From Thermoproteota archaeon (GTDB lineage: Archaea > Korarchaeota > Korarchaeia > Korarchaeales > Korarchaeaceae), in assembly GCA_027491435.1 (NCBI GenBank), contig JAOZFG010000027.1:1-21671 (forward strand): a DNA stretch of 21,671 bases. The letters are read 5' to 3'. The position numbers were made by a program, and so were the translations under genes. How positions within the stretch are numbered: the stretch's first letter is position 1; every line of letters begins with the position of its first letter. This document shows, in pieces, positions 1 to 21,671 of this stretch. The notes under the pieces were generated by a model. That model was not told the origin of the DNA. It did no database searches and worked only from the letters and a program-made list of their open reading frames with translations.

Positions 1-413
1 TCATAATTTGCGGAGAGGGGAGCAGTGACTACTACTCCTGTTCCATGGCCCCTCTCCTCGGCGAGTTAATGGGCTTGCCTTCAGCGAGCTTCGCCTCCCG
101 ACTGGAGTTGAAGGAGAACAGCGTCATCGTTGAGAGGGCCCTGGAAGGGGGAGTTGAAAGGGTAGAACTGTCTTTACCTGCTGTTGTTTCGGTAACTTTC
201 GAGATAAACGAGCCGAGAATCCCTACAGTGCTCAAGATAATGAGGGCTGGAAAGAAGGAGAGGAAGGAGATGAAATTTTCCGGGAAATATCCGAAGGTAG
301 AGCCTCTGGAGATGAGCCCTCTAGTGAAGGAAAGGAGGAAGGAAAGGGTCGAAGGGTCTCCGGAGGAGATAGCTAAGAAGCTAGCTGACGTAATAAGGGA
401 GGTGTTGAAATGA
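1..413 (+). CDS. fixA: Electron transfer flavoprotein beta subunit (FixA/EtfB), 5'-partial
   Basis: The frame is open from base 3 (IICGEGSSDYYSCSMAPLLGELMGLP, matching the ETF-beta G-x-x-S-x-D motif). It contains LPAVVSV..EINEPRIP, and its stop overlaps the ETF alpha start (ATGA). Confidence 0.9.
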   Translation, partial: IICGEGSSDYYSCSMAPLLGELMGLPSASFASRLELKENSVIVERALEGGVERVELSLPAVVSVTFEINEPRIPTVLKIMRAGKKERKEMKFSGKYPKVEPLEMSPLVKERRKERVEGSPEEIAKKLADVIREVLK

Positions 414-1279
414 AGGTCCTGATGTTTGGTGACCCGGACAACCTGCCCAGCCTGGCGGGGGCGTTTCAGGGAGAAGAGGTTCACGCCATAACTTATGAGC
501 AGGTTAACGTGCCCGTCTCAAAGCTAATCGTGGTGGACCCGGCCCCCGAGGGAGTTGAGTGGTGGGCTCACCTGATAAACGGCCTGTTGGACAGCTACGA
601 CCTGTTCGTCACGCCCTTCACTAGGGACGGGTCCGACCTCGCTTCGAGGATAGCTGCCAGGAGGATGTGGCCCTTACTTACCAACGTGATCGGCCTAAAG
701 TTGGGAAACCCTCTTAAAGTGGAGAAGGTCATATTCGGTGGTAAGGGCAAGCAGTCCTTCAGGGTTGAGTTGCCTGCAGTCATCTCATTGTATTCACAAG
801 CCATGGAACCTGTGTCCGGCCAACCAGGAGTTGTGGAGAGGATTAGCAGGCCGAACTACTCACCGAAAGCCAAAGTCCTTGAGAGGAAGAGTAAGGAGGC
901 CGAAGTAGACCTGTCCAAGGCGGAGGTGGTGGTAGCCGTGGGCAGGGGGCTGAAGAGGAAGGAGGACTTGGAGATGATAAGGGAGTTAGCTCAGATCCTA
1001 GGAGGGGAGGTAGCCTGTACTAGGCCCCTGTCCGCTGACTTGAAGTGGCTTCCTGAGGAGAGACACGTTGGCATGACTGGCGTCAGGGTCAAGCCTAAGC
1101 TATACATAGCCCTGGGCATATCGGGGCAGATACAACACGTGGTGGGCTTCAGAGATGCCGGCACCGTTATATCGGTGAACATCGATCCGGACGCCCCGAT
1201 ATTCGAGGTTAGCGACTACGGGGCCGTGGCCGACCTCTATGAGGTGGTTCCCCTGCTGATAAAGGAGCTGAAGGGGTGA
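410..1279 (+). CDS. fixB: Electron transfer flavoprotein alpha subunit (FixB/EtfA)
   Basis: FAD-domain motifs DLSKAEVVVAVGRG, VGMTGVRVKPKLYIALGISGQIQHVVG and VNIDPDAPIF. Confidence 0.95.
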   Translation: MKVLMFGDPDNLPSLAGAFQGEEVHAITYEQVNVPVSKLIVVDPAPEGVEWWAHLINGLLDSYDLFVTPFTRDGSDLASRIAARRMWPLLTNVIGLKLGNPLKVEKVIFGGKGKQSFRVELPAVISLYSQAMEPVSGQPGVVERISRPNYSPKAKVLERKSKEAEVDLSKAEVVVAVGRGLKRKEDLEMIRELAQILGGEVACTRPLSADLKWLPEERHVGMTGVRVKPKLYIALGISGQIQHVVGFRDAGTVISVNIDPDAPIFEVSDYGAVADLYEVVPLLIKELKG

Positions 1280-2461
1280 TTACTCCACAGGATCCGCTCC
1301 CAATATCTTAAGGGCATCATCTATGCCCTCTTGCGGCCCTATGAGGATGACCACGTCCCCCGCTCTAAGTATCTCATCATCTTTTGGGGCGTAAATCCAC
1401 ATGACCCCCCTCTTTATTGCCACTATCCAGGTTCCCGCGGCCTCCTCAAGGGAGAGGTCCCATATCCTCGTTCCCACGGCAGGGCTGTCCTCCCTGATGA
1501 CAGCCCTCACTATGGTCTCTTCGCTCTCCTCAACTACGGTCTCGAAGATGGGGTGAGCAGTTATCCCCCTCTCAACGAGCTGGGCCATCCTCATGGCAGC
1601 ATCTCCGATCCTCTCAGAGCTGGCCGCCATTCTGATCAAGGGAATGGCTTCTCTAGGTTTTGCGCTCACATCCCTTATTACAAGCTCGTACACCTTCTCC
1701 TCAAGCTCATCTATTTCCTCCTCAAGCCTGATCACCTCAGACGCCATGGAAGGATTGTTGTAGAGGACCGAAGCGTAGGCAAGGTAGATGGATAGTTCTG
1801 ATATGCTTCTTATGCTTCTCAGCATCTCCGCGAGCCTCTTGGACCTATCATCTATCTCGAAACCCATTTCCTCAACTAGATCCCTCTTTTCCAGGCCTGC
1901 TAACTCCCTTAAAGCGTTCAACCCCTCCTTGGTTCCCTCAACCAACAGGAGGTCGCCCTCCTCCACCTCCACATCGGGGGTAATCTCGAATATCCACCTG
2001 CCCCTCTTCTTAATTGCTAGGACCTCGCATCCAGCCAGGTTAGCTGGATCTTCCAGGTCAGATCCCCTCATGGATATGAGGGGAGACGTCTTTTCCACCC
2101 TGATTAGGCCTATGACGTCCTCAGCATGGTAAAGCATCCAGCTGAGAGCCGGATGTACCGGATATCCGCTGAGGACCAGCTTAGCTAGGTCAGCCATGGA
2201 GTCGGTAATCTCGTCCACAGCTACTCCTATGTCCACTATAGCTGCTAAGCCTTCAGCCTCCTTGGGAGATCTGCCGGCCATGATCACCAGCTTGAACAGC
2301 TCGTACCTGAGCTCATCCAACTCCGCCTCTAGGCCCATTACCTCCTCAGCCAGATCTTTATCTTGATAAAGTAGGGAGGCGTACGCCAGGCTCAAGGCGA
2401 ACTCAGAGGCGTCCTTCATGTCTGTAAGGATATCCCGGACTGTCTTCCCCCTCTCCCCCAA
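1280..2461 (-). CDS. Tandem PhoU-like/TrkA_C (RCK_C) protein, putative phosphate/K+ transport regulator
   Basis: Two internal repeats: SEFALSLAYASLLY..EVMGLEAELDEL vs SELSIYLAYASVLY..EVIRLEEEIDEL. Each is followed by a TrkA_C-like segment (VLAIKKRGRW..EEGDLLLVEG and IVAIKRGVMW..RAGDVVILIG). Confidence 0.8.
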   Translation of the reverse strand: MGERGKTVRDILTDMKDASEFALSLAYASLLYQDKDLAEEVMGLEAELDELRYELFKLVIMAGRSPKEAEGLAAIVDIGVAVDEITDSMADLAKLVLSGYPVHPALSWMLYHAEDVIGLIRVEKTSPLISMRGSDLEDPANLAGCEVLAIKKRGRWIFEITPDVEVEEGDLLLVEGTKEGLNALRELAGLEKRDLVEEMGFEIDDRSKRLAEMLRSIRSISELSIYLAYASVLYNNPSMASEVIRLEEEIDELEEKVYELVIRDVSAKPREAIPLIRMAASSERIGDAAMRMAQLVERGITAHPIFETVVEESEETIVRAVIREDSPAVGTRIWDLSLEEAAGTWIVAIKRGVMWIYAPKDDEILRAGDVVILIGPQEGIDDALKILGADPVE

Positions 2462-2500
2462 CTTTCCTCTTTGCCTCCCCGTTTACTAAAAAGATAAAGG

Positions 2501-3850
2501 TTACGTGTAATCCTCGCCCATGTACTCGCCGGTGGCCATCTCCAGTATCTCCAGCGGTATCTTGCCGGGGTTTTTCACTCTATAAGTAACGCCTATTGGT
2601 ATCTGAACGCCCTCTCCCTTAGTTACTATCCTCTCCTTCCCGTCCTCCCCAATGCATATTAAGGCGGTACCCCTTAGCACTCCAAGGTACACCACCTTGT
2701 GGTAGTGCCTCTTGGGGCCAAACCCCTTTCCGGGGTCTATGCTAAGCTTATTAACCTCATAGCCGTCTCCCCTTATCAGGTTCGTCAAGGTTCCCCATTC
2801 AGTGTATGAGAGCTTGTGCCTCAGGCTCTCGGGGACTCCCTTCTCTATCATGTCCTTGACCAGCTCCTTCAGCCTTTGGTTGGAGGACCTTGACATTACC
2901 AGAAGGGCGTCCTCATCGTCTATGATTACGAGGTCTCTTACCCCTAGGACGGCCACTAGCCTCTTGGATAGGATTAGGCTGTTCTTAACGTCTTTTGTTT
3001 CCACCCTGCCCTGCTTGACGTTGCCAGCTAGATCCTTCTCTAGGACCGTGTAGATGGACTCGAAGCTACCCATGTCGCTCCAGCCAAGTTTCTGTGAGGT
3101 GACTAGCACTAAGTCTTCTGGTATCTTCATGAGCAGGCCACTGCTTATATCGGTAGAGGGTACCCGCTTGTAGGCCTCTTCAACTCCTCCTTCGAACGGG
3201 TTGAACACCTGCGGTAGCTTCTCCTTTATCTTATCCCTCATGAACTTAGCTCTGAAAGCCATGATCATCGTGCTCCAGTACCACCCACCCTCTTCAACCA
3301 TCCTCCTTGCCTCCTCCTCCCTAGGCTTCTCCACGAACCTCTCGACGCTGTACACGTCCTCCTCTAACTTATCACCAGCTTTTATGTAGCCATAGCCGGT
3401 CTCTGGCCTATCAGCTGGTACCGAGAGCAGGGTTATCCTGTCATCAGAGTGCCTGAAGAGCTTCTTTGAGAGCTCTTCCAGCTCCCCTTCGTTAGTTATC
3501 ATGTGGTCGGAGGGAATCACCAGTACTTTTGCGTCATCGTACTTCTCTAACACCTTAAGGACTCCCAGCAAGATTGCAGGGGCTGTATTCTTCCTCTCAG
3601 GCTCCAGGATCAGTTTGTCCTCCGGCAGGGTTATGCCCACCTCCTTGGCCTGTCCTAGGGCTAGGAACTTGTACGACCTGTGGGCCACGACGTAAACCTC
3701 TCTGGTCAACCTGAAAGCCCTTCTCAAAGCCATCTGGTAAGTAGATTCTCCTCTCCAGATCTTGGAGAACTGCTTTGGGTAATCCTTCCTGCTCAACGGC
3801 CAGAGCCTAGTGCCCAACCCGCCTGCTAGTACGAGGGACACCCTTTCCAT
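2501..3850 (-). CDS. manC: Mannose-1-phosphate guanylyltransferase / mannose-6-phosphate isomerase
   Basis: LAGGLGTRLWPLSRKDYPKQF, EPERKNTAPAI, PETGYGYI, FVEKP and GWSDMGSF motifs, with a C-terminal cupin domain. Confidence 0.93.
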   Translation of the reverse strand: MERVSLVLAGGLGTRLWPLSRKDYPKQFSKIWRGESTYQMALRRAFRLTREVYVVAHRSYKFLALGQAKEVGITLPEDKLILEPERKNTAPAILLGVLKVLEKYDDAKVLVIPSDHMITNEGELEELSKKLFRHSDDRITLLSVPADRPETGYGYIKAGDKLEEDVYSVERFVEKPREEEARRMVEEGGWYWSTMIMAFRAKFMRDKIKEKLPQVFNPFEGGVEEAYKRVPSTDISSGLLMKIPEDLVLVTSQKLGWSDMGSFESIYTVLEKDLAGNVKQGRVETKDVKNSLILSKRLVAVLGVRDLVIIDDEDALLVMSRSSNQRLKELVKDMIEKGVPESLRHKLSYTEWGTLTNLIRGDGYEVNKLSIDPGKGFGPKRHYHKVVYLGVLRGTALICIGEDGKERIVTKGEGVQIPIGVTYRVKNPGKIPLEILEMATGEYMGEDYT

Positions 3851-3854
3851 AAAA

Positions 3855-5297
3855 TCACCTCCTCAGGAAGGGCAACAGCACCGCCGTCGATACGATCAAG
3901 ATGACAGCTGAGGGAGGAAGGCCTAAGATGGGCGTTATCAAGGCCCTCTTAGCCCCGTTTACCAGGGACCAGTAGAGGCCCAGGGAGAAGCCGCTCAACA
4001 GGCTTAGGTATGCTCCCACCCTGGCCTTACCTCCAATTTCAGGAAAGAGCCAGCCTACCAGTATGACGGGGGCTAGGGGAAGCAGAAGCATAGAAGCTAT
4101 TACAGAGAGCTCCACTATGAAGCCGGGCCTGGCCAAGGCCACCGCGGATAGCGCTGCCAGCAACGCCAGTATGGAAGCTCTGCCCACCAGAATTGCCCTC
4201 TCTTCCTTACCCCTGAAGAGCCCCATGTAGACGTCCCTGGCCAGGGAGGAGGACAGGGTGAAGACTATCGCATCCATGGTGGTCATGGCCGCCGCCACTA
4301 TGGAGGTGAAGACGAAGGCCGAGAGCATAGGTGGTGCGTACCTGAGCAAGGTAGGGGTTACCAAGTCCCTGTCCTCGACCAAGGGCACCTTGCCGCTTAA
4401 GCTTAAAGCCCTGCCCATAAGGCCCACCATGGTCACTATGACCGTGTAGGTCATCCCGAAGAGGGTAAAGAGGGTCACCATCCTCCTCAAGGCCCTCCTG
4501 TCCTTGGGCATATAAATTTTTTGAACCACTTGCGGGTTAGTGAGAGCAAAGAATATCCAGGGTATCGTATACGAGAGGTATGTTATGGGGGTCCACGGCT
4601 CCCTCAGCCCAAGGTAGCCTGCCTCCCCTAAGACAGAGAAGGCAGAGCTAAAGGCTTCAGGTGACCCGAACCCCCATGAAAACAGCCATATGATGAAGCT
4701 GAGAGCTGCAAGAATCATCCACAGGCCTTGATACAAGTCTGTAGTGGCTAAACTCCATATCCCGGAGAGGGCCATCCATATGAGACCAGCGACGACCCCT
4801 AGGAACACGCCCATCACGTAGAAGCCTTGATCCCCACTCATCCCCTGTACTGTCACGCCCACCCCAATGAGTTGAGCGGAAGCGTATGGTATAAGGGAGA
4901 GTAAGTACATTATCGACACAAGGAGGCCGAGCCACTTAGAGCCGTAGAGGTCGGCCACCATCTCCGACGGGCTGACCCAACCCCTCTCTCTAGCTAACCT
5001 CCAGGCCCTCTCAGATAAACCGGTTAGTAGGAAAACCGTGGCAATCAGGTAAGTGGTTTCAAAGCCGAAGGCCCCCACACCAGTCATGTAGGTCAGGCCG
5101 ACGAGCCCCACCATCATGAAGGCCGAGTACGTTGTGGCGGCGTAGGAAATAGCTGAAAGTACCCCGCTTAACCTGTAGCCAGCCACGTAATAATCTCTGG
5201 TTGTTTTTATGCCCTTACGCCTAGACACCCAGGCTATGAGGGTCCCCACCGTGAAGTAGAGGACCAGCGTGAGAAGAGGAATTACAAGCTCATCCAT
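3855..5297 (-). CDS. Sodium:solute symporter (SSS/PutP/PanF family)
   Basis: Multi-TM protein with DYYVAG, AATTYSAFMMVGLVG, TTDLYQG and AAAMTTMD motifs. ATG 5297 is preferred; GTG 5306 is the alternative start. Confidence 0.9.
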   Translation of the reverse strand: MDELVIPLLTLVLYFTVGTLIAWVSRRKGIKTTRDYYVAGYRLSGVLSAISYAATTYSAFMMVGLVGLTYMTGVGAFGFETTYLIATVFLLTGLSERAWRLARERGWVSPSEMVADLYGSKWLGLLVSIMYLLSLIPYASAQLIGVGVTVQGMSGDQGFYVMGVFLGVVAGLIWMALSGIWSLATTDLYQGLWMILAALSFIIWLFSWGFGSPEAFSSAFSVLGEAGYLGLREPWTPITYLSYTIPWIFFALTNPQVVQKIYMPKDRRALRRMVTLFTLFGMTYTVIVTMVGLMGRALSLSGKVPLVEDRDLVTPTLLRYAPPMLSAFVFTSIVAAAMTTMDAIVFTLSSSLARDVYMGLFRGKEERAILVGRASILALLAALSAVALARPGFIVELSVIASMLLLPLAPVILVGWLFPEIGGKARVGAYLSLLSGFSLGLYWSLVNGAKRALITPILGLPPSAVILIVSTAVLLPFLRR

Positions 5298-5472
5298 CCT
5301 TTTCACCCCTCAGGTATATCAGGGAGGTTATGAAGCTAGCAATGACTAGGAAGAGCCAGAACGTGTAGAGCGTGAGGTCCCTACTGTCTTTTAACAACGT
5401 GAATGGTACTAAGTATGAGAGGAGCAGTATCAGCAACCCAAGAGAGGTTAAAATGAGGTTCTTCGCCTTCAT
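5290..5472 (-). CDS. Small 2-TM membrane protein, probable SSS symporter accessory subunit
   Basis: 60 aa with two hydrophobic helices, and its stop overlaps the symporter start. This arrangement is common for SSS partners. Confidence 0.75.
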   Translation of the reverse strand: MKAKNLILTSLGLLILLLSYLVPFTLLKDSRDLTLYTFWLFLVIASFITSLIYLRGEKDG

Positions 5473-5567
5473 CGGGCCATGGCCCTCTCATAAAATTTAA
5501 GGAGTTTCATCTGAGCCTAGGGATCCGGCGTTACCTTTATATTAACCTCAGCGCACTTATGCGTGAC

Positions 5568-5891
5568 ATGGTGGCGTTCGACGAGAGGTTAAGGGATCCT
5601 GTTACTGGGCTTCCTTTGGAGCTATTCTCTTGGGAAGAGATAGAGAAGGAAATGCACCCAGTAAAGATCAGGACGGAGAGAAGGAGGGGCAGAGAGGTTA
5701 CCATAATAGAAAACCTACCATTCTCAAAACAAACCATAAAGGAATTCCTCAAAGAGGTTAAGAGGACTCTAGCCTGTGGAGGGACTTACAAGGACGGCTA
5801 CGTGTTGTTGCAGGGCAATCATAAGTACAAAGTGGCCAAGCTCTTGGAGGAAAAGTGGGGGATTCCAAGGGAACAAATCGAAGTAGAGTGA
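5568..5891 (+). CDS. sui1: Translation initiation factor aIF1 (SUI1 family)
   Basis: DPVTGLP, KIRTERRRGREVTIIE, KRTLACGGT and LQGNH motifs. The start is ATG 5568 or 5559. Confidence 0.92.
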   Translation: MVAFDERLRDPVTGLPLELFSWEEIEKEMHPVKIRTERRRGREVTIIENLPFSKQTIKEFLKEVKRTLACGGTYKDGYVLLQGNHKYKVAKLLEEKWGIPREQIEVE

Positions 5892-6035
5892 ATATGGACG
5901 TGCCAACTTAAGGCACCCTGCGGTTTAACTTGCAATATTCTTATCACAGCTGATATAGGCTGCTGGTTCTATTGAGGGATTTAATGCTGAGTTTAGACGC
6001 TAACCTGTGAGATCTCTACTCAATTTGCGTTAATA

Positions 6036-6484
6036 GGCTCTGTCAACTTAAGGCTTGTTATAAGCGGAGTACTGCCGCTATTGGAGAAGAAAGAGGACCC
6101 TCAACTCGTAGATAGCAGATCTCCGCTGGTAACATATGCCTCTTACCTTCGGGCTCAGGTGTGTCAGCAGCTTAGATTGCTAGGTGTTAGGAGCTATGGT
6201 GAGTAGGTACAGCTTGCACAAATTAGTTTAGTTAAGCAAGGTGGCGTTATGGACGAGACGGCTAAACTTCGCCGTGAGGTTTACTGGGTGGTGAGACTAA
6301 GACAGGCTCGATCGGGTCCATTCAAGCAAGCGTTGCCTGCTAACTGCTAGGAAAGCTTCACGAGTTCATGTCTTGTTAGTCAGCCACATGACTAGAGGGG
6401 ATCTAACACGCTGTACAGGCTCCGGATGGCTGAAAATGCTCATGCTAACGGTTAAAGCGGAAGGTGGACTAAGTTGACAACACC
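6036..6484 (+). mobile_element. Decayed non-autonomous IS6-family element, copy 1 (449 bp)
   Basis: TIRs GGCTCTGTCAACTTA / TAAGTTGACAACACC. An internal remnant at 6243-6290 reads GVMDETAKLRREVYWV, resembling the first DDE-aspartate motif of IS6 transposases. There is no intact transposase ORF. Confidence 0.78.
6040..6095 (+). repeat. 56-bp exact direct repeat (second copy at 7346-7401)
   Basis: CTGTCAACTTAAGGCTTGTTATAAGCGGAGTACTGCCGCTATTGGAGAAGAAAGAG is identical at both sites. Confidence 0.95.
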
Positions 6485-6628
6485 TTAGTTCAAATTCCGA
6501 TGTCACCCATATAAAACTCGTGTTAGTAACTGTTCTCTTTAGTCTATTAACCGTAGTAGTTGCCTAGGATCCTTGAGGACTAGAAAACGATATTAGATTG
6601 ATCTGCCCATTTTGCACGGGAGTGCTTT

Positions 6629-6913
6629 ATGGCTAGCGTTGAGAGTATTACCCGTGTGCTAGGGATTACCGCCGAAGATGTTGAGAGGAGGGCTCTTCGT
6701 GCTCTTATTAATGAGGAGTTGCGTCGTGTTAGGGCAGAGAAGATCTTGATTCTGGCGCGCTATGGTGTGAGAGAGTTCAGTGAGCTATGGCGGAAGGTTG
6801 AGGAAGGAACAGTAGACGATACCGTCGCCCACGATGATATTGTTAGATTGGATTACCTGGAGCATAAAGAGAGAGAGTTAGAGAATATTCTAAGGGAATT
6901 AGAGGAGAAATGA
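6629..6913 (+). CDS. Probable antitoxin (TumA-like small helical protein)
   Basis: 94 aa helical acidic protein (ARYGVREFSEL..HDDIVRLDYLE) with RBS GGGAGTG and an ATGA overlap with the downstream toxin-like gene. Confidence 0.6.
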   Translation: MASVESITRVLGITAEDVERRALRALINEELRRVRAEKILILARYGVREFSELWRKVEEGTVDDTVAHDDIVRLDYLEHKERELENILRELEEK

Positions 6914-7299
6914 GTAGTGACACCTGCAGGGATATAGATGAGCTATATATTGGGCTAGCCCGTGTAGTTGAGGAAGAGTTTCCAGACATCATAGAGCATA
7001 CTGAAATTAAAAGAGACAGACTTCGCCTACATATTACTGATGGCAGCTTCCTTGATGTATGGTTTAGTAGGAGAATTCCATGTAAGTATGCTTTTCATTG
7101 GGAGCGCCGCCACCTTGACAATACAGTCTATCGATGGGATAACGCCGCCCATAAAGTGTTGAAGGGATTAAAGACATTTCCACATCACTTCCACGAGAGA
7201 GTCCAGAATAATGTACGCCCTTTTAAGCCTAAGGAGACCATGGAGGATACATTGAGAGTAATACTTAATTATGTCAGACAGCGTATTCGAAGTATTTAG
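6910..7299 (+). CDS. DUF6516/TumE-like toxin family protein
   Basis: 129 aa with LRLHITDGSFLDV, YAFHW, YRWDNAAH and TFPHHFH. The RxDNxxH...xPHHxH pattern is characteristic of DUF6516/TumE-like proteins. Confidence 0.8.
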   Translation: MSSDTCRDIDELYIGLARVVEEEFPDIIEHTEIKRDRLRLHITDGSFLDVWFSRRIPCKYAFHWERRHLDNTVYRWDNAAHKVLKGLKTFPHHFHERVQNNVRPFKPKETMEDTLRVILNYVRQRIRSI

Positions 7300-7341
7300 T
7301 ACTGTAGCACACAAACTTTCTTAAAATTACCTAAATAGGCA

Positions 7342-7641
7342 GGTGCTGTCAACTTAAGGCTTGTTATAAGCGGAGTACTGCCGCTATTGGAGAAGAAAGA
7401 GAACCTTTCGACTCCGTTAGAGAGCTGACCCCTGCTGTATAGCCTATGCCTTGTCCTTACTTTCGGGCCTAGCTGAGCATGTCAGCCAGCTTAGCTTGCT
7501 AGGTGTTAGGAGCCATGAAGGTAAGGAGGTAGCATAGCTTGTGCAAGACCAGCTTAGCTGTTAAGCTCGCTTGTAGAGGCTCCGAATAGCTGAAAATGCT
7601 ACTGGTGGTTAAATAGTGAAGGTGGCCAAGTTGACAGCACC
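7342..7641 (+). mobile_element. Decayed non-autonomous IS6-family element, copy 2 (300 bp, MITE-like)
   Basis: Perfect 14-bp TIR GGTGCTGTCAACTT (7342-7355) / AAGTTGACAGCACC (7628-7641). The remnant at 7442-7519 reads AYALSLLSGLAEHVSQLSLLGVRSHE, then VRR* after a frameshift, like the N-terminal HTH of archaeal IS6 transposases. It is homologous to copy 1 but lacks about 170 bp of it. Confidence 0.82.
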
Positions 7642-7855
7642 ACTTGAACTGATTAGTTAGTTGCCTACTATACAGATCTTCTGGAGAGCCCAGCACTATC
7701 TTAACCGGTTAGCGGTTCTTTTTAGTCAACAGCGCTGTAGCGGCTTATGTCTAGAATTAGTTTATTAATTACAGTAGCCACTTCATAACAGATTCCTAAG
7801 TTGACAACGCTGTAATATGATAGATAATTAAAAACTGTATGGAAAGAGGAAAGGA

Positions 7856-9874
7856 TTAGAGAGGGAAGAGCGCCACGAAAGTCAAAGCCACTATAGCTAT
7901 CAGCTTGACGAATATGTGCAGGGAAGGTCCTGCCGTGTCCTTGAGCGGGTCTCCCACGGTGTCGCCGACTACTGCAGCCTTGTGAGCCTCCGAACCCTTA
8001 CCTCCATATTCCCCTGACTCTATCAATTTCTTGGCATTGTCAAGGGCGCCTCCAGCGTTTATCATGAAGACCGCCAAGAGGCCTCCGGCTATTGTGCCTC
8101 CTATTATGAAGGATCCTAGGGGCCTTCTCCCCAGCAGCAGCCCTATGGCTATTGGGAATGCGAACGATATGACAGTCGGCAGTATCATCTCCTTTAGAGC
8201 GTGCTTAGTGGCTATATCCACCGTCCTAGCGTAATCTGGTTTGGCCTTTCCCTCCCTGAGACCAGGTATTTCCCTGAACTGCCTCCTGACCTCCTGAACC
8301 ATCTCCTCGGCAGTCTTACCAACAGCCTTAATCGCCAAAGCGGCGAACAGGAAGGCCAAAGTGGCTCCCACTATGAGGCCCACTAGGTTCATGGGCTCGC
8401 CCAAGTCCACCTTGGCGGCGCTCTGGACGAGTCCAGCGGATTCTATGTAGGCTGAGAACAGCACGAAGGCAGATAGCAAGGCGCAGGCCATGGCGTATCC
8501 CTTCGTTATAGCCTTTGTCGTGTTTCCAACGGCATCAAGCTCATCTAGGCCGGCCCTTATCTCCTTACTGAGCCCGGCCATCTCCGCTATTCCAGCGGCG
8601 TTGTCTGAGATGGGCCCGAAGGTGTCAGCGGCCATTATTATACCGGTGGTTGATAGGATGCCGGCGGTTGCAGCGGCTATTCCGTAGAGCCCAGCTATCC
8701 AGTAAGATAGGACCACTACGAAGGAGATCACAATCAACGGCAGGAAGGCGCTCTCCAAACCAGCTGCCAGCCCTGCTATCACGTCCAACGCTGGGCCGGA
8801 CTGGGCAGCTTTAGCTATGGACCTGACAGGCGGGTGCTGATACCCTGTGTAGTACTCCACTATCGCTCCAACGAGCAGGCTGGCCACCAGTCCCAGAAGA
8901 GATGCGTAGAATACCTTTATGTCATTTAACAGGTAGACTGAGAGTAGGTAGAATCCTATGGCGTTTATCACCCCAGCCACAAATAGCGATATGTTTATAG
9001 TGGTTACTGGGTTGCCGCTCTTCTCCCTTATGAGGAGTATGGCTATTATCGTTGAGATTACCCCTATGGACTCGGCTAGTAGCGGGAATAGCACGCCTTT
9101 GAGCCCGTGAAGGGCGAAAAACGTGACTCCCAGGACCATCATGCCCAAGATGTTGTCTGAGAAAGACTCGAAGAGGTCGGCGCCCCTTCCGGCGCAATCT
9201 CCTACGTTATCTCCAACCTGGTCCGCTATGACCGCCGGGTTCCTGGGGTCGTCCTCGGGTATGCCGAGCTCCACCTTGCCTACGAGGTCTGCCCCTATGT
9301 CAGCGGCCTTAGTGTATATACCTCCTCCCAACTGCGCGAAGAGGGCAGCCAGGCTGGCCCCCATCCCGAAGGGGACTATGGCGTGAAGAAGCTCCTTAAG
9401 GACCTCTGGAGAGGTGCTGGGATTAGGTCCCACCGATATCAGGTAAAGGAGGCCAATTCCCGCCACGCTCAGCGACACCACAGCGAGCCCCATTACCGAG
9501 CCTCCCCAGAAGGCTATTTTCAGGGCCTTAGCTGGAGAAGTCCTGGCAGCGTTGGCGGTCCTGACGTTAGCCCTAACGGCGGCGTTCATCCCTATATAAG
9601 CTGCTATCAGGGATAGAGCAGCTCCAGCAATGAAGGAGGCTCCCTGTAGCGGGCCCTGCAACAGGAACAGCAGCAGGGCTAGGGCGATGATGAAATAGGA
9701 GATGGTGGTGAACTGCCTCTTCATGTAGGCGTTGGCCCCCTCCTGTATGTAGGAAGCTATGGCCACCATCTCAGGAGTTCCAGGATCCTCCTTCATGACC
9801 AGGTAGAAGATCAGGAGGGCCACCGCTAATCCTATTATCCCTATCAGGGCAGGCAAGTACTCTAGCATGCCCAT
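7856..9874 (-). CDS. hppA: Membrane-bound ion-translocating pyrophosphatase, K+-independent H+-PPase type
   Basis: GGGIYTKAADIGADLVGKVE, EDDPRNP, GDNVGD, GNTTKA (Lys at the K+-dependence position) and GDTVGDPLKDTAGP. The start is 9877, 9874 or 9868. Confidence 0.95.
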   Translation of the reverse strand: MGMLEYLPALIGIIGLAVALLIFYLVMKEDPGTPEMVAIASYIQEGANAYMKRQFTTISYFIIALALLLFLLQGPLQGASFIAGAALSLIAAYIGMNAAVRANVRTANAARTSPAKALKIAFWGGSVMGLAVVSLSVAGIGLLYLISVGPNPSTSPEVLKELLHAIVPFGMGASLAALFAQLGGGIYTKAADIGADLVGKVELGIPEDDPRNPAVIADQVGDNVGDCAGRGADLFESFSDNILGMMVLGVTFFALHGLKGVLFPLLAESIGVISTIIAILLIREKSGNPVTTINISLFVAGVINAIGFYLLSVYLLNDIKVFYASLLGLVASLLVGAIVEYYTGYQHPPVRSIAKAAQSGPALDVIAGLAAGLESAFLPLIVISFVVVLSYWIAGLYGIAAATAGILSTTGIIMAADTFGPISDNAAGIAEMAGLSKEIRAGLDELDAVGNTTKAITKGYAMACALLSAFVLFSAYIESAGLVQSAAKVDLGEPMNLVGLIVGATLAFLFAALAIKAVGKTAEEMVQEVRRQFREIPGLREGKAKPDYARTVDIATKHALKEMILPTVISFAFPIAIGLLLGRRPLGSFIIGGTIAGGLLAVFMINAGGALDNAKKLIESGEYGGKGSEAHKAAVVGDTVGDPLKDTAGPSLHIFVKLIAIVALTFVALFPL

Positions 9875-9907
9875 CACCTTTTGGTCAGGCTCACCACGTG
9901 GATCATT

Positions 9908-11011
9908 TTAACTTTTCAGGGTGACCCTCTTCAGAGAGTGCCTTTCAACTCTCTCCTCTAGGACCTCAACCCCTATTCCCGGCCTGTTAGGGGCCGTTAT
10001 CGTGCCATCCGTGTTCAGCACCCAGGGAGGTTCCACCAAATCCTCCTCATAGTATCTGTCGCTGGCCGAGACGTCGTTGGGAAATCTAACGTTGGATAGG
10101 GTGGCAGCCGCTACCAAGTGACCCCTCCCAACTCCCGTCTCCAGCATACCTCCTATCCAGATGGGCACGCCCACCTTGCTGGTGAACTCGTTTATCTCCA
10201 GGGTGTTGGTCAGCCCGCCCACCCTGGCTGGCTTAACGTTAACAACCTGAAAACTTCCTATGGAGTAGCCGGCGTAAACGTCTCTAGGTTCCTTAATACT
10301 TTCATCGAGGCATATGGGCGTTCTAATAAGCGAGGATAGCCTAGAGTGCATGATCAGATCGTTGTAGTGAAGGGGTTGTTCTAACATCAAGAGATCGAAC
10401 TCGTCCAACTTCTTTAGGTGGGGCCAGTCCTCTAACTCGTAAGCGGCGTTAGCGTCAACCTGAAGGGGAATATCGCCGAACTCCTTCCTGACCCTCTTAA
10501 CAACTTCGTAGTCCCATCCCGGCTTTATCTTGAGCTTTACTCTCCTATACCCCTTCTCCAGGTATCCCTCAACCCACTTCAACAGCTCCTCCAAGTTTTT
10601 AGCTATGCCCACGCTGACGCCGCTCTCTATCCTATCTCTGACTCCTCCTATGTACTTCCACAGGGGCTTACCCTCCAGTTTTGCTTGAAGGTCCCATAAG
10701 GCCATTTCAAGCCCGGCTTTGGCCATGCTGTGCCCCCTAACCCTATTCGCTAACTTAATGAATTCCCTGGGATCATCGGTTTGAAACGCATATTTGAAGA
10801 GAAATTTGGAGATTATGTAGAAGGCAGTCTCAGCAGTCTCATATGAGTACCAGGGGCCCTGATCTGCAGGCGCCTCCCCCCAACCCACTTCTCCACCTCT
10901 CTCCTCTGCCCTAACTAGTACGGCTTGCCTCTTCTTAGCTCCGCCGAAACTAGTCTCAAACCTTATCTTGAGCTCTGTCTCCACCAGGTAAAGGTCAATC
11001 TTTCTTAGCAA
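9908..11011 (-). CDS. menC: o-Succinylbenzoate synthase / N-succinylamino acid racemase (enolase superfamily)
   Basis: F-E-T-S-F-G, KLKIKPG, VDAN, EQP, LDES, KPARVGG, WIGGMLETG and D-V-S-A-S motifs of the NSAR/OSBS subfamily. Confidence 0.85.
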   Translation of the reverse strand: MLRKIDLYLVETELKIRFETSFGGAKKRQAVLVRAEERGGEVGWGEAPADQGPWYSYETAETAFYIISKFLFKYAFQTDDPREFIKLANRVRGHSMAKAGLEMALWDLQAKLEGKPLWKYIGGVRDRIESGVSVGIAKNLEELLKWVEGYLEKGYRRVKLKIKPGWDYEVVKRVRKEFGDIPLQVDANAAYELEDWPHLKKLDEFDLLMLEQPLHYNDLIMHSRLSSLIRTPICLDESIKEPRDVYAGYSIGSFQVVNVKPARVGGLTNTLEINEFTSKVGVPIWIGGMLETGVGRGHLVAAATLSNVRFPNDVSASDRYYEEDLVEPPWVLNTDGTITAPNRPGIGVEVLEERVERHSLKRVTLKS

Positions 11012-12269
11012 CTCCCCTCAGCTCCTCAAGTATCTCCTTAGCCCTGCTCAGGTTTATCTTCTTCTCACGGATCATCCTCTCAACTATAGCGTCCACCTCC
11101 TCTGGCTTAGCTCCCGCTGCCATCGCCAAGTTCCTGGCGTGCAGCTTCATGTGCCCGGCCTGTATCCCTTCAGTAGCCAGGGCCCTTATGGCGGCGAAGT
11201 TTTGTGCCAGGCCTACTGCTGCCATGACTGCGGCCAACTCCTTTGCCTTAGAGACACCTAGTATCTTCAACGCTATCTTAGCTATCGGGTGTACCCTGAC
11301 GACACCTCCAACAGTTCCTACGGCCATGGGCAACTGAAGCCTGCCCCACAGGTCGCCGTTCTCATCTACCCACCACTCTGATAGGGAGGTGTACCTCCCA
11401 TTCCTGGCAGCGTAGCTGTGGGCTCCTGCCTCGAGAGCTCTGGTATCCTGACCTGCCGCCCTGGCAACAGCTATTATTCCGTTCATAATGCCCTTATTGT
11501 GTGTGGCTGCCCTGTAGGGATCGTATTTGGCGAACCTGTAGGCCCACATTATCCCGTCAACTACTTCCTCTCCGCCTATTACCGACTTGGCGAACTTAGC
11601 TTCAGCCCAGGCTAACCTCTTGTCCGCTAAGTTTGAGAGTATCCTCAGGTAAACCTTACCCTTAGTGATCCTCTCCAGCATGGGAGCAACTCCCTCAGCC
11701 ATCGAGTTGACTGCGTTGGCCCCCATGGCGTCTAGGGTGTCCACTAGCAGGTGCACTATCACCATGGGGCCGGCGTCCGTCTCTATAATCCTGACCTCCA
11801 GGTCCTTGGCTCCGCCTCCGAGTTTGACGAGTATCGGGTCAACCTCGTTTGCCGCAGATATTATAGAGTCCTTCTCAGCCAGAATAGATCTTCTAGCCTC
11901 CTCAGGGTCTTCAACCCCAACTATCTGGATCTGCCCTATCATGATGGAATCAGAGGCTCCGGCCTTGAATCCTCCAGACTCCCTGGCCATCTTAGCGGCG
12001 TTACTAGCTGCGGCCACGACGCTGGGCTCTTCTATGGCCATGGGGATCAGGTAGTCCTTCCCGTTAATCAAGAAGTTGGTGGCTATTCCCAGAGGTAGGG
12101 GCCAGAGGCCCACTACGTTTTCAATCATCCTGTCGGCAACTTCCAGTGGGAGCATCCCCTTCTTCAATACCTCTGCCTCTTCATCGCTCAGGCCAGCGAA
12201 CTCCTTGACTATCTTAACCCTCTCATCTAATGACAGCCTGTAAAACCCAGGTATCCTTGAAGAAGGCAT
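10995..12269 (-). CDS. mvaA: Hydroxymethylglutaryl-CoA reductase, class II
   Basis: MIENVVG, PMAIEEPSVVAAAS, DAMGANAVN, RAATHNKGIMNG and EGIQAGHMKLH are class II signatures. Confidence 0.95.
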   Translation of the reverse strand: MPSSRIPGFYRLSLDERVKIVKEFAGLSDEEAEVLKKGMLPLEVADRMIENVVGLWPLPLGIATNFLINGKDYLIPMAIEEPSVVAAASNAAKMARESGGFKAGASDSIMIGQIQIVGVEDPEEARRSILAEKDSIISAANEVDPILVKLGGGAKDLEVRIIETDAGPMVIVHLLVDTLDAMGANAVNSMAEGVAPMLERITKGKVYLRILSNLADKRLAWAEAKFAKSVIGGEEVVDGIMWAYRFAKYDPYRAATHNKGIMNGIIAVARAAGQDTRALEAGAHSYAARNGRYTSLSEWWVDENGDLWGRLQLPMAVGTVGGVVRVHPIAKIALKILGVSKAKELAAVMAAVGLAQNFAAIRALATEGIQAGHMKLHARNLAMAAGAKPEEVDAIVERMIREKKINLSRAKEILEELRGVAKKD

Positions 12270-12316
12270 GGTTTCACCTCACCGTTATAAGTTTCCGGAC
12301 GCCCTTTATCTTAAAT

Positions 12317-13144
12317 ATGGTTGCCGGGCTAGTGGCAGCGCTCTCAGCCAGCTTGCTGTGGGGGGCTGTGCCCACCCTATTTGACGACGCAGTTAAAAGG
12401 CACGGTTCCATTACTACTAACATGTGGAAAAGCTGGGGAGCCCTCTTCATGACCTCCCTCCTAGTAATCACTTTGAACAGGTGGCAAGTTCCCCCCGCAG
12501 AGGCTACACTGGCGATTATGCTTAACGCCTTGATGGTGGGAGGGCTGGGAGATTACGCTTTCCTAAACTCCATCAAGTCCATCGGCCCTGGGAAGGCCAC
12601 CCCCATAGCCTACACTTTCATACTCTGGACAGCAGTGCTTTCTCCCCTGGTGTACGGCGAGCAGGTCACGAAGCTCACCTACTTAGGCGTGATAACGGCC
12701 TTCATCGGGGTTGGGATCACTAGCTATGAGGAGGGAAGTTGGGACTTGAGAGGGCTTACATGGGCCCTCCTGGCCTCCTTCCTCTGGACTTTATCCCCTC
12801 TGCTCATGAAGGGCGTGTTGTTCGTAGTTGACTACGTGTCAGCCTCCTTTTGGAACTCCCTATTTCTAGCCGTGATGTTCACCGCCCTGTCCAGGAGGTA
12901 TGCTGGCGAGCACATGGTAAAAGCCATGTTGGGAGGGGCTCTAGGGGTGGGGATGGCCGTCCCCCTCTTCTATTACGCCCTATCCACCGTGGGCGTAGTG
13001 ATACCAGTCATGTTCTCCTCGTTCACTCCGGTTATCTCAACCATTTTGTCCACTCTTGGGGGAAAGTCCCCTGGGAGGAGGTCCACCCTGGGGTCGGCGA
13101 TAATAACTCTTGGCATAATTCTGGGAGTGCTGGGGTCTACTTAA
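12317..13144 (+). CDS. EamA/DMT family transporter
   Basis: About 10 TM helices in two repeats. ATG 12317 is preferred because the ORF-track start at 12230 overlaps the HMGR gene. Confidence 0.85.
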   Translation: MVAGLVAALSASLLWGAVPTLFDDAVKRHGSITTNMWKSWGALFMTSLLVITLNRWQVPPAEATLAIMLNALMVGGLGDYAFLNSIKSIGPGKATPIAYTFILWTAVLSPLVYGEQVTKLTYLGVITAFIGVGITSYEEGSWDLRGLTWALLASFLWTLSPLLMKGVLFVVDYVSASFWNSLFLAVMFTALSRRYAGEHMVKAMLGGALGVGMAVPLFYYALSTVGVVIPVMFSSFTPVISTILSTLGGKSPGRRSTLGSAIITLGIILGVLGST

Positions 13145-13181
13145 TTTCGACGCCTGTCTCCCTCAGACCCGTTCCGTTAGC

Positions 13182-13317
13182 CTAGTCGACTGGCCGACGT
13201 TTACGTGAGAAATCAAACGTTTTTCCTAAACTAATAATGGTATATTATCGACTGATTAAATAACCACGATTTCCTTATTCTATTGTTATAGGGAGGTATA
13301 GTGGCCAATTCGACTAG
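13182..13317. repeat. Imperfect inverted repeat flanking an AT-rich spacer
   Basis: CTAGTCGACTGGCC (13182-13195) vs GGCCAATTCGACTAG (13303-13317). The 107-bp spacer is AT-rich, about 29% GC by hand count of 13201-13300. Confidence 0.55.
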
Positions 13318-13376
13318 CGTCACCTAAGCTTTATAAGTTAGCTAAGCCTAATTAAACCCGAAGGAGGGATCGTGAT

Positions 13377-13628
13377 ATGGTAATATTGAAGTCCCATATT
13401 CGGATGCTTAAGGAGCTTGTGAAGAGGGGGGACAAAGGAATCACTGCAAGCAAGCTAATATCAAAGAGAGAGTATAGGGAGAAGGTGATAAAGTACTTGG
13501 AAAACCTGGGGCTAGTTAGGGTCACCTACAGCGGCGGCGGGATGAGGGTTTACGCCACGGAGAAGGCTAAGAGGCTTTTGGAGAGGTTGGAGAAGGAGGC
13601 TAAAGAAGCCGAATTAGTAACTACTTAA
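13377..13628 (+). CDS. Small winged-helix DNA-binding protein
   Basis: 83 aa basic protein with the wHTH pattern IKYLENLGLVRV...RVYATEKAKRLL, RBS GGAGGG and an upstream TTTATAAG. Confidence 0.75.
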   Translation: MVILKSHIRMLKELVKRGDKGITASKLISKREYREKVIKYLENLGLVRVTYSGGGMRVYATEKAKRLLERLEKEAKEAELVTT

Positions 13629-14202
13629 GCCCAAGCACCCTGGGTACCTCCTTAAAGTTTTCAACGCAAGGGGCTCCCTCATAGCATCTCCTCACAGAGA
13701 CGAACCTAATCCCAAGTTTTTTAGCCGATTCATAATCCCATGGCGAATCTCCTACGAAGACTACCTCGTCCGGGTTGAGGTTCAGTGCTCCCATGGCCGC
13801 CTCGATCTGGAGCCTCCTATCTATCGTCACGTCCCTGGTTATCACTAAGTCGAAGAGGTCAAAGACCCCCAGCCTGGTCAAAACCACCCTGGTAGACCTG
13901 AGGGACTGCATCGTGACCAGGGCCAGCTTAAGCCCACTCCCCTTTAATGAGCTTAGTAGCCTAACGAGCTCATCGTCCCTCTCAGCTCTGAAAGCCGCCC
14001 TATATTCCTCTTCCTCAACTATTGAGTAGGCCCTTCTAACCTCTTCCTCGTCTTTCGCTGCCCTGGGGATACTCAGGCCCAAGGGCCTGAGGGGGTGATC
14101 CCACCCCATCTCCCTCCTTACCCTGTCCCTCAGCTCGTCCCAGTTAATCCCCAGGTCAACTAAAGTGCCGTCCATGTCGGTTATCAACGCCTTGATGGGC
14201 AT
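13621..14202 (-). CDS. HAD-superfamily hydrolase (phosphoglycolate-phosphatase-like)
   Basis: Motif I DMDGTL, motif II LVT and motif IV VGDSPWD. Confidence 0.9.
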   Translation of the reverse strand: MPIKALITDMDGTLVDLGINWDELRDRVRREMGWDHPLRPLGLSIPRAAKDEEEVRRAYSIVEEEEYRAAFRAERDDELVRLLSSLKGSGLKLALVTMQSLRSTRVVLTRLGVFDLFDLVITRDVTIDRRLQIEAAMGALNLNPDEVVFVGDSPWDYESAKKLGIRFVSVRRCYEGAPCVENFKEVPRVLGLK

Positions 14203-14211
14203 GGACTTCCC

Positions 14212-14847
14212 TCAGTAGCCGTAAGCGTAGGTGTAAGCGGGCCTAGCTCTGCCCCTCATCAGCCCGTACAGGAAGCCCACCGCGAACCCGCCTACATGAG
14301 CTGCTACGTCTATGTTGGCTGAAAATCCGCCGAACAAGACGAAGATAACCAGGAATAGTGTGGAGCCGCTTAACCTCTTTGTGTATATGTACTCCAGTGA
14401 GACCATATACCCGAGTAGCCCAAGTATGGCGCCGGAAGCCCCAACCCCTATGGAGTTAGGGTCAACAACCGCTGAAAGCACGTTACCTGCTAGGCCGGAC
14501 GCCATGTAGAGGAGAAGGAACCTCTTCCACCCAAGCGAGTACTCTAAGGCTTTACCCAGGACGTAAAGGGCGTACATGTTCAGGGCCAGGTGTACCAGGT
14601 TGGCGTGCAGAAACATGGACGTTACTAGTGTCTCAGCCCTCCCCCTGTATAGGTAGAAGCCAGAGCTCCCCCACTCAAGCAGGATCGAGTTGCTAGCGTA
14701 CAGCAAGTTCCTGGAGGAGGCCAGGTATATCCCTACGTTTAGGGCTATCAGGAATGAAGTCAGTGGAGGAAGGCCTGATTGTTTTAACACATAGAGGGTC
14801 AGCGCGAAAGCCAAGGCTCCTAGGAGGACCGTCACCATTTCGATCAT
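14212..14847 (-). CDS. Rhomboid family intramembrane serine protease
   Basis: SMFLHANLVHLALNM, GASGA (catalytic Ser) and AHVGG (catalytic His). The start is ATG 14847 or 14838. Confidence 0.93.
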   Translation of the reverse strand: MIEMVTVLLGALAFALTLYVLKQSGLPPLTSFLIALNVGIYLASSRNLLYASNSILLEWGSSGFYLYRGRAETLVTSMFLHANLVHLALNMYALYVLGKALEYSLGWKRFLLLYMASGLAGNVLSAVVDPNSIGVGASGAILGLLGYMVSLEYIYTKRLSGSTLFLVIFVLFGGFSANIDVAAHVGGFAVGFLYGLMRGRARPAYTYAYGY

Positions 14848-15941
14848 CCTCTCGCAATTAGGTTCCAAAGGGCTCCAATAAATGCCCTTGGATTGACGGA
14901 CAGGAACTTAAATAGGTTTACGCCTAAACCCTTGGCCGGTTCCAACTGCGCGTCGGTGTCGAACCTCTCAGTCAAAACGTCCTCATACCCCTTGAGGTAG
15001 CTGAACACCTTGTCTATCTGCCTCTCGTGCAACCTCTCAAGCCAACTCCTGAAGGCCAGAGCTGGCATGATCTCTGACCTGATAACTGATCTCCACCACC
15101 TCTCATAACTCTTGAGACTTCCTCCTTCCAGAAAGGATTCCACGGCCTCAGCTAGGGACTTCGAGGCCCTGCTGAGGAAGTAGACTCCACCCCTACTGAT
15201 GGGCTTCACTTGGCCGGCTGAATCCCCTAAAAGGGCCACTTTACCCTTAACAACCACTTTTCTCGGCCGCCTGGGTATAAGCCCGCCCTCAGCACCTCCG
15301 CTGACTCCAATCCAGCTCATTAGGGGCTCCCCAACCGGGGCCAATCCACCCCTCTTCCCCATATCTCCCCAGGGCTGCCACCAGGTGAACCAGCTCCCCT
15401 TAACAACCCTGACCTCGTACCCTCCCTCAGGCCCCCTGTCCACCTTCACGTTAACTCCCAGCTCAAGCTCCAGGGGCTTCAAACCCAATGAAAGGGCCAC
15501 CGTTGAAGAGGCCCCATCAGCCCCTATAAGGACCTCGAAGTCCACCTCGCCACCTCTAACTACGGCCCTCCCCCCTTCAATCCCCCGGAAGGGGGTTGAT
15601 GTGAGCACCTCAGCACCCTCAGACGACGCCAGCTCCACTAGCTCCCTGTCCATGTGACTCCTGTCCACTACCTTGGCCAGGGGGGAGTCCCTCTCCACCC
15701 TGAGCTCAATACCACCGGGGGATCTGAAGGACGCCCACCTCACCTCGGAGAGCACCCAGTCCTCGTCGAAGTACACCATCTCCTGGATCGCCTTAACGCC
15801 CAGTATCCCGGAGCAGTGGTGAGGCCTCCCAATTTCCCTCTTCCTCTCGACTAAGACTACCTTGAATCCTCTCCTAGCCAGAAGATATGAGATAGAGGCC
15901 CCAGCGGCTCCCCCTCCAACTACCAGGACCTCAGCCCTCAC
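14844..15941 (-). CDS. Geranylgeranyl reductase family FAD-dependent oxidoreductase
   Basis: VVGGGAAG, PHHCSG, IGADG and LLGDSAGQVKPISRGG motifs. GTG 15941 is the likely start. Confidence 0.85.
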   Translation of the reverse strand: MRAEVLVVGGGAAGASISYLLARRGFKVVLVERKREIGRPHHCSGILGVKAIQEMVYFDEDWVLSEVRWASFRSPGGIELRVERDSPLAKVVDRSHMDRELVELASSEGAEVLTSTPFRGIEGGRAVVRGGEVDFEVLIGADGASSTVALSLGLKPLELELGVNVKVDRGPEGGYEVRVVKGSWFTWWQPWGDMGKRGGLAPVGEPLMSWIGVSGGAEGGLIPRRPRKVVVKGKVALLGDSAGQVKPISRGGVYFLSRASKSLAEAVESFLEGGSLKSYERWWRSVIRSEIMPALAFRSWLERLHERQIDKVFSYLKGYEDVLTERFDTDAQLEPAKGLGVNLFKFLSVNPRAFIGALWNLIARG

Positions 15942-16191
15942 CCAAAACACTCTCCAGGAGCTCTAGGTCCGGCATGCCCCCCTGGCTTACCAACTTCCCC
16001 TCCACAACCACGGCAGGCACCATATCAACCTTTAATGACATGACGACCTCCTGACCCTCCCTCGTGAGCACCGATAGCTCCTCAAGCTCAATCCCCCTAT
16101 CTTGGGCCCACTTCCTAAGCTCCCTGGCCACCTTGAGCGACCCCTCACAGATGGGGCTCACCAAAAGGACTACCTTACTCCGCCTCTCCAT
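15931..16191 (-). CDS. Thioredoxin/glutaredoxin-fold small protein (single Cys)
   Basis: SPICEGS occupies the active-site position, followed by the cis-Pro loop MVPAVVVEGK and G-x-P. Confidence 0.7.
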   Translation of the reverse strand: MERRSKVVLLVSPICEGSLKVARELRKWAQDRGIELEELSVLTREGQEVVMSLKVDMVPAVVVEGKLVSQGGMPDLELLESVLGEG

Positions 16192-16978
16192 CGCATCCAC
16201 CTAACTCGGTCCAGGGGGCCTTGACGAACTCGTAGAGGTAGTACTTATTCTTGCTGTCTTGTAGCTTCCTGACGTACCCCTCGTTGACCAAGGTCCTGAG
16301 GTGTTTCCTCACGGCCATCTCGCTGACCTTATAATCGATTAACATCACTATGTCTTTGGCGGGCAACGGCCTCCCGGACTCCTCCAAGGCCTTCAGTATC
16401 AGGAACTTGGTGTCCTTGATGTACATCTCCTCTATCCTCCTTATCAGCTCGTTGCACTTGTGTTTGAGCAGGTCTAATCGAGCCATAAGAACTGCCATCG
16501 CATGGACTATCCCGTTGAACTCGGCGATTGCCTTGTCAAGCTGGTTCTGGCTGGGAAGCTCGGGCAACCACTTGATGTACCTCTTTATGGAGTCAGCTCC
16601 GGCGTTTATCAACAGGGTCAGGTAGGCATTGAACCCCTCGTCCACCACCTGGAGAATCAGGTTTATCTGCTCTTCCGTCATGCTAGGCAATTCCCCTGAC
16701 TCCATCATCAGCAACAAGTTATCTCTAACGTTGTTAAGCAGCTTCTCCCTGTTAACCTTGGACACATCGACCAAGGCGTTCGTCACTACCGAGCTAAGGT
16801 TCTTCCAAGTCGACGTGTGGCTGCTTATGGTCTTTATGAGCATGTTCAGGACTCCCTGCTCCTTCTGGATTTTCTCCCTTAACAGCCTCTCGTACTCACC
16901 TATCTTCTCCTCTAACACCTTGTCAAGGTCAGCGGGAGCCCCTACGCTATCTCCAGTACCTGATTCCTTCTCAGCCAT
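16175..16978 (-). CDS. Hypothetical protein with helical/coiled-coil N-terminus and C-terminal winged HTH
   Basis: The C-terminal ILKALEESGRPLPAKDI..VSEMAVRKHLRTLVNEGYV fits a wHTH; the N-terminal 190 aa are not recognised. Confidence 0.7.
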   Translation of the reverse strand: MAEKESGTGDSVGAPADLDKVLEEKIGEYERLLREKIQKEQGVLNMLIKTISSHTSTWKNLSSVVTNALVDVSKVNREKLLNNVRDNLLLMMESGELPSMTEEQINLILQVVDEGFNAYLTLLINAGADSIKRYIKWLPELPSQNQLDKAIAEFNGIVHAMAVLMARLDLLKHKCNELIRRIEEMYIKDTKFLILKALEESGRPLPAKDIVMLIDYKVSEMAVRKHLRTLVNEGYVRKLQDSKNKYYLYEFVKAPWTELGGCDGEAE

Positions 16979-17026
16979 TCTTCTAGTCCCCCACGGCCCC
17001 AGAATAAAAAGAGAACGTTAAACAAT

Positions 17027-17821
17027 TCATTTGACATTAAAACTTAAAACTTTAAAATCCAAGCGGACCTTCCAGACCCTCGGGGCGTAGCTGCTGACCT
17101 TCCTGCCCCCCAGGTAAATGGCTTGCAGCCCCAGGGTGAGAGCCTCCCTGGAGACCAGCTCCCTTCCGCGTTGGAAGACGTCGTCGCCTCCCCAATAGTA
17201 GAAGTGCAGGTATCCTCCCTCAGGTCTGATGGACTTTAGGGCGTGCCTCAGGAACAGGTAAGCTCCCTTGGGAAGGGGCATGACGACCCTGTCGAACTTC
17301 CCGTAAAGGGCCGGGCTGACGTATGAGACGTCCCCCTCTATGGGGTAAACCCTGGAGCCTAACCTGTTCAACCTCACGTTTTCCCCGAAGTACCTGGCGG
17401 CGTGAGGGTTGAGCTCAACCCCTATGACGAGGGCCCTCCTCATGGAGGCTATTACCAGGGCATAAGGGCCGACCCCAGCGAACATGACGTAGACGAGTTC
17501 ACCGTCCTGGACTTGAGAGGCGACCCTCCTCCTTTCCTCAGCCTCCCTCGGTGAGAAGTACACCAGCCTGGGGTCAAGCTTGAACCTCAACCCGTACTCC
17601 TTGTGTACGACCTCGGTGTCCTCAGATCCAGCCACCAGCCTTAAAGGCCTTACCCTGAACTCCCCCTCCCTCTCACCAGCCTTTAGCAGGACTGATTTAA
17701 CGTGGGGGTGCCTCCTCAATATCTCATCAGCTAATTTCTCGGGGCTCACACCTTCGACTGGCTCAACTATGGCCACGGCCCCCGTCTCCCTAGACCCTAT
17801 TAGGTCGTAAGCTATCCTCAT
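17027..17821 (-). CDS. trm5: Trm5/Tyw2 (Met-10+) family tRNA-37 SAM-dependent transferase
   Basis: GEFRVR, HKEYGLRFKLD..VYFSPR..ERRR, MFAGVGPY, ELNP and DRVVMPLP motifs. It appears to lack the N-terminal D1 domain. Confidence 0.85.
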   Translation of the reverse strand: MRIAYDLIGSRETGAVAIVEPVEGVSPEKLADEILRRHPHVKSVLLKAGEREGEFRVRPLRLVAGSEDTEVVHKEYGLRFKLDPRLVYFSPREAEERRRVASQVQDGELVYVMFAGVGPYALVIASMRRALVIGVELNPHAARYFGENVRLNRLGSRVYPIEGDVSYVSPALYGKFDRVVMPLPKGAYLFLRHALKSIRPEGGYLHFYYWGGDDVFQRGRELVSREALTLGLQAIYLGGRKVSSYAPRVWKVRLDFKVLSFNVK

Positions 17822-18579
17822 CAGCTCCCCCGGAGCCTGTAAGCCGTTAGGGCATTTTCAGTGGTTATCTCAGCCAAATCCTCGGGATCAACGCCCTTAA
17901 GGTCAGCCAAGTACTTAACTGAGACGGTTATGTTTGAGGGCTCATTCCTCTCCATGGGGTTGGGGGCCAGCACGGGAGAGTCGGACTCCAGGACCATCCT
18001 CTCTAAGGGCGTCGCCCTGGCCACCTTCTGTACGTTGGAGGACCTGACCACGTTGGTTGGAACGCTGACGTACCACCCCCTCTCCACCGCAAACTCTACG
18101 TCAGCCGGCGTCCCTCCGAATGCGTGCAGTATCACGGTCTCAGCCCCCATCTCGTCCAGAACCCTTAGGACTGGTCTCTGAGCCCATCTGCTGTGTATCA
18201 CCAGCGGCTTATCCAGCTCCCTGGCCAGGGAGATGAACCTTCTGAACACTTCCTTTTGCTTCTCCTTGGGAGGGCCGTTCCTGGCGACCTTGTAGTCGAG
18301 GCCCACCTCTCCGATGGCCACTATCTCGTCCTGATGCTCCAGGATCAGCTCTATGGTCCTCCTGACCTCGTCCTCGTCCCCGTACTCCGCAACGTCCAGC
18401 CCTATGGAGACGTGTACCACATCACCTCTCAAGCTCAAGGCCTTGGGGACGTCCTCAGGGTATATTGGAGAGGTCACCAAGCCCACTATTCCCGACTGGA
18501 CGGCCCTCCTGATCACCTCCTCCCTATCCTCGTCGAACGCCTCCTCCTCCAGGTGGCAGTGGGAGTCGAACAGCCTCAA
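17821..18579 (-). CDS. tatD: TatD family hydrolase/DNase
   Basis: DSHCH, IGEVGLD, IHSR, LH and ESDSP motifs. TTG 18579 follows a GGTGA RBS and overlaps the upstream stop; the ORF-track start at 18648 is probably too long. Confidence 0.92.
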   Translation of the reverse strand: MRLFDSHCHLEEEAFDEDREEVIRRAVQSGIVGLVTSPIYPEDVPKALSLRGDVVHVSIGLDVAEYGDEDEVRRTIELILEHQDEIVAIGEVGLDYKVARNGPPKEKQKEVFRRFISLARELDKPLVIHSRWAQRPVLRVLDEMGAETVILHAFGGTPADVEFAVERGWYVSVPTNVVRSSNVQKVARATPLERMVLESDSPVLAPNPMERNEPSNITVSVKYLADLKGVDPEDLAEITTENALTAYRLRGS

Positions 18580-19460
18580 GTTATCACCCCAAGCTTCTCC
18601 CTCAACCTGCAAAAGGCGCATACCCTTCCCGAAGTAGGGTAGCCACACCTCTCACATAGATTAACCTTTCTCTCGGGAGGGGCCGCCCTCCTTGCCAGCT
18701 CCCTGACGCTGGTCACCAGGTTGACCAGGGAGCTGGGCCACCTCTCCCTAATCTGATTGAGTAAAGGCTTTATGAAGGCCTGCTTATCCCTTCCCTCGTG
18801 CGGACACTTCGTGTTACAGCTCCTGAGTCCCATCAGCCTGACGTAGTTAAGGGAGTCCATGTCGCTCACCCAGAAGAGGGGCTTCACCTTGCCTGCCATC
18901 CTGTACTCGGGCATCGGAGGGGTGACCGAGTCGAACTGGTGGTAAAGGTACTGGAGGGAGTGTGTGATCAGGTTGTTCAGGGCAAAGTAGGCCATGTCAT
19001 CCAGGTTGTGGCCTGTAGCCACGTAATCGTAGCCGTTCTCCACGGCGTACCTGTTTAGCAGGTACCTGGTAACGACCCCACAGACTACGCAAGCTAGATA
19101 GGGGTTCTCCCTGGGTATTCTGATCCCCCAATCCTCCACGTTTATCAGGATCCTCTCAACTCCTAGGTCCTGGGTTACCTGATCGAAAACCTCTCTACAC
19201 TCCTCTGACACGGGGGAGTATATCATGGCGGCCCCCACCTTCAGGTTGAACTCTTCGGCAAGCGTGTGAACTGAGTGGAGGGCCGCTATAGAGTCCTTCC
19301 CCCCGGAGACCCCTACCAGTATGGAGCTACCTCTTCTAACCCTCCTGAGAACCCTCCTCACCCTCTTGAGGAAGTACCTCTTGAAGTGCTCGTCACAGAC
19401 GTACCCCCCTAAATTTTGGACGAAAATAGTCCCTGGCCTTCGGCAGTAGATGCACCGCAT
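18576..19460 (-). CDS. ttuA: TtuA/Ncs6/TtcA-family tRNA 2-thiolation PP-loop ATPase
   Basis: N-terminal CxxC..CxxH, SGGKDS PP-loop, central CVVC, GHNLDD, CPH, and C-terminal CERC..CAFC zinc finger. Confidence 0.85.
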   Translation of the reverse strand: MRCIYCRRPGTIFVQNLGGYVCDEHFKRYFLKRVRRVLRRVRRGSSILVGVSGGKDSIAALHSVHTLAEEFNLKVGAAMIYSPVSEECREVFDQVTQDLGVERILINVEDWGIRIPRENPYLACVVCGVVTRYLLNRYAVENGYDYVATGHNLDDMAYFALNNLITHSLQYLYHQFDSVTPPMPEYRMAGKVKPLFWVSDMDSLNYVRLMGLRSCNTKCPHEGRDKQAFIKPLLNQIRERWPSSLVNLVTSVRELARRAAPPERKVNLCERCGYPTSGRVCAFCRLREKLGVIT

Positions 19461-19480
19461 ATGACAGGTTGGGGGTAATC

Positions 19481-19490
19481 ATTTATAATT
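19481..19490. promoter_or_regulatory. Near-palindromic TATA box, probably shared by the divergent ttuA operon and tRNA-Trp
   Basis: ATTTATAATT lies in a 57-bp intergenic gap, 21-30 bp upstream of the ttuA ATG (-) and about 28-37 bp upstream of the tRNA 5' end (+). Confidence 0.6.
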
Positions 19491-19517
19491 GAGTTGACCC
19501 CCTCCTTTAATGACAGT

Positions 19518-19653
19518 GGGGCCGTGGCCCAGCCAGGTGACCCCCCGATGATAGAGGGGTAAGCCCTGGAAAGGAAGGGCGGCGGGCTCCAGTCATTGGA
19601 GCACTGAGGGGGAAACCCGTAGGGCGTGGGTTCAAATCCCACCGGCCCCACCA
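19518..19653 (+). tRNA. trnW: tRNA-Trp(CCA) with two introns (19535-19571 at D-loop 17/17a; 19593-19614 at 37/38) and an encoded 3' CCA
   Basis: Acceptor GGGGCCG/CGGCCCC, D stem GCCC/GGGC, anticodon arm GCGGG-CTCCAG^A-CCCGT, T arm GTGGG-TTCAAAT-CCCAC. Removing 37 + 22 nt gives a canonical 77-nt cloverleaf, and both junctions fold into BHB-type motifs. Confidence 0.95.
19541..19612 (+). ncRNA. Putative box C/D guide for Cm34 of tRNA-Trp, split between the two introns
   Basis: Intron 1 carries CCCCCC + G + ATGATAG (box C-like, 19548-19554). Intron 2 carries TTGGAGCA + CTGA (box D, 19604-19607) + GGGGG. The D+5 rule points to C34. Confidence 0.72.
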
Positions 19654-19684
19654 CTTTTGTGGGGGATCCCAGACGAAGATAGCA

Positions 19685-21124
19685 GTGCTCCGATCCGAGT
19701 CCGATGCGGTCAGGGAGTCAGTAAGGTATGTCCTAGACTCCCTTGGCATCTTCTGGGAGGAGGTATCCGAGCCCGACCCGCTCAAGCACACCGTAGCCTT
19801 AATTCCTGAAGGCTCCCCCCTGGTGCCCATCCCAGTTCCAAGCGTCTTCATAGGCAGGGCCGCCTTAGCCTACTTTGGGGGGGAGAAGAAGACCAAGGTG
19901 GGGTCCCCTCCTGAGCCTTCCGGCTTCATAACCATATCTGGGGAGAGGGCCCCAGTTTACGGGCAGCTATACTCCTTCGAAGGCGACAGGATAGTGGGCT
20001 ACGCTCCCGTGTGGGTTAGGGATAGGCACGTCCTCATAGGCTATGACCTCTTCGAGACGGTCAGCTACTTCATTAGGGGGGCTGAGCAAAGCCTGGGGTT
20101 GAGGGACGTCATAGACAGGAGGGGCCGCTTCGACCCCAAAGCCCTGGAGGAGCTTAGAGGGGTTCCCCCGTCGGTGCCCCTGGTGAAGCTACACTCAGAC
20201 TTGGTATTGGCTTCCCTAGCTTTACTCCATAAGAGGGAGGGCCTTCCCTTTCTAACAAAGCTCTACGGGAGGACTCCAGCTAACCTAACGGTGTCCCTCC
20301 TAATCCCTGTGAGGTTCATAAGGAGAGAGGGAAAGTTCAAAAGGGTTGTGAGCAAGCTGCTGGGGAAGAACACGCCACCGTGGTACGAGAACCTAGCCTC
20401 TCTAAGCGACCCCCTGGCCTTTTACTTCGGGAGCTTCCTAGATTACGATCTTAACTCCATGGAGGGGGAGCTCAGGTCCATAGAGGAGAACGGGCATGAG
20501 GTGGGATTGCTAGCATCCATAAGATCCTCTGTCGACTTCTCCAAGATGAGGGACGAGTACACCCTCATATCGGAGATACTAAGGAGGGGCTCCCTTGGCA
20601 TCAGGTTTCCTGTGATAGCAACCTATCTCAAGGACGCGTGGCGCTCCGCCGCTTCAGTTAACGCCAGGTATTCGGTGGCTGGCGAGCTTTCAGGGGGGTT
20701 TGGCTATCCCCTGGGCCTGAATTACCCGAGCAGGCCCTACGGACTCGTTTGGAACCTGCCCCTAACTTCGAGGGTCAGGTCCCCTGAGGCGGCTAGGGGC
20801 GTAGTGAGGAAGCTCCTGAAGTACGGGGGCATGGTTGCGGTGGAGGCCTACACGGAGGATGCGGCAATAGCCTTCATTAGCGCGGCTAAAGACAGCATGG
20901 CGGAAGTAGACACGCCACTAGAGCTGCTCAAGAGGTGGGAGCGCATAAAGTGGGTCAAGGGAGACTTCGTGTACGACAGGAGGTTCCTCTACATGAAGTT
21001 CAGGGCCTCAGATGCCGTGGAAGACATGGGGGTAAGGGTAATCCACCCGTCGGGCAAGCACAAAATAGTTAGGATCTCCCTGTCCAAGGGGGAGGAGAGG
21101 GAACATGCTGTTGAGGTGGTCTGA
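19685..21124 (+). CDS. Hypothetical protein, degenerate polysaccharide deacetylase (NodB-like) fold
   Basis: YDLFETVSYF..DRRGRF N-terminal module, then LAFYF, NGHEVGLL, GIRF and GYPLGLNYPSRP, which resemble CE4-like proteins of glycosylation loci. Confidence 0.6.
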   Translation: MLRSESDAVRESVRYVLDSLGIFWEEVSEPDPLKHTVALIPEGSPLVPIPVPSVFIGRAALAYFGGEKKTKVGSPPEPSGFITISGERAPVYGQLYSFEGDRIVGYAPVWVRDRHVLIGYDLFETVSYFIRGAEQSLGLRDVIDRRGRFDPKALEELRGVPPSVPLVKLHSDLVLASLALLHKREGLPFLTKLYGRTPANLTVSLLIPVRFIRREGKFKRVVSKLLGKNTPPWYENLASLSDPLAFYFGSFLDYDLNSMEGELRSIEENGHEVGLLASIRSSVDFSKMRDEYTLISEILRRGSLGIRFPVIATYLKDAWRSAASVNARYSVAGELSGGFGYPLGLNYPSRPYGLVWNLPLTSRVRSPEAARGVVRKLLKYGGMVAVEAYTEDAAIAFISAAKDSMAEVDTPLELLKRWERIKWVKGDFVYDRRFLYMKFRASDAVEDMGVRVIHPSGKHKIVRISLSKGEEREHAVEVV

Positions 21125-21403
21125 GCTAAGATGGGTGCTCTTACTGCTTCAGGAATGTCTTCGCCAATTTATGTAGCTTTCAATGTTTATCAGGGCTTAA
21201 AGCCTTTCAAATTACTTTGGGAGTACGATGGAGTATTATAATCCAAGAAGTTCCTACTGCATGCTTCTTAGGTAAATGTAGGCCAACTGAGGACAGGGCT
21301 TATTCCGGTATTTGAGACAACCCAAAACTCTCAATAGTACAATGAAGATCAACCTTAAATTGAGCACTTTAACTATCAAGTGATCCCCTTTAAGGTGGTT
21401 TCC

Positions 21404-21671
21404 TTGAGGACCTTCGTGCTAGGGCTTGACGGCCTTGATTGGGATCTAGTAAAGGACTGGACCTCTAAGGGCCTACTCCCAAACATGAAGGAGCTCATGA
21501 GAAGGGGGGTTTCCGGGAGGCTGGAAAGCACAATTCCTTTTACCACCCCCCCAGGGTGGACCTCAATAACCACAGGAGTGAACCCCGGAAAACACGGGCT
21601 CTTTGACTTCTTCAGGGTGTCCTGGTCGGATTCGGGCTGGGTAGTTAAGCTGGTTAACTCAAGGGACAAGA
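21404..21671 (+). CDS. Alkaline phosphatase superfamily protein (type I phosphodiesterase/NPP-like), 3'-partial; absent from the ORF track
   Basis: Hand translation: (M)RTFVLGLDGLDWDLVKDWTSKGLLPNMKELMRRGVSGRLESTIPFTTPPGWTSITTGVNPGKHGLFDFF. RBS AAGGTGG precedes TTG 21404; GTG 21380 is an alternative start. Confidence 0.9.
   Translation, partial: MRTFVLGLDGLDWDLVKDWTSKGLLPNMKELMRRGVSGRLESTIPFTTPPGWTSITTGVNPGKHGLFDFFRVSWSDSGWVVKLVNSRDK

Follow-up and report, generated by a model that had tools for sequence, protein, structure and literature searches.

A candidate box C/D guide for the wobble cytidine of tRNA-Trp, divided between two introns of a korarchaeal pre-tRNA

In this study, we characterized a tRNA-Trp gene with two introns in the DNA of a Thermoproteota archaeon of the family Korarchaeaceae (assembly GCA_027491435.1, contig JAOZFG010000027.1), and weighed what the conserved elements inside those introns might do. 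The gene lies in a stretch of 21,671 nucleotides, called the window here. Its features are as follows.

19518-19653, plus strand: tRNA-Trp(CCA) gene (in-silico splicing; ARAGORN with introns allowed)
19518-19534, 19572-19592 and 19615-19653, plus strand: tRNA-Trp exons
19651-19653, plus strand: gene-encoded CCA
19529-19532, plus strand: exon strand CCAG of the intron 1 splice helix, 4 bp (partner CUGG at 19566-19569)
19535-19571, plus strand: intron 1 (D-loop), with a bulge-helix-bulge splice motif and a hairpin of its own, RUGAU in the loop
19542-19546, plus strand: C-run (the run spans 19541-19546), 5' strand of the proposed inter-intron (kink-turn C) stem
19547-19552, plus strand: proposed 3-nt bulge GAU (19547-49), then the box C core G19550, A19551, U19552
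19556-19559, plus strand: G-run within intron 1, competing with intron 2 for the C-run by way of the intron 1 hairpin
19586-19592, plus strand: target strand, G31-G37 of the anticodon arm, with C34 at 19589
19593-19614, plus strand: intron 2, at position 37/38, 22 nt; spacer, guide, box D, G-run, AA
19596-19603, plus strand: guide UUGGAGCA, complementary to G31-G37, with G19599 opposite C34 (C19589)
19604-19607, plus strand: box D-like CUGA
19608-19612, plus strand: G-run GGGGG, 3' strand of the proposed inter-intron stem

Joining 19518-34, 19572-92 and 19615-53 yields a canonical 77-nt tRNA-Trp(cca), both by script and by ARAGORN. This product, together with the retention of the intron 1 splice helix in relatives, bears out the intron boundaries proposed in the earlier note on this DNA, and direct checking found all of its coordinates and letters in the sequence. 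With introns allowed, ARAGORN sets the same boundaries but types the gene as a single-intron tRNA-Leu(cag); at its default settings it gives no match in the window, nor does Rfam at the gathering score, and an Rfam E-value scan of 19450-19720 returns just sub-threshold tRNA-like matches and chance matches. Since both tools miss or mis-type the gene, korarchaeal genomes can seem to be without tRNA-Trp. It is the sole Trp gene that we found in the genome: there is no other Trp among 48 ARAGORN tRNA calls. A T-arm scan for more unannotated tRNAs gave none. An ARAGORN 'Ser(cga)' call on contig C5 proved, in a scan for CAU anticodons, to be a CAU tRNA whose 32-nt intron lacks box motifs.

Intron 1 has a complete bulge-helix-bulge motif, with a 4-bp helix, 3-nt bulges at 19533-35 and 19570-72, and a canonical tRNA once both introns are removed. 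The helix joins 19529-32 to 19566-69 and, beyond the bulge, 19536-38 to 19563-65; across 33 distinct orthologues it is paired in 100% of cells and includes C-G to U-A double changes. Inside the intron, the C-run is followed by G19547 and then by AUGAUAG (19548-19554). Folded alone, intron 1 forms a hairpin in all distinct orthologues, and the pairing of its C-run with its own G-run covaries. A kink-loop formed by intron 1 alone was considered and rejected: the window's copy does have a GA immediately ahead of the hairpin's 3' strand, but would be left with a 2-nt loop, and most orthologues lack that GA. The splice motif of intron 2 is probably a relaxed one. By the bulge-helix-bulge rule, G-run bases 19609-12 would double as a splice-helix strand against C32-C35 (19587-90), in a helix with one G-U pair, a 3' bulge AAA and the 5' site in a loop. 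The anticodon arm and intron 2 by themselves fold into a hairpin of guide and target (z = -2.74), and in the pre-tRNA folds at 80 C this hairpin has a pair probability of about 0.7.

The two introns are also complementary to each other. Bases 19542-46 can pair with 19608-12, the 3-nt bulge GAU (19547-49) follows, and the register is then that of a kink-turn, with G19550 opposite A19607, A19551 opposite G19606 and U19552 opposite U19605. The earlier note had proposed this kink-turn scheme and the placement of C34 opposite the guide, and the letters of the sequence allow both as claimed.

To relate these elements to other genomes, we assembled 52 orthologues from one korarchaeal family; parsing succeeded for 50 and left 33 distinct intron pairs. 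The two-intron gene occurs in 33 of the 36 genomes of the family; two pattern searches did not locate the tRNA-Trp gene of G023 (genus g4), G018 and G048, the last two of which are 70-71% complete. A further 19 metagenome contigs were collected by a pattern that matched exons only and was blind to intron content. In every one of the 33 distinct pairs, RUGAY stands one base after the pyrimidine run, an NNGA box D with invariant GA is present, and GGAGC plus exactly one base precedes box D, so that C34 always faces the fifth base upstream of that box. The box C core is AUGAU in 27 pairs, GUGAU in five and AUGAC in one; box D is CUGA in 18, AUGA in eight, UCGA in five, and UUGA and UAGA in one each (position 1 is C in 18/33, position 2 is U in 27/33). 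Apart from its splice motif, intron 1 is invariant only at a single C of the run and at the box C core bases U, G and A. Intron 2 measures 22 nt in 22 of the 33 pairs, and the guide duplex spans 5-7 bp in most genera. Counted from the kink-turn junction, the inter-intron stem has five contiguous pairs in 11 distinct pairs of introns, six in six and seven in 16. The window's own copy is among the shortest at 5 bp; the stem stops there, with mismatches beyond, in L001 (the window's copy), L058, L021/L055 and genus g2. Conservation in relatives, which the earlier note had named as a check of its proposal, thus holds for the box C core, the box D GA, the guide and at least five contiguous inter-intron pairs in 33/33. 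Its statement that neither intron alone has both boxes is true of 32 of the 33 distinct pairs and fails in L058, where AUGAU stands at the start of intron 2. Within the 1.64-Mb genome, searched on both strands, the combination YCCCC, N, RUGAY and, within 20-90 nt, NUGAGGGGR has one site, which is the tRNA-Trp gene; rough arithmetic puts the expected number at about 0.05, and the motif combination exceeds chance.

Covariation provides a second line of evidence. In alignment A1, columns 24-28 form standard pairs with columns 102-106, the exceptions being one non-pair and two gap cells at 28/102 that stem from mis-registration of L200, L021 and L055 by MAFFT. The inter-intron helix is paired in 87.3% of cells, four of its seven pairs are changed on both sides, and its covariation score is 0.248, a value reached by 0/500 shuffles (a control that takes no account of kinship among the sequences, with about 5-6 independent changes counted) and by none of the slid registers, which score 0.05-0.18. 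The intron 1 splice helix scores 0.229; the covariation of the inter-intron helix is as strong as that of this confirmed helix. The covariation of the inter-intron stem that the earlier note had set as a test is therefore present, with double changes at 4/7 pairs. Pair 22/108 is C-G in 10 sequences and G-C in seven, pair 23/107 is U-A in 19 and G-C in two, and pair 26/104 is C-G in 27 and U-A in six. Columns 107-108 are the final two bases of intron 2 and have no splice-helix role, and in the folds of L002 and L010 the intron 1 hairpin leaves column 22 free, so the swap at 22/108 is specific to the inter-intron helix. The core four to five pairs could, by comparison, be a by-product of composition, because the G-run is complementary to C32-C35 and the C-run is paired within intron 1. 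L200 has an extra G before the intron 1 bulge and an extra C after box D in intron 2. In genus g3, box D is followed by a run that is distinct from the splice-helix strand and still matches intron 1 (CCUCC with GGAGG). In the same genus, the cis hairpin of guide and target extends into intron 2, and this extension covaries (AGA/UCU, AGG/CCU, AAG/CUU). The g3 sequences are of low complexity and allow several alternative pairings. From these patterns, the two introns seem to pair in the unspliced RNA, and the covarying extension in g3 favours assembly in the pre-tRNA rather than from excised introns.

Predicted folding depends on temperature and on the sequence. At 80 C, the complete inter-intron core, five pairs in the exact register, is part of the unconstrained minimum free energy (MFE) structure of 23 of 31 distinct pre-tRNAs, and the mean pair probability is 0.45 for the inter-intron helix versus 0.20 for the intra-intron alternative. 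The MFE structure of the window's own pre-tRNA at this temperature lacks the helix, and for that pre-tRNA and genus g2 the inter-intron pair probability is 0.03-0.05. At 37 C, the helix is in the MFE structure of just seven of 31 pre-tRNAs, and the predicted pairing probability of the C-run is 0.72 within intron 1 as against 0.14 between the introns. The conformer with guide and inter-intron helix lies 0-10 kcal/mol from the MFE and, at 37 C, is 0 to 15 kcal/mol stabler than the splice-competent conformer in eight of nine sequences (L010 left out); the exception is L007, whose splice-competent conformer is stabler by 1 kcal/mol.

By definition, a box C/D guide has its box C and its box D on a single RNA, as gene finders assume, and the full consensus comprises a 7-base box C and a 4-base box D. 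The gene described here has part of this. The core features of a kink-turn are in the sequence (the invariant U, G and A of box C and G and A of box D, whose GA steps could make tandem sheared pairs, with N-R-U before the GA in 33/33), a canonical stem of 5-7 contiguous pairs flanks box C on its 5' side and box D on its 3' side in 33/33, and the guide lies directly 5' of box D with the target opposite the fifth base upstream, again in 33/33. Box C keeps positions 1-5 and varies at 6-7, so the departure from consensus that the earlier note had pointed out at those two positions is general, RUGAU alone being kept across orthologues; the base after RUGAU makes a standard pair with box D position 1 in just 10 of the 33 pairs. 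The boxes do not share one continuous RNA or intron, since box C is in intron 1, box D is in intron 2 and exon 2 lies between them. The gene has no C'/D' motif, whether between boxes C and D or outside them, and no 12-nt spacer; an extra AUGAU occurs only in L058. Nor does the 37/38 intron hold a complete dual guide for C34 and U39: intron 2 carries a single guide with a single box, this tRNA has C at position 39, and no complement to that position exists in the gene. The genome encodes fibrillarin (299.5 bits), Nop5 (Nop, 219.2 bits) and L7Ae (103 bits), and also holds what looks like a bona fide sRNA of like geometry (a 5-bp stem, one base, AUGAUGA ... CUGA, stem). In regex scans of the genome, no convincing standalone sRNA for C34 was found. 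A strict sRNA pattern returned one sRNA, an unrelated one; guide-based patterns gave many matches, none with a proper box layout; and a stem-anchored scan gave 29 candidates, mostly chance. Patterns as crude as these could miss an sRNA of divergent sequence.

On this evidence, we lean, by a modest margin over doubt, towards the view that a half-mer box C/D kink-turn split over the two introns guides Cm34 before splicing. We infer the kink-turn fold, the binding of proteins, the methylation itself and the sequence of steps, and likewise that the guide acts in cis and not on another molecule. In the unspliced pre-tRNA, the anticodon loop (G31-G37) would form a hairpin with the intron 2 guide, the G-run after box D would pair with the intron 1 C-run over 5-7 bp, and the N-R-U bulge would combine with the GA dinucleotides of both boxes into a kink-turn. 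Once L7Ae had bound this kink-turn, Nop5-fibrillarin would methylate C34 at its 2'-OH. The RNA would then refold, the C-run returning to its intron 1 partner and the G-run moving onto C32-C35, both bulge-helix-bulge motifs would form, and the splicing endonuclease would remove both introns. On this scheme, methylation would have to precede the loss of either intron. The fuller picture, in which a pre-tRNA with a two-piece kink-turn switches between guide and splice conformers, Cm34 is a checkpoint before intron removal, and the gene holds the first natural half-mer C/D guide without C'/D', is one to which we would give an even chance.

Other explanations must be weighed against this one. Perhaps the introns make no contact at all: intron 1 would be a stable, spliceable hairpin, the intron 2 G-run would pair with C32-C35, the complementarity of the runs would reflect composition, and RUGAU and NUGA would be kept for other or unknown reasons. 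The covarying intron 1 hairpin of every distinct orthologue, the preference of the C-run for its own intron at 37 C, the absence of the inter-intron helix from the prediction for the window's own sequence and the probable need for the G-run in a splice helix all fit this account. It leaves unexplained, however, the double changes at 22/108 and 23/107, which involve final intron 2 bases that are bulged in the splice motif, as well as the matched G and C insertions of L200 and the separate run after box D in g3. Moreover, the invariant U, G, A and G, A adjoin both runs exactly while neighbouring loop bases vary, and two alternative pairings that might have accounted for the conserved boxes did not stand up. 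The intron 1 AUGA could be matched to the start of intron 2, but this breaks down in g3 and g5, the start varying without matching changes, and was rejected. A match of the first three intron 2 bases to the box D UGA, as a reason for box D conservation, finds no support either, since it breaks down in the same genera, where the GA is still invariant. We regard a lack of contact as improbable.

Contact could instead be purely structural, the helix and the anticodon-loop hairpin serving as a non-spliceable hold or coupling the removal of the introns, with no kink-turn protein and no methylation. Covariation of the inter-intron helix and of the hairpin extension in g3 would be expected from such a role, as would a guide conformer that lies close to the MFE and is mostly stabler than the splice conformer. 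Yet a plain helix needs neither an invariant GA on both strands in kink-turn register nor a fixed base before RUGAU; the hairpin is always placed so as to set C34 at the fifth position from box D, and the same guide-plus-D module adjoins a box C-like element in other archaea. This alternative, too, seems unlikely to us. A similarly small chance attaches to a split kink-turn that binds L7Ae for other ends, such as heat stability of the pre-tRNA, recruitment of RNase P or the timing of splicing, with C34 methylated, if at all, by other means. The kink-turn features and the helix are as this requires, there is no C'/D' motif, the guide is short, and L7Ae is described as part of several RNPs, including RNase P, of which it is a subunit. 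Against it stand the invariant guide and its fifth-position register on C34, the presence of Nop5 and fibrillarin genes, the activity of half-mer guides in vitro (PMC9670817) and the guiding of Cm34 by related Haloferax introns. Between them, conservation and covariation in relatives, a genome in which regex scans find no convincing standalone sRNA, and the lack of a second tRNA-Trp support the interpretation that the earlier note had put forward, a bipartite guide across two introns.

Non-canonical tRNA introns are usually regarded as selfish or neutral. If the split-guide reading is true, a box C/D RNP would be built in nature on a discontinuous RNA, such introns would gain a function, the order of modification and splicing would be tied to a conformational switch of the RNA, and there would be a route for the shrinkage of long intron-encoded guides.

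Our comparison with known systems draws on PMC4090602, PMC7994747, PMC3326292, PMC7668247, PMC3491384, PMC8450103, PMC9670817 and PMC2584109. Literature searches that took in these papers turned up no account of a box C/D motif shared out between two introns. One comparable system is euryarchaeal. The intron of Haloferax volcanii pre-tRNA-Trp, of ~103-105 nt, is reported to hold complete C/D and C'/D' motifs with guides for C34 and U39, and Cm34 of Haloferax tRNA-Trp is made by this intron-encoded guide; Cm34 is also reported in tRNA-Trp of Sulfolobus acidocaldarius. As in Haloferax and Pyrococcus sR50, the C34 guide described here sits in the 37/38 intron of its own pre-tRNA-Trp, with the target opposite the fifth position upstream of a D-type box. 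In both types, guide pairing competes with the splice motif, so that any methylation must precede splicing. Unlike the Haloferax intron, korarchaeal intron 2 has only 22 nt, a single guide and box D alone, and the sole box C-like element is in the D-loop intron.

Short introns of DPANN tRNA-Trp genes (L073, L077, L081, L094, L101, L108 and L136) have UGGAGC, which complements the anticodon loop, one base and NUGA, CGGA or CAGA at the start of the 37/38 intron, although the search pattern required this guide-plus-D module, so that its presence in these loci is by construction. There, a box C-like GAUGA follows 4-17 nt later in the same intron, in the D'-then-C' order of a K-loop, whereas no box C-like element follows box D in the korarchaeal family. 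The tRNA-Trp intron of Sulfolobus solfataricus (65 nt, a stable circle), which like ours comes from outside Euryarchaeota, is reported to be complementary to position 34 and to have no consensus C/D boxes; unlike the korarchaeal gene, that gene is described with a single intron and no second one to supply a box. A permuted C/D box sRNA of Nanoarchaeum equitans resembles our case in that the gene order of its boxes cannot work and events at the RNA level are needed; there, circularisation of one transcript is reported to restore the order, and in the korarchaeal gene base pairing between the introns would do so. A further parallel is offered by the engineered half-mer, or monopartite, guides of PMC9670817, which likewise have one kink-turn and one guide 5' of box D and, with L7Ae, Nop5 and fibrillarin of Sulfolobus, are reported to give strictly specific and efficient methylation in vitro. 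Those guides are synthetic and continuous and act on separate substrates through duplexes of 8-11 bp, whereas the korarchaeal version is natural, its strands lie ~50 nt apart in two introns, and its target and guide are joined by a loop of 3-5 nt.

A three-exon tRNA-Trp(CCA) gene lies on the plus strand of the window, and its two introns, in the D-loop (intron 1, 19535-19571) and at position 37/38 (intron 2, 19593-19614), read on checking exactly as the earlier note had given them, in every letter and coordinate.

19518-19653, plus strand: tRNA-Trp(CCA) gene, exons 19518-34, 19572-92 and 19615-53
19518-24 with 19643-49, plus strand: acceptor stem
19626-42, plus strand: T arm
19589-91, plus strand: anticodon; the CCA end of the tRNA is gene-encoded
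19529-32 with 19566-69, plus strand: bulge-helix-bulge of intron 1, exon CCAG with intron CUGG, 3-nt bulges CC/A and AA/A, inner helix of 3 bp
19587-90 with 19609-12, plus strand: 4-bp splice helix of intron 2 involving C32-C35, 3' bulge AAA, placed by the bulge-helix-bulge rule

Joined in a script, the exons form a canonical 77-nt tRNA-Trp according to ARAGORN. In the intact window neither ARAGORN at default settings nor Rfam at gathering score returned a tRNA match; with introns allowed, ARAGORN found identical boundaries but typed the gene as tRNA-Leu(cag). No further tRNA-Trp was among the 48 ARAGORN calls (introns allowed) across the 1.64-Mb genome (51.8% G+C). One of its calls, on contig C5 (94611-94720), is labelled tRNA-Ser(cga) with an intron, yet the anticodon loop reads CAU; this tRNA, whose 32-nt intron at 37/38 is without a box C/D-like motif, is probably of the Met or Ile2 type, and no other CAU-anticodon tRNA is listed for the genome. 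A TATA-like element at 19483-19490, about 30 nt upstream of the tRNA-Trp 5' end and matched in orthologues by a comparable AT-rich box at equal distance, suggests from its sequence that the gene is served by an archaeal promoter of its own. On the 3' side, a trailer (19644-19666) contains a run complementary to the acceptor-stem 3' strand and CCA (CCCCACCAC, UUUU, GUGGGGG), and the complement recurs in orthologues with differing letters. It may serve as a terminator or processing hairpin in competition with the acceptor stem; folded alone it reached -12.7 kcal/mol (z = -0.99, not significant). Conservation further downstream arises because the first codons of a 479-aa ORF (19685-21124), which begins about 30 nt 3' of the gene, are conserved across Korarchaeum orthologues.

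Whole-gene BLAST located the two-intron gene in 33/36 genomes of the korarchaeal family (genera g1 19/20, g2 5/5, g5 4/4, g3 4/5 and g4 0/1), and 19 more contigs came from metagenomes, scanned with a pattern built solely from exon letters and independent of what the introns contain. The resulting set held 52 sequences, two of them cut by contig ends, and the 50 that were parsed reduce to 33 distinct intron pairs. Two g2 genes (L053 and L054) have a further insertion in the T-loop, about 30-40 nt after GGGUUCRAA, and appear to contain three introns. By pattern search, the short guide-plus-D intron occurs in 28/35 genomes of the family, five g3 genomes having a longer version outside the pattern, and in 0/7 genomes of other families in the phylum. 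In the sister family, tRNA-Trp has a single 56-nt intron, in which GAUGAAGA (11 nt, ending CUGGAGC) is followed by CGGA and GAA; were CGGA box D, the fifth base would face C35, not C34, and a clear terminal box C is not present in this intron. Another family has a single 54-nt intron holding box C-like elements. The tRNA-Trp of one class-level relative has no 37/38 intron, and its insertions are apparently in the D-loop and T-loop, the former without RUGAU. This fits, as a single case, the occurrence of box C only where guide and box D occur.

Each intron qualifies as a genuine substrate for splicing. In intron 1, a textbook bulge-helix-bulge, all seven pairs of the splice helix are standard in 100% of cells among the 33 distinct orthologues, with 7 sequences doubly changed from C-G to U-A and a covariation score of 0.229 that 0/500 shuffles reached. 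From the published bulge-helix-bulge rule, we infer that intron 2 has a relaxed form with its 5' site in a loop.

Beyond splicing, the two introns share a divided motif. In all 33 distinct pairs, intron 1 has a run of pyrimidines and, after a single free base (G 12, U 12, A 6, C 3), a box C core (AUGAU 27, GUGAU 5, AUGAC 1), and intron 2 has GGAGC, one base and a box D-like tetramer (CUGA 18, AUGA 8, UCGA 5, UUGA 1, UAGA 1), with C34 faced by the fifth base upstream of box D. The division of boxes between two introns, as first read from this sequence, is confirmed, and box C core, box D GA and guide register are kept in 33/33 orthologous pairs. In the MAFFT alignment, the invariant positions of intron 1 outside the splice motif are confined to a single C within the run and the U, G and A at the core of box C; those of intron 2 are GGAGC, the GA of box D and three G of the G-run. 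Fixed bases for two sheared pairs amid free neighbours are the signature of a predicted kink-turn. The combined motif occurs once in the whole genome, at this gene. In one g3 sequence alone (L058, box D UAGA), intron 2 opens with an additional AUGAU that lies 8 nt ahead of box D and supplies another box C-like element, in a cis-hairpin loop.

The covariation that the earlier note had proposed as a check on the inter-intron stem is present. Contiguous standard pairs between the pre-bulge run and the post-box D run number 5 in 11, 6 in 6 and 7 in 16 of the distinct pairs, the stem ending at 5 bp in g2, the window's own copy, L021/L055 and L058. Across alignment columns 22-28 with 102-108, 87.3% of cells in the seven-pair stem are standard, and four pairs are changed on both sides (16 cells; covariation score 0.248); among these related sequences the count of independent changes is only about five or six, while mis-registration of L021, L055 and L200 by MAFFT lowers rather than raises the pair counts. 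None of 500 shuffles matched the score, the double-change cell count or the fraction paired, and sliding the partner by 1-3 columns gave scores of 0.05-0.18 with 0-2 doubly changed pairs.

The two runs have other partners, and pairing between them could be a by-product of their opposite composition. Within intron 1, a G-run also pairs with the C-run; folded alone, this intron forms in each distinct orthologue a covarying hairpin whose loop contains RUGAU. The intron 2 G-run, for its part, is also complementary to C32-C35. Such a by-product cannot explain three features of the stem. One Korarchaeum subclade (10 sequences) has C-G at pair 22/108 and the other (7) has G-C, and pair 23/107 varies between U-A and G-C; intron 2 ends with columns 107-108, which are bulged in the splice motif, and the two folds inspected (L002, L010) leave column 22 without a partner in the hairpin of intron 1. 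L200 has an additional G before the bulge matched by an additional C directly after box D. In g3, where intron 2 is 34-47 nt with the splice-helix strand at its 3' end, a separate GGAGG(A) follows box D and matches an altered CCUCC of intron 1, in low-complexity sequences that allow other pairings.

Each partner of the C-run changes in step with it, the pattern that alternative conformers would produce. When 31 whole pre-tRNAs were folded without constraints, pair probability at 37 °C was 0.14 between introns and 0.72 within them, with all five core pairs in register in 7/31 minimum-energy folds; at 80 °C, near the growth range of Korarchaeum, the values were 0.45, 0.20 and 23/31, with the window's own sequence (0.05), g2 (0.03), L071 and L201 as exceptions to inter-intron pairing. 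The anticodon-loop:guide hairpin had a probability of about 0.7 at either temperature, and the anticodon arm with intron 2 folded alone into it (z = -2.74). In g3 this hairpin extends into intron 2 and covaries (AGA/UCU, AGG/CCU, AAG/CUU), a continuous helix that can only form in unspliced RNA.

We propose, with confidence slightly better than even, that a half-mer-like box C/D guide is divided over the two introns. Every computational test run supported the split-guide interpretation first offered in the earlier note, and its biochemistry is a prediction. By-product pairing, a helix whose role is structural alone and a kink-turn serving some other purpose share the somewhat smaller remainder. 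In the split-guide model, the pre-tRNA would adopt, before splicing, the target:guide hairpin with the inter-intron stem and kink-turn adjoining; L7Ae would bind, followed by Nop5-fibrillarin, and C34 would be methylated, after which the RNA would refold into the two splice motifs and lose both introns. Genes for L7Ae, Nop5 and fibrillarin are present in the genome.

At the sequence level the element has the kink-turn, stem and guide of box C/D RNAs; a full box C consensus, as the earlier note had cautioned, a C'/D' motif and a single RNA are absent, and it is therefore classed as working like a half-mer guide rather than as a standard member. Half-mer guides, with one kink-turn and L7Ae, are described as specific and efficient with Sulfolobus proteins (PMC9670817). 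The full-text literature searched, in which some key papers and supplements fall outside coverage, contained no description of boxes split between introns. The Sulfolobus tRNA-Trp intron is described as complementary to position 34 without consensus boxes, and Cm34 is reported in S. acidocaldarius tRNA-Trp. Accounts of euryarchaeal pre-tRNA-Trp describe a complete dual guide, directed at Cm34 and Um39, within one long intron whose pairing forces methylation ahead of splicing; methylation would also precede splicing in the korarchaeal gene. Seven DPANN loci (L073, L077, L081, L094, L101, L108 and L136) have short 37/38 introns of about 25-60 nt, in which a C34 guide and D'-type box are separated by a short loop or hairpin from a C'-type box and which by sequence are candidate minimal one-guide K-loop introns. 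DPANN tRNA-Trp genes, found with a pattern that required guide and GA, thus share the guide-plus-D module of the korarchaeal family, but in them the box C-like element follows after a few bases within that intron, whereas the korarchaeal family has its sole one in a second intron.

Follow-up and report, generated by a model that had tools for sequence, protein, structure and literature searches.

The guide for Cm34 in the tRNA-Trp intron is the textbook functional tRNA intron, and the primary papers on this one-intron guide may, reportedly, already discuss a competition between the splice motif (BHB) and the guide. Cm34 has been reported in the tRNA-Trp of S. acidocaldarius, H. volcanii and T. 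kodakarensis (PMC7668247), and in Euryarchaeota it is described as being guided by the Trp intron (PMC4090602, PMC11408192). The euryarchaeal guides, represented by the 103-nt intron of Haloferax volcanii and by sR50 of Pyrococcus, concern the same tRNA and the same target (the ribose of C34) as the locus presented in this study, and they resemble it, as far as the accessible accounts go, in lying in the tRNA's own intron upstream of box D, in following the N+5 rule and in acting on the precursor, as we propose here (PMC4090602, PMC7994747, PMC11408192). According to the same accounts, boxes C, D', C' and D are contained there in one 37/38 intron with two guides (for C34 and U39), and reviews describe an action in trans. 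In the Korarchaeia investigated here, by contrast, the candidate boxes C and D, 52 nt from each other, belong to two different introns separated by exon 2; a single guide is present without C'/D', box C is reduced to RUGAU, guide and target form a hairpin of 7 bp closed by a 3-nt loop, and one G run serves both the kink-turn stem and the splice motif. Neither a complete guide within a single 37/38 intron nor a second guide for position 39, as known from sR50 and H. volcanii, was observed. In all the described cases covered by the accounts available to this study the guide is self-contained in one intron, and no report of a split guide was found in the literature searched, with the primary one-intron papers outside its coverage. 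Judging from the sequence comparisons below, the pre-tRNA-Trp of these organisms probably carries a box C/D guide for Cm34 that is split over two introns and would work only before splicing.

The window, that is, the whole stretch of DNA that was analysed, comprises 21,671 nt of the forward strand of contig JAOZFG010000027.1 (GCA_027491435.1) from a Thermoproteota archaeon of the Korarchaeia, and all features given below lie on this strand. Reading by hand disclosed a tRNA-Trp(CCA) gene with two introns at 19518..19653, the CCA being encoded at 19651-53. A TATA-box-like element, TTTATAAT, is situated about 30 nt 5' of the gene (19482..19489) and a T run directly follows the CCA (19655-58); recognized from sequence only, they are a putative archaeal promoter and terminator of the gene. 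The BHB scan placed exon 1 (tRNA positions 1-17, with the acceptor 5' strand, the D-stem 5' strand and A14-C17) at 19518..19534 and, together with in-silico splicing, exon 2 (A17a to G37, with C34 at 19589) at 19572..19592 and exon 3 (A38 to A73) at 19615..19650. The unspliced gene of the window was missed by ARAGORN and by Rfam at the gathering score; with both introns removed in silico, ARAGORN called a tRNA-Trp(cca) of 77 nt in 26/26 relatives, including the window gene. This two-intron architecture was noticed in one Korarchaeia family, where 33 of the 36 genomes carry it and 28 versions of the gene are distinct. The covariation alignment consists of 26 distinct relatives, and two further versions (L148 and L149) were inspected besides.

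The first intron (37 nt, 19535..19571) interrupts the D loop at position 17/18 and is delimited by the best BHB there, in which the central helix pairs 19529-32 with 19566-69, the bulges are 19533-35 and 19570-72, and the inner helix pairs 19536-38 with 19563-65. Its limits, which were absent from the initial annotation of this DNA, are set here at 19535-19571. In the alignment the central helix of this BHB-1 is 100% paired, with C-G replaced by U-A in 5/26 sequences, the inner helix is likewise 100% paired, with pairs of the types C-G, U-G and G-C, and RNAalifold recovers the same seven pairs. A candidate helix of CCAGG (19533-37) with CCUGG (19565-69) was rejected, as it is possible only with A at that D-loop position, where the majority has U. 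The second intron (22 nt, 19593..19614) occupies the canonical 37/38 position and possesses the best BHB in an exhaustive scan. As the initial annotation had described, G19609-12 pairs 4/4 with C32-U33-C34-C35 (19587-90) in its central helix, and the bulges are A19591, G19592 and U19593 on one strand and A19613, A19614 and A19615 on the other (19591-93 and 19613-15), cut before U19593 and before A19615; the outer helix is the 5-bp anticodon stem and the inner helix has only 1 bp. Both introns display the BHB core of two 3-nt bulges on opposite strands, a 4-bp helix and a cut after the second base of the bulge. The strict hBHBh' form, described as requiring 2 bp or more in the helix on either flank (PMC7714728), is not reached by either, the inner helix of intron 2 and the outer helix of intron 1 having 1 bp each.

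The core of BHB-1 (19529-32/19566-69) does not overlap the C run at 19542-46, and the two BHBs are compatible with each other, the fold that competes with them being a third structure. Multi-intron pre-tRNAs presented with tRNAscan-SE 2.0 (10.1101/614032) likewise have a processing order set by alternative pairings; in the cases described there, close introns disrupt each other's BHB, whereas the Korarchaeia BHBs coexist and their competitor is a third fold which likely has a function of its own.

The elements of this third fold are distributed over both introns. Intron 1 carries the C run (19542..19546), which would be the 5' strand of a kink-turn C-stem and pairs 5/5 with G19608-12, a pairing that the first reading of the sequence had already recognized, and a box C-like AUGAU identified in the alignment (19548..19552). 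Intron 2 carries the candidate guide UUGGAGC with a spacer A (19596..19603, from sequence and alignment), which pairs with G31-G37 (19586-92), followed by a box D, CUGA, seen in the alignment (19604..19607), and by the G run (19608..19612), the putative 3' strand of the C-stem, of which 19609-12 also serve the central helix of BHB-2 according to the BHB scan and the alignment. The terminal stem of the C/D fold thereby has 5 bp (19542-46:19608-12) next to a 3-nt bulge, G19547-A19548-U19549 (19547-49), and a tandem sheared G-A core is possible between G19550 A19551 and G19606 A19607. G19599, the fifth nucleotide upstream of box D, pairs with C34 (C19589), in a register that is identical in 28/28 distinct sequences. 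The hairpin of G19586-G19592 with U19596-C19602 around the loop UCA, as first described, consists of 6 Watson-Crick pairs and 1 G-U pair in the window; this is below the nine continuous pairs that were applied as a limit of credibility to Pyrobaculum guides, as described in PMC6009581.

Among the 26 aligned relatives, the U-G-A of box C is invariant (26/26), its first position is A or G, and U5 is found in 25/26. The full RUGAUGA is not attained, since only RUGAU is present and positions 6-7 are AG, UG, AU or AA, never GA. The GA of box D is invariant as well (26/26), the relatives displaying CUGA, AUGA, UUGA, UCGA or UAGA, and the GA of both boxes is also kept in L148 and L149. The guide core GGAGC is invariant (26/26), with pairs 74-79/91-96 conserved and the G37 pair variable. 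Two other readings of box C were discarded: CCGAUGA (19545-51) is not conserved in relatives, and a self-contained K-loop in the intron-1 hairpin (GA 19547-48 with GA 19554-55) belongs to the window's own sequence only. Inspection of 19553-19603 by eye revealed no GAUGA-/CUGA-like pair at the expected spacing, hence no C'/D' motif, and in the split guide the target itself lies where C' would be expected. A D' guide for position 39 was sought and not found, there being no conserved complementarity to A38-U43 beside a D'-like box. The G run of intron 1 alone could pair with C39-C41, with flanks that are not conserved. Moreover, genes for fibrillarin, Nop5 and L7Ae are present in the genome (PF01269, 299.5 bits; PF01798, 219.2 bits; PF01248, 103 bits), the PF01269 and PF01798 genes being adjacent on one contig (C10).

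With these elements, the proposed guide would combine box C (RUGAU) and the C-rich strand of the D-loop intron with the antisense guide, box D (NUGA) and the G-rich strand of the anticodon-loop intron. In the fold for methylation, the C strand would pair with the G strand, and the two GA dinucleotides would create a kink-turn recognized by L7Ae, to which Nop5-fibrillarin would be recruited; pairing of the guide in cis with G31-G37 would make C34, the fifth nucleotide from box D, the site of Cm34. In the fold for splicing, the C strand would instead turn back inside intron 1, the G run and C32-C35 would build BHB-2, and both introns would then be cut by the splicing endonuclease, which in this genome is a two-domain enzyme of 367 aa. 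The G run is needed by BHB-2 and by the inter-intron stem, C32-C35 by BHB-2 and by the guide, and the C run by the intron-1 hairpin and by the stem, so the two folds, which share three strands, exclude each other and the guide could act on the unspliced precursor only. Their mutual exclusion had been proposed for this gene from its sequence, and we observed that the competing pairings are kept across all 28 distinct gene versions. A split C/D guide must work before either intron leaves, and to this extent the methylate-then-splice order suggested earlier follows from the architecture, provided that the guide works; the strict form, in which intron 1 enforces a checkpoint, was not supported, as discussed below.

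Conservation carries this case, since the motif is unconvincing as a single sequence: the relaxed kink-turn geometry is common in the genome, with 82 matches against 48 in reversed-sequence controls, and is thus frequent by chance. Candidate stand-alone C/D RNAs of the genome share the stem-N-RU-GA...CUGA-stem geometry. Rfam at E up to 10 gave chance-level local matches only (sR58 at 19544-58 and sR3 at 19596-609, both E=7.3), and scanning the own genome with TGGAG-NN-NTGA gave 76 matches, including the gene itself, none with RTGATGA within 70 nt upstream, which is a weak negative. The chance frequency of the motif and the lack of a significant Rfam match, with a degenerate box C, absent C'/D' and a short guide, speak for a reading in which there is no guide: the conserved strands would be ordinary structure of two BHB introns in a GC-rich thermophile tRNA, and their resemblance to a C/D guide would stem from other constraints, such as a pairing of intron and anticodon that shields the anticodon loop or aids recognition by the endonuclease. 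C-rich and G-rich strands pair almost automatically, and since the C and G strands are each held by another helix, part of their complementarity comes free. This explanation is nevertheless unlikely in our view, because RUGAU, GGAGCA and the GA of box D are not needed by the BHBs and yet show little or no variation, in contrast to the intron columns beside them; the majority fraction is 0.987 in the guide columns against 0.67-0.76 in other intron columns. The kink-turn geometry, with 5 pyrimidines, 3 nt and GA in intron 1 facing GA and 5 complementary purines in intron 2, is likewise kept in 28/28, with its spacings of 3 nt and 0 nt; the C run sits exactly 3 nt 5' of the GA of box C in every sequence. 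Again, the N+5 position falls on C34, the Cm site known from tRNA-Trp in the account of PMC7668247.

The inter-intron helix itself is paired 5/5 in all 28 distinct sequences and in 100% of the cells of the 26 aligned relatives, with one pair changed from C-G to U-A in 4 sequences and three pairs showing C to U opposite G, while a control in which the 3' partner was slid by 1-3 columns left 37-60% paired over the whole tested structure. In alignment A1, CCCCC:GGGGG becomes CCUCC:GGAGG in a lineage with a long second intron (4 distinct sequences). That lineage splits the roles of the G run: a GGAGG adjoins box D on its 3' side, and the 3' end of the intron bears another element, GGAG or AGAG; the latter serves the BHB, so GGAGG is not needed for splicing there, and its covariation with CCUCC speaks against the reading without a guide. 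The guide duplex of the same lineage is 8-10 bp long and extends into the first bases of intron 2, and as it crosses the junction of exon 2 and intron 2, its substrate there would be the unspliced precursor. Elsewhere, L149 displays CUCCC:GGGAG against CUCCC:GGGGG in its relative L148, a G-to-A change that also betters the U33 pair of BHB-2.

The kink-turn signature is the best-conserved part of the structure, and the features for accurate methylation, namely a second motif and a long guide, are missing, as they would be if the inter-intron kink-turn bound L7Ae only to hold the introns together, or to order folding and cutting at heat, with no methylation involved. We regard this as very unlikely, since it leaves unexplained the invariant antisense stretch, the location of C34 at N+5 in all 28 sequences and the lengthening to 8-10 bp. 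Engineered single-site or C/D-free guides, as described by Hardin and Batey 2006 and by Wang, Yang and Ye 2022, indicate that one kink-turn or plain stems support methylation by Nop5-fibrillarin in vitro, and the single-site C/D particle is described as active but unspecific in vitro (PMC1635284). Those guides are synthetic, and the loss of specificity with a single site counts against an accurate natural half-guide, unless the hairpin formed in cis takes over the part of the ruler.

Turning from conservation to folding, the split guide has to compete with structures that hold the same strands. Folding of apical segments showed that the C run is sequestered in an apical hairpin of intron 1 (19540..19560), in which A19540-C19544 pair with G19556-U19560 (19540-44:19556-60) and AUGAU (19548-52) lies in the loop, in agreement with the internal hairpin described at the outset. 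Of 20 distinct apical segments, 19 have 4-5 of the five C-strand bases engaged within intron 1, against 2 of 5 in L021, and leave 3-5 of the five RUGAU bases unpaired; the stems vary by lineage (CCCCC/GGGGG, CCCCUAU/AUAGGGG, GGCCUC/GAGGUC and UCCUC/GAGGA). Because it crosses both the anticodon stem and the helices of BHB-1, the inter-intron stem has a pseudoknot topology. With energies obtained from nested constraints, in which that of the inter-intron stem excludes the folded tRNA body, this stem with the guide hairpin is more stable at 85 C than the double-BHB fold in 28/28 sequences, the margin being 0.8-11.0 kcal/mol, and it is the minimum-free-energy fold in 19/28 when the acceptor stem is fixed at this temperature. 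Furthermore, the unconstrained minimum-free-energy fold of the window RNA contains the helix of the C run with the G run at 60 and 75 C.

These energies, and the G run common to the BHB-2 central helix and the inter-intron stem, agree with the strict checkpoint of the initial annotation, by which intron 1 holds intron 2 unspliceable until C34 is methylated or intron 1 is cut, and intermediates lacking intron 1 alone should dominate. We nonetheless consider such a checkpoint improbable. Calculated over 37-85 C, the guide hairpin and BHB-2 are isoenergetic when the anticodon stem is kept, with median differences of +0.8, +0.4 and +0.1 kcal/mol at 37, 75 and 85 C, and the same differences were obtained after in-silico deletion of intron 1, so the lock attributed to intron 1 finds no expression in the folding models. 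Nor does removal of intron 1 release intron 2 in the ensemble calculations: in its absence the median pair probability of BHB-2 is still 0.01, against 0.68 for the guide, absolute ensemble numbers that are weak given an anticodon stem probability of only 0.06 at 80 C in the intron-2-deleted RNA. The equal energies and the deletion results place the main competitor of BHB-2 within exon 2 and intron 2. In addition, the BHB-1 core is clear of the C run, and with L7Ae on the kink-turn the G run may stay bound even after intron 1 is cut; release by completed methylation has no visible basis either, as no element in the sequence would sense the methyl group. The proposed lock is also absent from the long-intron lineage, whose BHB-2 strand is distinct from the kink-turn stem.

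A wider extension of the split guide, which we put forward tentatively and hold to be rather less probable than the guide itself, is a two-state RNA switch. Here the inter-intron kink-turn guide would stand on one side and splicing on the other, L7Ae and the endonuclease would select opposite folds, and wobble methylation and splicing would be kinetically coupled; in the long-intron lineage, with its separate splice strand, an intronic target mimic, UCCAGAG, may park the guide in the splicing fold.

Two outgroup genomes, G025 and G029, were found to lack the D-loop intron and to carry one intron of 54-56 nt at 37/38 with GAUGA motifs of its own, while short-intron members of the family, including the window, have an intron 2 of 20-22 nt without GAUGA. 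The outgroup D loops without intron read AGCCTGGTA and AGCCAGGTA, the latter being identical to the D loop that splicing would give in most family members (AGCC+AGGTA). The single intron of G025 carries the same guide; no convincing box D was recognized in this intron and no convincing terminal stem in that of G029. With anticodon-to-T-loop patterns, no Trp gene was found in G023, G027, G028, G030 and G031. Outgroup matches to the 5'-end pattern turned out to be tRNA-Pro genes and not Trp, and the partial matches taken up as outgroup Trp genes were other tRNAs. Synteny with the downstream ORF of 479 aa is not kept in the outgroups.

If the split guide is real, the D-loop intron gains a function, and the joint retention of both introns in 33 of the 36 genomes of the family, as against a single longer intron in two outgroups, would be explained. 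The locus would also represent a natural half-guide with a cis hairpin substrate, suited to studies of how one kink-turn can achieve site-specific methylation. Since guide hairpin and splice motif are nearly equal in stability in 28 sequences, the tRNA-Trp precursor of this family may offer a simple system for the choice made by proteins between RNA folds at heat.

A tRNA-Trp(CCA) gene with two introns was located at 19518-19653 on the forward strand by sequence reading and an exhaustive scan for bulge-helix-bulge (BHB) splice motifs. Exon 1 (19518-34) is followed by intron 1 (19535-71; 37 nt, in the D loop between positions 17 and 17a), exon 2 (19572-92), intron 2 (19593-614; 22 nt, at the canonical 37/38 site) and exon 3 (19615-50), after which CCA is encoded; judged on sequence alone, 19482-89 is TATA-like (TTTATAAT) and 19655-58 is a T run. 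Neither ARAGORN nor Rfam detected the gene, because the two introns interrupt it, and in-silico removal of both introns led ARAGORN to call tRNA-Trp(cca) in each of 26 relatives, a set that excluded two in which the gene has a third intron. This third intron occupies the T loop of the same gene (L058:74-255 and L082:91-254, both minus strand; genes of 182 and 164 nt), and that of L058 holds GUGAUGA. Two mechanical ORFs of 81 and 114 aa, antisense to the gene (19409-19851, minus strand), are most likely non-genes.

The splice motif of intron 1 (BHB-1) comprises a central helix of CCAG 19529-32 with CUGG 19566-69, bulges CC^A and AA^A, and an inner helix of GGU 19536-38 with GCC 19563-65. This motif is supported by covariation: its central pair C13-G becomes U-A in 5 of 26 sequences, its third inner pair varies among C-G, U-G and G-C with every cell of the 26-sequence alignment paired, and RNAalifold yielded the same seven pairs. 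In the motif of intron 2 (BHB-2), C32-C35 (19587-90) pair with G19609-12 between bulges AG^U and AA^A, the outer helix being the anticodon stem and the inner helix 1 bp only. In both introns one flanking helix measures just 1 bp, a length that strict hBHBh' enzymes are said to reject; an endonuclease ORF with two PF01974 domains lies at G000:C10:54938-55756 (loci L102 and L103) in the window's own genome.

A competing fold joins the two introns. Intron 1 carries a box C-like AUGAU (19548-52) and intron 2 a box D, CUGA (19604-07), directly 5' of which UUGGAGC and a spacer A form a guide that pairs with G31-G37 in a hairpin with a 3-nt loop, so that G19599, the fifth base from box D, is the partner of C34. 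The intron-1 C run (C19542-46), three bases 5' of the GA of AUGAU, pairs with the intron-2 G run (G19608-12), directly 3' of the GA of CUGA. As read from the sequence, the predicted arrangement of stem, 3-nt bulge and tandem G-A pairs is the box C/D kink-turn geometry, which also occurs in candidate stand-alone C/D RNAs of this genome. A regex scan for such RNAs with a terminal stem yielded just 12 candidates, among them C5:184126-184175, C10:36838-36888 on the minus strand and C31:8741-8789, while reversed controls yielded 4. For a thermophilic archaeon this is a small number, unless the boxes are degenerate. Within intron 1, an apical hairpin (19540-44 with 19556-60) engages the C run and leaves AUGAU in its loop; it covaries, with stems differing by lineage, and pairs four or five of the five C-strand bases in 19 of 20 distinct apical segments (two of five in L021). 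The initial annotation had described these folds as sharing strands, and the pairings are present as claimed: the G run is common to BHB-2 and the inter-intron stem, C32-C35 to BHB-2 and the guide, and the C run to the inter-intron stem and the intron-1 hairpin.

A whole-genome DNA search recovered the two-intron gene from 22 relatives, with identities of 71-90%. When one genome of each prokaryote species was scanned with a sequence pattern, 67 loci matched, 30 of them this gene, from Candidatus Korarchaeum sp. or from Thermoproteota, Crenarchaeota and Nitrososphaerota archaeon MAGs; the other 37 were non-tRNA (36 bacterial and one Hadarchaeota). The guide and box D pattern was present in 31 of 40 genomes searched class-wide, and a looser pattern added G045 and G047, giving 33 of the 36 genomes of the window's Korarchaeia family (f1), its own included. 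These pattern searches did not find the two-intron gene in the family members G018 (70% complete), G048 (71%) and G023 (91%), nor in any of the 7 genomes of families f2-f5. In G045 and G047 (L148:~820-955, plus strand, and L149, minus strand), the tRNA-Trp genes have no encoded CCA, and a 5' AGGACCG or UGGACCG stands opposite CGGUCCC-A, hence position 1 is mismatched with C72.

In one sequence alone, the motif is no more than chance would give: a relaxed version (RUGAU-NN followed 35-80 nt later by NUGA, the stem being 4 bp or longer) had 82 matches in the window's genome against 48 in reversed controls. Across relatives it exceeds chance. The inter-intron stem was paired in 100% of cells among 26 distinct sequences, against 37-60% when the partners were slid by 1-3 columns, the structure being tested as a whole; the GA is invariant in box C and in box D of the aligned relatives, and the majority fraction was 0.987 in guide columns against 0.67-0.76 in intron columns outside the proposed elements. 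Between L149 (CUCCC:GGGAG) and L148 (CUCCC:GGGGG), the change also improves the U33 pair of BHB-2 and therefore does not discriminate between the two helices. In a long-intron lineage (L023, L054, L078 and L081; intron 2 of 34-47 nt), a compensatory change has made the C run CCUCC and the bases after box D GGAGG. Here the BHB-2 strand is a separate GGAG or AGAG at the intron 3' end, so splicing leaves the box-D-adjacent GGAGG unexplained. The guide duplex of this lineage is 8-10 bp, extending into the first intron-2 bases; while the BHB holds the anticodon, the guide can instead pair with a UCCAGAG further downstream (UCCGGA in L078).

Among 28 distinct gene versions, with the acceptor stem alone fixed, the inter-intron stem plus guide hairpin was more stable than both BHBs plus anticodon stem in 25 at 37 C, 27 at 75 C and all 28 at 85 C, by roughly 0.8-11.0 kcal/mol at 85 C under nearest-neighbour rules for naked RNA, and was the minimum-free-energy fold in 19 of 28 at 85 C. 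For the window RNA at 85 C, the rough values were -16.6 for the free fold, -13.9 with the inter-intron stem and -10.7 with both BHBs, and at 60 and 75 C the helix of C run and G run was in the unconstrained optimum. The inter-intron stem would cross both the anticodon stem and the helices of BHB-1, so the energies compared for it across the 28 versions are those of RNA in which just the acceptor stem of the tRNA body was imposed. When the anticodon stem was kept, guide hairpin and BHB-2 were isoenergetic (median difference +0.8 kcal/mol at 37 C, +0.4 at 75 C and +0.1 at 85 C).

The initial annotation had further proposed a methylate-then-splice checkpoint: intron 2 would stay blocked by intron 1 until methylation had occurred or intron 1 itself had been removed. 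If the guide is real, the shared-strand architecture implies this order; in the long-intron lineage it is also implied by the guide duplex, which spans the exon-intron junction. The strict checkpoint is not supported. In ensemble and constrained folding, BHB-2 is opposed by the guide hairpin, independently of intron 1, and deleting intron 1 left the median differences given above unchanged. The 80 C ensemble medians were 0.54 for the inter-intron stem, 0.68 for the guide and 0.00 for BHB-2 (guide 0.68 and BHB-2 0.01 after intron-1 deletion), their absolute values being untrustworthy since the same model gave the anticodon stem just 0.06 in intron-2-deleted RNA. Moreover, the BHB-1 core and the C run do not overlap, no element senses the methyl group, and the lock of a shared G run is absent from the long-intron lineage.

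The outgroup tRNA-Trp genes of G025 and G029 have no D-loop intron (D loops AGCCTGGTA and AGCCAGGTA, the latter matching exactly the D loop that most f1 members have after splicing, AGCC+AGGTA); each has a single longer intron of 54-56 nt with internal GAUGA motifs, and that of G025 (L154, minus strand, from locus position 1501; 56 nt) has the same guide, CUCUGGAGC. The split arrangement therefore looks derived within family f1. The L154 intron contains CUGA and GGGAUGA, set 9 nt apart as a K-loop-like D'/C' pair, together with the guide CUCUGGAGC, 3' of which no box D could be recognised; the initial hexamer of the intron, AGCCCC, is complementary to the acceptor-stem 5' end.

Judged from the pairings and their conservation, the two introns most likely form jointly one split box C/D-type guide for Cm34. 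Genes for fibrillarin and Nop5 stand next to each other in the genome, which also encodes L7Ae and a splicing endonuclease, the latter as one 367-aa ORF with two catalytic-type domains. In tRNA-Trp, Cm34 has been reported from S. acidocaldarius, H. volcanii and T. kodakarensis and is believed to guard against the reading of UGA (PMC7668247), and in Euryarchaeota a box C/D RNA inside the single Trp intron is reported to guide Cm34 and Um39 (PMC4090602, PMC7994747, PMC11408192). The proposed Korarchaeia guide would work like this known one, with the precursor before splicing as its substrate. Action in cis is the simplest assumption, since at high temperature 6-7 bp could hardly keep a trans duplex together; the choice of the methylation fold would fall to L7Ae and that of the splicing fold to the endonuclease. 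Against the guide reading, box C is shortened to RUGAU, no C'/D' motif was found between the two boxes, and, compared with a canonical C/D sRNA, the guide length and a single contiguous RNA are also missing; the pairing falls short of the nine pairs applied to Pyrobaculum guides (PMC6009581), and a single-site C/D particle is reported as unspecific in vitro (PMC1635284). The putative topology, with its crossing helices, is a further worry; set against it, engineered guides free of C/D motifs and one-arm guides are described as working in vitro (PMC9670817). In the literature that we searched, which did not extend to the primary one-intron papers, no guide divided between two introns is described. 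The proposed split guide is of real interest to specialists, and is directly testable in vitro.
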